From an uncultured Planctomycetota bacterium (GTDB taxonomy: Bacteria; Planctomycetota; Planctomycetia; Isosphaerales; Isosphaeraceae): DNA of 64,000 nucleotides. This document shows positions 1-64,000 of this stretch, piece by piece (positions within the stretch are counted from its first letter, which is position 1; each line of letters starts with the position of its first letter). Location of the stretch: positions 138,062 to 202,061 of the forward strand of contig CAWJTV010000012.1 in assembly GCA_963845755.1 (NCBI GenBank). The letters run 5' to 3'. Made by a program: the position numbers and the translations under genes. The notes below the pieces were generated by a model, which searched no databases, had not been told where the DNA came from, and saw nothing but the letters and a program-made list of their open reading frames with translations.

Positions 1-486
1 TTTCCAGAGCGATGGCGCATGACATGGCGACGATCGCTGAGGTGCCCGGATAGTCTGCCAGAAGCCTTACAGGATGTCGGGGAGTTCGAAGCCGTAAGAC
101 GAGGCAGGCGACGGTGCAAGCGGCAAGCATGGGGGGGACATAGAGGAGAGAATCTCTCACGTATCCGAATCGGTCCGAGAGCGAAACGAACCTCGGGGGA
201 GCGGGAAGGAAGCTCGTCAAGCTCGTTCGGCATAGCGCCAAGCCAACCGCAATCGCCGCCACTAACAAGACTGCGTCGAGGAGGTTGAATCTTCGCATGG
301 CGGTCCGATCTACGACGGCCTCTTGGCAACTATCGCCTCTAGTCCACCCGTTCCAGCTCCGGCCATCGTCCCGCGCCCACCTGTCCGGGTCAACCATGAC
401 CCAGGCTTTACACTTTGGACTATGGCTCTTCAACCCCACAATCCAGGAGCGGTCGCCAGGCAGATCGATGGGCAGAGCACGGCGAT

Positions 487-1238
487 TCAGCGGACGCGGC
501 CGGACTTTCCGAGGCGTTCGAGGGAGTCTCTGGCCACCTCGGTAGGCTGGGCATCGGGATGGCCGGTGGCCATGTCCCTGAGGATGGCGATCGCCTCCGG
601 GGTGCCGATGTGCTCCAGCAGTGCGATGGTGCGCACGATTCGGGTCCACTTCTTCTTGGGGTTGCGCCGATTCGGTTGAGGTCCTCGATCTTGTGGTCGG
701 CCCTCAAGAAACTCTTAAGGGTGCCGAAGTAGAACATGCCGTTCCGGCTCCTCCCGAAATTGACCTCCTGATCCCCGAACCAGCCGGCCTCCTTCCCGCT
801 CATCACCTCGACCATCCGTTTCCTCGCCGGGCTCTCCTTGTAGCGATCCATCAACGTCTCGAGGTCCATCGCCAGCCGCGGATCAAAGTATTCGAGTTCC
901 TCGAAGGCCGGCCTCCAGACTTTCTCGTTCTCGTTCCCCAGCTTTAGTAGCAGCGCCCGTACTGCTCCGGGCGTGATCTTCAGCGGCTTCATCTTCGTCT
1001 TGAGGAACGCGACCGCCTTCTCGCGCCGGTCAGCCAGGCTGAGCAGGGCGCGTATGGCGTCGGTCTCACCCTTCTCCAGATCCGCCCACCAGACATCCGT
1101 CGTGCCTGGGCTGTCCCTCGGGCTCATGCCCGGATTGGCCGCCGGTGGGCGATGCTCAACAGGCTGGATCGTGAACGCAAGCAGCGCTAGGAACAACAAT
1201 GGTAGGAGTCGCATCATCTGGTTCCTTGTACGCCTCAT
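487..1238 (-). CDS. Secreted hypothetical protein, frameshifted near 655
   Basis: Signal-like N-terminus (MMRLLPLLFLALLAF). After a shift the frame continues KWTRIVRTIALLEHIGTPEAIAILRDMATGHPDA to a stop at 487-489. Confidence 0.6.
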
Positions 1239-1409
1239 CGTCTACTTGGGGCGCGGCCGCCAGATGGCAAGTCTGAGTTCTAAATGAGGCTTTACACCGG
1301 GGATTCGACGTAAGTCCCGAAACGAAGCCTCGGATTTCGTTGAGCCGCGACGGTCGAACGCTGCCAGGTTTCGCGGATACGAGCCTGGCCCGACCGTGCG
1401 GACCGACGG

Positions 1410-4400
1410 TCATCGGCGAGGCCCTGGTTCTTCGACGGTTCGCGCGACGGAAGGATCCCAGAGCTTGATCGTGGTGTCGCGACTGGCAGTGAAGAGGATT
1501 CGGCCGTCGGCCGAGAAGGCGACCCAGTCAATCGCATCGTGATGACCGCGGAAGGTGGCTCGCAGCTTTCCGGAGGGCGTGTCCCAGAGGCGGAGCACCT
1601 CGTCCGCTCCGCCCGCGGCAAGGGTCTTGCCGTCGGGGGAGAAGGCCAGGTAGAGGGCCGGCCCGGACAGCGATTTCAGCGTGACGAGGGGCGACCTTGC
1701 CATGACGTCCCAGAGCATGACAGTCGCGGCCTCGGTCGCCGCGGCCAGAGTCTCGACCATCGGGGGTGAATGCCAGTCGCGTGACCCGACCATCGGGCAC
1801 GGGCAGGACCGCGAGCCGTCGACCGGTGGCGAGGTCCCAGAGCCGGACCTCGCCCGAGCCGGACGTCGTGATGGCACCGCTCCCGACCTTGCTGCCACCG
1901 GTGGCAAGGGTCTTGCCGTCGGTGCTGAGCACCACCATGTTCATCCCGCCGGGATGCTGGAAATTGGCCCTCGCCTTGCCGGTCTGCACGTCCCAGAGCG
2001 TCACCAGGCCCGCCGCGTTGGCCCCGACCAGGGTCTTGTCATCGGCCGAGAACTGGACGAGATCCACGCCCCCCTGTCGCCCCGACGGAACGACCGTGGC
2101 CTTGAACGTGCGGGTGTCCCAAAGCTTCACGACCCCGGCGCGACTGGTGGTCGCCAGGGTCTTGCCGTCGTGGCTGAATTCGAGCGCGACGACCTCGCCG
2201 TTGTGCCCGGAGAGCATCGCACGCTCGTGGCCATCGTCGAGGCTCCAGACCTTCGCCTCGACGGTCGGCGGGGCGTCGGGTTGGCGCTGGGGAGCGGGCT
2301 TGCTCTGCGCGGTGGGCTTGGCCACGGGAGCCGGCCGGGCCTGCGCAGCGGGCTTGGCCGCGGGAGCCGGCTGGGGGCGGGCACCAGCTTCGAGGCCTTG
2401 AGCTTTGGGTGCTCAGGGCCTTCACCTTTAGCCGCCGGGCCAGCCGGGCGGGCGGGAGCGGCGGGCGGCTTGACGGCGGCCCGATTGGCGCGGATGCCGG
2501 CCGCCAGCAAGCGGCCGTCCGGTGAGATTCCCATGCAACGGACGCGCGACGTCCTCACTGCCGAGCGTCAATCGCACGCGGCCAGTTCCGATGTCCCAGA
2601 CCTTGATCGTTCCGTCCGCGCCGCGCGTGGCCAGTGTCTTGCCGTTGTCGAGGACCGCCAGGCTCCGCACGATATCGGCGTGACCCCGAAGGGTGGCTCG
2701 CTCCTGGCCCCGGGACGAAGCCGCCGTGCGGACCAAGGACCGGCCTGCCGGCGACACGTCCCAGGCCTCGATCCGCCGTTCGCCGGCCGTGTACAGCGTC
2801 TTGCCGTCGGGGTCGAACGCCAGGCAAGAGACGCCTTCGCCCGCCGACGCGCCGGGCAAGGTGAGTGTCGCGGCGAGGCGGCCCGGGGCCACGTCCCAGA
2901 GCGATACGGTCGGGTCGCCATCGCATGACGAGGCGAGCCGCTTGCTGTCCGGCGCGAATGCGAGAGCCGTGATCGGCACGATGGGCCCGCGGAGCGTCGC
3001 GCGCTCGGTCCATGTGGCGACGTCCCAGAGCCGGACGGTGCGATCCGCCCCGCTGCTGGCCAGGATCTTGCCGTCGGGGGAGAAGACGACGGACAGGGTC
3101 GCCCGGGTGTGACCTTTCAAGTTGGTGAAGGGCACGCCGGCAGCCACGTCCCAGACGGTCACGATGCCGTCGGCGCCCGCGGTGGCAATCGTCGAACCGT
3201 CGGGGGAGACGGAAATCGATCGGGCCACGCTCCTCGATTTCGATTTGAAGGGCCGGAGCGGTTGCTTCGCGTCCAGTCCAAACAAGATAGGCGGCCCGCC
3301 GGCCATCGCCAGCGACCGGCCGTCGGGGGTGAAGGCAATGACCCGGGCGCCGGACGGGTTGACCGGCAGTTGGCCCATCTCGTGCAGGGTGGCGGTATCC
3401 CAGAGCTTGAGCAAATTCGAACCCGAGCCGACGGGGAGCATGGCCAGGATCTTGCCGTTGGGAGAGAGGGCAAGCTGAACGTCCTGGGCTGCGAGCAGGA
3501 TGGGATCGCCCCGCTCCCGGCCCAGTTTCGGGTCCCAGAGCTGAACGTCGCCATTGGTCGTCGCTGATGCGAGCACCTTGCCATCGCGCGAGAGCACCAG
3601 GGATCGGACTTTCGCCTCCACGCCCGCGAACGGCCGAGGCGCGAGCTGGGCGGCCACATCCCAAAGCTTGAGCTGGCCGTCGCCCCCGCCGGTGGCGAGC
3701 GTCTGACCATCGCCGGCGATGGCCATCGCCGCGAGCGGTGTCGGGTGCGCCTCGGTGTGGAGGGCCTGAGCGTGGCCGTCGGCCGCATCCCATCGGCGGA
3801 GCGAGCCGTCGGCACCGCCGGTGAACAGCGACTGGCCGTCGGGCAGGTATGCAACCGCACCGACCGATCCCGAGCGAGACCGCAGCGACGCCCGACCCGA
3901 CGCCTTGGCGAGGTCCCAGAGCCGCGTCGTGCCATCGCGGCTCGTCGAAGCGAGGGTCTTGCCGTCGGGTGCGAACGCCAACGCGTCGATCGCGTCACGA
4001 TGCCCGTCGAGAGAACGGCGAAGCGAGCCTCTAGGCAGGTCCCACACCTTCACTGTCCAATCGACCGATCCTGTGGCGAGCGTCCGGCCATCGGCGGCGA
4101 ACGCCACGCAGGTGATCCCGCTGGTGTGCCGGGCCAGGGTCGTTCGCTCGGCCGCCTTGGCGACGTCCCAGATGATCGCGGCGGCATCCCGACTCCCCGA
4201 TGCGAGGCTCTTGCCGTCGGGCGCGAACGACAGGCAGGTGATCGCACCCTCGTGACCCTTCAGCACGGCCCGCTCACGGCCCGCGGCCAGGTCCCAGAGA
4301 GTGACGACTCGACCGTCACCGCCGAAGGCCATGGTGACGCCGTCTGGGCTGATGGCCAGGGCGCGGACGGTTCCGGAGGGATCGCGGAGCCGACGTCGGA

Positions 4401-5654
4401 TCTCGTGCGTCGTGATGTCCCAGAACGTCACGATGGGACTCTCGGTCGCGGTCGCCACCGTCTTGCCATCGGGCGAGAACGCCAGGGCCAACACCGGCTC
4501 GGGGTGCATCATGATCCGGTCTTGCACGGGACCGGGCGGGCGGAGGCCCAGCCAGACGGCCCGCGTCGTCCCGGACGACGACGTCCCAGAGTCGGATCGA
4601 ACGATCGGCACCGCACGATGGCGAGGGTCTTGCCGTCGGGCGCGAACGCCAGCGCCCGGACCGCGCCCAGGTGGCCCTTCCGATGAGCCCCGATGACCTG
4701 TCGATTCGCCATGTTCACGAACGCGATCGAACCGGGAGACGGCACGGTCGCCCGCGGGTCGGACAGGGCCACGGCCATGATTCCGCCGTCGGGCGCGAAC
4801 GCGATCGCGAGCACGTCGTTTCCGACCGGCAGCGACTGCGGCATGGGTTGTTGCGGTTGCGGAGCTTGAGGCCTTTCTGAGGTTCCCGAGGCGGTTTCGG
4901 TTTGTGCTCGCCGACCGGCCAGAACCGCAACGTCTTGTCCGCGCCTCCCGAGACGACGATCTTGCCATCGGGGGCGAAGGCCACGCACCAAGCCGGTTCA
5001 TTCTGCTTGCCCAGGAGCGTCAACGGCCGATCGACGACCACGTCCCAGAGCCACACCGTCCCGTCGAGGCTCGCCGAGGCGAGGGCCTTGCCGTCGGGCG
5101 CGAACGCCAGGCCCTGGACGCTCGCCTCGTGCCCCTCGAGCGTGCGCAAGGCGCCGGTTCGGCGACATCCCAGAGCCGGATCGTGGTGTCCGGGCTGCCG
5201 GATGCAACGGTCTTGCCATCAGGCGCGAACGCCAGGGCGGTCACGGCACCCGAGTGACCCGAGAGCGTGCCCAGCCCCGCGCCGTCGACGGTCTTCCAGA
5301 GTCGAACCGTCCGATCCTCGCCCGCGGTGGCGATCGTTGTCCCGTCGGACGAGATTGCGACGCGGAGAACCTTGCCCTCATGCCCGCGCAGGTCGGCCCG
5401 CACGGTCCGGGTTGCGACGTCCCAGATCTTGGCCAGCCCGTCGGAGCCAGCCGTTGATCAGCGTCTTGCCGTCGGGTGTGAAGACCGAGCCCGAGGACGT
5501 CGCCGACGTGCCCCTTGGGATTGACCGGGTCGAGAGGCAGCTCATCGGCCCTCATCGGTCCGGCGAGGACCGGCAGGATCAGCAGCGCCGATGCCAGTCG
5601 CCAAAGCGTCTTTGAGGCGCAACGCATTCGTCTTGACGAGCTGTCAAGTCGCAT
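1410..5654 (-). CDS. Large secreted WD40-repeat protein with multiple frameshifts
   Basis: GH...LAFAPDGKTLAS...WD repeats run through successive overlapping ORFs (5241-5654, 5020-5403, 4715-5149, 4509-4991, 2428-5001, 2127-2558, 1528-2325, 1410-1907); hydrophobic N-terminal signal. Confidence 0.85.
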
Positions 5655-5838
5655 CCTTCGAGCCTCCCTCGGTCAATCGATTGGTCGTTGTCTGCTCAGC
5701 GAGCACGGTTTCACGGTCTTGGCGAGATGAAGAGCGACGTTTGTAGCGGAAACACGAGGCGCGATGCGAGCACCCGGCTGTGTCTTGCAACGGCAGCCCG
5801 GTGCTCGCGGAGCGACTCGACTTCGGCTTCACGATCAC

Positions 5839-7441
5839 TCAGTCGCCATTGCGGGCAAGCCGGACAGAGGACGGGGCGACCAGTGACTTGAGGAACGCCT
5901 CGACTTGCTGCCGCTCGCGAGGAGTGAGGGTGAAGAACCGATGCGCCGCGGCTGCGCCCTGGCCCCCATGCATCGCGACGGCCTCTTCCAGAGTCTGGGC
6001 GCGTCCGTCGTGGAGATAGGGGCCCGAGTCGCGGAAGCCCCACAGCGGCGGGGTCTTCCACTCCAGGCGGGTGGCGCCCCGGAGCTGGGGCGACCTCGCG
6101 GGAGCGACCTGCGGATTTCCGGCCAGGTTGGGGACGATCCGAGGAACCAGCGGCTCATCGTCGTCGGAGGTGTCCTCGCCATACGACCCCTCGTCGCCCA
6201 TCTCCTGACCCATATCGTGGAGGAGCAGGTCGCTGTATATCCCCTGGACATTGCCCAGCGAGGGCGTATGGCAATTCGCACAGCCGACGGCTGCGAAGGT
6301 CGTCCGGCCGGCATCGAGGTGCTTGGAATCCGCGCCCGCCGACGTCCGGCGCTCGACCGGCTGGGGCAGGCTCCGCACGTAGGCGACCAGTGCCGAGCAC
6401 TCCTCGGCTGTCAGGTCGAACCCGTCCGTACGATACTTCGGGGCTTGAGGAGTCATGGCCTGATGATGACCGGGAACCTCCAGACCAACCTCGACCGCAC
6501 AGGCATTCAGGACGAAGTCTTCGACGTTGGCGGTCTGGCCTTTCCATCCCAGCCGTCCGATCCGACCGTCCTTGAGCCGGCTGACCCGCCCGCACGTCGC
6601 GGGCGACTCCTTGGCCTGACGTGTCTCCATGGCCAGGATCGCCTCATCCGGGATGGCGTCGATCAGACCGAGTCCGAACAACGGCGTCGGATTGCGCTGC
6701 GACCGCCTGACGAGTAACCCGCCAGCCCCCATGATCGGCTGCCGGTTGGACGCGATGCTCGCGAACACCGCCGAGCGTACTTGATTGAGCCGCGCCGTCA
6801 GCGCGATCGGTGGCCGGGTCACCCCCAGGTCGAACCGAATTCTCGCGAGGATTGAACGTCAAGCCTGTCCTCTCCGCACGAAGAACCGCGGTGGAATCCG
6901 TGGGAACGGAGGGTAAGGGGATGAGGATCGCATCGCCTTGAGATCCGGGCGTCGCGGACCGACTCAGGGCCTGGCTGCGCCATGCATCGTAGTTCGGGTC
7001 GATGCCGAACTTGTGCAGGACGACTGTCCGGCTGGTCCGGAACCCGGCGTGGAAATCGGTCAATCGGTTGGCCGATGTCGGCGAAGGCGGAGCACTGCCC
7101 GAACGGGTTTGGGTCTGAGGATTCCCGAGGTTACGCGATGCGTTGAGGATATCGATGTTCTTGCTCACTGGCCCCGCACCGCCGCTGCCTCCCGAGTTGT
7201 GGCAGGCGACACATGATGAATCGTTGTACACCGGCCCGAGCCCGTCGCCGCCGTGGCTACGCGGGTCGTTCGCGATCCACTCCCGGTTGAAGATCTCGTA
7301 GCCGACCGCGACCGCGTCCGGTTTCTCCGACTTCGAATCGGCTCGGGCCAGGCCGCCACCGATCGATTGAACTGCCACGACGCACAAACCCATCCACACA
7401 AACAAACCGCCGAGTCTCATCGCCGAACGTGTTACCCGCAT
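5839..7441 (-). CDS. Di-heme oxidoreductase (DHOR-like) family protein, frameshift near 6825
   Basis: Signal peptide, GDGLGPVYNDSSCVACH and GCANCH heme motifs, PLFGLGLID, YSDLLLHDMG, WKTPPLWG, PYLHDGRA. Confidence 0.85.
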
Positions 7442-7771
7442 CGCGAGTCCCTCCGTCGAGTGTCGAACAGATCGTCGGCCGTCACCGAGCACGGACTGTC
7501 ATCCTACATCTGTCTGCACCAAATCTCAACGAGTCTTATCAGATCTCCTGACGGACAGGGATTTCGGGGGCCCTCGTTTGCTCGACAGGCGGAATGCCGA
7601 AGCGGTCGCTCGGCTCTGCCACCCAGCCCCAGGGGATTGCTCTGGCCGTTTCATTACTAATGCGCGAAAGAAAACCGTCGCTTATGAAACGGAACATCCA
7701 GTCAGGCGAGACGGTGTCTCGTCTCTGTCCGATGCCATCAAGATGGTGAGCCGTGACACGACTGGAGACCG

Positions 7772-8743
7772 ATGATGACCTCGCGGAAGCTTGCCGCTCC
7801 TGCCACCTTGGCCCTCTTCCTCGTGACGGTCGCAATCTACCTGGTGCAGGTCCTGGCCGGTGTCGATATCCTCGAGCGGGCGATCGGCCTCATACCCGCC
7901 CGCGTCTCCAATCTCGCCACGCTCACGGCCATCGGGAGCGGACAACTGGTCCACGCATGGCTGACCCTCGTCACCTACATCTTCCCGCACGGGGCCTGGT
8001 GGCACGTCACGATGAACATGGCCGGCCTGTGGTTCTTCGGCCGGCTCGCCGAGCCCATCATGGGCACCAAGCGTTTCTTGTTCACCTACGTCGCCTCAGG
8101 TGTAGTCACCGGGCTCGTCATCGTTCTCCTCGGCCCCCACTGGACGACGCCGGCGGCCGGGGCCTCCGGGGCGATTAGCGGGATACTCGGTGCCTTCTTG
8201 GCCCTTCGCCTGCCCCGCTGGCCCATGCGGAGGGACCGCCGCAACCTCGCGGTCCTGGCCATCGAGTCGACGTGTCTACTTGGCATTGTGGCGTGGCTGC
8301 TCGTTCGGACGCCGCCCCAAGTGCCGGACCGCATGTCGGCCTTGATGTGGCACCTCATTCCGTTTCTGGCAGGCTGGCTGTGGGTACGTGCCAGGGGGCA
8401 AGTTGTTGCGGGGACCGACGCCCACTGCCCTTATGGTTGCATAGACCCTCATTATCCCCGGCGACGACGGGGCCGGCTGACAAAGAGCGATGCAGAATCC
8501 CGGCCAATTGCCGATGCAGTTGACAACGACCGGTTTTGGCCTTGGGAGAGCGGCTCAGTCGAACCTCCCCACCGTGAGAAAGTGGATGACGGGCAGGCCG
8601 CCCCCTACCTTCGCCGATTCGATCAAGATCCCGGCCGAGCGACCGTCAGAGAGCTCCAGCTCATAGATCTCTCCCACCTCGGGGACGGCTTGGCCCTCCG
8701 GGACGAGGAAATCCCCTTGCCAGTCCCTCGCCCTCCCGGATGA
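7772..8743 (+). CDS. Rhomboid family intramembrane serine protease (C-terminal tail probably read-through)
   Basis: Several TM segments, H..WWHVTMNM, catalytic GASG, downstream His (MWHLIPF). Confidence 0.8.
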   Translation: MMTSRKLAAPATLALFLVTVAIYLVQVLAGVDILERAIGLIPARVSNLATLTAIGSGQLVHAWLTLVTYIFPHGAWWHVTMNMAGLWFFGRLAEPIMGTKRFLFTYVASGVVTGLVIVLLGPHWTTPAAGASGAISGILGAFLALRLPRWPMRRDRRNLAVLAIESTCLLGIVAWLLVRTPPQVPDRMSALMWHLIPFLAGWLWVRARGQVVAGTDAHCPYGCIDPHYPRRRRGRLTKSDAESRPIADAVDNDRFWPWESGSVEPPHREKVDDGQAAPYLRRFDQDPGRATVRELQLIDLSHLGDGLALRDEEIPLPVPRPPG

Positions 8744-8824
8744 CGGACTCTCCTCGATCGACAGGCGGATGTCGCGGAGGACGATGTTCCCTGCCTGGCT
8801 GATCGTCCCGGTCAGTCCTTCCAT
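8555..8824 (-). CDS. Small hypothetical protein
   Basis: MEGLTGTISQAGNIVLRDI..., GGAGA upstream, plausible composition. Confidence 0.45.
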   Translation of the reverse strand: MEGLTGTISQAGNIVLRDIRLSIEESPSSGRARDWQGDFLVPEGQAVPEVGEIYELELSDGRSAGILIESAKVGGGLPVIHFLTVGRFD

Positions 8825-9147
8825 CGCCGAATCTCCAAGGCTTGAGGACGGATATCCCGCCGGCGGTATGGCGAGCATCCCGCGGCCGGCGGGGTACTTA
8901 TCGACGAGTCTGCAGAGGAGGATACCCGCTCATCCGGGGCCGGGCGATCCGCGGCGGTTTCGGATCGCCGCGATCGGCGGTAGACTGGGGTGGTTCGCCC
9001 CCGGTCAACTCGGGGACACGGGCCCCGATCCCGGAAGGGGACGATGGGGCGGCCCGGCCCTCCGGGGCGCCTACGACTGGCCGTCGGGGCAGGAATGAAC
9101 CCGCCCCGGGACGTCGGATGCCCTCGATCGCCCCCGGAGCCTGTCCG

Positions 9148-11253
<2,106 letters not shown>

Positions 11254-11415
11254 CGCCCTCTATGCGAGTCAAGCTGCGGGGCAGGGGATAGGGCTCAAGA
11301 GATTGCCAGCAGTAGCAAGTGTTATCATCTTCAAAAGAACGCGCGTCGTGTCTCTCGCGGAATGACTTTGGTGCTAGCGAGTCATCGCTGTCGGGCGTAG
11401 GTCAGAGGCGGCACT

Positions 11416-13028
11416 TCATCGAGGAGGCCAGGCGCGCTCCGCCTGCGGCGGATCCCACCAAAGGTCTAGGCCCAGATCAGCGGCCAGCACCGCGGCGGCG
11501 TTGTATCCGCACAAGCCCGTGATGTTGCCCCCCGGATGGGTCGACCCGCCGCACAAGTACAGGCCGCCTACGGGGGTCCGATATTGACCGGCCCCGGGAA
11601 ATGGCCGGTGGTAGCCGACCTGGCCGTCGGACAACGACCCGACGAGGAGATCCCCGCGGCACATGTTTGGCAGGCCGCGCTCCGTATCCAGCGGCGAGCG
11701 GGTGAACGCATCGAGAATCGTCTCCTCGTCCGCCAGGTTCGGGGCGAAGCGCCCCCAAAGGGCGAGCATCGCCCGGCCATGCACCTCCTGAACCGCATCC
11801 CAATTGCGGGCATCCCCCTGCAAGTCGTAGGGGGCCTTCTGCCACATGAACGCGGTGTGCCGGCCTGGAGGGGCCTGGCTGGGGTCGAAGAGGGTCGGAC
11901 ATGCGCCCCACATGATCGCAGGAGGGAACTCGCCCCGCCCGTGCGCCGCCACCATCTCGTGGAATTGGTCCATCCGCTCCAAGCCGAGGATGACCATGAA
12001 TGCCCGGTTCAGTTCCGGCCGTCGCTCCGCGGCTGTATACCGCGGCGGCTCCCGCAGCGCCAGATTCAGGGCGAACAACGGGGCGATCCGGTTGTATCGG
12101 AAACCGGAAGCGGCCTCGCGCGTCGGCCGTGGGGCTGTGTCCGCGTCCAGTAGATCCAGGAACGTCTGCTGAGGGTTGAGCCCGGACGCGACGAAGGCCC
12201 TGGCGGCGATCCGTTCGCCACCGGCCAGCTCCACGCCAGTCGCCCGGCCATCACGGGTCAGGATGGCCTCCGGCTCGACTCCGGTGCGGATCTCCCCCCC
12301 GTGCTCCCGGATATCCTCGACCAGCGCCTCGGCGAGCCGGGCCGAGCCGCCCAGGCACATCTGGGCCTTGTGGCGACCGGCCAAGAGTGCCGCGATCGAG
12401 TGGCCGAAGCCGGGCGCGCGTAGGTCAATCTCCCTCATGCCGTTGAAGAACAAGAGTCCGGCGCGGACCACGTCGTGCTCGAATTCCTCTCGGACAAACT
12501 CCAGCGGCGTGCGCGCCGAGACCTCCAAGAACCGCCGTCCCAGGGCCGAGCGCCGAGTAGCTCTCTTCGCCGCTGGGGCGGCAAAGGCGGCGATTGCACC
12601 TCGGGCAGGATGATCTGCTCGACGATCGGCTGGAACTCCGCGACCCAGCGCCGTAAGGCGGCCGCGTCCCGTGGGGAGAACTCCGCAAACGAGTCCACAG
12701 TTCTGTCGAACTCGGTCCACCACTGAAGAGACCGCCCGTCGGGCAGGATCAGGGCGACGTTGAGCTCGGGCTCGAGATACACGGCCCCGTGGCGGCGTAG
12801 CTCCAGGTCGCGGTACCAGGGCATCATGGTGACGGCCCGGTGGAAGAAGGAATGGATATTGTGCCGGAACCCGGGAAGGCGGGGGTTCTCCACCGTGGCC
12901 AGCCCTCCGCCGGGTACCGAAGCACGGTCCAGGCTCAGGACGCGCAGGCCGCAGCGCGCGAGGTAGGCCTGTAGCACAAGGGCGTTATGGCCGGTGCCGA
13001 GAATGATGCCGTCGTAGTCCGAGCTCAT
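11416..13028 (-). CDS. NAD(P)/FAD-dependent oxidoreductase, phytoene dehydrogenase-like, frameshift near 12545
   Basis: Rossmann ILGTGHNAL...PGGG at the N-terminus; YRTPVGGLYLCGGSTHPGGNITGLCGYNAA at the C-terminus. Confidence 0.85.
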
Positions 13029-13290
13029 GGTCGCCGCTCCTGGGTGTCGGTCGGAGTCGAGCCGGAATGACCGGTCAGGGTTGGCTGGCCGCCGCGAGCG
13101 ATCAGCACAAGCGCAGTCCGGTCAGCATATCAGCCCGGTCAGTATAACAGGGCGCCAATCGGCCCATCGTCGGCGTCAACCATCTCTCCGGGCGTCCGCT
13201 GTTCCATGCTCCCAAGGCGCGAAAAGGCGGCTCGAGTGGGTCGCATCGAGCAACGCAAAATGGCATCGATCGGCTTCGGTGTCGTCGGAC

Positions 13291-13516
13291 GAATGGCACT
13301 AGCTTAAGCGTAAACCCTTGCTACGAAATGGCATGCGTTCGTGGCGGGCGGGTCTTTTGCGGAGAATATGCAAGTATAATCATTTTACCGGTGGCCAGCT
13401 AGCCGGGAAACATAGGGGTTTTAGGTGGCGTCCTGGGAATCAGGCCCAAGGAGCCGGGAAGCCCGATATTCGCAAGTCTAATCGCCATTGGGAGTTGCGC
13501 TAAGCTAGTGCCATTC
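13291..13516. mobile_element. MITE (226 bp) with IS4-like ends
   Basis: Terminal IR GAATGGCACTAGCTTA at both ends; 12-bp direct repeat GTGTCGTCGGAC at 13279-13290 and 13517-13528; no transposase. Confidence 0.85.
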
Positions 13517-13694
13517 GTGTCGTCGGACCGAAGCGCCAGCCAATTGGGCGGGCCTGCTCGAGTCGCTGCAATCTCCTTGACAGCCGCTCCCGCCGCACAA
13601 GACAATGCGGTTCGTCTGGCTGGCGAAGTCCTCGCAGGCGAAGCCGCGACGTCTCTCGCCCCCCCCCGAAAAACTGCACCAGACTGAGGCTGCG

Positions 13695-14525
13695 ATGCTT
13701 GGCATTTGCTTGACGATCGGGCTGGTCATCGCCGGAGAGGCCCAAACGCCAGAAAAGGACGTCAAGACTCGCCCTTGGGCCGTGATCGCCAAGCGGCACG
13801 CGATGGCCTCGAAAGTGTACGCGACGGCCGATCCCGCTCATCCATTCGTTCCGCTCAAGGAACCGGTGTTGCATCGGACCCAGGAAGTCCAAGGGAGCTC
13901 GAAGGGCTCGGTCTTCGTCTGGCTTGAGCCCTCGGGTCAACCGGCGGTGATTTGTGACGTCTGGACGGAAGCCGGCCACCTATGGAACGAGTGGCATTCG
14001 CTGTCCGCGTCTCCACTGCGGGCCGAATCGTCCAATGGGGTGTTGTTCAACGCCACCGGCCCGGGGCTGGAATGGAAGCCGATCCCGAATGCCCCGGCGC
14101 CCGCCGACACGCCGCCGGGGCGCGACCGGCAAGCCCGCCGGCTTGCCGAACGGTTCAGCGCCGACGAGGTCAACCGCAAGAAACAGCGCTTTCGCTTGCG
14201 GCTGCTGACGACGCCGTTGCATCGTTACGACACGATCGACTCGCTGGTCTCACGCGGCGGGGCGATGTTCGCGTTTTGCCAGCAGACCGACCCGGAACTC
14301 CTCTTGCTCATCGAGGCCCGCAAGTCGGGTGCGGGGTATCGATGGGAGTATGCCGTCGCGGGGTTCTCGGACATGGATCTCTACCTGCACCTCGACAGGA
14401 GTGAGGTGTCGCGCGACGTTCCCGCCTTCTCGAGCGGTCGCGGCGTTCACAGCGGCGGTCTGGTTCGGGGCGTCGATACCGCCGCGGAACTCGAAGCGGC
14501 GAAACGCGAGAAACGCGAAGAGTGA
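13695..14525 (+). CDS. Secreted hypothetical protein
   Basis: Signal peptide; motifs EPVLH, EWHSLS, LRLLTTPLHRY, TDPELLLLIEAR; GC-rich codon use. Confidence 0.75.
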   Translation: MLGICLTIGLVIAGEAQTPEKDVKTRPWAVIAKRHAMASKVYATADPAHPFVPLKEPVLHRTQEVQGSSKGSVFVWLEPSGQPAVICDVWTEAGHLWNEWHSLSASPLRAESSNGVLFNATGPGLEWKPIPNAPAPADTPPGRDRQARRLAERFSADEVNRKKQRFRLRLLTTPLHRYDTIDSLVSRGGAMFAFCQQTDPELLLLIEARKSGAGYRWEYAVAGFSDMDLYLHLDRSEVSRDVPAFSSGRGVHSGGLVRGVDTAAELEAAKREKREE

Positions 14526-14659
14526 GCGCGGAAAACGGCGCCACCGTGGATCGACGAGAAAGCATCGGCCCGCAGGCAGAACTCAGGCCAACCCGGAGCT
14601 TAGCCCTCGCGGCGAGCGAGTCGTCGATGGGCCAATTGATTGCGACCGCCAGGCGGCCA

Positions 14660-14958
14660 GACAAACAACGCTCGGCATCGAGGAGCCGGAAGAAGCGCCA
14701 ACGGCCTCCAAGGCCAAGCTCCCCTGGCCGAAAACGCTCCCCGAGCCGGCCCAGGCCATACGGACGGCGCTGGCGACCCGCCGCGACCCCGTCACGCCGG
14801 AGGAGCTCGCCAAGCAATTTCACCGCGCCAGGCTCGACCTGATCGAGGAACTGCTCGATACGCTCGTGTCACTGGGGCAAGCCCGCACCCTGCCCGACGG
14901 CCGCTTCATCGCGGGCATCATCGGGCCGAAGCGAAAGTCCCCGGCGAAATCGGTGTAG
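14660..14958 (+). pseudogene. C-terminal remnant of an MmeI-like DNA methyltransferase/RM enzyme
   Basis: KLPWPKTLPE...VTPEELAKQF...IEELLDTLVSLGQAR resembles the C-terminal tail of that family (recognition from memory); no catalytic part present. Confidence 0.55.
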
Positions 14959-14997
14959 ACATCAGAACAGGCGATCGTACTGCCGCGAGGCGAATTC

Positions 14998-15750
14998 ATG
15001 GATGGCAGGGACCAGAACCGACGCCTCAAAGAGCTGAACCAGGCTCTACGTGACACCGGCTGTCTGGAGGTGCGCTTTCGACTTTACAAATTCTCGCAGA
15101 GCCTGAACATTTTCCTAAGCAATCACGAGGACTTGGAAAATGCCATCAGTAAGCACGTGTCCTATATACCCTTACTTGATTATTACGACCCCGAATTGAA
15201 TGCCGCCGTGAGCGAGCAGCTCTTTCAGATAATCCGGCATCTCCATAACACGGTCGCCGCCGCGCAATCATTGGTTGATCATACGACCATCTTTTTTCGC
15301 AGGTTTTATCGGGATTCCAACCAGATTCCCGATTATCAAGCTCAAATCGACAGCCGATTCAAGAACCATGGACTGACCCAATTCGTGATCTGCCTGCGGC
15401 AGTTCTGCCAGCACTACCGCAATGTTGCCCTGACGTCGAGCCTACTCTTCGACCACCTGCATCGTCCGCATACTCGAATCATCCGTCTGACCAAGCATGA
15501 CCTGCTGGAATTCGGCAGTTGGAAAGCCGCCGCCAAGCAGTTCCTCAACGGACTCCCCGAAGAGATCGACATCCTCGATATCCTCAGAAACTATAAAAAT
15601 CACATCATAGAATTTTATAATTGGTTCATGTCCCGCTTAAACGATATTCACCAGGAGGATTTCGCCACGTACAACCGTATCATGGATGAAATCGAGCTAT
15701 ACCGTCCACCTCGATTCCCCCTCGCCATCGTTCCGAAATCCAACGATTGA
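14998..15750 (+). CDS. Hypothetical helical protein with a HEPN-like Rx4H motif
   Basis: Intact 250-aa ORF, lower GC than flanks; LHNTVAAAQSLVDH and LRQFCQH. Confidence 0.6.
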   Translation: MDGRDQNRRLKELNQALRDTGCLEVRFRLYKFSQSLNIFLSNHEDLENAISKHVSYIPLLDYYDPELNAAVSEQLFQIIRHLHNTVAAAQSLVDHTTIFFRRFYRDSNQIPDYQAQIDSRFKNHGLTQFVICLRQFCQHYRNVALTSSLLFDHLHRPHTRIIRLTKHDLLEFGSWKAAAKQFLNGLPEEIDILDILRNYKNHIIEFYNWFMSRLNDIHQEDFATYNRIMDEIELYRPPRFPLAIVPKSND

Positions 15751-15758
15751 TGCTCATC

Positions 15759-15916
15759 ATGCCCTCGAAGCCCAAACCTCAGCCACCCGCGCCGTCCAAG
15801 GTCATGAAAGTCACTCTGTGGCTGCGCGTCGAGAACAACAACAAGTACATCCGGGGCAAGAAGAAGGCCCGCCAGGAGATCGAGGACCGCGTCCTCAGCC
15901 GCTACCACATGAAGAA
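15759..15916 (+). pseudogene. Small gene truncated by ISL3
   Basis: KVTLWLRVENNNKYIRGKKKARQEIE...YHMKK runs directly into the ISL3 left IR; its 3' part is not found beyond the element. Confidence 0.5.
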
Positions 15917-17294
15917 GGCTCTTCTGCAAAACGTGTGGGTAGGAAATCGTGTATTGCGGCCCTGAAACCCCTCGTTTGAAGGGCCTTTTGGCTTCTCTTC
16001 GGCGCGAAGAATCTGGCATGATGACCGGATGCGAAAACAACGTCGATTGGAAGATGCGTACCGGTTTATCGGTTTCCGTCCGGACCCCAGGGTCCGTGGC
16101 ATCTTCGGAGATCCCAAGGCGAGGATCGTGCGGCTCCTGCGCCGGGGAAAAAAATGGCCTGCGGCGCCTGTGGGCGGATTCAGCGAACCTTTTACGACCG
16201 CACGACCCGTCGAGTACGCGACCTCTCCTGTGGCGACACCCGGGTCAACCTGGAGTTCGAGGTCCGGCGAGTGTCTTGCCGGAGCTGCGGCGCCGTGAAA
16301 CGGGAGCATCTGCCCTGGTTGGCCAACAACCCTTTCTACACCAAGCGGTTCGCCTTCTATGTGGGGCGGCGCTGTCGGGCCTCGACGGTCCGGGATGTGG
16401 CCCGCGAACTCCGGCTCGATTGGAGAACCGTCAAGGCGCTGGAAATGGAGTACATGGGCGAGCAACTCCGACGCGCCGGGACGCCTGGCCCGAAGGTGAT
16501 CGGCATCGACGAACTCTCCATCGGCAAGGGGCACAACTACCGCATCGTCGTGAGCGATTTGATCCGCGGCCGGCCGATCTGGTTCGGAGGCACGGATCGA
16601 TCCGAGGAGAGCATGGACCTCTTCTTCCAGTGGCTGGGGCCGCGGAAATGCAAGGGAATCCGCCTGACCGTGATGGACATGTGGAAGGCGTTCCGCAACT
16701 CCACCCTCAAGACGGGGAACGCGCCCCAGGCCGGCATCCTCTATGACAAGTTTCACATTCTCAAGCACTTGAACGAGGCCTTGGACAAGGTGCGCAAGAG
16801 CGAGTACGCCCGGCTCTCGGGAAAGGACCGAAAGTTCATCAAGGGCCAGAAGTACACACTGCTGTCCCGCCGGGCCAACTTGTCCCAGGAGGGGCGGCAG
16901 TCGTTGAAGGCGCTGTTCAAGGCCAACAGGAGGTTGAACAAAGCCTACCTCCTCAAGGAGATGTTCGGTCAGCTCTGGGATTACAAGCGGGAGGTATGGG
17001 CGCGGCGATTCTTCGAGCGATGGAAATCGGCCTTGAGGTGGCAACGCCTCAAGCCGTACGAGAAGTTCGCACGGATGGTCGATGAGCACTGGGACGGAAT
17101 CGCGTCGTATTGCCATGAGGAGAACAAGGTGCCCTTGGGTTTCGTCGAAGGGATCAACAACAAGATCCGCGTCATCCAACGACGGGCCTACGGACTTCGA
17201 GACGAAGAATACCTCCGGCTCAAAATCCTCACGTGCATGCTGCCGGAAATCTGAAAATCGGTCCGAAGTTACCCACACGCTTTGCAGAAGAGCC
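15917..17294 (+). mobile_element. ISL3 family insertion sequence
   Basis: IRs GGCTCTTCTGCAAA(A/G)CGTGTGGGTA; ISL3 transposase; no matching target duplication on the flanks. Confidence 0.92.
16029..17254 (+). CDS. ISL3 transposase, probable programmed -1 frameshift at GGA AAA AAA (about 16146-16154)
   Basis: Short ORF ...LLRRGKK joins the -1 frame CGAC...CRSC, IGIDE, MDMWKAF, YDKFH, EGINNKI. Confidence 0.9.
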
Positions 17295-17302
17295 CAAAAA
17301 AA

Positions 17303-19013
17303 CTAGGATAGCAAAAGTAGCTGGGAAGCCCCTCGGCTTGGTATAATGGACGTAAGAACAGAACAGAGCAGAGGAGGCTTTCCATGCGCAACCCACAAAC
17401 GACGACCTCGACCGCAACCCGATCGCGCCTTAACCCTCACTCCGGTCCTCTTGAACTGCCCCGAGTGCCAGCACCGGACCGGTGCCGACTACAACAACTT
17501 TCGCACCATCAGCACCCTCGACGGCGTCTTCCGGCTGACCCTGACGATCCGACGCTGCCCCAATCCCGCCTGCTCCCGCTTCCTGAGACCCTACCGCCCT
17601 GAGGCTGAGCCCCACTTCGCCTTGCCCTATCACGAGTTCGGCCTCGACGTCATGGCCCTGGTGGGCCGGCTCCGCTATGCCGAGCACCGCAGCATCCCCG
17701 AGATCCACCGCGAGCTCACGCACCGCGGGCTCATCCTGGCCGAACGCACCGTCACCAACCTGTTGGACCGCTACGACGAGCTGCGGTCCCTGGCCACGGC
17801 CGATCCCCAGCGACTCGGTCCGCTGTTGCGCCCGCAGGGCCGCGTCATCCTGGCCATCGACGGCCTGCAGCCGGATGTCGGCCACGAGGTCCTCTGGGTG
17901 CTGCGCGACTGCCTCTCCGGCGAGATCCTCCTGGCCAAGAGCCTGCTGTCGTCCACGGCCCAGGACCTGGCCGGCCTGATCGACCAGGTGCGGAAGGTCC
18001 TGCCGGTGCCGATCACCGGCGTGGTCTCCGACGGTCAGGAGAGCATCCGCAACGCCGTGGCTATCGCCCTCAAAGGTGTCCCCCATCAGCTCTGCCATTT
18101 CCACTACCTCCGCGAGGCGGCCAAGCCGATCTACGAGGCGGATCGCCACGCCAAGAAGGAGTTGAAGAAGCGGGTGCGGGGCATCCGGAAGATCGAGCGT
18201 GCGGCGGAGAAGGAGCTGGAGGACGACGCGGAGGACGCGGAGGCGGAGGTGGTGCGGGACTACTGCGCCGCGGTGCGCGGGGCCTTGACCGACGACGGAC
18301 TGCCACCGCTTTCGGCCTCCGGGCTGAAGCGGCAGGATCGATTGAGCCGGATTGCCGCCAACTTGGACGATGTCGTCGCCAAGGCGGGCGACCTGCCCGG
18401 GGGTTTGAAACGGCTGAGGCAATTGCTGCGGCGCGGGCTGGAGGAGACGGCCGCGCTGTTCCCGGCGGTGCGCGAGTCGTACCAATGGGTCAAGCGCGCC
18501 GCCCGGATCCTCAAGAACGAGGAGGGGCTGCCGGCGAAGAAGGTGCGGCGGCGGCTGGTGCAACTGCTGGCGCAAATGCGCCGGGCGGTGGCGACGACAG
18601 ACGAGCCCACGGTGCGGGCGGGTTTGAAGCAGTTCGTGAAGGTGACCCGGAGCTACTGGCCGGGCTTGTTTGCCTGCTACGAGTCGTCGGATCTGCCGCG
18701 GACGAATAACGACCTGGAGCACACCTTCGGCAGTCATCGCTACCACGAGCGCCGGGCCAGCGGTCGGCGTCGGGGGTCGCCGGGCCTGGTGGTGATGGGC
18801 TCGGCGCGGGTGATCTCGGGGCTGGCGACGCGGCTGCGGCCGGACGAAGGCTTGGTGCTGAGCCCGGGCTATGTTGAGGATTGGAAGGGACTGCGCGCGG
18901 AACTGGAGGCGCGGCGGGAATCGCGGCGGAAGCAACGCCGGTTCCGCCACAATCCCGATGCCTACCTCAAGGACTTGGAGCACCGCTGCCTCCAGCTAAC
19001 TTTGCCAGCCTAG
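17303..19013 (+). mobile_element. Poly(A)-targeting IS with Mutator-like DDE transposase, copy 1
   Basis: IRs CTAGGATAGCAAAAGTAGCTGG / CTAGGCTGGCAAAGTTAGCTGG; A7 on both flanks (17296-17302, 19014-19020); ORF 17346-19013 with AIDG, VSDG, QLCHFH, PRTNNDLE; stop codon is the terminal TAG. Confidence 0.9.
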
Positions 19014-19606
19014 AAAAAAACAACGATTCGGTCGGCCATCATCCCCCGCGATGCCAACGTGGACGTGACCCCAAGACGATGAATCGCGTTGACCGCCGCC
19101 ATCCGGTAATGGGGCTTATGTTAGGTCATGAACAGTCCTGAAGGATATGCGGACTTTGCGGGCGGACATTCGACCGCGAGTGGCTAGCGGCCGTGTACGG
19201 GGCTCACGCCCGAAAGATCGTCGGTATCGGTTCGACCGACGCACGTTCAAAGTATGCTCGCGGCTCGATGAAAACGGTACGCTTGTCACTCTCGGCCCGC
19301 GAATACGGGTACTCCGATCCGACCCCCTTGACGTCCCGGCGTCCCGGAGATAACATCTCGCCTAACTTAATAGGTTAGGCATCCGGCAGTTGCGGAGCAG
19401 TAGAGCACGCGGTCCAGCCATCGAGTTCCCCGGTAGCTGGCGCGATCTCTTTGCAGCGAACGGGTGAATCTCAGGCGACCTCTGTTGTCCGGATGCCTTG
19501 GCCGGCCGGGCTGGGCCACCGCCGCGATGCTTAACCGCGTCGATCCGGTTCGGGACAACGACAGGGCCCGATCATCCAGGCCGGGCGGACCGCAGGAACC
19601 TCCGTC

Positions 19607-19819
19607 ATGCTCGACCACTTCCGGCGTCCCGGCCAGCCCCTTAACTTTCTCCCGAGGGCGGTCCGGCTGCTGGGGCGATCCGAGGGCCGGATGAGACCCG
19701 GCCACCTCTACGAGCTGCGCGTGCGGCACGATGACTGGTGCCACCACTGGGGCGGCGGGGCCTGCGACTGCGATCCGGATTGCAGCCTGGTCGAGGTCGG
19801 CACTCCTGAGCGGAACTAG
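19607..19819 (+). CDS. Small Cys/His-rich hypothetical protein
   Basis: 70 aa, HDDWCHHWGGGACDCDPDC; AGGA upstream. Confidence 0.45.
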   Translation: MLDHFRRPGQPLNFLPRAVRLLGRSEGRMRPGHLYELRVRHDDWCHHWGGGACDCDPDCSLVEVGTPERN

Positions 19820-21341
19820 CCGACTCGATCGCGACCCCTCGGGGATCCCGCGCCGGCGAGCCGGCGAGGTCTCACGGCCGACCGGCCAGACACTCGCCGA
19901 GGGCGTCGGCCATCCGCTGGAAGACGCCAACCCAGTCCCCGCGCGTCGCCTGCCGGAACAGGCGGGCGCTCGAATACCAGGGTGAGTCGTCCCGGTCGAG
20001 CAGCCAGCGCCACTCGGCGCAATGGGATAGCGCGATCCATGTCGGCCGCCCCAGGCCGCCCGCGCAATGGGCGACCGAGCTATCCGGGCTGATGACCAAG
20101 TCGAGCTGGCTGATGATCGCGGCGGTGTGGAGCCAGTCTCCGACCTGGTACTCGAAGCCGAGGTCCACGACTGGGAATCCCGACGCGGCGAGCTGCTCGC
20201 ACCCGGGGCCCTTCTGCAGGCTGACCAGCGCCACACTCGGGACGGCCGCCAGCGGCGCCAGGTGCTCCAGGCGGAACGATCGCCTGGCGTCGGCCGCGTG
20301 CCGTGGATGTCCCTGCCAGCAGACGCCGACCCGGAATCCGCCGCGGGCCGCTCCCACTGAGCCCCTCCATCGCCCGGTCGTCTCGCTGTCCGGCGACAGA
20401 TAGGGCTCGCCACCCCGCATCGTCTCCGGGGTCACCCCGAGGGCCGCCGCCAGGCCCAGGACGGTCGCCTGGGCCGCGGCCGGCGACAGGTCGCCCGGGT
20501 CGGTTGCGACCCGGTCGATCCCGCGGCAACGCCCCAACAGCCGGGCCTCGGCCGGGCGGCAGAGCAGCACGATCTCGCGCACCCGTCGAACGCGCCTCGG
20601 CCGCGAAGCGGATCGCCATCAGGGCGTCGCCGTATCCATCCGTCGTGGTATTGAGCGCCAGCGTGCCGTCCAGCGGCTCGCCGCGCCAACTCGCGACCCC
20701 GGGGAGCCGGATGCCTCCGGCGGCGGGCGCCTCGTGCCGCAGCTCCAGCGCCGGCCAGCCAGCGTCGAAGTCGCCCAGCTTCAGCTTGAGGAGCCCGCGC
20801 CGAAGCGGACGGCGGCAGTCGCCGCCGCGGGGACGTCCCGCACGAACGCGTCGTAAGCGATCGCGGCCTCCCGGGGATGGCCGGCCCACTCCAGGGCCTG
20901 AGCCATCCGTTCCAGCAGCGCCGCGTCGCCGGGCCTGAGCCGCAGGGCCTCGCGGAATTCGGCGGCCGCGGCGACGTGGTCGTGCAGGCCATCGCGCAGG
21001 AGATGGGCGAGGTTGACGCGCGCCGGGTACGACCCGGGTTCGAGCCGGATCGCGGCGCGGTACTCGACCGCCGCTGCATCCAGTCCTCCCAGGAGCTGCC
21101 AGGCGATGCCGAGGTTGTTGTGGGCCCCCGGCAGCGTCGGATCGAGCCGGATGGCCTCGCGGAGCTCGATGATGGCCTGCCGTGGGTGCCCGTCGCGGAT
21201 CAGGGCGAAACCCTGGTTATTGAGGTCCTTGGCCCGGGCGGAGCGGTCGGCGGGGGTCGGGACGATCGCCGACCGGTCCGTCGGCTGGGGGCCGCCCGCA
21301 CGGCGATCCCGCTCGCGGAGGCGTCTCTTCGGCTGGCGCAT
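19816..21341 (-). CDS. TPR-repeat GT9-like glycosyltransferase, frameshifted
   Basis: TPRs (AHNNLG, ARVNLA), LGDFDAGW, GYGDALMAIRF, RVGVCWQGHP, DLVISPDSSVAHCAGGLGRPTW, DSPWYSSARLFRQ across three ORFs. Confidence 0.85.
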
Positions 21342-21659
21342 GGTCACCCCCGCCCGGTCCCGAAGGGCGCCGGATCCCGGGCCGTTCGAGCCGGATTCGC
21401 CGTGCGGGCGGCCCGCGGTCGGCGGACCACCGCATCGCGAATCCGGCTTGGGGCACCGGTCACCTCTCCGGGTCCCGCAGCCATCCGGCGGTCTACCGGG
21501 TCATCTCCCCGAGCCGCTCCCCCCGGGCCGGCCGGTCGGCCGCCGAGGTTTGCGGGCCCGGGCCTCTATGTGACACGAGTCGGAGGCAACCTTATCACAA
21601 CTGTCCGAGTATGCCAAGGCTTCCCGGCACGTGCCCGGGTCCATCACAGTGACCCGGAT

Positions 21660-22324
21660 TCAAGAAGGCGCCGCCGCCGCTAGTGACCTACCTTGAGAAG
21701 CCCGAGATCGAGGCCATACTAGCGGCCCCCGATGTCCGCACGGCTCAGGGGTTTAAGGACTACGCGGTGCTTCTGTTTCTGTACAACACGGGCGCCCGGG
21801 CGGATGAGGCCGCTCACGTGTTGATCGGCGATCTTGAACTCGGACCCATGCCAAAACGAGACATCTCTGCCGTCCTCATCCGGGGCAAAGGCGACAAGCG
21901 GCGACGTTGCCCCTTATGGGCCAGGACGGTCACTGAGTTGGTCTCGTTCATCGCCAACAGTAGGCCCGAAGAGCATGTTTTCCTCAACCGCCGTGGAGAA
22001 CCGCTGACCCGCTTCGGTGTGCACGCGCTTGTCGAGCGCCACGCTCGAAGGGCAGCGGCGAAGTTACCCTCGCTGGCGAGCAAGCGCGTCGGCCCGCACA
22101 CGATCCGGCACACGACGGCAACGCATCTCTTGCGGGCCGGAGTGGACATCAACACGATCCGAGCATGGTTGGGGCACGCTTCACTGGCCACCACGAACAT
22201 GTACGCGGAAGTCGATCTGGAGATGAAGGCGAGGGCCCTGGAGACCTGCGAAATCAAAGGGGAGCGGGGCCGGAAGGCGTGGCGCCAGAACGCGGGCGTG
22301 ATGGAGTTCTTGAGAAACCTGTAG
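21660..22324 (+). pseudogene. Tyrosine recombinase, catalytic half only (RIT-like)
   Basis: LYNTGAR, GKGDK, HTIRH, WLGH, TNMY; frame begins abruptly at FKKAPPPLVTYL with no N-terminal binding domain. Confidence 0.8.
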
Positions 22325-22556
22325 GAGTCTCACCCCTCCGAGGATCTGCCCGTACCCCGACCGCGAGTCAACGTGTCTACCTGGTTCTTTAACAGCAATA
22401 TCGATCTGCGATAATCGTTCCGTCCCTTTTTCGACTTCCCTCGGGCCAGCCACCCGACACGACGTAATCCACTCGATCACAATGCGGAGTCCAGCCCCAG
22501 CCGTCGAGCGGTTTTCGGGCGAACGCGTTCCTCGGCTCGTCATTGAGCGCCTCATC

Positions 22557-25421
22557 TCACGATGGGGGCTTGCCGATCCTGACGTCGCCGAGCTCCACAT
22601 TCTCGCCGGGTTTGACGGTGAAATCCCGGGAAGGCTCCGAGGTCCGGTACGTCGCGCCGGGGATCAAGGCGGGGAAAGTCAGTCGTCCCTGAGCATCCGA
22701 CAAGCGAACTTGCCTGTAGTGGATCGGGTCGATGACCTGCAACAACTCCGTTTCGGCCGAGAGACGATCGCCCACCGCAAGTCCGCGTTGGTCGAGCGGG
22801 CCGGGAGCGACGACCAACGTGAGCCAGATCAGCCCGCGATTCCCTTCGATCGGCTTGCCGCTCGAGTCGAGCAGCCGCTGAGTGGCCGTGCCGCACGGCT
22901 CGAGCCGGATCGTAACCGGTCCGCCGTCTGCCGACTTGCCAGAGAGATAGGCCGTCGCGCCGAGCTGTCGCTTTGGTTCGAGGAAATAGACGGGGATCGC
23001 AACCTCCGGGGCAAGGCCGTGGATCGTGAAGCGACCGTTGCGGACCACGCCGTGGTCGCCGGACCGCCAATGGCGCCATGGCACGATGGACCGAGTCAAG
23101 ATGACCGGGCTGACCATCGAGACGTCCTGGACCGCCTGACCGTCCGGCCCGATGACTTGACCGCTTACGCTGACGCCTCGGCGGAGTACAGCGTTGATTT
23201 CAAGGGCCTCCTTGCCTGGCTTCGGGTCGCAGGCGATGAAAGCGTGTGAGTAAAAGCGTCGGCCGCCAGGCTTGCCATCGGTCAGCATCCGATGACCGAT
23301 CTCCTGAAGAACGTATTCGTCACTGGGGCCCTCGATCACGACATAACCCGGGGCCGGTGGAACTGCGAGGCGGAACGAGCCATCGGGTCCGGAGCGGCTC
23401 TTCGAGATGAGCGGTGTCGGCACGTCTGCCCAGCGATCTGGATTGAACCATACTCTCGCGTCCGCGACCGGCTTGCCGGATCCTTGCTCGGTGATCTTGC
23501 CACGGATAAGGATGCCGGGGGGCAACGCCAGATCTACCGAGTGCTCGACCGACCCCTTGGGCCACTCGAATCGTTTGGTGTCGGTTAAGTAGGGCTGTCC
23601 TTCCGGTGCAAAGGCCGATATATGAAAGCTGTCACCGGGCGAAGGATTCACGCGGAACCGCCCTCCGCCGTCGGTCTCGAATTCCATCGGGTACATCTGG
23701 TTCCCCTTGACGGCCCCGACCTCGAGCAAGGTGTGAGCAACCGGCTTGCCGGTGTCCGCATAAGTGACGCGCCCGGTGACGGTCTGAGGGGGTAGGAGCG
23801 TCCTCGTCAGTTGCTTTGGATCGGGAGTACGATCCGTTTCGACTTCAATTCTTTGCAGGCCAAAGCGCGGGTCATTGACGGAGAGGAAGACGAGCAGTTC
23901 CTGGCCCACCCCGCGCAGGGTGAATCGGCCGTCGGAGTCGGTGCTCACCGGCTTGGGCCACCCGGAGAAGTCGTTGGCACGAATCCATGGGAAGAAAACG
24001 CCGTCGGGGGATTGAGGAAGCCGCGGGTTAAACCGCGGGCCTACAACACTGACCGACGAAACCGAGACACTGACGCCGCGAGCGGGCCTTCCTTGCACGT
24101 CGAATAGGCGGCCTTGGATCAGTTGCTCCGGTCGGAGCCTGATGTCGGCGGCCGGCTGATCGGCGTCGAGGTCGAGCTGGACCCAGCCGACACCGTAGCC
24201 CGGCGCCAGGGCGACAGCGCAGAACGTGTCATACCGTGCCGACGAAGTTCGCGGCGCGTCGAGTCGATACAGCCCCGAGCTGTCACTGCCACCGTGACCG
24301 ATCGGAATCGAATGCCAGCTCACCATTTGGTCGACACGACTCGACATTTTCAGGCGGGCGTGGACCATGACCGTTGCATTCGGCACCGGCTTTCCGTGAG
24401 GGTCGAGAACGCGGCCAGTAACGAACATTCGGCCCGGACCTGGGACATCGGACTTGGCCGCTGGCGGCGGCTGCCCGGTCTTGCGCGGTGCCTTTGGCTC
24501 ATCATTCATCGCAAGAGAATTGGATAGATAAAGGCCGCCGGTGGCGACGGCGCCGAGGAACAACGCGGTCACGGCGGCCAGCTTCAGCTTGTGGATCAGC
24601 ATGGATCTCAATACCTCGTGCGCCAGGGCTATCGTTGAGGCGGAAAGGGCATCGACCGCCGCCGGTCCGGCCGCGAAGCGGACTGCGGCCCGCGTCGTCA
24701 TCTCGAACAGAGCGGATGAAACCGACGCCGACGCCGGCCGCGAGTCGAGCACGGCAGCTACCGCAGCGGCGGGCGCCACAATGCCGCGGCGCATCAGGCC
24801 ACGGCGGAGCTTTTCGCGCGCCCGGGCCATGCGGCTGCGGACCGTGCCATGCGACCAGCGGAGCTGCCGGGCCGCCTCGCGGACCGTCAAACCTTCGAGG
24901 TAGCACAGCACGACCGGCAGACGGAACCTGTCCGGCAGTCGCGCGATCTCGCCGTGCAGCGCCTTCGCGTGCTCGCGGGCCATGATCGCCTCGTCGGCCG
25001 GCGGGACCGTCGGCTCGGCAGGCGCCTTTGAGCCGGCGCGCATCATGGTGCCGATCTCCTCATTCTTGCGTCGGTGAGCGAGCCGCAGCCGGGCACACCG
25101 GGCCGTACGGGACGCAACACCATAGAGCCAGTTGCACAGACGGTCGCCGTTCCGGATTGAGCGTGCCCTCCGAGCCAGCACCAGGAACGTGGCTTGGAAG
25201 GCGTCTTCGGCCAGGTGTTGGTCATCGAGGAGGTGCCGGCAAACGCCGAGCACCATCGGCCCGTGCCGCACCACCAGTGCAGAGAAGGCCGCCTCGCCGC
25301 CCGTGTCCCGCCCAGCGTTGAATCGCTCCAGGAGTTGGCGGTCGGAGAGCCCGACCACGGAACCCTCCTCGAAGAGCGTCCCGATCTGCTGGGCCACGGC
25401 CCCGATTTCTAATTGCCCCAT
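22557..25421 (-). CDS. ECF sigma-70 factor with TM helix and carboxypeptidase-regulatory-like repeats
   Basis: SDRQLLERF, RHGPMVLGVCR, AEDAFQATFLVL, VVLCYLEG, GTVRSRMARAR; TM; repeated GRVLDPHGKPV-type units. Confidence 0.92.
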   Translation of the reverse strand: MGQLEIGAVAQQIGTLFEEGSVVGLSDRQLLERFNAGRDTGGEAAFSALVVRHGPMVLGVCRHLLDDQHLAEDAFQATFLVLARRARSIRNGDRLCNWLYGVASRTARCARLRLAHRRKNEEIGTMMRAGSKAPAEPTVPPADEAIMAREHAKALHGEIARLPDRFRLPVVLCYLEGLTVREAARQLRWSHGTVRSRMARAREKLRRGLMRRGIVAPAAAVAAVLDSRPASASVSSALFEMTTRAAVRFAAGPAAVDALSASTIALAHEVLRSMLIHKLKLAAVTALFLGAVATGGLYLSNSLAMNDEPKAPRKTGQPPPAAKSDVPGPGRMFVTGRVLDPHGKPVPNATVMVHARLKMSSRVDQMVSWHSIPIGHGGSDSSGLYRLDAPRTSSARYDTFCAVALAPGYGVGWVQLDLDADQPAADIRLRPEQLIQGRLFDVQGRPARGVSVSVSSVSVVGPRFNPRLPQSPDGVFFPWIRANDFSGWPKPVSTDSDGRFTLRGVGQELLVFLSVNDPRFGLQRIEVETDRTPDPKQLTRTLLPPQTVTGRVTYADTGKPVAHTLLEVGAVKGNQMYPMEFETDGGGRFRVNPSPGDSFHISAFAPEGQPYLTDTKRFEWPKGSVEHSVDLALPPGILIRGKITEQGSGKPVADARVWFNPDRWADVPTPLISKSRSGPDGSFRLAVPPAPGYVVIEGPSDEYVLQEIGHRMLTDGKPGGRRFYSHAFIACDPKPGKEALEINAVLRRGVSVSGQVIGPDGQAVQDVSMVSPVILTRSIVPWRHWRSGDHGVVRNGRFTIHGLAPEVAIPVYFLEPKRQLGATAYLSGKSADGGPVTIRLEPCGTATQRLLDSSGKPIEGNRGLIWLTLVVAPGPLDQRGLAVGDRLSAETELLQVIDPIHYRQVRLSDAQGRLTFPALIPGATYRTSEPSRDFTVKPGENVELGDVRIGKPPS

Positions 25422-25622
25422 GTTCGCCGATTCCCCGGAGGCCGCGACCGGTGCGCCCAATGTCAACTCGTCCCGCCGCAATATACTGTCGCGCCCTCCG
25501 CCATCGTATCCCGCAGCCGACTTCAGAATTCGCAATTCTTGGCAAACGGGCTGGACGCGTTATCCTGGTAGTCGTGCGCTCATAAGCTCGCTGAGGTCGA
25601 AGTACGGACGCGCTTTTCGTTG

Positions 25623-25712
25623 ATAGGGGTAGGGAGCGCCGATTGGTCTCAGCCCCCCCTCCCTCCAAACCGTGCAGGCGGATCTCCCGCACACGGCTTT
25701 CCAGTCAGTGGT
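25623..25712 (-). ncRNA. Group II intron 3' remnant (domains V and VI)
   Basis: Minus strand reads GAAAGCCGTGTGCGGGAGATCCGCCTGCACGGTTTG (DV, AGC triad), then GGAGGGGGGGC...GCTCCCTACCCCTAT (DVI, bulged A, AY end). Confidence 0.85.
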
Positions 25713-25943
25713 TTTACTTGACTCGGTGCTCATTGAGAGCGTCGAGTATGCTCAGTTCGCTCAGGGAGTCAGCGAACGGCAGGCTTCCTCCGGCATTGCT
25801 TGCCTTCGCCGATCCTGGCCCGGTTTCCACCACCACATTCCATGCAATCCCGAGGCTCTCCACCGCGTCATTACTCGGCGTCATTGCTCGGTACGATTCC
25901 CCGCTCACGGCCACGCTCGAGAATATCCCAGCAACGGTCCAGG

Positions 25944-27152
25944 TTAACCGTCGGACCGCCTTCGATGAGGCCATATTGCTTCATACTGTCGAGCGCCAGC
26001 ATCGCTTCCGCGGCATCCTACGTAGCTATCCTCTTCCGCGATCCGCGCCTCGATCTTTTCGATCGCCTCTTCGAGTGTCATCCCTTCGGGCAGGTCGTCA
26101 ACGGGCGTGCCGTCGTCGCACGCCTGCACGAGGCGGTCGCGCACCGCTTCCAGCCCCGCATACCTGATGATCTTCCGAGCGACATCGTCTTGCATCAGCT
26201 CCTTGTTCCTCACCGCGATCGCCCGCGCAAGCTCATCGCCGCCTTGGGGCAAGCCCAGTTGTGCCACGGCTTCCGCAACCCGTCGGCACAGGGAGAGGAT
26301 GGCCCCCGGCTCGAGCCCCGTATGCCGCTGAATTTCATCATCAGACACGCCCGGCTCCGCCAGGTACATCTGGTGAATAAGGTAGAACCACTGGCGCACC
26401 GGAACGGGCGAATCCTCGAAGAGCACGCCGGTCGTGACGGCGTACGACTTTCCGCACGCCGGGCAGGCGACCTCAGCCGGCGGATCGTCTCCTGCCTCCG
26501 CCCCGCAGTAGGGGTAGGCCGGGCCGTCCGGCCACCGCACCCATTCCAGCAGCCAAAGCGCCACCGCCTCTTCGGCGAATATTCTGCGAAGCGTCTCCTC
26601 TTCCATGTTGCCGAGCATGGCGAGGAGGTCAAGCAGCGGAAAGCCCGTCGCAGCGGCCTCGTTACTACCGGCAGGCTCATTGCCGGGCAACCCTTTGGCC
26701 GCCCGCCGGACGGCGTCCAGCGGTGCCTCGCAAGGATTCTCCGCGAGAATTCCCGCGGCAATCAAATGGCGGAACGCGGCACGCAGACCCGTCAGGTAAG
26801 TAGCCGTCGAATGGGGTGACATCCTGGCGCTGAGTTCGGCGGCGTAGGCGGAAACATCCGCAGGGCTGATCGATTCCAGGGCCAGCCCGTGAACTTCAGC
26901 CCAACGGAAGAATCGCCCTGCCTGCTGCCGGTAGAGATTGCGCGTAGCCCCGCTCCAATCCGGCTGATTCAGGAACGCGAGGTACGCCGCCACTGCCCCC
27001 TCCCCGGCGGCGCGCACCGATTCGGGCACGTTCCTAGGCATGCTGGTTTCGGGCCGGATGGCCGTCGGCCCCGGGTCGAACGGCATACACCCCACGGGCA
27101 TGTCATCGCCGGGAGAGCGCAGGGGAGCGGTGTGTTGGATTTCCTCGGGCAT
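25944..27152 (-). CDS. Integrase N-terminal SAM-like domain fused to an IS1595-like Zn-ribbon/HTH region
   Basis: ATRNLY...RFFRW...YLTGLRAAFRHL...ENP followed by VRWPDGP...CPACGKSYAVTTGVLFEDSPVPVRQW. Confidence 0.65.
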   Translation of the reverse strand: MPEEIQHTAPLRSPGDDMPVGCMPFDPGPTAIRPETSMPRNVPESVRAAGEGAVAAYLAFLNQPDWSGATRNLYRQQAGRFFRWAEVHGLALESISPADVSAYAAELSARMSPHSTATYLTGLRAAFRHLIAAGILAENPCEAPLDAVRRAAKGLPGNEPAGSNEAAATGFPLLDLLAMLGNMEEETLRRIFAEEAVALWLLEWVRWPDGPAYPYCGAEAGDDPPAEVACPACGKSYAVTTGVLFEDSPVPVRQWFYLIHQMYLAEPGVSDDEIQRHTGLEPGAILSLCRRVAEAVAQLGLPQGGDELARAIAVRNKELMQDDVARKIIRYAGLEAVRDRLVQACDDGTPVDDLPEGMTLEEAIEKIEARIAEEDSYVGCRGSDAGARQYEAIWPHRRRSDG

Positions 27153-27167
27153 TTCCTTCTCCTTCGC

Positions 27168-27594
27168 TCAGTGGCGCTCGCAGCCACGCAGCAGCGCAAC
27201 GCGGCCATACAGCGGGCTGGCCCGCTTCTGAAACGTCCCGTCTGCCGTGACCAGCTCGGCATCGAGCTTGCGCCGCGGCGAGGTACAGACAGTCCTGCAA
27301 GTTGTGCTTGATCTCCAGCGAGAGATTCAGCGCTTCATCCAGCAGATCCGCCTCCGGGACCAGCGTGATGGCCCCGATTCCAAGATGGCGCAGCCAGTTC
27401 CGGCACCGTGCTTGGGTTTCTTCCTGCCCCGCCTCGCCCGTCCGCACACAGCGAGTGACGGCGGCTAGGACCTCCAGCCGGATGAGGTCGGGGGCGAACA
27501 GCCGGCCTGGGCTGTCCATCAACTCCAGCGCGGCTTCCGTGCTGATCTCCGGCAGATACCATTTCGCGGCGACATTGGCGTCTACCACGATCAT
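27168..27594 (-). CDS. vapC: PIN-domain toxin (VapC-like), frameshift near 27275
   Basis: MIVVDANVAAKW, APDLIRLEV, QDCLYLA, then LVTAD in the shifted frame. Confidence 0.85.
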
Positions 27595-27750
27595 CCGCGC
27601 CGATCCCTGTCCTCACGGATCACCTTGGCGCTGTCGGAAAACGTCCCGTATTTCGCGCGGAGTTCATCCAAGCCGGCCCGTAGCTCTTGGGCGATCGCGC
27701 GCTTCTTCGCCCGCGCCGCGTAAGCGTTCACGCCTCGGTACAGCGTTTTT
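27591..27750 (-). CDS. Putative antitoxin, N-terminus uncertain
   Basis: ...LDELRAKYGTFSDSAKVIREDRDRRG with ATGA overlap onto the PIN gene. Confidence 0.6.
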
Positions 27751-28205
27751 CCGGAAAGGTGTCCAACGAGCTGGGGGGAACTTTGAGCGAGGCGGAGGGA
27801 CCACGGCGATGGGCCCGATCTCGAGTTTGACCGCGAGGAAGTTGTCGAAGCATTACCCGCAGGGGTGTTAATAGCGGAAGAGGTCGCCGGTGCCGTGCTC
27901 CGCGACATGGTAGTGAGCAGCAGCCCCGACAGCGAAATCCTCTCCGCGGCGGCCGGCCTCCCGCCCGAGGTCCTTCGTGCACTACTCGGCCTACTCCGCG
28001 ATGTCCGGGGTGCCAGCTTCAGGTGGATGCAGCTTCGGTTAGGCGCGAGCCCGTCAGCCCCGGATTCCCTCGATCCGGCGGGCTTGCGCCGGGTGTGCGA
28101 ACTACTGGACCGCACGCATCCCGAGCGGGGTGCTCAAGGCGATCGGGGAGAGTGACGGCACCGGTTGACCATGTCGGTGGGCCCGATGGCACTGGGATAG
28201 TATTT

Positions 28206-28276
28206 GTGGGGTCCGCTGTGCGGACCGTCCGTCGCCGGGCCCTCGGATCGAAGACGGTCCGCACAGCGGACCCTAC
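28206..28276. repeat. GTAG-type REP doublet (REPIN-like)
   Basis: GTGGGGTCCGCTGTGCGGACCGTC ... GACGGTCCGCACAGCGGACCCTAC inverted pair, each internally palindromic. Confidence 0.75.
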
Positions 28277-28525
28277 AAAGCAAGGCAAAGCGGCGCCTCG
28301 AACACGCGAAACACGTACCCCAATCGGGAATCGGGCATCGTCCCATTGACCATGCGTTCCTCAACAGGAGAGCGGGGAGCCGACCGCGAGGCTCGGTTCA
28401 CGGACGCCCGAGCCGGAGGCAGCGCCCGACTTGCCCTTGAGGAAGGTATTCGGGGCGGTTATCCTGAAGGCCTTCGACAAACGTCGAAGCCCCGGTTCGA
28501 GAGATGAACCCCTGGGAGGCGAACG

Positions 28526-29734
28526 ATGAGGCTGATGTTACTCTCAACGGTCCTGGCGGGCGGAACCCTGGCATTCGCAGGGCCGTCCGAGTTCCAGCCG
28601 CCGGTGAGGCTCAAGGCGGCCGGCGTGCCGGTGCGGGTCGACGAGCCGGGCTGGGCATGCCCGTGCTGGGCCGACATTGATGGCGACGGCAAGAAGGACC
28701 TGCTCGTCGGGCAGTACCGCGATGGGAAGATCCGCGTCTACAGGAACCTCGGGGACGGAAAGCTCGCGCCGGGCGAGTGGCTGAAGGCCGACGGCGCTGT
28801 GGCCGAGATCCCGGGCGTGTGGTGATGCACCACCTCCACTCCACAGTTTGTGGACCTCGACTGCGACGGCCGGCGCGACATCCTCTCCGGCTCCTATTCC
28901 CGCAGGGGAAACGACCACATGGCGGGCCTGTTCCAGGTCCTGTACGGCAAGCCGGACGGGACGTTCCGCAAGGCTGAGGTGCTGAAGGGCACCGACGGCG
29001 AGCCGCTGATCATCCCCGTCCGGAGCAAGCCCGGCAAAGGGGACGACTGGGCCAATGGTATCTGCACCCGGCCGTTCGCGGTCAACTGGGACGGTGACGG
29101 CCACCTCGACCTGGTCGTCGGCACTCTCCCCGGCTTGTTCTACCTGTTCAAGGGTCAGGGGCACGGCAAGTTCCTCCCCAAGCCGGAGGAGATGAAGGCC
29201 GGCGACCGGCCGCTGAAGTTCGAGGGCTATCACGGCGACCCGTTCGTGGTCGACTGGGACGGCGACGGCGACCTTGACATCCTCAGCGGGTCGGACGAGG
29301 GGGGCGTGCAATGGGCCGAGAATCGCGCCGGGCCGGGCAAGCCGCCCCGCCTTGAGCCGTTCCGAATGCTGATCGAGCACGGCCCCAAGATCGAGTACGG
29401 CCAGATCCTGCAAGATGCGGACCTCAAGGGGCCGCTGGGCGACACGCGCATCTGGGTTAACGACGTCAATTCCGACGGGAAGCTCGATATCCTGGTCGGC
29501 GACCTGGCGCCGCTGATCTCCCCCGCCGACGGCCTGAGCGAGGAGGAGTTCAAGACGCGGTTCGCCGAATGGACGAAGGCGCTTGGCGAGGCGGGCGAAA
29601 AGATGCAGGCGGCGAGGAACGACAAGGAGAAGCGGCAGGAGGCGCAGCAGCGCTACGTGCAACTCTACGAGCAGCGGCTGCAGTTCATGAAGGAGGACCG
29701 GACGGGCTTCATCTGGCTATACCTCCGCAAGTGA
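28526..29734 (+). CDS. Secreted FG-GAP/VCBS repeat protein with in-frame UGA (candidate selenoprotein, 402 aa)
   Basis: ORFs 28526-28825 and 28850-29734 share one frame and are separated only by TGA 28823-28825; DxDGDGxxDLLVG repeats on both sides; signal peptide. Confidence 0.8.
28840..28854 (+). promoter_or_regulatory. Putative bacterial SECIS hairpin
   Basis: TCCACA-GTT-TGTGGA; G-first loop begins 20 nt after the UGA. Confidence 0.65.
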
Positions 29735-29861
29735 CCGTGCTTTCTCTCGTTGGCGAATTGGCAGGGCCCGGCATGACCTCGGTTGTGGCGGGGCCGGTCA
29801 TGCTTTCGCCGTCTCCGTTCACGGGGAAGACGCCCCTACGACCATCCTGCAAGTGCTCCAC

Positions 29862-31383
29862 GTAGCCGGTCACAGGGCGGCAAAGTTGGAATCAGGTGGC
29901 TTTGATTTCCGCTTGAGCGACCGGCAGGAGGGAGGGGATCGCTTGGCCGTTCCGAGCCGCTTGGAAACACGAACTCAGATAGTCGAGGACGTTGCGTCCT
30001 TGCTGCCGGCACGTGGCGACCACTGTAAACATCCGCTCGACGAACCGGCTCCCCGCCTTGCTATCGGTTCCCCCGCTGATCCGACGCCAGATCACCGCGT
30101 GACGCACGGCGCGCTCCGCCGCATTGTTCGTCGGCTCCACGCCGGGGAACCACACGAAGTTCCAGAGACCTTCTTCCACTCGGAGGATCTCCGCGCAGGT
30201 TCCCGCCGTCATGGCGCACCGGCACACCGTGCCGTCCTCCAACGCACGGCGAACCGCGGGTCGGAGCCGGAGAATCGATTCCCGCATGCAATCGTACTCC
30301 AGGGTGCCGTCCCGCGCCCGCGCCAGAAACCGAAAACCCGGTCCGACAGCCTCATTAGCCGCCGTCCGATCACCCCCGCCTCGCCACCCCGGTCGATCAT
30401 CGCCTGGAAGTCACGGCGGAGATGACTCCAGCAGATCTGCCGCCAGAACGCCCAGATCCAGTTGTACGCGCTGAACCGATCGCTGCCGACGACCTGATCT
30501 TCCTTGTCCCCCAACACAGTCCGAGCGACCTTGCCAGAGCGAGCCGCGGCGATGGTAAAGACCGTGGCCATCGCGGTCACCGTCACCCACAGCCAGGCCT
30601 TGCGTCGGTTCTCGCGCCACCCCGTCTCATCGATGTTGACGACCTCAGCCTGATGGACCGCGTCGGCCAATTCCTGATAAGGCGCTGCCAACGCCAGAGC
30701 CGACTGCTGCTCCAACTTGGAGATCATCCCGGTGGAGATCGACAGGCCAAACAGGTCGGCGGAGAGTTGCTGGATCTGCCGCTTGCTGAGACGGTAGGCA
30801 CCCGCCAAGGTCGCCAAGACGGCCTGCAGAGAGAGGCCAAAGCTCCCGGTGGGAACACCCTCGGGCAGAGTGCCGCAGGTGGTCACTCCACAGTCCGGGC
30901 AGGTGAGGCGATGCAACCGGTATTGGTTGACGACTGGCTCAATCTTGGGCAGGTCGGCGACCTGATGGATCAAGGGCGTCGGATCTTCGCCGTGCAAGTC
31001 GTGGCCGCACCGCCGGCAGGAACGGGGCTTGCAATCGCGGCACGACCGGAGTTTCTCGGGCGGGACCAACGTGCGGAACGCCTTGGGATGGCCGGGTTGT
31101 GCGCCGCGGCTTCGTCCGGAGGGCGGAGCCGGAGGCTTGCGCTTCAGTCCGATGGGATCGGTGGAGGGCGGCTTGGACGAGTTGGTGGAGTTCTGGTTAA
31201 GCCGGCGCTCGAGCTCGGCGATCCGTTGGTAGAGGGAGTTCAAGAGGGCCAGTAGCGCGGCTTGGGCCTCGGGCGGAACAGTGTCCCAGAGAGGCTCAGG
31301 AATCGGAGGCTTCGACAGTGGAGGGATCATGCCAAGAATACTACGAACTTGCTGAACAAAAGGTTCGGACCGTGAACGGGCAC
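29862..31383 (-). mobile_element. IS66 family element, single-ORF type (transposase 29892-31330, frameshifted)
   Basis: Ends GTAGCCGGTCAC / GTGCCCGTTCAC; NSTNSSKPPS, IDETGW, SDRFSAY, CWSHLRRDF, EPTNNAAER. Confidence 0.9.
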
Positions 31384-31420
31384 CTTTCCATAATGGTCCT
31401 TATAGAAGGTTCGTCGTTAT

Positions 31421-32095
31421 CTGTACTTTCCGCGATTCTCTTCACTCTGATGCAGCCAGGTTGCGTAGGCGCCCGGCGGCGGCCTGGATTTCGGCGTGGG
31501 TGGCCTCAGGGCGGAGAACCGCCTGAATCTCCTCGGCCAGTGATTCCCGGCGCCACGGCCGACGCTTATCCGCAGGGCTCGGGCGACGATTCGGGTGGTC
31601 CCACGGCGATGTCTGGGGGCCCACCAACTCCTCCACCGACCGCCTCCAGGCCGAAGCCTTGGTCATCGTGAAGGTCCAGAGGCAGACCTGGAACGCGCCG
31701 ATGTTCGCCCAGAAGGACCGCACCGGCTGCTGGCCGACCCCGACGACTTCCTTGCAATCGCGGAAGGCCGTCTCCAGGGCGAACCGGTCTCCGGCGGTCG
31801 TCAGGATCTCCGCGACGGTCGCCGACGGCTCGGTGCAGAAGAACGCCACCCAACCCGTCGGCTCACCCACCAGTACCACTCGGATCACCCCGCTGGCCGG
31901 CTGCCACGTCGCCAGGAACGTCTTGTACCGCTTGACCGTCGCCTCGCCGTACAGGATGAACAGGCCGGTGGTCCACCCGCGACGTTGTCCCGACCGCTTG
32001 GCCAGGTCGATGCGGTGCTCGCCTTAGCTCCGTGGCCGGCCGTGCCGCCCCTTCCCCCGGCTCGTCAACCTGGCCGCCAAAGACGCCCTGGAGCC
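31421..32095 (-). pseudogene. IS701 family transposase 3' remnant
   Basis: GEHRIDLAKR, KTFLATW, IRVVLV, RFALETAFRDCKEVVGVGQQ; internal stops; CTGTACTTT terminus at 31421. Confidence 0.75.
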
Positions 32096-32445
32096 CCTCA
32101 AGCCACGGTGGCGGGCGGACCATGGGGTTGCGAGAGCGAGCCGGCGCTGACACACTCGATGGGTCCAGGCGTGATGGCCCCTCGTTGAGGAGGGTCGTAT
32201 GGCTGACGAATCGAGTCACGGCGTTGGCGTCGGCTCGCGAATCCTCGTCGTCGATGACAACGTGGACTCGGCCGAGACCATGGCGAGGCTGTCGGAACTC
32301 TCGGGCCACGAGGTCCAGATCGCCCACGATGGTCCGCAAGCGATCGCGGCAGCCCGGCGATGGCGCCCGGAATTCGTCCTGCTGGACATCGGCCTGCCGG
32401 CGATGGATGGCTATGAGGTGGCCAGGCGGCTCCGGCAAGAAGCGG

Positions 32446-35400
32446 CGGTGTGCGTCACATTAGTTGGTGGTACAGGCGATCAGTTGTGCGAGAAATCGCG
32501 GCTCCAGAAGGCTTCCCATTGGCCTTTTTCGCTGCGGTAGAGCGCGCGGAGGTGGCAAACGGCATTGGCTCCGTCCTCGCCCCAACGCATGCCGGCCAAC
32601 TTCAGTCGTTGGCCCACGACCGTTTTGCACGCGCGCTCCACCGCGCCACTGCCGATGCACCAGCCGTGGGCCAAGTATTCGGGGTACTCCATCCGATGCG
32701 CGTTCCGCTGGAGGTAACCGACCAGTTCGTCGACGGCCTCGCTCAGGCCCACCCGGCGCGGCCAGTCCCCTTCGCGCAGGACCGCCGCCAGAACCGCGCC
32801 CCCTTCCTCCTTCAGGAGATGACACCATTGCCGCGCTTGATCCTCGGATTGGTCCTCGTCCTGAGGGTAAAGCAGCCGTGCCAGTCCGGTGAGCTTCTCC
32901 GCGGGGTGAAAGAAGTCAAGGATGATCACTTCCACTCGCGGGAAGTTCTCCCGCAGCCGGTCCTCCAGCCCATTGCCGCCGTCGGAGAGCCCGATCCAAC
33001 GATCGGCCCGATCCATGCCGACGTGCCCGGCCGGCGTGCGGAGCAGCGGACCGAAGTCTTCCAAGGAGTACATCCCCGAGAGGTAACGCGCCTGCATCGG
33101 CAACGGCTTCTCGTCCGGCCACGGCCATTCGGGACTGGGGTTGCAGACCATCCCCACGTAGGCCATCCGGCCCTCGGCGGCGCCGCCGGCCTGGCCTTGC
33201 TGCCGGACGCCAGTGGCGTCGAGTTCGACGTAGGCACATCGGCGGCCGTCGTAGTCCTTGTGCCAGGGCCAATCCCCCTTGGGACCCAGCGCCACACCGG
33301 CCTGCACGACGTCCGCTAGCCGTTGACCCGCGCCTTCGGTGGTTCGTTCGACCGTGGATTCCCCGAGCCGAACGCCGGCCATCTCTTCGAGCAGTTCGCC
33401 CCCCTTCTCGAAACTGTCGGCGACCGTCCCGGCCAAGGTCGTGACCCGCTCCAAAGCGGGTGTCAGCTTCCGTGCCGTCAAGCCCGCCGCCTCATCGAAC
33501 GGGAAGCTCCCCTGGCCACAGCACCGGCAGAGATAATAGGCGCGCTGGTAGGGGACAGGACCGACAAGGCTCAGAGGGGTAGGGGCGCGGTGCGAGTGGA
33601 ATTCGGCGGTCATCCCACAGTGGGGGCAGGTCACACTGGAGCCGTGGTATCCGTTTTTTTCTAGGCTGGCAAAGTTAGCTGGAGGCAGCGGTGCTCCAAG
33701 TCCTTGAGATAGGCCTCGGGATTGTGACGGAACCGGCGTTGCTTCCGCCGCGATTCCCGTCGCACCTCCAACTCCGCGCGCCATTCCTGCCAGTCCTCAA
33801 CATAGCCCGGGCTCAACACCAAGCCTTCGTCCGGCCGCAGCCGCGTCGCCAGCCCCGAGATCACCCGCGCCGAGCCCATCACCACCAGGCCCGGCGACCC
33901 CCGACGCCGACCGCTGGCCCGGCGCTCGTGGTAGCGATGACTGCCGAAGGTGTGCTCCAGGTCGTTATTCGTCCGCGGCAGATCCGACGACTCGTAGCAG
34001 GCAAACAAGCCCGGCCAGTAGCTCCGGGTCACCTTCACGAACTGCTTCAAACCCGCCCGCACCGCGGGCTCGTCCGTCGTCGCCACCGCCCGGCGCATTC
34101 GCGCCAGCAGTTGCACCAGCCGCCGTCGCACCTTCTTCGCCGGCAGCCCCTCCTCGTTCTTGAGGATCCGGGCGGCGCGCTTGACCCATTGGTACGACTC
34201 GCGCACCGCCGGGAACAGCGCGGCCGTCTCCTCCAGCCCGCGCCGCAGCAATTGCCTCAGCCGTTTCAAACCCCCGGGCAGGTCGCCCGCCTTGGCGACG
34301 ACATCGTCCAAGCTGGCGGCAATCCGGCTCAATCGATCCTGCCGCTTCAGCCCGGAGGCCGAAAGCGGTGGCAGTCCGTCGTCGGTCAAGGCCCCGCGCA
34401 CCGCGGCGCAGTAGTCCCGCACCACCTCCGCCTCCGCGTCCTCCGCGTCGTCCTCCAGCTCCTTCTCCGCCTGGCGCTCGATCTTCCGGATGCCCCGCAC
34501 CCGCTTCTTCAACTCCTTCTTGGCGTGGCGATCCGCCTCGTAGATCGGCTTGGCCGCCTCGCGGAAGTAGTGGAAATGGCAGAGCTGATGGGGGACACCT
34601 TTGAGGGCGATAGCCACGGCGTTGCGGATGCTCTCCTGACCGTCGGAGACCACGCCGGTGATCGGCACCGGCAGGACCTTCCGCACCTGGTCGATCAGGC
34701 CGGCCAGGTCCTGGGCCGTGGACGACAGCAGGCTCTTGGCCAGGAGGATCTCGCCGGAGAGGCAGTCGCGCAGCACCCAGAGGACCTCGTGGCCGACATC
34801 CGGCTGCAGGCCGTCGATGGCCAGGATGACGCGGCCCTGCGGGCGCAACAGCGGACCGAGTCGCTGGGGATCGGCCGTGGCCAGGGACCGCAGCTCGTCG
34901 TAGCGGTCCAACAGGTTGGTGACGGTGCGTTCGGCCAGGATGAGCCCGCGGTGCGTGAGCTCGCGGTGGATCTCGGGGATGCTGCGGTGCTCGGCATAGC
35001 GGAGCCGGCCGACCAGCGCCATGACGTCGAGTCCGAACTCATGATAAGGCAAGGCGAAGTGGGGCTCGGCCTCGGGCCGATAGGGGCGGAGGAAGCGGGG
35101 GCAGGTGGGATTGGGGCAGCGTCGGATGGTCAGGGTCAGTCGGAAGACGCCGTCGAGAGTACTGATGGTGCGATAGTTATTGTAGTCGGCATAGGTCCGG
35201 TGCTGGCATTCGGGGCAGTCAAGAAGGACCGGCGTCAGGGTCAGGGCCCGGTCCGGTTGCGGGCGTGGTCGTTGTCGTCGTTTGCGCATGGGTGGATTCC
35301 TCCCGGGGTTCGATCTCCTCTTTCTACGCTCCCGGAGGGCTTTCCAGCCACTTTTGCCAGCCTAGTTTTTTTTGCGCCAGTCGCTGTGCGAGGGCCTTGG

Positions 35401-35673
35401 CGGCAATCTTGTGGGCGAGGGCGCGAATCCGGAATTCGTTGTCGCCGAAGACGTGGGCATCGTCGGTGGTGGCGAGGGTGGCAGCGAGTTCGCCGATCTC
35501 GGCGTCGACGGCCTCATGGATGGCTCGGGCGAGGTCATCGATCTCGGCCTGCTTCTCGGCTGACAAGGGAGCGGCTGGCATGACAGACTCCGTTTCCTGG
35601 CGCAATTCTCCTCAACAACGTCCGCAATCCCTCTTGTGTACAAAAAATCCACCAACTTTCAAGACGCCCACCG
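32446..35673 (-). mobile_element. ISKra4 family element, itself interrupted by a second IS
   Basis: IRs CGGTG(T/G)GCGTC; 9-bp duplication AAGAAGCGG (32437-32445, 35674-35682); ORF1 ends LAQKK; ORF2 NGYHGSSVTCPHC, LDATG, SDGG, LDFFH, IGSGAVERACK. Confidence 0.92.
33661..35365 (-). mobile_element. Poly(A)-targeting IS, copy 2 (transposase 33661-35289)
   Basis: Near-identical to 17303-19013; IR CTAGGCTGGCAAA; flanked by T7 (33654-33660) and T8 (35366-35373). Confidence 0.92.
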
Positions 35674-36080
35674 AAGAAGCGGGGTGCCAGGACGCCATCA
35701 TCATCGCGGTGACGGGCTACGGTCAGCCGGAGGACCTCCAACGGACGAGGGCCGCCGGCATCGATCGTCACCTGCTCAAGCCGGTCGACCCGGGTGTACT
35801 GCAGTCGCTGCTGTCGCGAGCCGGGGCGGCCTCTGGGGCAGAAGGATGCTCGCCGGGACGTCCTGATTCCTCCACTGCGGACTCCGGACCGGCGTCCTCG
35901 CCCGGCGAAGGCTGAGGCGTCGTGGACTGCGGTCGCTCGATCACCGGCCCTCCCCCTTCGGCTTGGGGGAATAAGTGGCAGAGGGCGCAGAGGGATCGGG
36001 TTCGCTCGAGGATGGATACGAGCATCCGGCCACAGCGGGAGCACTTCATCGGCATCGTCCCTGAGTTGGCTCATCCCGAG

Positions 36081-36323
36081 TCATGTGCCGTCGCCCGGCG
36101 GCTTGTCTTCCGGACAGAGGGTCAGTTCGAGGGCGTCGGCAAGCTTATCCACCGTGGCCAGATTCAACCCACGTTCGTCGTTGAGGAATCGCTGCACGGC
36201 GTCCACCGAGACTCCCGCCCGCTTCGCGGCGGCGTAGGCGGTCATATCCCGTTCGCCGAGGGTCTGGCGTAAAGGCCGTCCGATAGGCCCATTCCCATGG
36301 CGCCGCTTCTTGGTTCTCGGCAT
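36081..36323 (-). CDS. XRE-like helix-turn-helix regulator
   Basis: TAYAAAKRAGVSVDAVQRFLNDERGLNLATVDKLADALEL; GGAG RBS. Confidence 0.8.
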   Translation of the reverse strand: MPRTKKRRHGNGPIGRPLRQTLGERDMTAYAAAKRAGVSVDAVQRFLNDERGLNLATVDKLADALELTLCPEDKPPGDGT

Positions 36324-37058
36324 GACCTGGATCACTCCGATGCATGATGGGTACCGCCTTCTTGATCCCCGTAGGAAGCTTGCAACGATCATGCCAATTG
36401 GCGTATCCGCCATGTGGCGAGTGGAGTCGTCCGCATCGCGATCCGACGAAGATTCGCTTCTGCAACCGACGCAACGATTCCGCCTCGCACTGAACGCCCC
36501 ATTGTCTGGCACACCGGACGGGGCCGGCAAGACGGCGAGGCAGGCTTGTCGGCGAGGCCGTCTTGAGGGCGGAGTTCGGCCTTCGTACCGGTGCCGGAGA
36601 GCCGTACAACCCCATCAGCCGGCGTGACTCGCTCCGGTGTACAGCCCCGGCATCAGCCACCTGGTAGAGCCGCCATGTTCCGGCTCAGCCGAAGGCATCG
36701 ACGAGCCAGCCGAGTGCGTCGGCCAAGAAGCAGGCCGCAGGCCGTGAAGAACCAGGTAAGATCGATCCGGCCGGTCCCGGTTGATACCGGGGGATCAGCA
36801 TCGAACTGCCGCCTAACGTTAGGCGGGACATATGCCCGGATCCTCCGGCCGGTGCGACAAGAAACGGCCCAGGGTCCCGCTCGACGGGCCGGTGCCGGCC
36901 TCGATCGAGCGTGCCGGCGTCGAGGACGACCGGTAGTCACCCCGCTTCCGGCCGACGACACCGGACGCGGGGCTGCGTAGGCAAGTGAATCGGGGAGAAA
37001 CGGGTCTCCCACTTTTCGCCCCGGTGGAGTCATCCCGGCCACTCTGCGAGCCATGGCT

Positions 37059-37314
37059 CATGGCGACCGGCAAACCCATCCTCAGAACAAACCCGGGCCG
37101 CGAGCCGGCCGCCAGGGCCCCGATGCGCTCGCTCATCGCCCGGGAGATGCAGGACATCCGCCTGGTCAACGGGTCGGAGGAGCTATACACCCTCTCATCC
37201 GAAGCGGACGAGCAGCTCAACGTGGCCGGCGATCCGACGGCCCGCACGGTCGTCCAGGGATTCCGCGATCGCCGCGCGGGAATGTCGCGGAAACAGCAGG
37301 GTCTACCGCCGTAG
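37059..37314 (+). pseudogene. Possible sulfatase C-terminal remnant
   Basis: GSEELYTLSSEADEQLNVAGDP resembles the ELYDL..DP.E..NLA tail. Confidence 0.4.
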
Positions 37315-37426
37315 GATCGTGGCGCCGGCGATCGTCTGGAAACGGAGGGGAAACCGCGACGTGATGCGGACAGCGGGGGACTGGACCAGATCTTGTGCGC
37401 AGGCCACCTTTTCTTGTTCGGGCCTC

Positions 37427-38655
37427 TCAACGGCATGGATTCGAACCTCCCGAACGTTGGCCGACTTCTTGGAAGAAGGTTTCGTACTGCTCGGCCAGAT
37501 GGCCGGCATCCCATCGCCGCGCCTCGGCTTTGGCCAGGGCGCGGTGCTTGGCCTCGAAAGACGGATCGTCCCACAGCCGTTCGATCGTCGCGACCCAGGG
37601 GGCCACTTCGCGCGGTGTCGGGATCGCGAGGTTCGTCGGCGTGTACCGTTCGGGGATCGTGAACGCGAATCCGGCCTCGCCCAGGGTTTCGGGCAAGGCC
37701 CCGCGGTCGCTGGCCAGCACGGGGATGCCGTTGGCCATCGCCTCCACGGCCACCCGGCCCAGCGACTCGCGCCAGAGTGACGGCATCAGCACCACCCGGC
37801 TGAGCCTGTAGAAATCGCGCGGATCGGGCGTGTTGGCCATCCGGTTCAGGTTGGTCAGTCCCGAGAGGTCCACCGGCAGCCGATCCAGCGAATCCGACGT
37901 CCCCCGCCCCTCGACGACCAGCAGTGGGATGTCCGGCCGCCGACGGCCCAGCTCCATCGCGATCCGGGCGAAGACCGTGAGGCCCTTCTCCGGCTGCGGG
38001 TTGATGAACGTCACATAGCGCGGGTCGGGATCCGCGGCGATGACGCGGTCGAGCGGAATCGGGTCGGAGATCACCGGCCCGTCCAGGCCGATCCGAGCCC
38101 GGTGGAATCGCCGGGAATACTCCGAGGGGAACAGGACGGTGGAGACGTCGGCAAACCCGCGGCGGTCGTTGTAGCCGAAGTTGTGCAGGTGGAAGACGAC
38201 CGGCGTCCCGCTCGCCCGGGCGCGTTTCATCAGCTCCAGGCTGACGGGATGGCCGCCGTAGGTCAGCAGCGCCTGGGGCCGGAACCGCTCGAGCACCTGC
38301 TGGACCAGGCTGAGGAAGACCTCGCCCTCGCGCGGGTGGTGGTGCGCTCGGCCCGGCTGGAGGTCGTGGGCATGATGGTGACGCGGACGCCGCCGACCTC
38401 CAGGTCGACCACCTCCGTGACCTCACCACGGCTGGGCGTCGCAGTCATCCGCCGGGCCGAGCCGTCGAGCTCGAGGATGCCCAGGAGCTGCTCGACCGAG
38501 GTTTCGCCCTGGTAGTCGAGGATCCCGCAGGTCAGCGCGCGGCAATCCCAGCCGCGCGCGGCCAGCATCTCCAGCACCTCGCGGCTACAGATCGCCGCCC
38601 CGCTGGCCGGATCGAGATAGCAGTGGATCGAGGCGAACAGCAGCCGTTTGGTCAT
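37427..38655 (-). CDS. GT4 family glycosyltransferase, frameshift near 38335
   Basis: LLFASIHCYLDPASGAA, FHLHNFGY, VTFINPQPEKG, MPSLWRESLGRVAVEAMANGIPVLASDRGALPE. Confidence 0.88.
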
Positions 38656-38657
38656 GG

Positions 38658-39440
38658 TTATCGGATCCGGGTGCACGAACTGCGATCGGTCACGGCCCGA
38701 CCGGGTTGGAGGACGACCTGGGGCCTGTCGATCGACGCCAGGAGACTCCGGCCCAATCGATCGGCCGGATCGGGTCCTGGATGCCGTCGCGCCTCGCGGA
38801 AGTCGTGGACGGCCCGACGGCAGCCCGCCACATTGCCGTAGTCGTCCACGATCACGTAGCCGCCCACCGAGAGGCGGTCGTAGAGGCTCTCGAGGGCCTG
38901 GATCGTCAACTCGTACAGGTCGCCGTCGAGCCGGAGTACGGCCAGCCGCTCGATCGGTGCCGCCGGCAGCGTGTCCCGGAACCAGCCCGGGAGGAAGCGG
39001 ACCTGCTCATCGAGCAGGCCGTACCGTCGGAAGTTGTCGCGGACCCGCTCCAGCGGCACGGCGAGCTGGGCGAATTCGTGCAGGCCATCATCGGCGTCGC
39101 AGGGGTAGCGGGCCGCGTCCGGCGGCGGCAGGCCGGCGAACGAGTCGGCGACCCAGACGGTTCGATCGCCCACGCCGTGGACCTTGAGGATCGCGCGCAT
39201 GAGGATCGTCGTCCCGCCGCGCCAGGCGCCGGTCTCGATCAAGTCGCCCGGCACGCCGTCGGCCAGGACACTCTCGACGCACTCCCGCACGTTGGCGAGG
39301 CGCTTCAGGCCGATCATCGTGTGGGCCCGCGCCGGCCAGTCCAAGCCCTCGGCGCGGATCGGCTCTTCGAACTGGTCATAGAGCCAGTCGGTCAGGCATC
39401 GCATCATCAGGTCGAGGTAAAGGTCGGCCGCGGCGTTCAT
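38658..39440 (-). CDS. TylF/MycF/NovP family O-methyltransferase
   Basis: AHTMIGLKRL, PGDLIETGAWRGG, VADSFAGLP, GWFRDTLP, LRLDGDLYE, VIVDDY. Confidence 0.92.
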   Translation of the reverse strand: MNAAADLYLDLMMRCLTDWLYDQFEEPIRAEGLDWPARAHTMIGLKRLANVRECVESVLADGVPGDLIETGAWRGGTTILMRAILKVHGVGDRTVWVADSFAGLPPPDAARYPCDADDGLHEFAQLAVPLERVRDNFRRYGLLDEQVRFLPGWFRDTLPAAPIERLAVLRLDGDLYELTIQALESLYDRLSVGGYVIVDDYGNVAGCRRAVHDFREARRHPGPDPADRLGRSLLASIDRPQVVLQPGRAVTDRSSCTRIR

Positions 39441-39461
39441 ACGGGCTCCCATCCCCGGGGA

Positions 39462-40050
39462 TCACGGGCCGGATCCGGCCGTCGCGGCCTGAGCGAGGCT
39501 CGCCGCGCCGGCGGCCGGGGCGTCCTCGATGGGGCACGGCTCTCCGGGCCGCACGAGCACCGTCCAGCCCGACGTGCCCTCCCGGTACTCGTGGGCCTGC
39601 CAGCCGCCCGCGGCGATCACCTCGATGATGATCGGCCCGAGGAGGGATCGCGGATGGTGCGTATTGGCCACGGCGACGGCCCGGCACCTCCCCGCGTAGG
39701 CCCCCAACCATCGCCGTGCATCGTCCTCGCAATGCGCGTCGATGTCCACGTGCAGCAGGTCGATCCGCTCCCAGCGATCGACGACCGCCATCGGATCCGC
39801 CCGGACGAAGGTGAAGCGGGGGTCCCGGACGTCGTGACGATCCAGGGGATCGACGCCCCAGACGTGGCCATCGACCGCGTGCGCCCCCTCGAGCAGGGCG
39901 CGGGTACTGACGCCGAAACGGACCCCCAGCTCGACGACGACGGTGGCATGCAGCGCCTCGACCCAGGCGGCGACCCGCCGGGAGTCAGGTTCCGAAACCC
40001 CCGAAGCGCCAGCCGGAACAATGATCCGCCGTGAGCCGGGCACGATCCAG
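39462..40050 (-). CDS. Class I SAM-dependent methyltransferase
   Basis: VVELGVRFGVST, WGVDP, IDLLHVDID; start uncertain. Confidence 0.75.
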
Positions 40051-43000
40051 GAGACCGCGCGCGCCCCGACCTCGGCGTGGCGGCCGGCCGGGGGCGCCGC
40101 GCAGCAGGTCGAGTTTCGCCGTCGCCTCGCGGTCGCCGGGGCATTCCTCGAGCACCGCGCGCCAGAGCCGCTCGGCCTCCTCACGGTCACCGCGCTCGGC
40201 GGCCAGCGCGGCGAGGTTGCGCCGGGTCAGATGGCCGTAGATCCCCTGGTCGAGGCTGGCGAACTGCTCGGGGCGGCGGAGGGTCAGGACCTGCGCCAGC
40301 ACCGCTCGGCGCCCTCGGCGTCGCCCGTATGCCGCTGGACCACCGCTTCGCGGAAGAGCAATTCGGCATCGGCAGGATCCAGGGCCAGTCCCGCGGCGCA
40401 GGCGGCCAGGGCCTGGTCGGGCTCGGCGAGCATCTGGTGCGCCCGCGCGATCAGCGCATAGAGCTTCCGCGTGATCGAGTCACTCGGCGCCGAGCCGGCC
40501 AGGCTGCGGCGGAGCAATTCCAGCGCCTCGCGCCAGTCCTGGCGCTCGATGGCGATGGCGCCGAGGTTGAACAGGACGAACGGGTCATCGGGCCGTTCGT
40601 CCAGCTCGTCGCGGAGGATGCGTTCATCGCGTTGGAGCTTCCGCGCCCGGAGTGCCCGGTCGGTGTACCCCGTATGCCGCACGACGAGATCGGTCCAGCG
40701 CACGGGGATCTTCGCCCGCCGCAGCGCCGGCAAAATCTGCTCGTGAACGCGATAGGTCCAGCGGATCCCCTCGTGGAGCGGGAACAGCCGGATGTGATCG
40801 ACGACGGTCTCGCCGCCGCTGCCATCTTCGCCGGGATCACACGCACAACGCACGACGTAACCGCAATCCTGATCCGACCGCAGCGAGTCGAGCAGCACCT
40901 GCAACGTCTCGCGCTCGGGCGGCTCGACCACGTCGTCGGCATCGAGCCAGAAGGCGTAATCGCCGGTCGCCCGCGCCAGGGCGGCATTGCGAGCGGCGGC
41001 GAAGTCATCAACCCAGACGAAATCGAACACCCGCGCACCAAAGGATCGAGCCACCTCGACCGTACGATCGGTGCTGCCGGTATCGACAACTACGATCTCA
41101 TCGAAGATCCCCCGCACCGACTCGAGGCATTTCGGAAGGTTCTTTTCCTCGTCTCGGACGATCATGGTCAAGCTGACTCGGGCCCGCTGTCGGTGGTCGG
41201 TTGTTCGTTCAGATACCGACTGCCCAGGAAGCGGGGCGTCTGGGGCCGAAGACCGAAAGTTGAGGGCCGAGGTTGATCCGGAATCCGGAATCGAGAATCG
41301 AGAATCCGGAATCGGGAATCCGGAATCCGGAATCGGGAATCGGGAATCCGGAATCGGGAATCCGGAATCCGGAATCCGGAATCCGGAATCCGGAATCCGG
41401 AATCCGGAATCGGGTTCGTCCAGGCCCTCAGCTCAACTCGCCGTCCCCGAGGCGCGTCCTGCCCCCACTTCCCGGCGAACCGTCGCTCATTTTCCTCCAG
41501 CAGCGCCGACGCGTCGACCCCGTTGCCGACGAACGTCCGGCTGCCGAAGTGGTGGACGAACAGATCCTTCGCCACGGCCAGCTCGAACCCGCCACGACGC
41601 GCACGCACGGCCAGGTCGTCATCATCGAACAACCCCAACCCGAACCGCTCGTCCAGCCCGCCGACGGCGTCGTAGACCGCCCGCGTCAAGAGCAGGCAGA
41701 AGCCCGACAGCTTCCCCACCGTGAACCACTGCCCGCGATGCCGATCGCGCCACCGCCGGGCGAAGGCGTGCATCTCGTCCAGGTCGCGATACGGCACACT
41801 CTCGACCCCTTGCGGCGGCGCGGCGTAATTCGACATCGGCCCGGCCAGGCCGATCCGGTTCGGAACGGGTCTCTCGACCGCACCCGGGGAAGGAAAACGG
41901 GGACTGGCTCCCGGCCCAAGATAATCGGGGCTTTCGCGCGAACGATCGGCTGAGGCCGGGTGCCTGTCCCCGTTTTCCGCGAGAGTGCCGCCCCGCATCG
42001 CGCTCGGCGCGGGTCTCCCGCTCGGCACAGGTCTCCCGACCCCATCGCTGCCCGAACCGGCGGTCTCCCGATCCTCCGTTCCCACTCGCACCGCCGTCAA
42101 CGCGATGAGCTGATCGAGCCACGCATCGGTGACGACCGCGTCATTGTTGAGCAAGACGAGGTACTCACCACGTGCGGCCTGCAAGCCCTGGTTGATGGCC
42201 CGCGGAAACCCGACGTTCCGGGCATTCGCGATGATCGTGACCGGCACGCCCGCCGCGTCCTGGACTCCGGCCAGGTAATCGCCGGTCCCATCGGTCGAGC
42301 CATTGTCGATGACGATCAACTCCCACGGCCGGCGCGTATGGCGCAACAAACCCTGGACGCACAGCCGGGTGAACTCGCGCTGGTTCCAGCAGGGGACGAT
42401 GATCGAGGCCAGGCCCCGGACCGCGGACACCTTGGGGTCCGGTGAGGGATCACGAGGATCCGCTTCCTGCCCACGTTCGAGCGTCCTCACCTTCCCAGGC
42501 GCGCACGATCCCTCGCGGAGGGCCGGCCCCACGGGCCGCGCCAGCGATCCGCTCCCCGCCTCGGCATTCCCCAGCACGAACACCTGCCCCTCGCGGTCGA
42601 ACAGCGCGCACGGGGTCGCCACCGGCAACCGACTGGCCCACTTGCGGGCGAACACCCGCGCACTGCGAACGAACGACTCGGTCAAGCCGACGTTCCGCGA
42701 GTTGTGCCGGCACGGGGCCTCCAGCGCAACGACCGCCCATCCGCGCCTCGACGGCCTGGAGGCAGAGATCGGCCCCGTAGAGATGGAACCCCAGCTCGGT
42801 GTCGAACCGGAGCGGCGAATCCCGCCGGATGATGAGCAACAGCTCGTCCAGCGTGACGACCGGCGCGGGCAGATCCGGCCCGTGGAGCAGCACGCGATCC
42901 CGATCCACGACGCGGCCGATCCTCCGCACCGCGGGCGGACCCTGGGATGATCCGGGAGCGATCACCGGGCCGACGCCGTAGACCCCGGCCACCCCGATCG

Positions 43001-43350
43001 GTCCGAATCGTCGCTCGGCCCGCCGATATTGCTCGAGGATTTGCCGGTCCCAGTCCGGCGGCAGGACCACATCCTGGTGCACGCAGACGACCCACTCGTG
43101 CTTCGCCCGCTCCCGGCCGGCGTTCAGCGCCTCCGCGGCGTTGGGCGGGTTGCGGAGGACGATGACCTGGTGCGGCGCCGGGTCCCAGGCACGGTGAGGC
43201 CATCAGGTTCGCCGCGAGCACGGCCTCGTCGTCGACGCAGACCGCGAACGAGAGCGGGACGGCCTGATGAAGCGGCCCGGTCGAAGGACGGGGATCGCCG
43301 CTCTGAGCAGCCCGTGGATCGTCGCGCTGGGGCTTGTCCGCATCCGGCAT
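39985..43350 (-). CDS. Large multi-domain GT2/TPR glycosyltransferase, several frameshifts and repeat insertions
   Basis: Successive ORFs give LSFAVCV...VHQDV; ASIIVPCWNQ...IDNGSTDGT...LLNND...LSGFCLL; VSLTMIVRDEE...WLDADD...RVHEQI; TPRs. Confidence 0.85.
41281..41413. repeat. Heptamer tandem repeat, 19 units of GAATCCG/GAATCGG/GAATCGA
   Basis: Counted directly; lies inside the glycosyltransferase coding region. Confidence 0.95.
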
Positions 43351-43366
43351 CTCGCCTCCCAAGAGC

Positions 43367-43478
43367 TGTTTCAAAACGGGGACTGGCTCCGAGTCTTCGA
43401 GGTGCCTGTCCCCCTTTTGAAACGGCACCTCCAAAACGGGGCCTGGCTTCGAGTCTTCGCCGTGCCTGTCCCCTCTTT
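43367..43478. repeat. Two REP-like palindromic units
   Basis: AAAACGGGG(A/C)CTGGCT...GTGCCTGTCCCC..TTT twice; a related unit at about 41893-41979. Confidence 0.75.
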
Positions 43479-43630
43479 ATGAGGGGCTGTTCCTGATGCA
43501 ACCCAGTAACCCAGTTCGCCACTCTTCTCCAGGGAACTCCCCGTGTCCGATCGTTGTCGGGCCCCGGGGGAGCGTGTATCATCGAGAGATCCAGGGAAAC
43601 CATCCGACGCGGATCGGAAGGAGCAAGGCC

Positions 43631-44068
43631 ATGCCAGCCCGCGGAGACAACGGCGTGGGGCGCTTCCGCGTCGAGATCGAGGTCGTGAATAATGCGGACT
43701 TGATCCGCCTCCAGGATGGCCACCTGCCCGCCGACCAGGTTCGCCGCGAGAGGATCCAGGGTCTGGTGGATTCCGACGCGACGAAGCTGGTGTTGCCCGC
43801 GGCGCTGGTCAAGCGCCTGGGCCTGCCGCTGGGCGACCCGATCAACGTCCGCTACGCCGACGGCCGCCGAGCCCGCCGCAAGGGTATGGATCAGGTCTAC
43901 GTCCAGCTCCTGGGTCGTCACGGGACCTTCTCCGCGGTTTGCGAACCGAAACGCGAGACGGCCTTGATCGGGGCCATCGTCCTGAAAGACCTCGATCTGC
44001 TGGTGGACGGCTCGGCCCAACGGGTCATCCCCCGCGATCCCACCGGCATCACCTCCGAGATCGAGTGA
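43631..44068 (+). CDS. Clan AA (retropepsin-like) aspartic protease
   Basis: GLVDSDATKLVLP, VRYADG, ALIGAIVL.DLDL; the usual D(S/T)G motif reads DSD. Confidence 0.8.
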   Translation: MPARGDNGVGRFRVEIEVVNNADLIRLQDGHLPADQVRRERIQGLVDSDATKLVLPAALVKRLGLPLGDPINVRYADGRRARRKGMDQVYVQLLGRHGTFSAVCEPKRETALIGAIVLKDLDLLVDGSAQRVIPRDPTGITSEIE

Positions 44069-44133
44069 ACGGGAAACTCAGTCGAGAGCGCTTGGCTTTT
44101 GCATGGCGCACGCCCTGAGTCGCTGCGAATTCA

Positions 44134-44224
44134 CCCCCCGGAACCCCCCCTTCGCAAGGGGGGGACAGGAAACGGGCTTTTCCCGATCAATATCCCCCCC
44201 TTGCGAAGGGGGGGTTCCGGGGGG
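44134..44224. repeat. C/G-run palindromic REP-like doublet
   Basis: CCCCCCTTCGCAAGGGGGG and its inverse CCCCCCTTGCGAAGGGGGG with complementary outer arms. Confidence 0.75.
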
Positions 44225-44353
44225 TTCTTCGAGAGCAGGCCTCACGTTTGGGCAACCCAACTGCGAGGCGTTCTAACGCCCCGACTCCCCGGAATCGCGC
44301 TGGCCTCGCGCCGGGCCATCTGCGATAATCTTTCCAAGTCCGATCCAGGAAAC

Positions 44354-44671
44354 ATGATGAGTCCCGAACTCATGACCACGAGAACCGGCACACCGCGACG
44401 CGAGCCGATTGGAACGGCGATGCTCCAGCAACTTGCCGACCTGGAGCCACGGAGCAGGTCCCCCGCGACCGCTCGGAAGATCCTGGAGCTGAGCTTCTCC
44501 CCAAGGCAACAAAAGCGTGCCGGCTTCCTCTCGGAGAAGGCCCAGGAGGGCTCGCTCACAGTTCCCGAGCGAGACGAGCTCGATGAGTACATCACGGTGG
44601 CCGACCTCTTGACCATCCTCCAATCCCGAGCCCGCCGGGCCCTGAAGCCCGCCAAGCGTTCGAAAGTGTAA
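44354..44671 (+). CDS. Small antitoxin-like hypothetical protein
   Basis: ARKILELSF...LSEKAQEGSLT..ERDELDEY...LQSRARRAL; its paralogue at 50470 precedes an HNH gene. Confidence 0.65.
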   Translation: MMSPELMTTRTGTPRREPIGTAMLQQLADLEPRSRSPATARKILELSFSPRQQKRAGFLSEKAQEGSLTVPERDELDEYITVADLLTILQSRARRALKPAKRSKV

Positions 44672-44741
44672 AAGGGGGCAAGCCTATTCATTAGTTATGT
44701 CCCCTGTCCTTCTCCTCGATAGAATACTCCCGGAGGCGCCC

Positions 44742-44945
44742 ATGAATCACGACGACCAGGCTCAGAGAGACGCGGACATCGCCGAGGTGGTCCGGCTCGT
44801 CGCCGAGGGCCAGCACGTGACCGACGCGGAACTCCTACGTCGGATCCGGCAGCGGTCCGATGCCTTGCGGCGGGAGATGCTGAAGACGCAAGGCCTGACG
44901 GATATCGCCGTCGACCTGGTCCAGGAAAGCCGCGACGAAGGATGA
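44742..44945 (+). CDS. Putative antitoxin
   Basis: GGAGG RBS; ...TDIAVDLVQESRDEG with ATGA overlap onto the PIN gene. Confidence 0.7.
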   Translation: MNHDDQAQRDADIAEVVRLVAEGQHVTDAELLRRIRQRSDALRREMLKTQGLTDIAVDLVQESRDEG

Positions 44946-45360
44946 AATACGTCCTGGATGTCAATGTCGCCCTCAAGTGGGTGCTCAATGAGGTCGAACT
45001 CGCCGAAGGCACGGCGGTTGCGGGATGACGGGCGGGCCCGGATCCACGAGCTGATCGCACCCGATGTGCTCCCCTTCGAGGCCGCCCACGCCCTGACGCG
45101 GGCGGAGCGGCGGCGGCTGATTGCGGACGCCGCCCAGTTCTGGGGTGAGATCATGACCGATTGCCCTCGGCTCTTCCCTGCGCTGCCGCTGGCCCAGCGC
45201 GCTGGCCATCTCACGGCAAGCCCGAATCGGTTTCTACGACTGCCTCTATGTCGCCCTGGCGGAGCGGGAGGGGTGCGAGCTGATCACCGCCGACACCAGG
45301 ATGGTGACCACGCTCAAGCCGACATTCCCCTTCATCATCGACCTGGCTTCCTTCCCTTGA
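44942..45360 (+). CDS. vapC: PIN-domain toxin (VapC-like), frameshifted
   Basis: MKYVLDVNVALKW, LIAPDVLPFE, FYDCLYVALAE...LITAD across shifted frames. Confidence 0.8.
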
Positions 45361-45420
45361 CGGAACCGCCATCTCGGTCCAGCCGGTTTGTTCACGGGAG
45401 GGGCAAAAGGGGACATTGCT

Positions 45421-45650
45421 GAATGCCATTAAGTTAAGCGTAAAGACAGATTCTAATTGCACTTAGGGTCGATCTCCCCGGCTCCAATCAGAAATAGTTT
45501 AGATATGTTAATTTGATTCTCAGAGCGAAAACACCCTGGATCCAAGCCGCATGGAATGATCTAGATATCAACATACTTATAAAATCGCCGAAAACATGCT
45601 CGACGCAAGCCGTTTGGAGATCAGGAGTTAAACTTAACTTAATGCCATTC
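45421..45650. mobile_element. MITE (230 bp) with IS4-like ends
   Basis: IR GAATG(C/G)CATTAAGTTAAG; 11-bp direct repeat GGGACATTGCT at 45410-45420 and 45651-45661; AT-rich, no transposase. Confidence 0.88.
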
Positions 45651-45734
45651 GGGACATTGCTAATTCCCCCCGCAGGCTGGACAATTTGGGTAAACCCATG
45701 ATCTCTTCCCTCCCCCATGAGTCTCGGTGAGCCC

Positions 45735-46277
45735 ATGCCTCGAACCGCAAGAGCTTGCTCGGCCGGATACACCTACCATGTCCTCAATCGCGGCAACGCA
45801 CGTGCCGAGGTGTTCCACAAGTCCGACGACTACGACGCGTTCGTCGAGATGATGGCCGAAGCCTCCCTCCGCACCCCGATGCGCATCCTGGCCTACTGCC
45901 TCATGCCCAATCACTTCCATCTGGCGCTCTGGCCCCGCGCCGACGGCGACCTCAGCCGCGGGATGCATTGGCTGATGACCACCCCAGTGCGCCGCTACCT
46001 GCGACACTATCACTCCAGCGGCCATGTGTGGCAAGGCCGGTTCAAGGCGTTCCCGACCGAGGAAGATGAGCGAGACTGGGTCGAGGGCGTCAACATGGCG
46101 ATGACCGAGGCCGAAGTGGAGCAGGTGCGCGAATGCGTGCGCCGCGATCGGCCGTACGGCTCGGCGGCCTGGACGACAGCGACCGCCCGGAGCCTGGGGC
46201 TGGAGTATAGTCTCCGGCCCCGCGGTCGTCCGCCAGCCACGGACCCGGCCACGCCGAACGGGAAAGGTCCCTGTTGA
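45735..46277 (+). CDS. REP-associated tyrosine transposase (RAYT/Y1), probably internally deleted
   Basis: MPRTAR, YHVLNRGN, AYCLMPNHFHL (HUH), GHVWQGRFK; the YIExNP catalytic segment is absent. Confidence 0.85.
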   Translation: MPRTARACSAGYTYHVLNRGNARAEVFHKSDDYDAFVEMMAEASLRTPMRILAYCLMPNHFHLALWPRADGDLSRGMHWLMTTPVRRYLRHYHSSGHVWQGRFKAFPTEEDERDWVEGVNMAMTEAEVEQVRECVRRDRPYGSAAWTTATARSLGLEYSLRPRGRPPATDPATPNGKGPC

Positions 46278-46547
46278 AGCTCGCTGAAAAACGGGTGTGT
46301 GTCGCATGGTTTTGCCGACCTAAGGCGGATACGGATTTCCCAGACTCTGCAGTTCAACCAGATCTCGCAATCCTCGTCAAGATTTAGGGATGTCCCCTGG
46401 TATGTGGCGAAGTGAGGTACTAAAGATTCTTGACCAGCAACAACAGGGGGGCCTGGGGGGGTCAAGGATCTTTTCTACTGAACGCCCGAGCAGACTTCCA
46501 GAATGGGAGTTGGGTCTCTTCTCAACTCGATTCGGAGGTCCTGTTCC

Positions 46548-48122
46548 ATGGCTACCAAGTCCCCGTCGAAGAACCGTCGCCCGTCGCAGCCGCATGCCCT
46601 TCATAAGCCTCGGGGGGTCATTCACCCGCGCGTCCAAGCGGTCGGACCGGAGCACTTCGGCTTGGTGTGCGTCGATTGCGCCAAGGCACGCTCCCGGATG
46701 ATGTTCGCCGACTTCTACGGCCGAGTCCTGCTCGAGCCGACCACCGTCGAACACAACCGATCCGACTTCGAGACCGCCGTGACGTCGGTTCGCGCGGCCA
46801 TGGCCCGGCACGGCATCCGGGAGGTGATCGTGGTCGTCGAGCGCACCGGTCGCTATCACGGCCCGGTCCAGCGCAGCTTCCGCAAGGCGGGGTTCGAGGT
46901 CCGCATCGTTCATCCTTACACCACCAAGCAGTATCGACTCCCCGCCGACCCCGGCAACAAGACCGACGACACCGACCTCTCCGCCATCCACCGCGCCGCC
47001 GTCAACGGCTTCGGCCTGCTGGAGCCCGAACCCGACCCGGTCTATGCCCGACTCCAACTGCTGGCCAGGCACCGCCGCACCTCGGTGCAAAAGCGAGTCG
47101 TCCTCCAACAGCAGATGCTCGAGCATCTTCAATCGTTCATGCCAGGATACTCGAAGTGCGTCGGCGATCTCTTCGGTTCTCCGGCCATCCTCTGGGTGGC
47201 CAGGGACCTCGGCTCGGCCGCGGCGATCGCCCAGATCGGCCTGGCCGGCTTGAGCCAACAGGTTCGACAGGCCGGCCTCCGAGTGTATCGGTCCACCCTG
47301 GAAAAGATCGTCGCTTGGGCCCGGTCGGCACCGTCGGCCGAGGAACCGGCGTCGCTCCATCACCGCATCTTCCTGGAGCTCGACGCCGACCAGGTCGCCA
47401 AGGCTCAAGCCATCCAGGCGGTCGAGGGTGACCTGGCCGGGCTCTTGGCCGGGACGCCCTACCTGCTCCTGCTGGGCATCGTCGGGATCAACGTGGTCTC
47501 GGCCGCCGAGTTCGCCGGCGAGATGGGGCCGATCGAGCGCTACACCAAGGCCCGAGCGATTACGGGCCGCGCCGGGTTGTTCCCCTCGCGGTACCAGAGC
47601 GACCAGGTCGATCGTCGCGACGGTGCGCTGGTCCGACACGCCAATCGCGACCTGCGATCCGCCATCCTCACGATTGCAGATAACTTGATCAAATGCAATG
47701 ATCACTTCGCGGTCCTGGCCGCGGGATGGCGGCTCAGGGGCAAGGACGCCCGTAGCGTCCGTGTCCAGGTCGCCGGTCGGTTCTGCCGGATCGCCTACCA
47801 GATGGTAGCCGGTCGGATGACCTTCCAACACCCCTGCGCTCAGCAGCGGGATCCCATCCTCGATAAACTGATCAGGTTTTCTCTTGAGCATATCATTCCA
47901 CCTGATCAGCTCTCGCGAAACCTCGACGCCGCAGTGGCCCAACTCCCGCACACGGCGCATCGTGAGGAAGCGGCCGCTGTGGCGGAGGAGCTGGCTCGGG
48001 TCCCGAAATCGCGGGGAACGGGACCGCGCCAGCTAGACACGATTCTCCCCGCCATCTTGGCCAAACTGGAGGGGAACCTGGTAAGATCACCGGAGTCAGG
48101 GGAGGCTGATCCCACAGAGTGA
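46548..48122 (+). CDS. IS110 family DEDD recombinase (524 aa)
   Basis: CVDCAK, VERTGRY, NKTDDTD, GIVGIN, AGLFPSRYQS; GGAGG RBS. Confidence 0.92.
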   Translation: MATKSPSKNRRPSQPHALHKPRGVIHPRVQAVGPEHFGLVCVDCAKARSRMMFADFYGRVLLEPTTVEHNRSDFETAVTSVRAAMARHGIREVIVVVERTGRYHGPVQRSFRKAGFEVRIVHPYTTKQYRLPADPGNKTDDTDLSAIHRAAVNGFGLLEPEPDPVYARLQLLARHRRTSVQKRVVLQQQMLEHLQSFMPGYSKCVGDLFGSPAILWVARDLGSAAAIAQIGLAGLSQQVRQAGLRVYRSTLEKIVAWARSAPSAEEPASLHHRIFLELDADQVAKAQAIQAVEGDLAGLLAGTPYLLLLGIVGINVVSAAEFAGEMGPIERYTKARAITGRAGLFPSRYQSDQVDRRDGALVRHANRDLRSAILTIADNLIKCNDHFAVLAAGWRLRGKDARSVRVQVAGRFCRIAYQMVAGRMTFQHPCAQQRDPILDKLIRFSLEHIIPPDQLSRNLDAAVAQLPHTAHREEAAAVAEELARVPKSRGTGPRQLDTILPAILAKLEGNLVRSPESGEADPTE

Positions 48123-48125
48123 CCA

Positions 48126-48301
48126 TCCGGACCAGGGGCCGAACAACGTCGAATCTGTCCCCAAGGCGCAAAGCCGTGGAAAAGCGTGGCGCTCTGTCTC
48201 GGATCACCAACGTCGGATAAGGCTGTGTGGGGTCACTCCCCTGATAAACCAGTATGGCGAGACGTGATCCCTGACGAGACAGAGGTGGCCCCTGGTCGGG
48301 A
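48126..48301 (+). ncRNA. Putative bridge/seek RNA of IS110 (second copy about 50155-50330)
   Basis: 14/15-bp closing stem (48126-48140 with 48287-48301) encloses two loops whose segments match the target and donor junctions. Confidence 0.75.
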
Positions 48302-48428
48302 TTGGCCATCAAACGACATCTGTAAAACCCGCCGGTTCGGCGGGGATAGGGATCGTCCGTACATAGGTCCCAAATCGGCATCACGCCAATTCCCACATGG
48401 CTGTCTTTTCCCTTTCAAGGGATGTCCC

Positions 48429-50435
48429 CTGGTATGTGGCGAAGTGAGGTACTAAAGATTCTTGACCAGCAACAACAGGGGGGCCTGGGGGGGTCAAGGA
48501 TCTTTCTACTGAACGCCCGAGCAGACTTCCAGAATGGGAGTTGGGTCTCTTCTCAACTCGATTCGGAGGTCCTGTTCCATGGCTACCAAGTCCCCGTCGA
48601 AGAACCGTCGCCGTCGCAGCCGCATGCCCTTCATAAGCCTCGGGGGGTCATTCACCCGCGCGTCCAAGCGGTCGGACCGGAGCACTTCGGCTTGGTGGCG
48701 TCGATTGCGCCAAGGCACGCTCCAGGATGATGCTCGCCGACTTCTACGGCCGAGTCCTGCTCGAGCCGACCACCGTCGAACACAACAGATCCGACTTCGA
48801 GACCGCCGTGACGTCGCTTCGCGAGGCCATGGCCCGGCACGGCATCCAGGACGTGATCGTGGTCGTCGAGCGCACCGGTCGCTATCACGGCCCGGTCCAG
48901 CGCAGCTTCCGCAAGGCGGGCTTCGAGGTCCGCATCGTTCATCCTTACACCACCAAGCAGTATCGACTCCCCGCCGACCCCGGCAACAAGACCGACGACA
49001 CCGATCTCTCCGCCATCCACCGCGCCGCCGTCAACGGCTTCGGCCTGCTGGAGCCCGAACCCGACCCGATCTATGCCCGACTCCAACTGCTGGCCAGGCA
49101 CCGCCGCACCTCGGTGCAAAAGCGAGTCGTCCTCCAACAGCAGATGCTCGAGCATCTTCAATCGTTCATGCCAGGATACTCGAAGTGCTTCGACGATCTC
49201 TTCGATTCTCCGGCCATCCTCTGGGTGGCCAGGGACCTCGGCTCGGCCGCGGCGATCGCCCAGATCGGCCTGGCCGGCTTGAGCCAACAGGTTCGACAGG
49301 CCGGCCTCCGAGTGTATCGGTCCACCCTGGAAAAGATCGTCGCTTGGGCCCGGTCGGCACCGTCGGCCGAGGAACCGGCGTCGCTCCATCACCGCATCTT
49401 CCTGGAGCTCGACGCCGACCAGGTCGCCAAGGCTCAAGCCATCCAGGCGGTCGAGGGTGACCTGGCCGGGCTCTTGGCCGGGACGCCCTACCTGCTCCTG
49501 CTGGGCATCGTCGGGATCAACGTGGTCTCGGCCGCCGAGTTCGCCGGCGAGATGGGGCCGATCGAGCGCTACACCAAGGCCCGAGCGATCACGGGCCGCG
49601 CCGGGTTGTTCCCCTCGCGGTACCAGAGCGACCAGGTCGATCGTCGCGACGGTGCGCTGGTCCGACACGCCAATCGCGACCTGCGATCCGCCATCCTCAC
49701 GATTGCAGATAACTTGATCAAATGCAATGATCACTTCGCGGTCCTGGCCGCGGGATGGCGGCTCAGGGGCAAGGACGCCCGTAGCGTCCGTGTCCAGGTC
49801 GCCGGTCGGTTCTGCCGGATCGCCTACCAGATGGTAGCCGGTCGGATGACCTTCCAACACCCCTGCGCTCAGCAGCGGGATCCCATCCTCGATAAACTGA
49901 TCAGGTTTTCTCTTGAGCATATCATTCCACCTGATCAGCTCTCGCGAAACCTCGACGCCGCAGTGGCCCAACTCCCGCACACGGCGCATCGTGAGGAAGC
50001 GGCCGCTGTGGCGGAGGAGCTGGCTCGGGTCCCGAAATCGCGGGGAACGGGACCGCGCCAGCTAGACACGATTCTCCCCGCCATCTTGGCCAAACTGGAG
50101 GGGAACCTGGTAAGATCACCGGAGTCAGGGGAGGCTGATCCCACAGAGTGACCATCCGGACCAGGGGCCGAACAACGTCGAATCTGTCCCCAAGGCGCAA
50201 AGCCGTGGAAAAGCGTGGCGCTCTGTCTCGGATCACCAACGTCGGATAAGGCTGTGTGGGGTCACTCCCCTGATAAACCAGTATGGCGAGACGTGATCCC
50301 TGACGAGACCGAGGTGGCCCCTGGTCGGGATTGGCCATCAAACGACATCTGTAAAACCCGCCGGTTCGGCGGGGACAGGGATCGTCCGTACATAGGTCCC
50401 AAATCGGCATCACGCCAATTCCCACATGGCTGTCT
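48429..50435 (+). mobile_element. IS110 family element, copy 2 (recombinase 5' end frameshifted; ORF 48727-50151)
   Basis: Near-identical to copy 1 with the same junctions; scattered substitutions and small deletions. Confidence 0.92.
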
Positions 50436-50446
50436 TTTCCCTTTCA

Positions 50447-50470
50447 AGGGATGTCCCCTTTTCCCTTTCA
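50447..50470 (+). repeat. Empty unit of the 24-bp target repeat AGGGATGTCCCCTTTTCCCTTTCA
   Basis: Identical to the sequence rebuilt by removing either IS110 copy. Confidence 0.85.
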
Positions 50471-50624
50471 AAACGAGCCGGCTTCCTCGGAGAAGGCCCA
50501 GGCGGGCTCGCTCACAGTTCCGGAGCGAGACGAGCTCGATGAGTACATCGCGGTGGCCGACCACTTGGCCATCCTCCGATCCCAAGCCCGCCGGGCCTTG
50601 GAGCCCGCCAAGCCTTCGTCGTGA
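50470..50624 (+). pseudogene. 3' fragment paralogous to 44354-44671
   Basis: Clear nucleotide similarity to about 44511-44665. Confidence 0.75.
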
Positions 50625-50629
50625 ATCCC

Positions 50630-51043
50630 ATGCGCATCCGCACGAACCTCGTCCGGCGAGTGAGGGCGCGAGCAAGGGGACGGCGTGAATACTGTCATCT
50701 TCCCCAGGCGCCCTACAGGCTCATCTTTCCCCTCGATCACATCCTCGCTAGCCAGCAAGGCGAAAGGACGCAGAGCGATAACCTGGGGGTCGTGTGACCG
50801 CGATTCAACCGGAACAACGGACCGAACATAGCTGGATCCGGCATCCGTAAACGTGAGATTATCAGGCTCTTTCATCCGCGTCGCGATCGGTGGGTGGATC
50901 ACTTCCTGTGGCGTGGATCGCAGTTGATCGGCTTGACCCCAATCGGCCGTGCGACCATTCGCGTCCTCGCGATCAATCACCCCGATGCGATCAAGGTCCG
51001 GAGGGAGTTGATGGCCGAAAGCCTTTTCCCGCTTGATGAATAA
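50630..51043 (+). pseudogene. HNH endonuclease pseudogene
   Basis: REYC...DHI...NL..., internal TGA 50795-50797, RLFHPRRDRWVDHF, GLTPIGRATIRVL; Zn cysteines eroded. Confidence 0.8.
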
Positions 51044-51404
51044 ATCGGCTCCTCGGGGTCTCGGGCTCCTGGCGAACCCATGCCTGGCACCGCCTCGGGC
51101 AGATACACCGACTTCTGCTCCAGCAACGACCGCACTGACGTGTTTCATGACACGGACCTCTGCGTGACACGGACTTCTGCTCTGTTTATTAAGGCTCTCC
51201 TGAGAAAGTGACAGCGCAGTTGTCATGTCATGACCCTGACGTCTGCAAAGACGCCCTGTTCGCCCTGATGATCGCCGAGAGAAACTGGAAATAGGTCTGA
51301 CCCAATCGCTCCTAATGTCTCTATTCTCCTCGCGCTCCGCGAAGACGATGAAGGTACGCGTTCAATCTCCCGTCCCAAGACCTACATGGCAGCCTTTCTT
51401 TCCT

Positions 51405-52712
51405 TCATCGCTCCCCCGTTAACGGCTTAGGCAACTCTCGAAGCGCGTCGGCCACGTCCCACAGTTTGATCGTATGATCCTTACTCGCCGTCGCCAGGAG
51501 CTTGCTGTCGGGAGAGAAAGCCAGGGAACGAATGAGCTTCTCATGGCCCTTCACAACAAGGGGCCGTCCGTAAGTCGTCGTCTCGATGAATCGGAGCATC
51601 CCGTCGGCGTCGCCCGTGGCGAGCAGCTTTCCGTCGGGAGAGTAGGCCATGCTGGTCACTGTCTCCTTATTCCCCGGCAAAGTACGCCACACCTCATTCG
51701 TGACCAGGGACCAAACTTGGACGTTGCCGGCAGCGCCCGGGGCAGCCAGGAACCTGCCATCGGGTGAGAATGTCAGGGTGTCCACTGGACCCTTGTGACG
51801 CTTGAGGACGGCCCTTTGTTCCCAAGTCTTGGTATCCCATAAGACGATTGATCCTTCGTTCGTCGTGGCCAGGGTCGTGCCGTCCCGTGAGAACGCCACG
51901 TCGTCGCTGAATGGGAGACAGAAGGGGAGACTTCCGTTCCCGAGCGCTGCTCGAAACCGTTGGGAGGCGACGTTCCAGAGGAGGATTCGTCCTTCGAGGC
52001 CAGCAACGGAGATCAGCAGGGTCTTTCCGTCAGGAGAGTACTCGAGACAAAAGACGATATCCGCAGTCTTGAGGATCACCCTCCGATTTCCTGTCGTAAT
52101 GTCCCAGAGCTCGACGGTTTCATCCGGGATGTACCTTTGGTTGCCACGCTTATTAGGACGGTAAGACGAGCTCGTGGCCACAGTCTTGCCATCAGGAGAA
52201 AAGGCCAGATTTCGAATCCTCGTATTCCTCTTCGTGAAGATGTCCCGCTGCCGACCGCTGGGGATCTCCCAAAGCCTCATCGTATCATCGCCATGGCTTC
52301 CCCCGGCCGAGACCAAGAGCTTACCGTCCGGCGAAAAGGCCACACCTCCTTCGACAGCATCCGTGTGTCCGCGGAGGACAGCCCGCGGCCGTAGATATTC
52401 CGCTTGGGCCTGGAAAGACTCCGAGACGAGGGCCAGGAATCCCGTGAGCACTGCAAGTCGTCGAAGTTGGGGAAGGCCCGAGAAAGAACGTGTGGCCGGA
52501 CGTTGTGCCCTCACGTCCGGCGACAGCCCTCGTCGAGACCGTGGCGCTTCAACTCCCCGGGAAGGATTGATGATCATGATCGCCGCTCCAAAAAAACGGG
52601 CCGAGATTGCGTTAGTACCGTCGGCGTCAACAGGTGTTCCTGGCGAACTTATAGAGCCGAATAGAGCGAAATAGAGACACATCAAGAGCGGCTTACAGCG
52701 AACTGGAGGCAT
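51405..52712 (-). CDS. WD40-repeat protein with N-terminal hydrophobic segment (start uncertain)
   Basis: About seven FSPDG...WD repeats. Confidence 0.88.
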   Translation of the reverse strand: MPPVRCKPLLMCLYFALFGSISSPGTPVDADGTNAISARFFGAAIMIINPSRGVEAPRSRRGLSPDVRAQRPATRSFSGLPQLRRLAVLTGFLALVSESFQAQAEYLRPRAVLRGHTDAVEGGVAFSPDGKLLVSAGGSHGDDTMRLWEIPSGRQRDIFTKRNTRIRNLAFSPDGKTVATSSSYRPNKRGNQRYIPDETVELWDITTGNRRVILKTADIVFCLEYSPDGKTLLISVAGLEGRILLWNVASQRFRAALGNGSLPFCLPFSDDVAFSRDGTTLATTNEGSIVLWDTKTWEQRAVLKRHKGPVDTLTFSPDGRFLAAPGAAGNVQVWSLVTNEVWRTLPGNKETVTSMAYSPDGKLLATGDADGMLRFIETTTYGRPLVVKGHEKLIRSLAFSPDSKLLATASKDHTIKLWDVADALRELPKPLTGER

Positions 52713-52800
52713 GAAAGCTCGGTCTTTCTCCGATCCATGCCGAAGACCGCTTAGCTCTCTCCTCCTGTCTCACGGTACAGGATCTGGGCCCATACCCACA

Positions 52801-54805
52801 TCATGAGCCGGATAATCTCTTGTTCGTGTCTAACCTCGGCAAGAATGGGGGTCCAGGCTGAGGGCGTACGTTCCGGAAGAACTCGGCGTAGAGCGGTCGG
52901 AGCCGGTCCGGATGCCATCGTTTGGCTTCTTTCCGACTTTTGGCGCTGTGCTCCTCGTACAAGGTCTGATCATCCCAGAGGCGAACGATCGCCTCCACCC
53001 ACGGCTTGACCTCCGCTGCAGTCGGCAAGATTTCACTTGTCGCTCTCAGCCTCTTGGGTAGCGGCAGAACGAAGCCAGCGTCGCCCAGGGTTTCGGGAAT
53101 TCCGCCCCGGTCGGAGCCAATAACTGGGATTCCATTGATCATGGCTTCTATCGCGACTAAACCTTGGGTTTCCCACCATAACGAGGGCATTAGCAGGATC
53201 TTAGTGATACTCCAGAATCGACGGGGATCGGATGTGTTCGCCATGAACTGAATGTTGCCGTGAGCATTGGGATCCAAGCCGCAGGCAGCAAGTGTGTCCT
53301 TGGTCCCCCGACTCTCGACGACCAAGAATCGGATGTCAGGGCGGAGGCGGCCCAATTCGTCAGCGATGCGGGCGAACGGGTAGACACCTTTCTCAAGGGA
53401 AGGATTGACAAAGGTGACAAGGCGAGGATCGCGATCGTTCGCCAGAACGCGCTCCCAGGCGACCGGATTGGGTAGGGTGTGACAGGCCAGCCCGACGTTG
53501 TCCCAATAGAACCGGCGCGCAAACTCCGAGGGAACAGTGCAATAATCGATTCTCCAGAAAGGGCTCAGGCTGCGATACGAGAAGTTATGGACAACGAAGA
53601 CCACAGGAATATCTCGTCGCTTGGCCAGAGCGACCATGCCGAGCGAGATTGAGTCAGAGTCAATTGTGAGAAGCACATCAGGTCGAAATGAATCCAAAGA
53701 CCTCTCGAAAAAGCGCAGAACATCAGTCACCCTCTGATTTATCGGTTTTCCTAGCCAGCTCGAGCCGAGGTGGAAGACCGTGATGGGAACCTCGTGTAGG
53801 CGCGTGAAGAGGAGCGTCGCGCGACCAGAGCCGCAAACGGAATGTCTGAGCTGATAGGAAACGCCGGCCTTACGAAGGAAACCCTGGTAGGGGACGTCGG
53901 TGTCAAAGTCCAGCATCGATGCGCAGAACGCTTGACATTCGAAATCCCATCGCGGTCAGCGCCCGAAGTACGTCAAGAGAGGCCACGGCGGCGCCGCTGG
54001 AGAAGTCGATAATCGAATGTACCGAGGCGTAGACAACCTTCCTCACACGCCGTGCCGCCGCGATAGCTCTATCCGCATCTTCGTGGAGGGGCCGCCTCGC
54101 GTGGTAGTTCACTTCGGCTCGAGCGCGTTGGCGAAGACTGGGGAAAGGGACACCGTCCCGCCTGGTTTGACTAATCCGGCGGCGTCCACTCTTGCATCGC
54201 GAAAAGAGGAACGTTGACCCGGCTCTTGCCATTCGCTTCAAGAAATCGCCGTCCACATCCCACCACAGCATATCGTTGAAACCCCCAATGCGAAGGGCGA
54301 TTTCTCGACGGTGGGCGAAACCGAGCGGCAATGTTGAATCACCCGACATGAAGAAAAGATCACGCTTCAGGCACGATGAGTCCCACACATCCACAATCTC
54401 GTCATCTCCATCGTCCTGCGTCAGGACAAGATCATAGTCAAATATTAGGAGGTCTGACCGATTTACCAGGCGCGCGACATGGTCTAGGTGCGCGGTGTAC
54501 AGCTCATCGCAGACGTCAACATACGCAATCAAAGATGCCTTCGCATGACGGAGACCAACATTACAGCCTGCAGCTCGACTCCATGGACCATTGCATGGGA
54601 TGCGACGGATGCGGGGATCGCTTTCGATGATGGACGCCCGAACCTTCAGAGAATCGGTTCCGTTCCCCGTTGACCCATCGTGGACCCATAGCAGTTCCCA
54701 GTCGAGGAATGTCTGGCCGAGAAGTGAGCGGACTGCCGATCCGGCCGACAAATCTTCATCGGCCGCGGCCATAATGACCGACACTAGTGGTGTGCTAGGG
54801 CACAC
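52801..54805 (-). CDS. GT2-GT4 fusion glycosyltransferase, frameshift near 53935
   Basis: PLVSVIMA, VHDGS, IGGFND, then VYASVHSIIDFSSGAA continuing into MPSLWWETQGLVAIEAMINGIPVIGSDRGGIPE. Confidence 0.85.
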
Positions 54806-54857
54806 TTTCCGAGCCTCCGTTATATCACTCCGGCGCTCGCGGCGACAAAGCGTTTCC

Positions 54858-56258
54858 CTATTTCGTCTTGCCTCGTCCCTTCGGCATCAGCGACAAGAAC
54901 TGGTCCACATCCCAGAACTTGATGCTACGGTCCGTACTCTTGCCATAATTGTCAGGTATGGCCATCATCCTCTTGTTATCCGGCATAGAAGACAGGTGGA
55001 CTCCGCCGGACTGGGCCAACCGAGCCCAGAGAACCTGTCGGTAGTTCTCGGTTTCCCAAAACAGCACAGTCCCATTTGCAGCACCTGCAACCAAGAACTT
55101 TCCGTCGCGCGTGTAGTCCAGAGAACGGATCGCAATTCGACTCAGGCTGGGTTTCTCCCCAAAGTCGTTCAAGGTTCGCGAGATTTTGTAGGTTTCAAGA
55201 GAACAGATGCAAACCGTGTTTGCGTAGGTGCCACAGATAATCAGCATCTCCCGGCCGTTGGGGGAGAACCGAGAGCCCCAAATCTGTCTGCCGTCTGCGT
55301 GGACCCGCGCGATCTTTTCCCAAGTCCTCGCGTTCCACAAAGCGATTCCAGTCCCCAATAGTTGTTTCTTCACCGGTGCCGGGGCCTTTGGCCTGGCGAA
55401 CGTGGACACCGTCCTGCCGTCGGGCGAGAACGAAGGGCTATAAAAATCAAAGCGCGCGTCGTGGAGCTCTGCGATAACATATCGCCTTCTTGGAATGTCG
55501 TAAATATCAATTCTGTTCATTAAACTAGAGTTAAAATAATGAGTAAGCTCATTAATATTTTTAAAATTAGTTGATACGCGAATATGTCCATCGAAATTAA
55601 ATGTGAATTTACTGGAATGATCAAATATCTCCCCCATGCCAAGATTCCCCGTCTCCGGGAAGCACTTCCGCCCCGTCGTGATCAGTGTATCGCATTTGCC
55701 GCGCTCCAAGTCGTAGACAACAATCTCATCCTGGCAAACAGATTCGAAGACGCCCTCTGAGTAGTTCTGGTCGGAAATGCCCAACACGATGCGGCGGTTG
55801 TCGGAGAGTAAGAAGGCTCTGATATGCAGAGGTTTGGTCCGTTTGGTGTGCGGCTGCTCCCGCAGCAGCTCAAGCTGTTTCTCAGGCGAGGCTAGCCGCA
55901 TTCTAAGCGTGGGGATCGTGACATCGACGATTTCCTCCTTTATGAGCCTCTGTTCAGTACCTGGCGCCAGGTCCCAGATCTTGATCATACGATCCCCAAT
56001 CTCCTGCTTGAAGCGCCTCTGCTCAGTCCCGGACGCCAGGTCCCAGATCCTCACGGTACCGTCCTCCCGTCCGGTCGTGACCAGCATGTGACCGTCGGCC
56101 GAAAGCGAGAGGTCACCCACAGGCCCTCGATGTCCGGTCAATACGGCTCGGCACGGAACTTCGACCGGTTGACCACGAGTCGATACGGTCAGCGCAGTTA
56201 GCACGAGCGTCGAGACTCCCACCTGGACCAACACTCTGCTAAGGCTTTTCCTTGTCAT
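54858..56258 (-). CDS. Exported WD40-repeat protein (candidate Rhs partner)
   Basis: Signal-like N-terminus, GH...WD repeats, divergent central part. Confidence 0.8.
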   Translation of the reverse strand: MTRKSLSRVLVQVGVSTLVLTALTVSTRGQPVEVPCRAVLTGHRGPVGDLSLSADGHMLVTTGREDGTVRIWDLASGTEQRRFKQEIGDRMIKIWDLAPGTEQRLIKEEIVDVTIPTLRMRLASPEKQLELLREQPHTKRTKPLHIRAFLLSDNRRIVLGISDQNYSEGVFESVCQDEIVVYDLERGKCDTLITTGRKCFPETGNLGMGEIFDHSSKFTFNFDGHIRVSTNFKNINELTHYFNSSLMNRIDIYDIPRRRYVIAELHDARFDFYSPSFSPDGRTVSTFARPKAPAPVKKQLLGTGIALWNARTWEKIARVHADGRQIWGSRFSPNGREMLIICGTYANTVCICSLETYKISRTLNDFGEKPSLSRIAIRSLDYTRDGKFLVAGAANGTVLFWETENYRQVLWARLAQSGGVHLSSMPDNKRMMAIPDNYGKSTDRSIKFWDVDQFLSLMPKGRGKTK

Positions 56259-56401
56259 AGGACCGGCCTGTCTCACGGAGGATTGGGGGCGTGTTGCATG
56301 CATCAACTTTTCGCAGGGTGTGGACCCAATTGAAGCCCACAACTGGCCACCCGGGTACGCCATGCAGGGCAACTTGCACGCTGCCTCCACGGTGGGTCGT
56401 C

Positions 56402-57922
56402 GTAGCCGTTCACACCCTAAACACTTTGTACAGTCAGTTCGTATTACTGTATATGAACCTACAGTTTCCGATCCCTGAAGCGCTCTGGCGGCACCCTACC
56501 CGCCGACGCCCAGGCCGCCCTTCTGGCTGCCTGGAAATCGATGAAAGATCGGATCGCTGAGTCGGAATCCACCGTGCGCGATCTCCAACCCAATTCCACC
56601 AACTCGGCCAAGCCGCCGTCCTCCGACCCGTTCGGCCTGAAGCGAAAGCCGCCGACTCCGCCGTCCCGACGAAAGCGCGGGGGACAGCCCGGCCATAGCA
56701 AAGCGTTCCGAGCCTTGGTCCCTCCCGAGAAACTTCGCTCCTCCCGAGACTGGAAGTCGTGCGCCTGCCGGCGCTGCGGCGGTGCGATTCCGGCGAGGAC
56801 CCCAACCCACTGATCCATCAGGTCGGCAATTTGCCCAGGATCGAGCCGCTGGTCGACGAATACCGCTTGCATCGCTTGAGTTGTCCGAGCTGCGGAGCGA
56901 CCACCTGCGCCACCTTGCCCGCGGGGATCCCCACCGGGATTTTCAGCCCGTACACTCAAGCCTTCCTGGCGACCCTGGCCGGTGCCTACCGCCTCAGCAA
57001 GCGGCAGATCCAGCAACTTGCCAGCGACCTGTTGGGGCTGTCGATCTCCACCGGGATGATCTCCAAGTTGGAGCGGCAGTCGGCGCAGGCCTTGGAGGCC
57101 CCTTACAACGAGCTGGCTTTCGCCGTCCACACGGCCGACGTGAGCCACGCCGACGAGACCTCGTGGCGCCAGGAGCGCGGCAAGGCTTGGCTGTGATTGG
57201 CGGTGACCGCGGTGATGACCGTCTTCACGATCTCTCGTCGCCGCAATGCCGAGCAGGCCCGAGCCATCCTGGGGACGCACGAGGGTTCGATCGCCGTGAC
57301 CGACCATTGGAGCTCTTACGATGGGATCGCCGGCGCCGGCCGGCAGATCTCCTGGAGTCATCTCCGCCGCGATTTCCAGGCGATGATCGACCGAGGCTGG
57401 GCGGCCGAACCGGTCGGCAAGAAGCTGTTGCGGCAGTCGGACCGGCTGTTCCGGTGGTGGCATCGCCTCGGGGCCGAGAAAGTGGACTGGGGGCGATTCC
57501 GCATCGCGATGAACCGGCTGAGGCGCCAGGCGAGAGCGACCCTCGGGGACGGCGTGCGCTGCGACTGCGCCACGACGCGAGGGACCTGCGACGAGATCCT
57601 GCGCGTGGAAGAGAGCCCGTGGACCTTCGCGCAGGTCGCGGTGGTGCCACCGACCAACAACTCGGCCGAGTGCGCCGAACGGCACGCGGTGATCTGGCGT
57701 CGGATCAGCGGGCGGACCGACAGCGCGCGGGTGACCCGGTTCGTGGAGCGGATGTTGACAGTGGTCGCCACGTGCCGACAGCTGAGGCGGGACGTGTTGG
57801 ACTACCTGAAGTCCTGTTTCGAAGCGGCTCGAAGCGGCCAAGCGATCCCCTCCCTCTTACCGGCAACGCCACCAAGGTCCAAAGCCGCCTGATTCCACCT
57901 ATACCGCCCTAAAAAACGGTAA
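56402..57922 (+). mobile_element. Degraded IS66 family element
   Basis: Left end GTAGCCGTTCAC; paralogue of 29862-31383 with frameshifts and a nonsense codon at 57194; right end degenerate. Confidence 0.85.
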
Positions 57923-60900
57923 TAGTTTTCTTCCCACCGTGTGAGCCGGGTGGTTTCGGAAAAGGAGGTTGTGGAGACTTTGGTGGTGGGATGTTGGGTG
58001 GGTGAGGAACCTCATGATCAGCCTCCTCGATCTCCATTTCCAGTTCCGCATCCGCTGCCCGCTCTGCCGCATCGAGGTAGTTCTCCCACCACTTCATCAA
58101 CGCCTCGATCTGGATATCAATTCTGTCATTCTGCTGCTCAATGCGCTGGTGCTCTTGGCCAGCCTGGTACCGGACGTACGGTAACCATTTGTTCCTCCAC
58201 CACTGCCATTGGGACTCGGTTCCCGAGCTCAAGTCAGGAGACCATTGAGATGACGTCGGCGACCGACGCACGTCACCCCCATCCTTGGGCTGGATGTAGG
58301 GATTACCTGGATTACCCCCTGCGTTGGGTCCGTCTGGATATAACGGTCCATCGGGTCGGTAAGGCCCCGGATCCGCTTCTCCTGGTGACCATTTCGTCGT
58401 GGGATCCTTGTTGTCCGTTCCCATCGGGTCAACAGCATCGGTCGGACTGTTACCTACGTAACGGTACAGATCTCGATCTCCACTTGCAAACCCTATAGGA
58501 TCCAACCGCATGAACCTTCCAGTGCCGGGGTCATAGAACCGTGCCCGATCATAGTACTGGCCAGTGACCACATCATACTCCATCCCCGCGAACTTAAACC
58601 GATCGCCGTTGGCCGCGTTGGTCTCGGTGACGATGTTGCCGAAGCTGTCGTAGACGATGTGGTCGAGCTCGGTGCCCGAGGTGCTGACGATGTCCCGGAT
58701 TGAGCCCAGCTTGTCGGTCAGGTACCAGGCCGTCGTTCCACCCGAACTGGTCCGCGCCAGCAACTCGTCGAACCGCCGCGCCGTCCACCACTCCCGGGCC
58801 GGAGACATACCGCACCAGCAGCGTGCCGGAGCCGTTGAAGTCGGCGTAGGGATTGGTGCCGTCGTAGACGGTCCAGGTCTGGGTGCCGCTGTCGTCGATG
58901 CCGATGCGGTTGTTGAGCGCATCGTAAGTGTACGTGGCAATCACTGTACCACCTTGCGTCACCTCCGTCAATCGGTTTCGGTAATCGTACGTATAGGTTG
59001 TAATCACGTGGGTTGACGTGTTGGTCTCGGCGGTCAGGTTGCCGGCCTTATCATACGTATAGGTATATCCCGGCGAGGCGGTCTGTTCGTTGTCGGTGCC
59101 GGTGGAATAGCCGGTCCCGGTACGGTTGCCGTTGGAGTCGTAGGTGTAGGACTCGGTGCGCGAGCCGGTCACGCCTGTCAGCTCGTTGGCGTTGTCGTAC
59201 GTGAAGCTCGCCGTGCCCTCGGCGTCCGTCTCGGAGGTCACCCGGTCGGCCTGGTCGTAGGAATAGACGAACGTCGAGAGGGAAGTTGTCGTGCCGCCGC
59301 TGCCGCTGGGGGTGTACGCCTGATCCGTAATTGTGGTTTGGCGGTTGGCGGAATCGTAGTTGTAGTTTGTATTGATCTGGGTGCCACTGCCGCCGATTGT
59401 GCGCGACTCGGACGTGATCCGGCCGCCGGAGTCGTAGGTGATCGCGACGTTGGGCCCGGCGCTGCCGCCATAAGTCACCGTGATCCCGGTGATTTCGTCG
59501 TCGGCGTTGTAGGTGAAGGTGGCGACTCCCGCACTCGACAGGTTGTCGCCCAGGGTGATACGGTTGTGCTGCGAATCATAGCTCGAGGTGAGGGTCACAC
59601 TGGGCTGATGGGTGCCGGGGCCTGAGGTCGCGGCCGTGGACTGGTTGCCGCCCGAGTCGTAGGTGAAGGTCAGCGTGGCGTAGCTGTCGGACGCGCCGGT
59701 CAGCTCCTGGTCGGCGTCGTACGTGTACGTGATCACATCGAGCTTGCCGCCGGAGGAGGTCAGCCAGGTCTCGCCGGTCTGGTCGCCGCCCGAGTCGTAG
59801 GAATAGGTCGTCCGCCGACCGTCCTGGTCGGTCGTGTCGGTCACCTCGCCGTCGGCATCATAGATGTAAGTCACGGTGCTGCCATTGGGATCCGTCACGG
59901 TTGTGACGCGGTCGTCGGCGTCGTAGGCCCACTGGGTCTTGTTTCCATCGGGGTCCGTCAGGCTGGTCTCGCGGCCTGCGGCGTCGTAGGTGATCGTGGT
60001 CACTCCGCCCACGGCGCTGATCATCGTTGTGACGCGGTTGAGGGCGTCGTAGAGGGTCGTCGTGGTATGCCCGAGGCCGTCGGTCACGGTGATCTGGTTG
60101 CCGCCCGAATCGTAGCCCAGGACCGTGGTATGGCCCAGCGGGTCGGTGATCGTGGTCAATTCGTTAGTCGAATCATATGCATATGATGTTGTATTCCCGT
60201 TCGGGTCCTCGACGGCGATCTGGTTGCCCACACCATCCAGAGTATAGGTTGTGAGGTTATTGAGGGCATCCTCGGTCGCGACCAGTCGATCGTCGTGGTC
60301 GTAGAAGTAGCTGGTCAGGTCGCCGCCGCTCGGCGCGGGGTCGGCCACGCCGGCCTCCTGGCCGGTCGGCGTCCAGGAGTAGGTGGTGACCTTGGAGAGC
60401 GGGTCGGTCACCGGGCCGACCTCGCCGACGTTGTTGTACGCGCTGGTCGTCACCCGGCCCATCGGGTCGACCACCTGGAGGACGTTGCCATCGGCATCGT
60501 AGGTCGTGGTCGTCAGCCCGCCCAGGGGGTCTTCCTCGACGACCGCTCGATCGTCGGCATCATATTCATAGGTCGTGATCCGGCCCATCGGGTCCTTGAC
60601 CGAGATGGCGTTGCCATCCGCGTCATATGCAGTAACCGTCTTGTACCCGAGCGGATCCGTCACCGTCGTCACCCTGTCCATCGAATCGTAAGCGTACTGC
60701 GTCGTCCGGGCCGTCTGTCCGGCCGGGGTCGGCTCCTCGTCGGTGATCAGGTTGCCGCCCGAATCGTAGACCAGGGTCGTGATGTCGTGGAGCGCATCGG
60801 TCGTGCCGGTTTCGCGGTTGAGGGCATCATACGCGTAGGTGGTCGCATTCCCCCGCTGGTCGGTCACCTTGATCACATCGCCCTGGCTGTTGTAGGCGTA

Positions 60901-63695
60901 GAGCGTGGTGGTGTTATTGGCGTAGGTGGTCGTCGTGAGTCGGTCCTGGGCGTCGTACTGGTAACTGGTTGTATGATTGTTTGCATCCGTTGCTGTCTGC
61001 ACGCGGCCAGTACTGGTATACGTCATGGTCGTCAAGTTATTGAGGGGATCCTTGATGACCGTCAGGTTGCCGTTGCCATCGTAGGTGTAGTGGGTGGTGT
61101 ATCCGTTCTCGTCCTGGTAGGTCAGCGGCTCGGCGTCGCTGTTCCAGGTGTACTGGACATTGGTGCCGTCGGGGTAGACTTGCTCGGTGATGTTGCCATG
61201 GCCATCATATGTAAACTGATCGATGTTGTTGAGCGGGTCGATGGCGACGGTCGCCAGGCCGTTGGAGTTGACGTCGTAGGTGGAGATGTTGCCGAGGCCG
61301 TCAACCCCCACGCCGGTCGTGCCCAGGCCGTACCAATCAGGGCGGACGGTCGAGGTGTTGCCGTTGCCGTCGGTGTACGAGCCGACCGCGGCGGCGAAGA
61401 GGGTGGAGGCCGCCGGGCTGCCCGTCGTGCCGCTGTTGGTCCAGCCCTGTTCCTGGAAGGCGCTGAATTCCTCGGTGGCCAGGTCGGGCGACGTGATCGT
61501 ACCGACTCGATCGGCACTGTCGTACACGATCGAAACGACATTTCCGCGCGGGTCCTGGACCGCGGTGAGCTGCCCGCCGGAGCTATAGGTGTAGGTCGTC
61601 CGCGAATCGTCGGCCTGCTCCACGGCCTTGAGGTTGCCGCCGGAGTAGGTGAACGTGGTCAGCCGCGAGGCCGGGTCCTCGATCGTCTCGAGCGCACCGC
61701 CGCTCGGCGCGTAGGTGAAGGTTGTATAGCCGCTGTAGGGATCCTCGACCGAGGTGAGCTGGTGGGAGGCATTGTACGCGAACGTGGTATGCAGGCCATT
61801 CCTGTCGATCGAGGCGGTCTCGTAGCCTCCGGAATTGAAGACGATTTGTGTGCCGTCGGTCAGGGTGCGGGTCCAGCCGCCGCCGGAGCCCGAGTTGGCC
61901 GTCAAGGTGGAGAAATCGCCGGCCGGAGTGGTGTAACTGGTGCCCCCACCGCTGCCGCCGCCGCTGGTCGCGGCGAACCAGAGGCTGCTGTCGGCCCCGC
62001 CGAGGTTGAGGATCACCCCGCCGCTGACCGACGTGATCTGCTCCAGGCCGCCCAGCGTCCAGCCGGCGCCGAGGGGGCTGCTCGACAAGTTGAGCACGGT
62101 GGCCGTGCCGCTGTAAGTCGTTGTCGTCAGGCCGGTGCCGTGGTCGAGGATCTGGACCGAGTAGGGATACCGGTTGGTCGCGAGCGTCCCGGCATTGGCC
62201 AGGATCGCGATCTGCTGGACGTCGCCGGGATTCAGCGAGCTCGTCGAGTAATACCAGGTCGTGCCCCCCCCGCTGTTGAACGTCAGGGTGGCGCTGACCT
62301 TCGACGGGACCGAGCCCGAGGCGCTCAGCGGGTTCTCGGCGACGATGATCGGGCTGGGATCGGCCGCCTGGGAATCGTAGGTCAAGGCGAGAGCGCCGAT
62401 GTTGGGGTTGTAGCTGGGCAAGGGGATGGCCGTATCGAGCGCGCCGGAATTGGCGCTGACGCTCACGCCATCGCTTTGCCACTGCTGGGCGGCCAGGTTG
62501 ACGGTATCCGGTGAGAGGGTCGTCGGGATGGCCAGGCCCCCGCCGCTGCCGCCCGACCCGCCGCCGCCGGTCCCGGCCGGGATCGCGAAGTCATAGGTGT
62601 AGGTCTCGGTGTGGCTGTTGGTGTCGGTGACCGACAGCGTGATCGAATCGTTGTGGGCGGTGTTGTTCAGGCTCTCCCAGGTGAACGAGAGCTCGTAGAT
62701 GCCGCCGCTCGAGATCGAGCTGGCGTCGGACGTGATTCCCGAGGTGTTCCAGTTATACGACGAGACGGTGGTCCCGGAGACCTGGGCCTCGAGGACCACC
62801 GAGCCACCGAGAGTCGCCTGCTGGAGGACGCCGGGGAAGAGCACGTCGCCATGATTGATATCAAGCACGTACAAGGGGAAGTACGGGAAGCTTCCCTGGG
62901 CCGGCCCCGAGGGCGCCTGGGGGAGCGTGGGCGGAGTGAATGGCAACCCCCCGCCGGAGCGGACGCCGGGGGATTCGCCGGTGGCCGGCTGGGCGGCCGA
63001 CGCGACGATGGTAGGACCGCCCGTCGAGTGAGCGGGCGCGGCGATCGGCGCGGCCGCGATGGGCTGCTGGCCGCTGGCGCCGGCGACCGCGGCCAGCAAC
63101 GCCGCCGAGCCCGCCGCACCGACGGCGCCACTGCTGCCATTCTGCGGGGCCGGCACGCGGATCGGGCTCACCTGACCCCGCACCCCGGCGATCGCGGCCG
63201 CCTGCGCCCCGTTGCCCGATCCGCCCCGCGGCGGCAGCGCCGCGCCGCCGCCGTGCGCGACCGCCGGATGCCAGGGCGTGCTGATGCCGGATGGCGTCGA
63301 ATCCGCGTTCGTCGCCGGCGAGAGGTCCAGCCAATCGTCGGATTCTGGATTCGGGATTCTCGATTCCGGATTGACGGCCGTGCCGCCGGCGCCCGTCGCA
63401 TGACCGCCCGCGCCGGGACTCATCCCGGCCGGCCCGATCCCGATCGCGAGGAAGTTGCCGGTGTCGCCCTGGGCCTGCGCGACGCTCGTCGCACCGGTCG
63501 GGACTGCGGGGTCGATCCGCGAATTACCCCCCCATTGATTGCATCCATGCCGCCATTGGGCTTGCCGATCGACAGGATGCCGAGACCCGCCGCGGCGGCG
63601 CCGATGGGGGTCACCGTACTCCGGTTCTCGAGCTGGAGATGATCCACCTTGAGACTCAGGGCCCGACGTCTTCGCTCTCGGTCGTAGCGCGGCAT
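57909..63695 (-). CDS. Rhs/YD-repeat protein of about 1900 aa, frameshifts near 63520 and 58780
   Basis: GAGGAG RBS, MPRYDRERRRRALSLKVDHLQLENR leader, many YD repeats, core YLTDKLGSIR...YYDRARFYDPGTGRF...NSPTDAVDPMG, Pro-rich C-terminal tip. Confidence 0.92.
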
Positions 63696-64000
63696 GGTGC
63701 GGCTCCTCGGGATCCCCTGGCCCGGCATTCCGCCACCCCCCTCCCCGACGGGGAAGGGGAATGGATCGCGGCAAGTCCGGCGCGCGAGATCCCCTGGCGG
63801 CGAGCCCGCTCCCTCCGGGGCGGACGCGCGACAATCCACGGCGCGGATCTTCCACGCCGCAAGAGACGATGATCGAAAGTGAGCACGACAAGCGGGCCGA
63901 GTCGGTCGGGATCCGGATGGGTCAGGATCGGCGATCGCCGCGGCAATCGGGGCGATCGGAATGCAACCCCCATGCGGTCGAGATCGGCTTGGTGATATCG

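Follow-up and report, generated by a model that had tools for sequence, protein, structure and literature searches.

An in-frame UGA in a planctomycete FG-GAP propeller gene very probably encodes selenocysteine

The gene at positions 28526-29734 on the + strand of the window, the 64,000-nucleotide stretch of DNA that was analysed, is very likely to encode a genuine selenoprotein, in which UGA at codon 100 specifies selenocysteine (Sec) and the product is a probably exported β-propeller, predicted to be five-bladed. A selenoprotein had already been proposed here in a sequence-only reading of this DNA, and analyses of homologues, of the associated hairpin, of the Sec machinery and of public reads all supported that proposal. 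In the proposed mechanism, UGA100 would be read as Sec by a Sec-tRNA(Sec) brought by SelB, which would be recruited through a short in-ORF mRNA hairpin, UCCAC(A)-GUU-(U)GUGGA, located 14 nt past the UGA, and the terminal TGA, which has no such element, would lead to termination. The gene very probably founds a selenoprotein family that is widespread among soil bacteria and whose members are routinely cut in two by databases.

The gene is complete, with 402 codons followed by a terminal TGA (29732-29734, + strand) that is taken as the true stop, and its frame is interrupted once, by a TGA at 28823-28825 (codon 100) that reads EIPGVW-TGA-CTTSTPQFVDLDCDG with its flanks. The next codon (28826-28828) specifies Cys101, the vicinal partner of the predicted Sec100, which agrees with the earlier description of one continuous frame with a TGA beside a Cys and an otherwise lesion-free gene, as no further lesions were seen in the 28526-29734 frame. 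Orthologues with 52-80% identity are colinear with the window protein across residues 1-402, and homologues L015-L018 likewise stop at a TGA right after a conserved C-terminal motif. Since TGA terminates the window gene and several orthologues, recoding at codon 100 appears to be local, so that this triplet would have two meanings in one mRNA, Sec at codon 100 and stop at the end of the gene.

Comparison across metagenome-assembled genomes (MAGs) of Planctomycetota and Verrucomicrobiota revealed 94 distinct homologues with TGA in the column of codon 100, the most distant of them sharing only about 30% protein identity. TGA was kept in 10/10 homologous loci in a first scan of relatives and in 25/25 loci (L044-L068) in a scan of 121 same-family genomes, or 35/35 for both genome scans combined. 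A wider contig search found it in 71 of 80 loci, and the ratio of 71 TGA to 7 Cys loci in that search is a biased figure because one of its patterns (P[QL][FL][VA]D...) preferentially picks up peptides compatible with the hairpin. Wherever the motif is retained without TGA, in 14 homologues (7 database proteins plus loci L103, L106, L119, L121, L127, L139 and L148), Cys stands at this position, and the column holds U or C in 59/59 rows of a 59-sequence alignment (A3). The expectation that homologues would have TGA or Cys here was thus borne out, and Trp was never found in this column. The Cys forms have Cys-Cys in 12 cases, including P0157, P0171, P0227 and P0258 as well as P0004, P0006 and P0010, which read VWCCTSSTP or IWCCTSPTP at the site, and the remaining two have Cys-Val and Cys-Arg. 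Among the 94 TGA forms, the residue after TGA is Cys in 88 (D in 2, G in 2, S in 1 and H in 1), and the Cys101 column is Cys in 56/59 rows of alignment A3; the 6 exceptions among the 94 weaken a strict model of a Sec-Cys redox pair. Midpoint rooting of the family tree leaves TGA forms on either side of the root, with the Cys forms dispersed.

The SECIS-like hairpin, TCCACA-GTT-TGTGGA, occupies 28840-28854 (+ strand), with a 5′ arm at 28840-28844(45), a loop AGUUU, or GUU if A45 and U49 pair, and a 3′ arm at 28850(49)-28854. Its loop G is at 28846, 20 nt after the TGA, which is where a perfect hairpin had been described. In the family the hairpin takes the form UCCAC-AGUUN-GUGGA, with 5/5 pairs in 89/94 TGA forms and one stem mismatch in the other 5/94, so the search for a conserved hairpin in homologues had a positive outcome, with partial covariation. 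Most stem pairs are invariant across the family. Pair 4 in alignment A4 is A-U in 83 sequences, G-C in 5, C-G in 1, G-U in 1 and unpaired in 2, and the stem variants include UCCGC/GCGGA (5 sequences, with a Val to Ala change), UCCCC/GGGGA (1) and a G-U intermediate (1). Two-sided stem changes fill 7 cells versus 0.6 in shuffles (0/500 shuffles reach 7) when 92 sequences are used, a figure that can be inflated by the kinship of these sequences; on 34 sequences the covariation is weak (30/500 shuffles are equally good), and RNAalifold run on 34 sequences returned the 5-bp stem only, with no conserved lower stem. The pairing is broken or altered in Cys forms L119 (4 of 5 pairs, with a changed loop), L121 (2), L127 (3) and L139 (3), and the hairpin codons of L103 and L106 have diverged so that the motif is gone (by sequence inspection, not pair counts). 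The hairpin is therefore lost in 6 of the 7 Cys-form genes, and L148, with all 5 pairs, is the only one that keeps it.

Codon usage under the hairpin also points to selection on the RNA. The window gene has a GC3 of 0.90, and the CCA at Pro106 is the sole CCA among its 27 Pro codons, confirming a previously noted break in its G/C third-position bias. Across the TGA forms, Pro106 is CCA in 85/94 versus a background of 8.1% (1730 other Pro codons from 70 of the TGA-form genes), the codon before it has T as its third base in 92/94 versus 11.4%, and Val109 is GTG in 87/94 versus 35%. A conserved peptide, PQ[FL]VD, forces part of the nucleotide conservation of the hairpin, and the synonymous choices themselves indicate that it is held by strong constraint, apparently acting at the RNA level.

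The bSECIS consensus set out in PMC13188914 has an apical loop of 3-5 nt matching N1-G-U-N-N2, a UGA-to-loop spacing of 16-37 nt and an energy limit of -7.5 kcal/mol. The window hairpin fits this published description in its loop (A-G-U-U-N or GUU), its stem (5-6 bp) and its spacing (19-20 nt), as the sequence-only reading had anticipated, and the folding energy of the window's 43 nt (-7.5 kcal/mol) falls exactly on the limit given there, with relatives at -15.5 to -19.5. The bare window hairpin has an energy of -4.9 kcal/mol (z -1.83, 15/200 shuffles as good), and that of the 81-nt region is not above chance (z -0.24). Folding energies are uninformative in DNA of 70% GC, so the case for the hairpin rests on comparison, not thermodynamics. 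An Rfam scan of 28600-29100 gave two sub-threshold chance matches only and no family. Another hairpin around the UGA itself, GUGGUG-AUG-CACCAC (28819-28833), which is present in the centroid structure, was judged incidental because it is a by-product of how one subfamily encodes W-U-C-T, and the other subfamilies lack it.

The source genome contains all of selA, selB, selD and tRNA-Sec, the machinery on which a selenoprotein assignment had been made to depend: SelA scores 406 bits, the SelB wing 67.4 bits and SelD 376 bits, and a tRNA-SeC(tca) is located on C4. SelA is also present in 24/26 same-family genomes that carry the TGA gene; the two without it are 73% and 76% complete.

These data can be weighed against three other explanations for the internal TGA. 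That TGC or TGG was turned into TGA by an error of sequencing or assembly is vanishingly improbable, since independent assemblies carry the same codon and contigs from four independent public runs that cover 28823-28825 contain no other letter, so the suggestion that reads might show TGG or TGC was answered in favour of TGA. RNA contigs bridging the TGA under a 31-letter rule were not found, and the RNA libraries may hold DNA. That TGA is a real stop, within a pseudogene or between two genes, one for a secreted peptide of 99 aa and one for a protein of 294 aa starting at GTG 28850, is extremely unlikely, even though automatic annotation treats it this way. The ORF called by standard annotation (28850-29734, + strand, GTG start, 294 aa) is the C-terminal piece, matched by P0003 at 99% identity, which is the split that had been predicted, and such pieces, spanning only 63-73% of the query, make up 117 of the best 120 database hits. 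Frameshifts or a second TGA in three relatives (L021, L022 and L023) could be read in the same sense, and suggest that some family copies may be decaying. However, a stop fixed at one column with conserved flanks on both sides in 94 sequences, from two phyla and at identities of ~30%, is not the product of decay, and no frame shift occurs across the TGA. In addition, the N-terminal 99 residues contribute the probable signal peptide and the first blade to one confidently modelled propeller, and the 294-aa product would lack that peptide and leave the ring incomplete; the C-terminal database fragments are without signal peptide, blade 1 and Sec site.

The third explanation, which is very unlikely, is SECIS-independent read-through or recoding to Trp, Cys or Gly by a near-cognate tRNA, in which the hairpin would merely slow the ribosome and the full-length protein would be free of selenium. 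The small size of the hairpin (5-6 bp) and the absence of a matching Rfam family in 28600-29100 are compatible with such an event, but it would leave several observations to account for: Cys, the sulphur analogue of Sec, is the residue in every one of the 14 non-TGA homologues with the motif, Trp columns in homologues are encoded by TGG and never TGA (save in L023, probably a damaged copy), the hairpin agrees with the bSECIS consensus of PMC13188914 in its loop and its spacing, and the gene co-occurs with SelA and lies in a genome with the full Sec machinery.

The product is a protein of the FG-GAP type, as had been claimed from its repeats, with FG-GAP_3 (83.3 bits versus a Pfam cut-off of 26.9, 1.8e-23) and FG-GAP (40.1 bits versus a cut-off of 22.1, 3.2e-10) both detected. 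Residues 1-19 (MRLMLLSTVLAGGTLAFAG; 28526-28582, + strand) form a probable Sec-type signal peptide with a basic residue, a hydrophobic core and A-F-A, and have an AlphaFold pLDDT of <50 at residues 1-7 and 10-19. It is this signal-peptide-like N-terminus that suggests export, and cleavage would leave a mature product of ~380 residues. The AlphaFold model built on alignment A3 (mean pLDDT 91.6, pTM 0.89) has five FG-GAP repeats arranged as a propeller, preceded by the signal peptide and followed by a helical hairpin and then by two strands that probably close the ring. The five FG-GAP/VCBS repeats, with their DxDxDGxxD calcium-type loops, are predicted to form a five-bladed β-propeller. These loops, all encoded on the + strand, are D50-D58 in blade 1 (28673-28699; assigned from sequence, Pfam FG-GAP residues 48-71 and conserved columns), D110-D118 in blade 2 (28853-28879; D110, D114 and G115 are invariant in alignment A3), N187-D195 in blade 3 (29084-29110; conserved columns D187, W188, D189, D191, G192 and D195), D243-D251 in blade 4 (29252-29278; D243 is invariant and W244, D245, D247, G248 and D251 are nearly so) and D313-D321 in blade 5 (29462-29488; D313, D317, G318 and D321 are invariant). 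The blade 2 loop shares 28853-28854, the last 2 nt of the hairpin 3′ arm, and then extends downstream.

The Sec100-Cys101 pair would be located in a long loop that enters the first strand of blade 2, at a presumed position on the propeller face, and the pLDDT of 90-92 through residues 91-110 indicates that both 'halves' of the protein belong to one domain. The helical hairpin (residues 339-386, 29540-29683, + strand) has helices at 339-362 and 367-386 with a pLDDT of 96-98. It precedes a C-terminal strand pair (388-399, 29687-29722, + strand; strands 388-393 and 395-399) that carries the motif G-[FYW]-[VI]-W-[LV]-[YF], in which G394 and W397 are invariant in 12 sequences and nearly so in 59, and that probably closes the propeller ring. 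The best solved structures found by Foldseek were 2bwm (E 2e-7), 9etn, 9oee and integrins, with TM-scores of only 0.3-0.4, and the best VIA-align matches were the five-bladed GH43, GH62, GH32, GH68 and GH130 proteins (Z 15-18.6, 7-14% identity). Five blades are suggested for the predicted model by its five repeats and a Z of up to 18.6 to five-bladed propellers, versus a TM of 0.3-0.4 to seven-bladed FG-GAP proteins.

Integrin-type propellers are seven-bladed. The window protein shares Pfam PF13517/PF01839 and DxDxDGxxD loops with FG-GAP/VCBS propellers such as the integrin alpha head, the Psathyrella velutina lectin, CRTAC1 and UmbA4, but it has five repeats, a low TM-score to them and a Sec that is absent from these listed members. 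PQQ-dependent methanol dehydrogenase is a periplasmic, calcium-containing, eight-bladed propeller that requires PQQ, has tryptophan docking and contains a vicinal Cys-Cys disulfide at its active site; its likeness to the window protein is one of analogy only, and it was not matched in the Foldseek or VIA-align searches. Mammalian thioredoxin reductase, a flavoprotein, has its adjacent Cys and Sec in a GCUG motif on a flexible C-terminal tail, whereas the order in the window protein is U-C, within an internal loop (100-101), and no flavoprotein domain was found by Pfam. Adjacent Sec and Cys residues are also known in the CopZ-family (2Fe-2S)-binding form 1 (GxUC) and in the CU-motif proteins SaoL, HgcA, MbdU and SaoC (PMC13188914, Table 1). 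In such families, which share the Sec/Cys adjacency with the window protein, it is tied to metal or organometal binding or to a selenenylsulfide redox centre, whereas the window U-C pair lies in an internal propeller loop, not on a C-terminal tail or in a ferredoxin- or CopZ-like fold, of a probably extracytoplasmic protein that showed no sequence similarity to them in an NCBIfam scan. Compared with canonical bacterial selenoprotein genes of the E. coli fdhF type, the window gene is alike in its in-frame UGA, its immediate 3′ in-ORF stem-loop, its Cys homologues and the accompanying selA, selB, selD and tRNA-Sec, and also in the G-U that opens a small apical loop and in a spacing within the 16-37 nt range. 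Its upper stem (5-6 bp) is at the short end for a bSECIS, and the encoded protein bears no relation to formate dehydrogenase.

Known selenoproteins are mostly thioredoxin-fold or metal-cofactor enzymes. The scaffold proposed for Sec here, an exported FG-GAP β-propeller, would probably be new: FG-GAP, VCBS, PF13517 and PF01839 are absent from the 119 families in Table 1 of PMC13188914 (2026), through which the Haft and Tolstoy families were compared. The NCBIfam scan returned no selenoprotein model, only XAC2610_fam at 19.2 bits, below its 35-bit cut-off. Planctomycetes are unmentioned in the 2026 review (PMC13188914), and the selenoproteomes of the family's host groups are not discussed in the main catalogues consulted.

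The MAGs that bear this family are labelled Isosphaeraceae, Gemmataceae, Pirellulales, Phycisphaerales, Brocadiaceae and Verrucomicrobiota, and the family would extend selenium use to under-studied phyla. A PIN gene, an integrase-like gene and IS66 fragments surround the window gene, and members of a second subfamily are flanked by WD40-repeat genes, on both sides in L100, L102, L104 and L110 and upstream only in L101. No conserved operon was found in 10 loci of the window's subfamily, no function could be read from the gene neighbourhood in either subfamily, and a promoter and terminator scan gave nothing above chance. A near relative, P0068, has the record name Singulisphaera rosea, and if this record derives from a cultured strain then direct biochemical tests are feasible. 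A profile combined with the motif TGA-N14-TCCAC-AGTTN-GTGGA could mend hundreds of database records, and the family provides a test set for SECIS models, with a minimal, unusually uniform element and Cys forms as natural controls.

There is about an even chance that Sec100-Cys101 is the functional centre, acting outside the cytoplasm as a redox-active selenenylsulfide or as a ligand pair for a soft metal or metalloid. A broader proposal, which is tentative and somewhat doubtful, is that this protein represents the first β-propeller selenoenzyme, an extracytoplasmic, calcium-stabilised, five-bladed FG-GAP protein with a Sec-Cys centre. The selenenylsulfide or soft-metal centre would then be close to the opening of the central channel, and in the window's subfamily Cys47, Cys180 and His236, which occupy the corresponding loop positions in adjacent blades, would assist the pair. 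Unlike most selenoprotein families, this one would have Sec as its ancestral and predominant form. If this is true, soil Planctomycetota and Verrucomicrobiota would gain an extracellular activity that depends on selenium, as an oxidoreductase or in the handling of metal(loid)s.

The gene at window positions 28526-29734 (+) very probably encodes a selenoprotein, and the sequence-only reading that proposed this is supported by a TGA or Cys codon conserved at one column of its homologues, by a SECIS-like hairpin and by Sec machinery in the genome. All checkable details of that description of the locus proved accurate: the gene is a single frame of 402 codons, interrupted only by an internal TGA at codon 100 (28823-28825, +) that lies beside a Cys codon in the peptide EIPGVW-U-CTTSTPQFVDLDCDG, and closed by a terminal TGA (29732-29734, +). 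Its product matches the Pfam families FG-GAP_3 (1.8e-23) and FG-GAP (3.2e-10), both above cut-off, in agreement with the FG-GAP assignment made at first reading. The prediction that annotation would split the gene was also borne out, as translation table 11 yields an N-terminal ORF of 99 aa (28526-28825, +) and a C-terminal ORF of 294 aa with a GTG start at 28850 (+), and 117 of the best 120 protein-database matches cover only 63-73% of the query. Four partial records that were examined start at residue 109 or 132, the first start codons past the TGA, and more than half of the 150 matches listed from a 50%-identity representative library were read to start at query residue 109-112 or 131-132. 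The source assembly (14.27 Mb, 49 contigs, 87.9% complete) can make selenoproteins: SelA (406 bits), a SelB winged-helix domain (67 bits), SelD (376 bits) and one copy of tRNA-SeC(tca), on contig C4 (ARAGORN), are all found in this genome.

Homologues were expected to carry TGA or Cys at the codon-100 column, and nearly all of them do. When 61 related genomes were scanned with read-through of stops, ten family homologues were identified, each with exactly one TGA, and in the extracted, translated loci the TGA column is identical in 10/10, at 73% to ~30% identity. Within the same family, a match at E <= 1e-20 was obtained in 26 of 121 genomes, and the 25 loci fetched (L044-L068) all have TGA at this column. 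Scanning named genome records by pattern and tblastn provided 80 loci, whose source MAGs bear the labels Isosphaeraceae, Gemmataceae, Pirellulales, Phycisphaerales, Brocadiaceae and Verrucomicrobiota, besides a small number of taxa that are probably mis-binned; the column is TGA in 71, Cys in seven (L103, L106, L119, L121, L127, L139, L148) and neither in two (L115, L143), a ratio of 71 TGA to 7 Cys that is biased to TGA forms because PQ[FL]VD, a peptide constrained by the hairpin itself, falls within one of the two patterns used. All scans together gave 94 distinct TGA-form sequences, in which the next residue is Cys (88), Asp (2), Gly (2), Ser (1) or His (1). Cys-Cys replaces Sec-Cys in the three proteins of at least 95% coverage among the best 120 matches (P0004, P0006, P0010), and in full-length P0157, P0171, P0227 and P0258 of the 50%-identity library. 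In an alignment of 59 sequences (52 TGA forms and 7 Cys forms) column 100 never departs from Sec or Cys, and Cys occupies column 101 in 56 rows. Cys forms occupy at least three separate places in a quick maximum-likelihood tree, with TGA forms on either side of a midpoint root used for drawing only, and this quick, midpoint-rooted tree suggests repeated Sec-to-Cys replacement within the family.

Several loci depart from this pattern. A paralogue-type locus in a genome of the same genus as the window (L023 in G001) contains another in-frame TGA in place of a conserved Trp, so that D-W-D-G-D-G reads D-TGA-D-G-D-G, as well as one mismatch in the hairpin stem, and two others (L021, L022) have frame changes inside the gene; for all three the explanation is either gene decay or an error of assembly. 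L126 has two copies, one with TGA-TGT and the other with TCA-GGT (Ser-Gly) at the same column; this second copy still has its hairpin intact and seems to have lost the Sec codon recently. L082 contains two TGA-containing paralogues ~200 bp apart.

The hairpin TCCACA-GTT-TGTGGA was located at 28840-28854 (+), with its loop G 20 nt past the TGA as first described, and it behaves as a SECIS element across the sequences compared. PMC13188914 gives a bacterial SECIS consensus that includes an upper stem of 4-16 bp, a UGA-to-loop distance of 16-37 nt and an MFE <= -7.5 kcal/mol; against it, the hairpin agrees in the first three of four features (loop, stem and spacing), and the MFE of the window's 43 nt, exactly -7.5 kcal/mol, equals the limit. 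Three relatives have MFEs of -15.5 to -19.5 kcal/mol. Among the 94 TGA forms, all five pairs UCCAC/GUGGA (or variants) are formed in 89 and four of five in the other 5, and the loop is AGUUN in 88. The RNA-level constraint suspected at first reading is evident in codon choice, measured against a background of 70 of the TGA-form genes: Pro106 is CCA in 85/94 TGA forms vs 8.1% of 1730 other Pro codons, the preceding codon ends in T in 92/94 vs 11.4%, and Val109 is GTG in 87/94 vs 35%, a strong synonymous constraint at these codons.

Stem variants are mostly altered on both sides, with CCG paired with GCG in 5 sequences, at the cost of a Val-to-Ala change, CCC with GGG in 1, and a G-U intermediate in 1. 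At the fourth pair, 92 aligned sequences have A-U 83, G-C 5, C-G 1, G-U 1 and 2 unpaired; double changes fill 7 cells vs 0.6 in shuffles (0/500 as high), figures which kinship can inflate, and covariation was weak on the first 34 sequences. The hairpin is gone from six of the seven Cys-form genes, whose Pro (CCG or CCC) and Val (GTC) codons are typical of the genome; L119 forms 4 of the 5 stem pairs with a changed loop, L121 2, L127 3 and L139 3, L103 and L106 have by inspection diverged and lack the motif, and L148 alone retains all 5. Equivalent sites of other blades in the same genes form 1-3 pairs. A second perfect 6-bp hairpin, GUGGUG-AUG-CACCAC (28819-28833, +), encloses the UGA in the centroid structure; it is probably incidental, being a product of the window subfamily's W-U-C-T codons and absent from other subfamilies.

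In the best-supported account, SelB and the SECIS element would direct ordinary Sec insertion at UGA100, and the terminal TGA of the same gene would serve as stop. Read-through of UGA100 to some other residue is unlikely, because the natural replacement is Cys, not Trp or Gly, and because the gene tracks the Sec machinery: SelA is present in 85 of the 121 same-family genomes and in 24 of the 26 with the TGA gene, the two others being 73% (G029) and 76% (G004) complete, a co-occurrence that counts as consistency rather than a statistical test since kin are non-independent. That the locus is a pseudogene or two separate genes is excluded by column-exact conservation in two phyla and by a single-domain AlphaFold2 model. 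A sequencing error is likewise excluded, as the TGA recurs in independent assemblies and four public runs, consulted for the TGG or TGC that might have refuted the proposal, show no alternative letter at the codon. These runs are soil and rhizosphere samples, three of them metatranscriptome libraries that are no proof of transcription. In one soil DNA run (X1), summed contig depth peaks at 68.8 in the bin holding the TGA and hairpin (28823-28869) and is 2-11 elsewhere, a peak to be expected were this near-invariant stretch common to many related genes of the sample.

The AlphaFold2 model, built on the 59-sequence alignment, has a mean pLDDT of 91.6 and a pTM of 0.89, with low confidence confined to residues 1-19, as expected of a signal peptide. 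Five repeats with DxDxDGxxD loops starting at residues 50, 110, 187, 243 and 313 are followed by a helical hairpin (339-386) and a C-terminal strand pair (388-399) that bears a conserved G-[FYW]-[VI]-W motif. Top solved Foldseek matches are FG-GAP propellers (Psathyrella lectin, CRTAC1, UmbA4, integrin alpha) at TM-scores of just 0.3-0.4, and in an exhaustive VIA-align search the top ranks go to five-bladed propellers (GH43, GH62, GH32, GH68, GH130; Z 15-18.6, rmsd 3.2-4.3 Å, 7-14% identity). The model is thus read as a predicted five-bladed propeller made of FG-GAP repeats, in keeping with the beta-propeller-type protein first envisaged; the fold shared with GH families carries no information on glycosidase activity. 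A 12-residue coil (95-106) that runs into the first strand of blade 2 holds both Sec100 and Cys101; from FG-GAP topology, this loop presumably faces away from the calcium loops, near the channel mouth. The only Cys columns shared family-wide are 100 and 101; Cys47 (24/59 rows), Cys180 (26/59) and His236 (29/59) are conserved in the window subfamily only. An adjacent Cys and Sec, as in Sec100-Cys101, marks the selenenylsulfide centre of thioredoxin reductase. The same arrangement is a mark of metal- or organometal-binding families (PMC13188914 Table 1). A functional reading of the pair as a possible redox or metal site stands at roughly even odds.

Directly downstream of the gene lies an IS66-family transposase (29892-31330, -) in two overlapping ORFs, one (30209-31330, -) with DUF6444, zf-IS66 and the beginning of DDE_Tnp_IS66, the other (29892-30287, -) with the end of that domain. 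The transposase is probably frameshifted, and another, weak IS66-like ORF occupies 33661-35289. Upstream, three ORFs occupy 25944-28115 (-): an integrase-like ORF with Phage_int_SAM_1 (25944-27152, -), a PIN-domain (VapC-like) ORF (27103-27594, -) and a 174-aa ORF without assignment (27591-28115, -), which overlaps the PIN-domain ORF by 4 nt and is possibly its antitoxin partner. Together with the IS66 pieces, these ORFs suggest a neighbourhood rich in mobile DNA. Beyond them, a 992-aa ORF (22557-25535, -) is a fusion of ECF sigma-70 regions 2 and 4 with carboxypeptidase-regulatory-like domains. Large CarboxypepD_reg proteins adjoin the family's genes at L133 and L138, and at L101 a sigma-70/WD40 fusion is found upstream. 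A second subfamily (L100, L101, L102, L104, L110) has the motif G-U-C-I-G-F-T-P-Q-L; same-strand WD40-repeat genes flank the selenoprotein gene on both sides in L100, L102, L104 and L110, and L101 has a WD40 gene upstream only. The WD40 protein of L110 carries a fused BlaR1 M56 peptidase domain, and a BlaI-type repressor is placed between this fusion and the selenoprotein gene.

Table 1 of a 2026 review lists 119 prokaryotic selenoprotein families, with no FG-GAP, VCBS or propeller entry, and its text mentions no FG-GAP, VCBS, propellers, repeats or Planctomycetes (PMC13188914); the same topics go unmentioned in the deep-Sep paper and in the main text of the BSepDB paper. Openly accessible full-text literature returned no relevant FG-GAP, VCBS, propeller or planctomycete selenoprotein, and NCBIfam has no model matching the family. 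Full Sec gene sets were noted in Gemmata and Isosphaera in a study whose main text names no FG-GAP-type selenoprotein (PMC4807772). From the review, deep-Sep, BSepDB (compared by main text only), full-text and NCBIfam results, the family is rated a new selenoprotein family that uses a known mechanism.

Follow-up and report, generated by a model that had tools for sequence, protein, structure and literature searches.

Among the described bridge-RNA-guided elements, one of those to which the present locus compares most closely is IS621. According to the parts of Durrant 2024 (PMC11208160) and Hiraizumi 2024/2026 on which the comparison draws, IS621 has a recombinase with a DEDD + Ser fold, a CT core, targets of the REP type and an RNA in which the target loop lies 5' of the donor loop, the 5' guide of each loop corresponding to the top strand and the 3' guide being complementary. 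The element reported here resembles IS621 in all these respects, as far as its predicted fold and RNA and its REP-like target go. It differs as follows: IS621 has the RNA in its left end, whereas here the RNA would follow the gene and lie within the right end of 284 nt; and the recombinase is 326-328 aa long in IS621 but 539 aa here, the extra parts being a 55-aa N-terminal extension and a conserved helical C-terminal one of roughly 100 aa. It belongs to a Planctomycete clade not yet described; the kind of element is known, and this is not a new kind of system.

The window (the whole stretch of DNA analysed, 64,000 nucleotides) contains two copies of the element. When both were removed by script, three perfect 24-bp units, AGGGATGTCCCCTTTTCCCTTTCA, were left, with agreement at 72/72 bases, which bears out the original prediction of two IS copies in consecutive units of a 24-bp triple repeat. 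The left junctions read AGGGATGTCCC-CT followed by GGTATGTGG (46386-46398/46399 for copy 1, 48418-48430/48431 for copy 2) and the right junctions CCACATGGCTGT-CT followed by TTTCCCTTTCA (48406/48407 and 50435/50436, respectively). Because the bases next to CT differ (C..G on the left versus T..T on the right), the shared core is exactly CT. The dinucleotide is found at both junctions in 4/4 full copies of the genome and once in empty sites, without any longer target duplication; the junctions and the core proposed beforehand are thus confirmed by direct reading and by all the other genomic copies. The subterminal inverted repeat ATGTGG/CCACAT is perfect over 6 bp and imperfect further out. Since units 1 and 2 are filled and unit 3 is empty, the occupied and unoccupied forms of the target are visible in one locus (Table 1).

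Table 1. Features of the locus (positions in the window; all on the + strand)
Feature	Position	Strand	Remarks
Left neighbour, Y1 (IS200-like / RAYT-like) transposase gene	45717..46277	+	separated from the array by 108 bp
Unit 1, left half: left target AGGGATGTCCC + core CT	46386..46398	+	same 13 bases at 48418-48430 and 50447-50459
IS copy 1, intact element, 2008 bp counting one CT	46399..48406	+	99.8% to the C1 and C34 copies
Left end of copy 1, 104 nt, non-coding	46399..46502	+	right-donor half GGTAT; subterminal inverted repeat ATGTGG at 46402-46407
Recombinase gene, 539 aa	46503..48122	+	DEDD_Tnp_IS110, residues 56-214; Transposase_20, residues 322-402; conserved C-terminal extension
Predicted bridge RNA, copy 1	48125..48303	+	outer stem around two internal-loop modules; folding and alignment of relatives
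Target-binding loop (predicted)	48147..48191	+	stem CGUCG/UGGCG
Target loop, 5' guide UGUCCCC	48156-48162	+	top strand of left target
Target loop, 3' guide GGAAAAG	48178-48184	+	reverse complement of CTTTTCC
Donor-binding loop (predicted)	48211..48259	+	stem CGUCG/UGGCG
Donor loop, GGCUGU	48221-48226	+	right-end terminus
Donor loop, ACCAG	48248-48252	+	reverse complement of left-end CTGGT
Right terminus of copy 1	48393..48406	+	inverted repeat CCACAT, left-donor half GGCTGT, core CT
Inter-copy spacer: unit 1 right half TTTCCCTTTCA + unit 2 left half AGGGATGTCCCCT	48407..48430	+	direct read
IS copy 2, 2005 bp, recombinase pseudogene	48431..50435	+	ends and right-end RNA (~50154-50332) kept
Unit 2, right half TTTCCCTTTCA	50436..50446	+	direct read
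Unit 3, intact unoccupied target	50447..50470	+	one of 3 exact ATGTCCCCTTTTCC sites genome-wide
Right neighbour, 5'-truncated paralogue of small ORF 44354-44671	50471..50625	+	homology begins exactly at the array end

The recombinase matched the Pfam profiles DEDD_Tnp_IS110 (PF01548, 6.9e-20, profile positions 2-155 of 155 covered) and Transposase_20 (PF02371, 1e-10); with NCBIfam NF033542 it scored 118.7 bits, below the curated cut-off of 140 (E 2.9e-34, positions 2-339 of 343). Its N-terminal RuvC-like DEDD domain has the four acidic residues, and the C-terminal G--P----S motif, which carries the catalytic Ser, is present with a D and not a G after the Ser. Residues D58, E113, D155/D156, D158, G358, P361 and S366 are invariant in 28/28 aligned relatives; E113 and the KTDDTD stretch align to IS621, to which overall sequence similarity is weak (phmmer 1.9e-5). 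The AlphaFold model (pLDDT 81.8) found its best PDB folds, by Foldseek, in IS621 (8wt9_A, 2e-9) and ISCro4 (9t56_B, 2.3e-9), both with a probability of 1.00 and a target-normalised TM of 0.48-0.50. By its profile matches the protein is a divergent IS110-family member, and its predicted fold is IS621-like; profiles, invariant residues and model all agree with the family assignment made at the outset.

Folding of the 284-nt right end (-119 kcal/mol, z -3.4) yielded two like modules, both closed by CGUCG/UGGCG. Segments of loop 1 match the target TGTCCC-CT-TTTCC and segments of loop 2 the donor GGCTGT-CT-GGT. The scaffold is kept in 22/22 aligned relatives, with 37 consensus pairs of which 9 show compensatory changes. 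For 16 of the 17 distinct sets of target guides, the element's own flanks were matched better than those of other families (on average 11.5 matched bases versus 8.9). Co-variation with the loop is also seen for the donor position GGC[T/G/A]GT and, in the L009 group, for CTGAAAT. A lone 7-mer match can readily arise by chance in 284 nt; GGAAAAG, for instance, recurs within the ORF, at 47300. The guides were therefore assigned by position, polarity and co-variation rather than from sequence matching by itself, and the match of the right-donor guide extends over 5 bases only. In the left end, by comparison, no loop-like matches were found over its 104 nt, and the RNA sits downstream of the gene. 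The right-end RNA is predicted to be a two-loop guide RNA, specifying target and donor with the polarity of IS621. No Rfam family was found in 46000-51000 at E up to 1; scans of 46300-48520 returned no promoter-like site and one terminator-like site, both within shuffle expectation.

Judged by its sequence, the target would be the 3' foot of a REP-like motif, which lies next to a RAYT-like Y1 gene. The product of this gene matches Y1_Tnp at 1.5e-12, and NF047646 at 43 bits, below the cut-off of 80. The REP-like motif also flanks the Y1 paralogues of contigs C27 and C47, in inverted orientation, and TTCGTTATGTCCCC has 84 matches in the genome at up to 2 mismatches, a raw count without a shuffle baseline. 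Tandem arrays of the motif free of any IS are found on C45 (3-4 units of 25-27 bp), C42, C36, C16 and C18. Each unit at the present locus carries the stem-loop GGG-ATGT-CCC, and long perfect palindromes are seen at C1, L013, L111 and L131. A hairpin 3' of the core was considered as the reason why units 1-2 are filled and unit 3 empty, and was rejected: unit 1 has no upstream partner and C1 no hairpin.

The 14.27-Mb assembly contains 4 full copies (the two of the locus plus C1 and C34) and 3 fragments, all with the same ends and with related flanks (nnGTCCC-CT / TTTC(C/A)); unrelated flanks or different ends, which would have spoken against site-specific insertion, were not seen among them. Copy 1 is 99.8% identical to the dispersed copies and 99.05% to copy 2, its neighbour. 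At C1, an empty duplicate of the element's own target lies downstream of it (two units of 18-19 bp), which makes a filled-empty state. In G001, a genome of the same genus, the homologous left-flank site is uninterrupted, GATTTAGGGATGTCCCCTTTTC; instead of a three-unit array there is an empty single site, followed after 37 bp by a degenerate copy. The original prediction gave ATGTCCC-CT-TTTCC as target and TGGCTGT-CT-GGTAT as donor; both agree with the other copies, with the empty site of G001 and with the co-varying guides, and the same copies and empty site support its view that unit 3 is intact and unoccupied. The empty three-unit allele was not encountered in relatives: the left flank has no full orthologue in 26 genomes, and the right flank retrieved only a paralogous/orthologous small gene in G015, with no unit. 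The circle junction, where the ends abut, was found neither in the genome (0) nor in related loci (0/157) nor in the contigs of 4 public runs; as assemblies rarely keep circles, this is no evidence of absence.

Contigs of the public runs (X1-X4) were also compared with 47600-48900. Parts of the element were covered, with none bridging right end, unit and left end, and X3 gave no match. The soil contigs do not have the private letters of copy 2 and show the copy 1 state at 48724, 48733 and elsewhere. Since at most 0.15 of the sampled words occur in these runs, they are not established as the source of the assembly.

Recurrence of flanking bases was counted at 55 unique insertion sites for which 50 nt of each flank were available. 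A second occurrence within the 50 nt downstream was found for the first 10 bases right of the IS in 8/55 sites and for the last 11 bases left of it in 3/55; upstream, the values are 0 and 2 (cross-paired controls: 0.2, 0.18, 0 and 0.06). Upstream repeats were noticed by eye, outside the 55-site count, in the left-flank-only contigs L107, L139 and L142, and repeats on both sides in L082. Downstream of the IS there are only 1.46 units at C12 and 1.58 at C1, and the duplicated stretch extends across the insertion point, taking in 11 and 7 bases, respectively, of the left target; a duplication anchored at the right junction was rejected for both on this ground.

The two copies of the locus differ by 19 changes (16 substitutions and, in copy 2, three deletions of 1 bp; blastn identity 99.05% over 2008). 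The 'several substitutions' announced beforehand are thus real but understated, the three deletions breaking the recombinase frame of copy 2 into ORFs 48534-49460 and 48727-50151. These differences are unevenly placed, 16/19 being confined to the first 39% of the element. The private changes of copy 2 are 14 substitutions and the three deletions, with 16/17 of them within element positions 73-778; in the right end, the odd one out is copy 1 and not copy 2; and T at 47624 is common to copies 1 and 2, against C1 and C34. At about 6-7 of the 14 private substitution sites it is copy 2 that has the outgroup state, copy 1, C1 and C34 sharing the derived one, and the derived changes per lineage are about equal (roughly 6 versus 6-7). 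Such a mosaic pattern points to gene conversion, so that the order of events is not readable from a tree; with the 5' third, the right end and site 47624 giving conflicting signals, tree-based ordering was dropped.

The reading that we favour, with a probability of about 0.6, is that a single bridge-RNA-guided IS110-family element inserted twice, into units 1 and 2 of a pre-existing array of three 24-bp targets, the third of which is still empty. If the element behaves like the published IS621, ISEc21 and ISPpu10 systems, it would leave as a circle with the junction GGCTGT-CT-GGTAT; the loops of the recombinase-RNA complex would pair with this donor and with TGTCCC-CT-TTTCC, strand exchange would take place at CT, and insertion would split the target into two hybrid junctions with no duplication beyond the CT. 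With three identical targets on offer in the array, two could have been filled at different times, copy 2 presumably representing an older lineage which has since lost its recombinase frame and may still supply ends and RNA. That the array was there beforehand is likely, since tandem arrays of the REP-like motif without any IS are found in other parts of the genome; that unit 3 is empty despite its perfect target fits chance. As copy 2 is a mosaic, frameshifted pseudogene, two separate insertions are not separable from a duplication of IS plus unit by unequal exchange. The sequential site-specific insertion of the original prediction is supported as far as the likely pre-existing array goes; as to the succession of events, a filled-empty state followed by unequal exchange gives the same map. 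This other route, which we consider unlikely without dismissing it, starts from a two-unit ancestor with the IS in the first unit, and unequal sister-chromatid exchange duplicates [IS + 24 bp] into filled-filled-empty. The left junction of one chromatid (LT-CT/LE) could have been joined to the empty unit of the other (LT-CT/RT), driven by the recombinase of the element itself or by the identity over 13 bp, and the copies could then have diverged and swapped patches. Its ancestral state exists today at C1, the near equality of derived changes is what sister copies of equal age would show, and the T shared at 47624 is in keeping with it. Divergence in place, however, predicts an even spread of differences and not their crowding into the first 39%; copy 1 is nearer to the dispersed copies than to its neighbour; and this route, too, requires that an array of two units or more was already there.

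An assembly artefact, by which one IS was expanded into a false tandem with copy 2 as a poorly polished or strain-mixed consensus, seems very improbable to us. The three changes that break the frame of copy 2 each remove a single base, twice in a short homopolymer, the soil contigs are devoid of its private letters, and no read or contig spans the tandem; but polishing errors would not recreate ancestral letters, as about half of the 14 private substitutions do, the 24-bp spacer and both junctions are exact, and the soil-contig runs are not established as the source. Just as little credence is given to the idea that the empty unit is a product of the IS itself, one-sided reactions from the right (left-donor) junction duplicating the adjoining DNA. 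The downstream excess of right-flank recurrences goes in this direction, as does a 2026 preprint which, in the part considered here, reports tandem units that keep left-donor matches beside IS110 elements and proposes duplication in place from that end. Yet exchange at the right junction should, by reasoning, leave two whole units downstream, at variance with the duplications of C12 and C1; moreover, IS-free arrays of the motif exist and upstream repeats also occur. More broadly, it is doubtful, if a little less so, that the elements of the clade tend to sit at the upstream end of a short tandem target duplication which the element or its right-junction complex causes, each insertion making a fresh empty target. 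Were this true, in-place growth of tandems would be seeded, for instance as the filled-filled-empty array seen here.

Under the preferred two-insertion reading, the locus is a concrete case of repeated insertion beside a resident copy, i.e. of the lack of target immunity. It displays naturally, within 4.1 kb, the attL, attR and attB of one bridge recombinase, and together with the ~55 related insertion sites it provides a co-varying set of guide/target and guide/donor pairs.

The comparison with the two known groups gives a composite picture. The guide RNA upstream of the gene that characterizes the IS110 group (IS621/ISEc21 type) is not a feature of this element. What PMC11187229 reports, in the part consulted, of the IS1111 group (ISEc11, ISPa11, ISKpn4) is closer in layout: a short left end and a guide RNA in a long right end. 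Subterminal inverted repeats flank the donor of IS1111 elements over 7-17 bp; the repeat seen here is perfect over 6 bp only. In IS1111 seekRNAs, however, the top-strand match is 5' of the bottom-strand match, whereas the predicted order here is the reverse, that of IS110 (ISEc21/IS621), and IS1111 transposases have 330-350 aa against 539 aa. The clade thus seems to mix traits of both groups, RNA 3' of the gene with the IS110 guide order; with a recombinase about 200 aa longer than that of IS621, it could serve to study the relation between RNA position, guide order and the additional C-terminal region. For insertion into REP-like sequences a close parallel is ISPpu10/ISPpu9 of Pseudomonas putida (bioRxiv 10.64898/2026.03.19.712850; PMC12288879, both in part), where the left target is likewise the 3' arm of a stem-loop and several modules stand side by side in a REP context; the phylum and the RNA location are different, and here whole elements fill successive units of a short tandem array. 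Finally, the expanded and tandem IS110 loci of bioRxiv 10.64898/2026.08.14.744561, in the portion used, share with ours repeated insertion beside a resident copy, complete modules in tandem and no target immunity. The difference is that here exactly one rebuilt target (RT+LT) lies between the copies and an intact one follows, so that the substrate of repeated insertion is itself visible.

Contig C12 holds the array, in an assembly of 14.27 Mb and 49 contigs. When 46200-50700 was read directly, the same left junction, AGGGATGTCCCCT then GGTATGTGG..., was found at 46399 and again at 48431, and the same right junction, ...CCACATGGCTGTCT then TTTCCCTTTCA, at 48407 and 50436; CT represents the sole bases common to left and right junctions. 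Scripted excision of both elements left three perfect 24-bp units, the last of which (50447-50470) is an unbroken AGGGATGTCCCCTTTTCCCTTTCA. The junctions, CT core, triple repeat and unoccupied third unit of the original prediction were thus borne out. The two copies (2008 and 2005 bp) show 19 differences, i.e. 16 substitutions and three 1-bp deletions, the latter all in copy 2, where they split the reading frame. No tandem-spanning contig was found among the public-run contigs compared (best run: 0.15 of sampled words), and no circle junction, i.e. abutted ends, in the genome, the 157 fetched loci or the contigs of four runs.

Positions of the elements, arrays and neighbouring features (C, contigs of the genome; L, loci of related elements)
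Feature	Sequence	Position	Remark
505-aa ORF	C12	41168-42685	- strand
Intact small ORF	C12	44354-44671
150-bp direct repeat, first copy	C12	44513-44662	3' part of small ORF
~250-bp repeat	C12	45406-45655	just upstream of Y1 gene
Y1/IS200-like, RAYT-like gene	C12	45717-46277	left neighbour of array
Copy 1	C12	46399-48406	in unit 1
Recombinase gene of copy 1	C12	46503-48122
Copy 2	C12	48431-50435	in unit 2
150-bp direct repeat, second copy	C12	50471-50618	5'-truncated paralogue
Interrupted ORF	C12	50630-51040	overlaps end of truncated small gene
IS-free REP-like arrays (units 14-27 bp)	C45	70225-70277	25-27 bp, 3-4 units
	C42	218902-218927
	C36	438443
	C16	78704-78726
	C18	3138-3272
Element of Singulisphaera sp. 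GP187	L013	294-2247
Second copy, same orientation	L013	2667 onward	418 bp downstream
Related element	L082	100-2201	in microsatellite

A blastn search of the genome with copy 1 returned two further full copies (C1 and C34, 99.8%) and three fragments: a left end on C47 and right ends on C29 (92%) and C18 (88%). Neither unrelated flanks nor differing ends were seen, the termini being identical in all copies and the flanks related (left (A/C)(T/C)G(T/C)(C/T)CCC-CT, right TTTC(C/A)), which upholds the predicted site specificity. The left-flank homologue in a same-genus genome reads straight across GATTTAGGGATGTCCCCTTTTC and is an independent empty site. In a contig from one soil run the element's left end follows, at place 48425, another left flank (...GGGAACCGA), an insertion site absent from the source genome; a contig from a second run carries the exact C1 left junction.

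The target has a REP-like character. Paralogues of the neighbouring Y1 gene on C47 and C27 are followed, 12-24 nt after the gene, by AGTAATTCGTTATGTCCCCT; the C47 site contains the IS left-end fragment, and the C27 paralogue has inverted motif copies on both flanks. With up to two mismatches, TTCGTTATGTCCCC occurs 84 times in the genome (raw count), often at the 3' foot of a palindrome and often with short tandem units after it. Five contigs hold IS-free arrays, whose motif reads ...TTCG(T/C)TATGTCCCC with a T-rich tail; in many of these arrays A or G follows CCCC, so that the CT core is missing. Given these palindrome feet, tandem units and IS-free arrays, the 24-bp array is an ordinary feature of this REP-like family, which supports its existence before insertion. 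In three relatives (L013, L111 and L131) the element has inserted at the 3' foot of a perfect palindrome, reminiscent of the 5' stem-loop of ISPpu10 targets in the available text of bioRxiv 10.64898/2026.03.19.712850. The second L013 copy also lies at the 3' foot of a palindrome, with a perfect 21-bp stem, and the L082 element is embedded in a microsatellite, (TCTGTCT)n, whose 7-bp units lie to its left and right.

The element has a left end of 104 nt and a right end of 284 nt. The latter folds at -119 kcal/mol (z -3.4), with an outer stem around two like modules, each of which has CGUCG/UGGCG as its closing stem and a small hairpin at its tip. Module 1 displays UGUCCCC (top strand of the left target) on its 5' side and GGAAAAG (reverse complement of CT-TTTCC) on its 3' side; module 2 displays GGCUGU (right terminus) and ACCAG (reverse complement of CT-GGT), respectively. 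The IS621 bridge RNA has the same guide polarity in the available text of PMC11208160. Because GGAAAAG is also present inside the recombinase ORF, a lone 7-mer match would be weak evidence for a guide, and related loci were therefore fetched (58 from genomes, 79 from metagenomes), with element ends set by comparison of copies within genomes. Among relatives the RNA scaffold is kept and the loops vary (RNAalifold, 22 sequences: 37 pairs, 9 with compensatory changes). Guides fit their own flanks better than those of other families in 16 of 17 distinct target-guide sets; in the L009 group all four guides are altered along with flanks and ends (TTCCTCT, CTTCTCT, CTGAAAT), and the donor position GGC[T/G/A]GT follows the loop sequence. 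From these comparisons the right-end structure is predicted to be a bridge RNA with a target module and a donor module.

How the tandem arose was considered next to the differences between copies. Sequential insertion into a pre-existing three-unit array, as originally predicted, fits and is favoured at about 2:1. Complete IS110 modules in tandem, and renewed insertion next to resident copies, are reported at scale in the available text of 10.64898/2026.08.14.744561. Unequal exchange, converting a filled-empty two-unit state (that of C1) into filled-filled-empty, fits too and is the less probable course. Copy 2 has 14 substitutions of its own; when polarised with five outgroup elements, these were about half ancestral and half derived. 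Conflicting signals came from element positions 73-778, which hold 16 of the 17 changes peculiar to copy 2, from the right end, where copy 1 has the outgroup-like letters and copy 2 agrees with C1 and C34, and from 47624, where both tandem copies have a derived T: the history of the copies is thus reticulate.

Target duplicates were counted in 50 nt on both sides of 55 unique insertion sites (from L001-L157, C1, C12 and C34). The right flank recurred downstream at 8 sites and upstream at none, the left target at 3 and 2, against at most 0.2 in cross-paired controls. The downstream bias is not absolute, since upstream repeats are present in three left-flank-only contigs (L107, L139, L142). Right-junction-anchored duplication was ruled out for C12 and C1, where the repeat spans the insertion point, and no single explanation covers all cases.

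Around the array lies a 150-bp direct repeat (91% identity). Its first copy belongs to a small ORF without match in Pfam or NCBIfam; the second begins exactly where the array stops, which places the array at a rearrangement boundary. In G015, a related genome, the small gene is intact and overlapped by a downstream gene. The interrupted ORF runs for 55 codons before an in-frame stop; its first 55 residues had no Pfam match, and by eye it resembles a broken HNH-type endonuclease gene. The ~250-bp repeat, a further small repetitive element, has copies (85-100% identity) on C5 (two), C25 (two), C11 and C43. The 505-aa ORF, with about 8 C-terminal tandem heptads (F/P)RIPDS(G/R), is a putative glycosyltransferase with a repeat tail.

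The 539-aa product of copy 1 matched DEDD_Tnp_IS110 (6.9e-20) and Transposase_20 (1e-10), scored 118.7 bits with NF033542, below the cut-off of 140, and resembled IS621 (1.9e-5) and ISCro4 (4e-4) in sequence. Alignment of 28 relatives revealed no change at D58, E113, D155/D156, D158, G358, P361 and S366. In each of the six copies checked from two related element families (L035, L036, L037, L040, L115, L118), the region aligning with the recombinase contains one in-frame stop, and this stop possibly precedes the true start. The best solved folds for the AlphaFold model (pLDDT 81.8) were IS621 and ISCro4 (2e-9), then Nop56/58 proteins, in agreement with the published kinship of these groups. Unlike IS621, the protein carries from residue 437 to 539 a confidently modelled helical extension (437-527), conserved across the clade, and an S-G-E-x-D-x-T tail at the extreme C-terminus, conserved throughout it. 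We assign the element to the IS110 family, without subgroup. It resembles the IS1111 group in that the predicted RNA lies 3' of the gene; its ends carry a subterminal inverted repeat (ATGTGG/CCACAT) that is perfect over 6 bp, against 7-17 bp in that group. Its guide order, however, with the bottom-strand match first, is the reverse of that of IS1111 seekRNAs and the same as in the IS110 type (ISEc21, IS621), while its 539-aa recombinase far exceeds the length ranges of both groups, as they are described in the available text of PMC11187229.

Follow-up and report, generated by a model that had tools for sequence, protein, structure and literature searches.

A probable bridge RNA at the right end of a planctomycete insertion sequence with an unusually long IS110-family recombinase

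The guide ("bridge") RNA mechanism of IS110-family elements has been known since 2024, and recombinases that use such bridge or seek RNAs are under development as programmable DNA-insertion tools. In the published descriptions, an RNA downstream of the gene together with subterminal inverted repeats is the hallmark of the IS1111 group (PMC11208160, PMC11187229); the repeats are given as 7-17 bp (PMC11208160), and the transposases, described as related to that of IS1111 along their whole length, measure 330-350 aa and carry an S(T)G motif (PMC11187229). As described in PMC11187229, IS1111 seekRNAs carry the top-strand complement 5' of the bottom-strand match, an order that is reversed in the IS110-type ISEc21.

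Here we describe an element of this family in a window of 64,000 nucleotides, the whole stretch of DNA analysed, from an uncultured Planctomycetota bacterium. Its IS110-family traits are a DEDD domain, a CT core, no target duplication and guides that covary with targets and element ends. Directly 3' of the 524-aa recombinase ORF lies a structured region, a closing stem with two internal-loop modules, which very probably encodes the bridge (seek) RNA of an active insertion sequence of the IS110 family. An earlier note on this DNA had proposed that a guide resembling a bridge RNA follows the gene of a long and divergent recombinase of this family, and covariation, helix conservation and the fold match bear that proposal out. 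The mechanism is a known one, here in an unstudied and unusually long branch of the family.

The element, its target and its recombinase

The 2.0-kb element is present in the window as two tandem copies (46399-48406 and 48431-50435), with the boundaries of copy 1 set at the point where flanks diverge among the copies on contigs C1, C34 and C12. Its features are as follows.

46397-46398, plus strand: left core CT, the dinucleotide at which target and donor would cross over, with the left target arm ATGTCCC (46390-46396) immediately 5'
46399-48406, plus strand: IS copy 1, GGTATGTGG...CCACATGGCTGT-CT, 2008 bp including the right core CT (48405-48406)
46402-46407, plus strand: left subterminal inverted repeat ATGTGG, partner CCACAT at 48393-48398
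46548-48122, plus strand: recombinase ORF of 524 aa that begins MATKSPSK, or of 539 aa if read from the upstream ATG (46503)
47841-48119, plus strand: codons of the C-terminal extension, residues ~432-524; alignment to 8wt6/9t56 stops at residue 431-432
48399-48406, plus strand: right end, left-donor arm GGCTGT (48399-48404) and right core CT, from flank comparison and the four-copy alignment
48407-48430, plus strand: 24-nt inter-copy spacer TTTCCCTTTCAAGGGATGTCCCCT, the right target arm of copy 1 and then the left target arm and core of copy 2
48431-50435, plus strand: decayed IS copy 2, from the four-copy alignment, with its RNA region at ~50139-50341
50451-50464, plus strand: unoccupied target ATGTCCC-CT-TTTCC, ATGTCCCCTTTTCC, directly 3' of copy 2

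The target sequence is (AT)GTCCC-CT-TTTCC. Across the left junction the DNA reads ATGTCCC-CT-GGTATG and across the right junction GGCTGT-CT-TTTCC, with CT at both as a short core common to target and donor, and without target-site duplication. Across the genome, (G)TCCC-CT precedes GGTATG at four full copies and one left-end fragment, and the copies lie between (G)TCCC-CT and CT-TTTC(C). With both IS copies removed, the local site consists of three units of GGGATGTCCCCTTTTCCCTTTCAA, and the 14.3-Mb genome contains the 14-mer of the empty target 3 times, where 0.06 occurrences would be expected. The earlier note had read the target as ATGTCCCC, which is off by one C: because the flanks and the empty site place the first core base inside ATGTCCCC, the target has four Cs, not five.

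Between the two ends the longest perfect inverted repeat spans 6 bp, set in by 3 nt on the left and by 6 nt on the right, and the perfect subterminal repeat measures 3-6 bp across 23 distinct relatives. Judged by eye, some relatives have a gapped subterminal repeat of ~10-12 bp. The non-coding stretch from the stop codon (48122) to the right end (48406) is 284 nt, against ~150 nt upstream of the start codon.

The genome holds three intact near-identical copies, one decayed copy, one left-end fragment and three solo right-end fragments. Near-identity over 2 kb of the three copies, which lie on three contigs and each have an intact 524-aa ORF, points to recent movement. Copy 2 differs from copy 1 by three 1-nt deletions (two in the ORF) and ~17 substitutions, and its ORF is broken near the N-terminus.

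The recombinase matches DEDD_Tnp_IS110 (PF01548, 6.9e-20) and Transposase_20 (PF02371, 1e-10), and intact homologues are mostly 520-524 aa long and start at the equivalent Met. Residues D43, E98, D140, D141 and D143 are invariant in 15 of 15 homologues, as is S351, where GLFPSRYQS351 aligns with the serine of IS621 ...PRRYESG; the residue that follows is an invariant D, not the G of the G--P----SG motif (SD as against SG). The predicted fold is IS621-like: Foldseek matched our AF2 model (pLDDT 79.5) to the IS621 and ISCro4 bridge-RNA complex structures at E ~6e-11, and VIA structural alignment gave Z 22.4-22.8 and an rmsd of 4.0 A over 298-302 residues, with sequence identity of 15-18%. That match covers model residues 36-431, beyond which lie the ~90 conserved residues of a C-terminal extension, itself anticipated by the earlier note. 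AF2 predicts extension helices at 437-447, 452-465, 468-484 and 496-506, and the invariant residues include K440, L441, F444, L459, A462, P467, E474, A475, G492, L500 and P501. The NCBIfam model NF033542 (IS110 family RNA-guided transposase) matched residues 40-421 with 118.9 bits, below its cut-off of 140, which marks the protein as a divergent relative that would not get a name from this model.

Anatomy and conservation of the RNA

The region 3' of the ORF resolves into the following parts.

48110-48312, plus strand: candidate bridge/seek RNA, ~190 nt with approximate ends; closing stem 48123-48141 / 48286-48305 around two modules
48147-48191, plus strand: module 1, the putative target-binding loop; stem CGUC (48147-48150) / GGCG (48188-48191)
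48155-48162, plus strand: module 1 left-target guide CUGUCCCC (DNA CTGTCCCC) in the 5' loop, equal to the top strand of the left flank
48165-48175, plus strand: module 1 hairpin GGC-GCAAA-GCC
48178-48184, plus strand: module 1 right-target guide GGAAAAG in the 3' loop, reverse complement of CT+TTTCC
48211-48259, plus strand: module 2, the putative donor-binding loop; stem CGUC (48211-48214) / GGCG (48256-48259)
48221-48226, plus strand: module 2 left-donor guide GGCUGU, equal to the right end GGCTGT (48399-48404)
48229-48241, plus strand: module 2 hairpin GGGG-TCACT-CCCC
48246-48252, plus strand: module 2 right-donor guide AAACCAG, complementary at 6 of 7 positions to CT+GGTAT of the left end
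48328-48344, plus strand: third hairpin CCCGCCG-GTT-CGGCGGG in the right end, 3' of the stretch covered by RNA contigs

A sequence check found in its place every guide, hairpin and stem motif that had been described here, including the module start CAACGTCG at 48144 and 48208 and the stems CTCTGTCTC (48192-48200) / GAGACAGAG (48276-48284) and GGATCAC (48201-48207) / GTGATCC (48264-48270). RNAfold of 48123-48305 likewise reproduces the proposed closing stem and both modules, with a minimum free energy of -85.8 kcal/mol against -64.9 +/- 4.5 in 200 dinucleotide shuffles, none of which folds as well (z -4.67). The window's left-target guide has one mismatch to the ATGTCCC flank (C for A), and (G)TCCC alone is common to all four local left flanks; the right-donor guide also has one mismatch to its own left end, where many relatives carry ATACCAG. 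By alignment, relatives have an equivalent of the third hairpin with a different sequence. Rfam 15 gave no match at E <= 1 over 45500-51500, so the RNA has no curated family name, and a sigma-70 promoter and terminator scan of 46300-48520 returned no promoter and one terminator-like site, on the minus strand inside the ORF.

Whole contigs of 165-201 nt from soil metatranscriptomes are limited to the RNA region (48110-48312): a 165-nt contig matches 48110-48274 with 0 differences, a 201-nt contig matches 48112-48312 with 5, and a 180-nt contig matches 48127-48306 with 4. The identical 165-nt contig comes from both X1 and X2, which are probably one data set filed twice. The recombinase ORF drew no contig from X1, X2 or X3 and short, poorly matching pieces from X4, and an uncovered part proves nothing. 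RNA-library contigs cannot prove transcription, strand or ends; the positive point that we use is that whole short contigs coincide with the RNA region, which hints at a transcript, with DNA carry-over possible.

The RNA travels with the recombinase gene. Among 58 homologous loci, 49 have the complete RNA and right end, three have an RNA that is cut or interrupted, and the six that lack it are either gene truncations or cases at contig ends. In other assemblies, several homologues carry frameshifts. The 49 loci form 28 guide classes, and in the helix test on 28 distinct homologues 97.5% of helix cells are paired, compared with 44.6-55.7% when partners are slid; two-sided changes occur at 9 pairs, compared with 1-2 in the slid controls, and none of 500 shuffles attains these values. 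The closing stem has at least 8 pairs in 25 of 28 homologue folds despite very different sequences, and G-U pairs are frequent in the helices, which fits the plus strand. Maintenance of helices through compensatory and G-U changes indicates constraint at the level of RNA.

We scored covariation as the mean length of the longest run that a guide shares with its own flank, against the flanks of other classes. By this measure the left-target guide scores 6.61 with its own flank and 4.79 with others (21 classes), the right-target guide 5.04 and 4.20 (27 classes) and the left-donor guide 5.57 and 3.88 (28 classes), each with 0 of 20,000 permutations, and the right-donor guide 5.48 and 5.16 (21 classes) with 571 of 20,000, counts that, given the phylogenetic relatedness of the classes, are not true probabilities. 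In four controls on the wrong strand or the wrong side the value was 2.2-3.1, without own-class excess. The left-flank tests leave out three loci whose left ends were not found (L019, L039 and L055, diverged or truncated) and two cut by contig ends (L026 and L014); the covariation table leaves out L015, L040 and L063 (RNA cut or interrupted), L055 (module 1 off the pattern used) and W2, whose flanks duplicate W1.

Target flanks change together with the loop sequences through no fewer than five left arms and several right arms, and the agreement holds in the correct strand sense alone. The target switches pair CUGACCCC with CTGACCC (the L009 family, L013 and, independently, L062), UUCCUCU and GUAGAGAAG with TTCCT-CT-TCTCT (L017/18/42), AUUAUCCCC with TTATCCC (L046), CGUGUCU with CGTGT-CT (L028), UGUCGCC and GAAGCGAAAG with GTCGC-CT-TTCGCT (L060), and GUGACAAAG with CTTTGTC(A) (L027 and L052). 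On the donor side, the relatives pair GGCGGU with GGCGGT, GGCAGY with GGCAGT and, in L017/18/42, UUUCAG with the left end CTGAAA. The fit is poor for L016, L027 and L053 at the left flank, for L058 at the right flank and for L060 in the donor guide (GGCUAU against GGCTGT). We sought a single fixed core register within the left-target guide across classes and found none: the register differs between the W type and the L017/L028 type, and between L010/L012 and L009.

Covariation of all four guide segments with target flanks or element ends amounts to natural reprogramming. Guide-target covariation and a common fold across homologues, among the checks by which the earlier note proposed to judge its reading, are both found. 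Taken together, guide/flank covariation and helix conservation across homologues place this anatomy beyond chance.

Proposed mechanism and its rivals

By analogy with IS621, ISEc11 and ISEc21, we propose that a plus-strand RNA of ~190 nt (roughly 48110-48312) would fold into a long closing stem bearing two internal-loop arms. Arm 1 would recognise the target, with (C)UGUCCCC pairing, to the left of the CT core, with the bottom strand and GGAAAAG pairing with the top strand of CT+TTTCC. Arm 2 would recognise the element's own joined ends (...CCACAT-GGCTGT-CT-GGT-ATGTGG...) by means of GGCUGU and (A)ACCAG. Bound to this RNA, the 524-aa DEDD/serine recombinase (D43, E98, D140/D143; S351 in RYQSD) would bring together the target and a circularised donor, and strand exchange at the shared CT would leave no target duplication. 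RNA-protein binding, the circular intermediate and the chemistry are all taken from those described systems.

We think it very improbable that the structured region is instead a regulatory small RNA or acts in cis within the right end, as a 3' UTR, a terminator or a DNA site to which the recombinase binds, with the protein choosing the target and the flank matches reflecting conserved ends and targets. It is true that on the donor side both partners of each match belong to a single element and are inherited as a unit, that one target (xTGTCCC-CT-TTT) is common to most classes, which leaves much of the match non-independent, and that the downstream small RNA of ISPpu9, Ssr9, is described in PMC12288879 as dispensable for transposition. 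However, target flanks are not inherited with the element and yet they follow the loops through at least five left-arm targets, compensatory and G-U changes keep the helices, the short RNA-library contigs cover just the RNA region, and the architecture mirrors the two-loop RNA of the very IS621/ISCro4 complexes that the protein model matches. Equally little credence can be given to the element being a decayed relic whose RNA is a fossil without present function in this genome: the frameshifts of copy 2 and of several homologues in other assemblies would suit a relic, as would the solo fragments of both ends, but the three near-identical 2-kb copies with intact ORFs on three contigs, and an RNA-library contig that is 100% identical over 165 nt, argue against it.

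If the region is a bridge RNA, the element may still be an ordinary member of the IS1111 group with nothing distinctive in its RNA or protein, which we consider unlikely. The downstream RNA in a long right end, the short left end of ~150 nt and the subterminal inverted repeats, 6 bp when perfect and, by eye, ~10-12 bp with a gap in some relatives, agree with such membership. Against it, the guide order is of the IS110 type, opposite to that of the IS1111 seekRNAs in PMC11187229; by the descriptions there and in PMC11208160, 524 aa with an invariant SD contrasts with 330-350 aa and S(T)G, and perfect repeats of 3-6 bp in 23 distinct relatives fall below 7-17 bp. A tblastn search of 72,556 plasmids gave just 6 records at E <= 1e-5, all below 31% identity; five are from actinobacteria and annotated IS110 family, and among the matches there was no labelled IS1111 reference, the annotations reading simply "IS110 family transposase". 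More tentatively, and in the knowledge that it could well prove wrong, we suggest a separate, hitherto undescribed bridge-recombinase lineage found mainly in soil Planctomycetota bins, which would combine a right-end RNA, IS110 guide order in a three-way junction, the invariant SD and a conserved C-terminal domain, ~90 aa long and helical, whose role may be to hold the extra RNA helix. Its natural targets would be short tandem repeats and the point at which the stem of a terminator-like hairpin meets the T-tract. The lineage comprises 262 cluster representatives at E <= 1e-30. If such a lineage is real, the rule that an upstream RNA means IS110 and a downstream RNA means IS1111 is not a clean two-way division.

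Biologically this is otherwise an expected kind of mobile element. Each natural bridge or seek lineage nevertheless reveals which RNA and protein parts can vary, and here a decoded example comes with many natural retargeting events (at least five left-arm and several right-arm targets) and with a protein ~60% longer than IS621 (524 against 326-328 aa), in which the serine motif is altered and a further conserved domain is present. The retargeting events, the long protein and the mixed RNA layout make it well suited to asking how, in evolution, the RNA changed from one element end to the other and what role the added protein domain plays.

Relation to described bridge- and seek-RNA systems

We found no description of this branch. 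Searches of the supplements of both 2024 papers with planctomycete genus and IS names returned anonymous "Planctomycetes" rows only. One anonymous homologue stands in the phylogeny table of Durrant et al. (PMC11208160, Supplementary Table 1, row 712), so the branch has already been sampled, and its neighbours in that table are without a usable group label.

By its traits the element is mixed. The earlier note had called it IS1111-like, which holds for the RNA location and the short (6-bp) subterminal repeat; the guide order is that of IS110, and the protein length lies outside the IS1111 range and, at 524 aa, outside both ISfinder ranges (IS110 and IS1111). The 5' guide segment has the sequence of the top strand and so pairs with the bottom one: the order here is a 5' bottom-strand match and a 3' top-strand complement, and the target loop comes before the donor loop.

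IS621 and ISCro4 (8wt6/8wt9, 9t56; PMC11208160) share with this element the DEDD RuvC-like domain, the coiled coil and the serine Tnp domain, the CT core and the absence of target duplication. Their RNA has the same order of target-binding and donor-binding loops and the same logic within each loop, in which the 5' segment equals the left-arm top strand and the 3' segment complements the right arm. In IS621 and ISCro4, however, the RNA precedes the gene in the left end, whereas here it follows the gene in the right end and both arms sit inside one long closing stem. Their proteins are 326-341 aa; the 524 aa here include ~35 extra N-terminal residues, insertions within residues 36-431 (396 model residues span ~318 of the chain) and the conserved C-terminal extension, and the motif SG is replaced by SD.

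The IS1111 group, as described for ISEc11, ISKpn4, ISPa11 and ISPst6 in PMC11187229, shares the downstream non-coding region with its guide RNA, subterminal inverted repeats, site-specific insertion and natural retargeting through guide changes. Compared by that description, the guide order here is reversed and the protein is ~180 aa longer; the perfect subterminal repeat here is at most 6 bp. Conversely, the seekRNA of ISEc21, as presented in PMC11187229, has the same order of bottom-strand match before top-strand complement, but its RNA lies upstream of the gene and its transposase has 358 aa. ISPpu9 of Pseudomonas putida, in the account of PMC12288879, is an IS110-family element that targets palindromic repeats and has a downstream RNA gene, Ssr9, with solo RNA-module copies in the genome comparable to the solo right-end fragments here. 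That account describes Ssr9 as a regulatory or selfish RNA that can be dispensed with and places the bridge RNA upstream, whereas in the element described here it is the downstream RNA that carries the guides.

Element ends, target and resident copies

The window carries an IS110-family insertion sequence as a tandem pair; the element was recently active, and the flagged stretch, in its right end, is very probably a genuine bridge/seek RNA gene.

Copies of the element in the window
46399-48406: copy 1; starts GGTATGTGG..., ends ...CCACATGGCTGT-CT
48431-50435: copy 2; the second tandem copy

A DNA search of the element's own 14.3-Mb genome found element sequence in 8 places, including full copies on contigs C1 and C34, both near-identical to copy 1, a 297-bp left-end fragment on C47, and three solo right-end fragments on C29, C18 and C34 (the last 76% identical). 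Comparing the flanks of these genomic copies fixes the element ends: all left junctions read (G)TCCC-CT followed by GGTATG, and all right junctions GGCTGT-CT followed by TTTC(C). An empty site, ATGTCCCCTTTTCC, lies at 50451-50464, immediately 3' of copy 2, and together with the junctions it therefore defines the target as (AT)GTCCC-CT-TTTCC. Once joined, the donor ends would read ...CCACAT-GGCTGT-CT-GGT-ATGTGG..., and the core common to target and donor is CT, with no duplication. The earlier note's decoding was correct except for one base of its target, 'ATGTCCCC', in which the first core base is already counted in; the flanks and the empty site hold four Cs, not five.

With both copies removed, 46390-50487 is a perfect threefold tandem of the 24-mer GGGATGTCCCCTTTTCCCTTTCAA, units 1 and 2 being occupied. 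Of the 44 insertions examined, 5 have another intact target (at most 1 mismatch over 14 nt) at a distance of 10-28 nt on the right, and one (at homologous locus L062) has it 31 nt away on the left; such short tandem targets may pre-exist or be produced by the element. Copy 2 carries about 17 substitutions, mostly in its first 800 bp, a segment that looks older or converted from a diverged copy. It has also lost single bases at three places, two within the ORF; two of the three losses are in homopolymers and may be assembly errors.

In 9 of 44 insertions (L011, L021, L022, L032, L033, L045, L046, L048 and the C1 copy), but in 0 of 42 control regions, a perfect inverted repeat of 8-12 bp (at most 80 nt upstream) has the left target arm as its 3' arm, and a T-rich right arm then follows. 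Insertion is therefore often at the junction between stem and T-tract in terminator-like or REP-like hairpins, and empty sites in the element's own genome have the same GGGGAC...GTCCCC+TTTT shape. The 186-aa ORF at 45717-46277, which stops ~120 nt 5' of copy 1 and matches Pfam Y1_Tnp (IS200-like, 1.5e-12), could encode a REP-associated tyrosine transposase, which would suit repeat-rich surroundings. On the other side, the ATG of the empty target opens a 57-codon frame at 50451-50625 (MSPFPFQNEPASSEKAQAGSLTVPERDELDEY...), whose C-terminal 50 residues resemble, by eye, the end of the 44099-44671 ORF, so the tandem copies may sit at the 5' end of a small paralogous gene.

Structure of the predicted RNA

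Every motif listed in the earlier note is found where it was placed, and RNAfold of 48123-48305 reproduces the closing stem and two modules described there; in each module a short hairpin closes an internal loop. The folding energy is -85.8 kcal/mol, compared with -64.9 +/- 4.5 in 200 shuffles (z -4.67); for the longer stretch 48110-48415, z is -2.97. Rfam 15 held no match at E <= 1. In A1, an alignment of 28 distinct RNA-region sequences, the RNAalifold consensus has the same helices, with compensatory change in 9 of 38 pairs. Conservation of the fold among homologues, which had been proposed as a check, is evident when the helices are counted on a 36-pair version of this structure: standard pairs occupy 97.5% of A1 cells, as against 44.6-55.7% with partners slid by 1-3 columns, both-sided changes occur in 9 pairs versus 1-2 in the slid controls, and 0 of 500 shuffles equalled the real alignment in pairing, in number of double changes or in covariation score. 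Because A1 aligns poorly in the closing stem, we also folded each sequence singly; 25 of the 28, widely different in sequence, form a closing stem of at least 8 pairs (12-24 in those). The + strand is taken to be the RNA because its many G-U pairs are A-C mismatches on the opposite strand.

Parts of 47900-48420 are contained in 15 RNA-library runs, and four soil metatranscriptomes (X1-X4) were compared with the whole element. X1 and X2, probably one data set because they are equal in size and share an identical contig, hold a 165-nt contig equal to 48110-48274 with zero differences; in X3 a contig of 201 nt covers 48112-48312 (5 differences), and in X4 one of 180 nt covers 48127-48306 (4 differences), along with pieces from relatives. 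These contigs map over their entire length, with no loose ends. Stand-alone contigs from three studies that match the predicted fold are what would be expected of a stable small RNA, a hint rather than proof, because contigs do not show strand, ends or level and RNA libraries can contain DNA.

The ORF's last codons (48099-48113) include a small hairpin, GGGG/(U)CCC, just 5' of the contig starts. Kept with G-C/G-U alternation in the 28 sequences, it may be part of a precursor or a coding constraint only. At two homologous loci (L040, from ~4270, and L063, from ~4170) unrelated sequence, probably another insertion, breaks the RNA inside the donor-binding module.

Agreement of guides with targets and ends

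The four loop segments (left- and right-target guides in module 1, left- and right-donor guides in module 2), element ends and flanks were pulled by pattern from every locus and grouped into 28 guide classes. Each class was scored by the longest common run between guide and own flanks, compared with the flanks of other classes, and class labels were permuted.

Mean-run scores of guides by class (comparison; classes; own; other; permutations reaching own)
Left-target guide vs left flank + CT; 21; 6.61; 4.79; 0/20,000
Right-target guide (reverse complement) vs CT + right flank; 27; 5.04; 4.20; 0/20,000
Left-donor guide vs right end; 28; 5.57; 3.88; 0/20,000
Right-donor guide vs left end; 21; 5.48; 5.16; 571/20,000

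Guide-target covariation, the other check proposed for homologues, thus appears as an own-class excess that no permutation equalled for three guides and few did for the right-donor guide; these counts overstate independence because the guide classes are related to one another, although flanks are not inherited along with the element. Four wrong-side or wrong-strand controls gave runs of 2.2-3.1 and no own-class excess.

Single target switches are the clearest sequence evidence that the loops would read target and ends. In the L009 family and L013 the guide is CUGACCCC and the insertion follows CTGACCC, and L062, of an unrelated RNA lineage, has the same guide change. L017, L018 and L042 combine guides UUCCUCU and GUAGAGAAG with the site TTCCT-CT-TCTCT, and their right-donor guide UUUCAG accompanies a left end that reads CTGAAA rather than CTGGTA. 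L046, one guide base off its sisters (AUUAUCCCC), is inserted after TTATCCC; L028, with guide CGUGUCU, after CGTGT-CT; L060, with UGUCGCC and GAAGCGAAAG, at GTCGC-CT-TTCGCT; and L027 and L052, with GUGACAAAG, before CTTTGTC(A). Left-donor guides vary in step with the right ends: GGCUGU, GGCGGU and GGCAG(U/C) accompany GGCTGT, GGCGGT and GGCAGT, respectively. Left flanks match the guide poorly in L016, L027 and L053, the right-flank match of L058 is limited to CTT, the donor guide of L060 mismatches at one position, 2 of 4 insertions in the L009 family use a different register, and the core position in the left-target guide shifts by 1-2 bases from class to class. The window's own left-target guide agrees with the four local flanks, taken together, over no more than (G)TCCC, and at one position its right-donor guide mismatches the element's left end.

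The solo right ends (C29:192250-192564, C18:17023-17257 and C34:350339-350515) have no recombinase gene nearby. The C29 fragment retains a complete RNA and an intact right end, and its left-target guide, CUGACCCC, specifies another target than that of the resident full copies; in this it resembles ISPpu9, with its solo ssr9 modules.

The recombinase, its relatives and its place among known systems

The ORF at 46548-48122 encodes 524 aa and matches Pfam DEDD_Tnp_IS110 (6.9e-20) and Transposase_20 (1e-10); the NCBIfam 'IS110 family RNA-guided transposase' model covers residues 40-421 at 118.9 bits, under its cut-off of 140. Its sole solved relatives by PDB sequence search are the IS621 (E 1.7e-5) and ISCro4 (3.8e-4) transposases; a third match, a Clp protease subunit (8.8e-4), looks unrelated. 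Across a 15-protein alignment the presumed nucleophile motif is an invariant R-x-Q-S-D, not SG, and conservation runs the full protein length, last 100 residues included. An AlphaFold2 model built on this alignment (mean pLDDT 79.5, pTM 0.67) retrieved with Foldseek the IS621 and ISCro4 recombinases from bridge-RNA/DNA complexes (E ~6e-11, target TM ~0.7), followed by Nop5/Nop56/58-type proteins. VIA-align (Z 22.8, 22.4 and 22.3; rmsd 4.0-4.2 A; 298-302 residues aligned) placed model residues 36-431/432 on chain residues 4-321/322, so residues 36-431 contain the whole IS621 fold, 396 model residues over ~318 of the chain. The long subfamily with a C-terminal extension that the earlier note had recognised agrees with the model, in which residues 432-524 are a predicted extra, mostly helical, conserved part.

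Scanning one genome per species yielded 58 loci (44-83% identical), the majority in bins assigned to Planctomycetota or Isosphaeraceae and in two isolates of Singulisphaera, with a few in bins labelled Acidobacteriota, Gemmatimonadales, Opitutales and Caenibius. A complete RNA-like region and right end are present at 49 of the 58; at 3 (L015, L040, L063) the RNA region is cut by a contig end or interrupted, and the other 6, which lack it, are gene truncations or lie at contig ends. Most intact homologues measure 520-524 aa and two reach 547 and 564 aa; frameshifted copies occur in several assemblies. Among 1.84 billion cluster representatives, the number of proteins matched by HMMER falls from 2128 at E <= 0.001 to 890 at 1e-10 and 262 at 1e-30, with full-length members (~510-536 aa) down to 31% identity. 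In 72,556 plasmids, tblastn matched 6 records at E <= 1e-5, each below 31% identity (5 actinobacterial, 1 Alicyclobacillus), and relaxing to E <= 1 gave 209 records and no better match.

According to Durrant et al. (PMC11208160), the bridge RNA lies at the left end in IS110-group elements and at the right end in the IS1111 group, whose subterminal repeats are 7-17 bp; Siddiquee et al. (PMC11187229) give transposase lengths of 330-350 aa for IS1111 and 315-455 aa for IS110-type elements and a conserved S(T)G motif, and report that the complement of the top strand precedes the bottom-strand match in IS1111 seekRNAs but follows it in the IS110-type ISEc21. Judged by these descriptions, the earlier label 'IS1111-like' holds for the RNA downstream of the gene and the presence of a subterminal repeat, but the perfect repeat is 6 bp here (3-6 bp in relatives), the guides are in IS110 order, 524 aa is outside both length ranges, and SD replaces S(T)G. 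Durrant Supplementary Table 1 includes at least one anonymous homologue (row 712) with the same RYQSD motif, beyond which planctomycete genus and IS names retrieved nothing from either paper's supplements; among titles and abstracts on IS1111 bridge RNA or seekRNA, none likewise described the long branch. The mechanism is of an already known kind, RNA-protein binding, activity and programmability being putative for the element here, and the lineage is, relative to these published descriptions, an undescribed variant in which features of both recognised groups are mixed.
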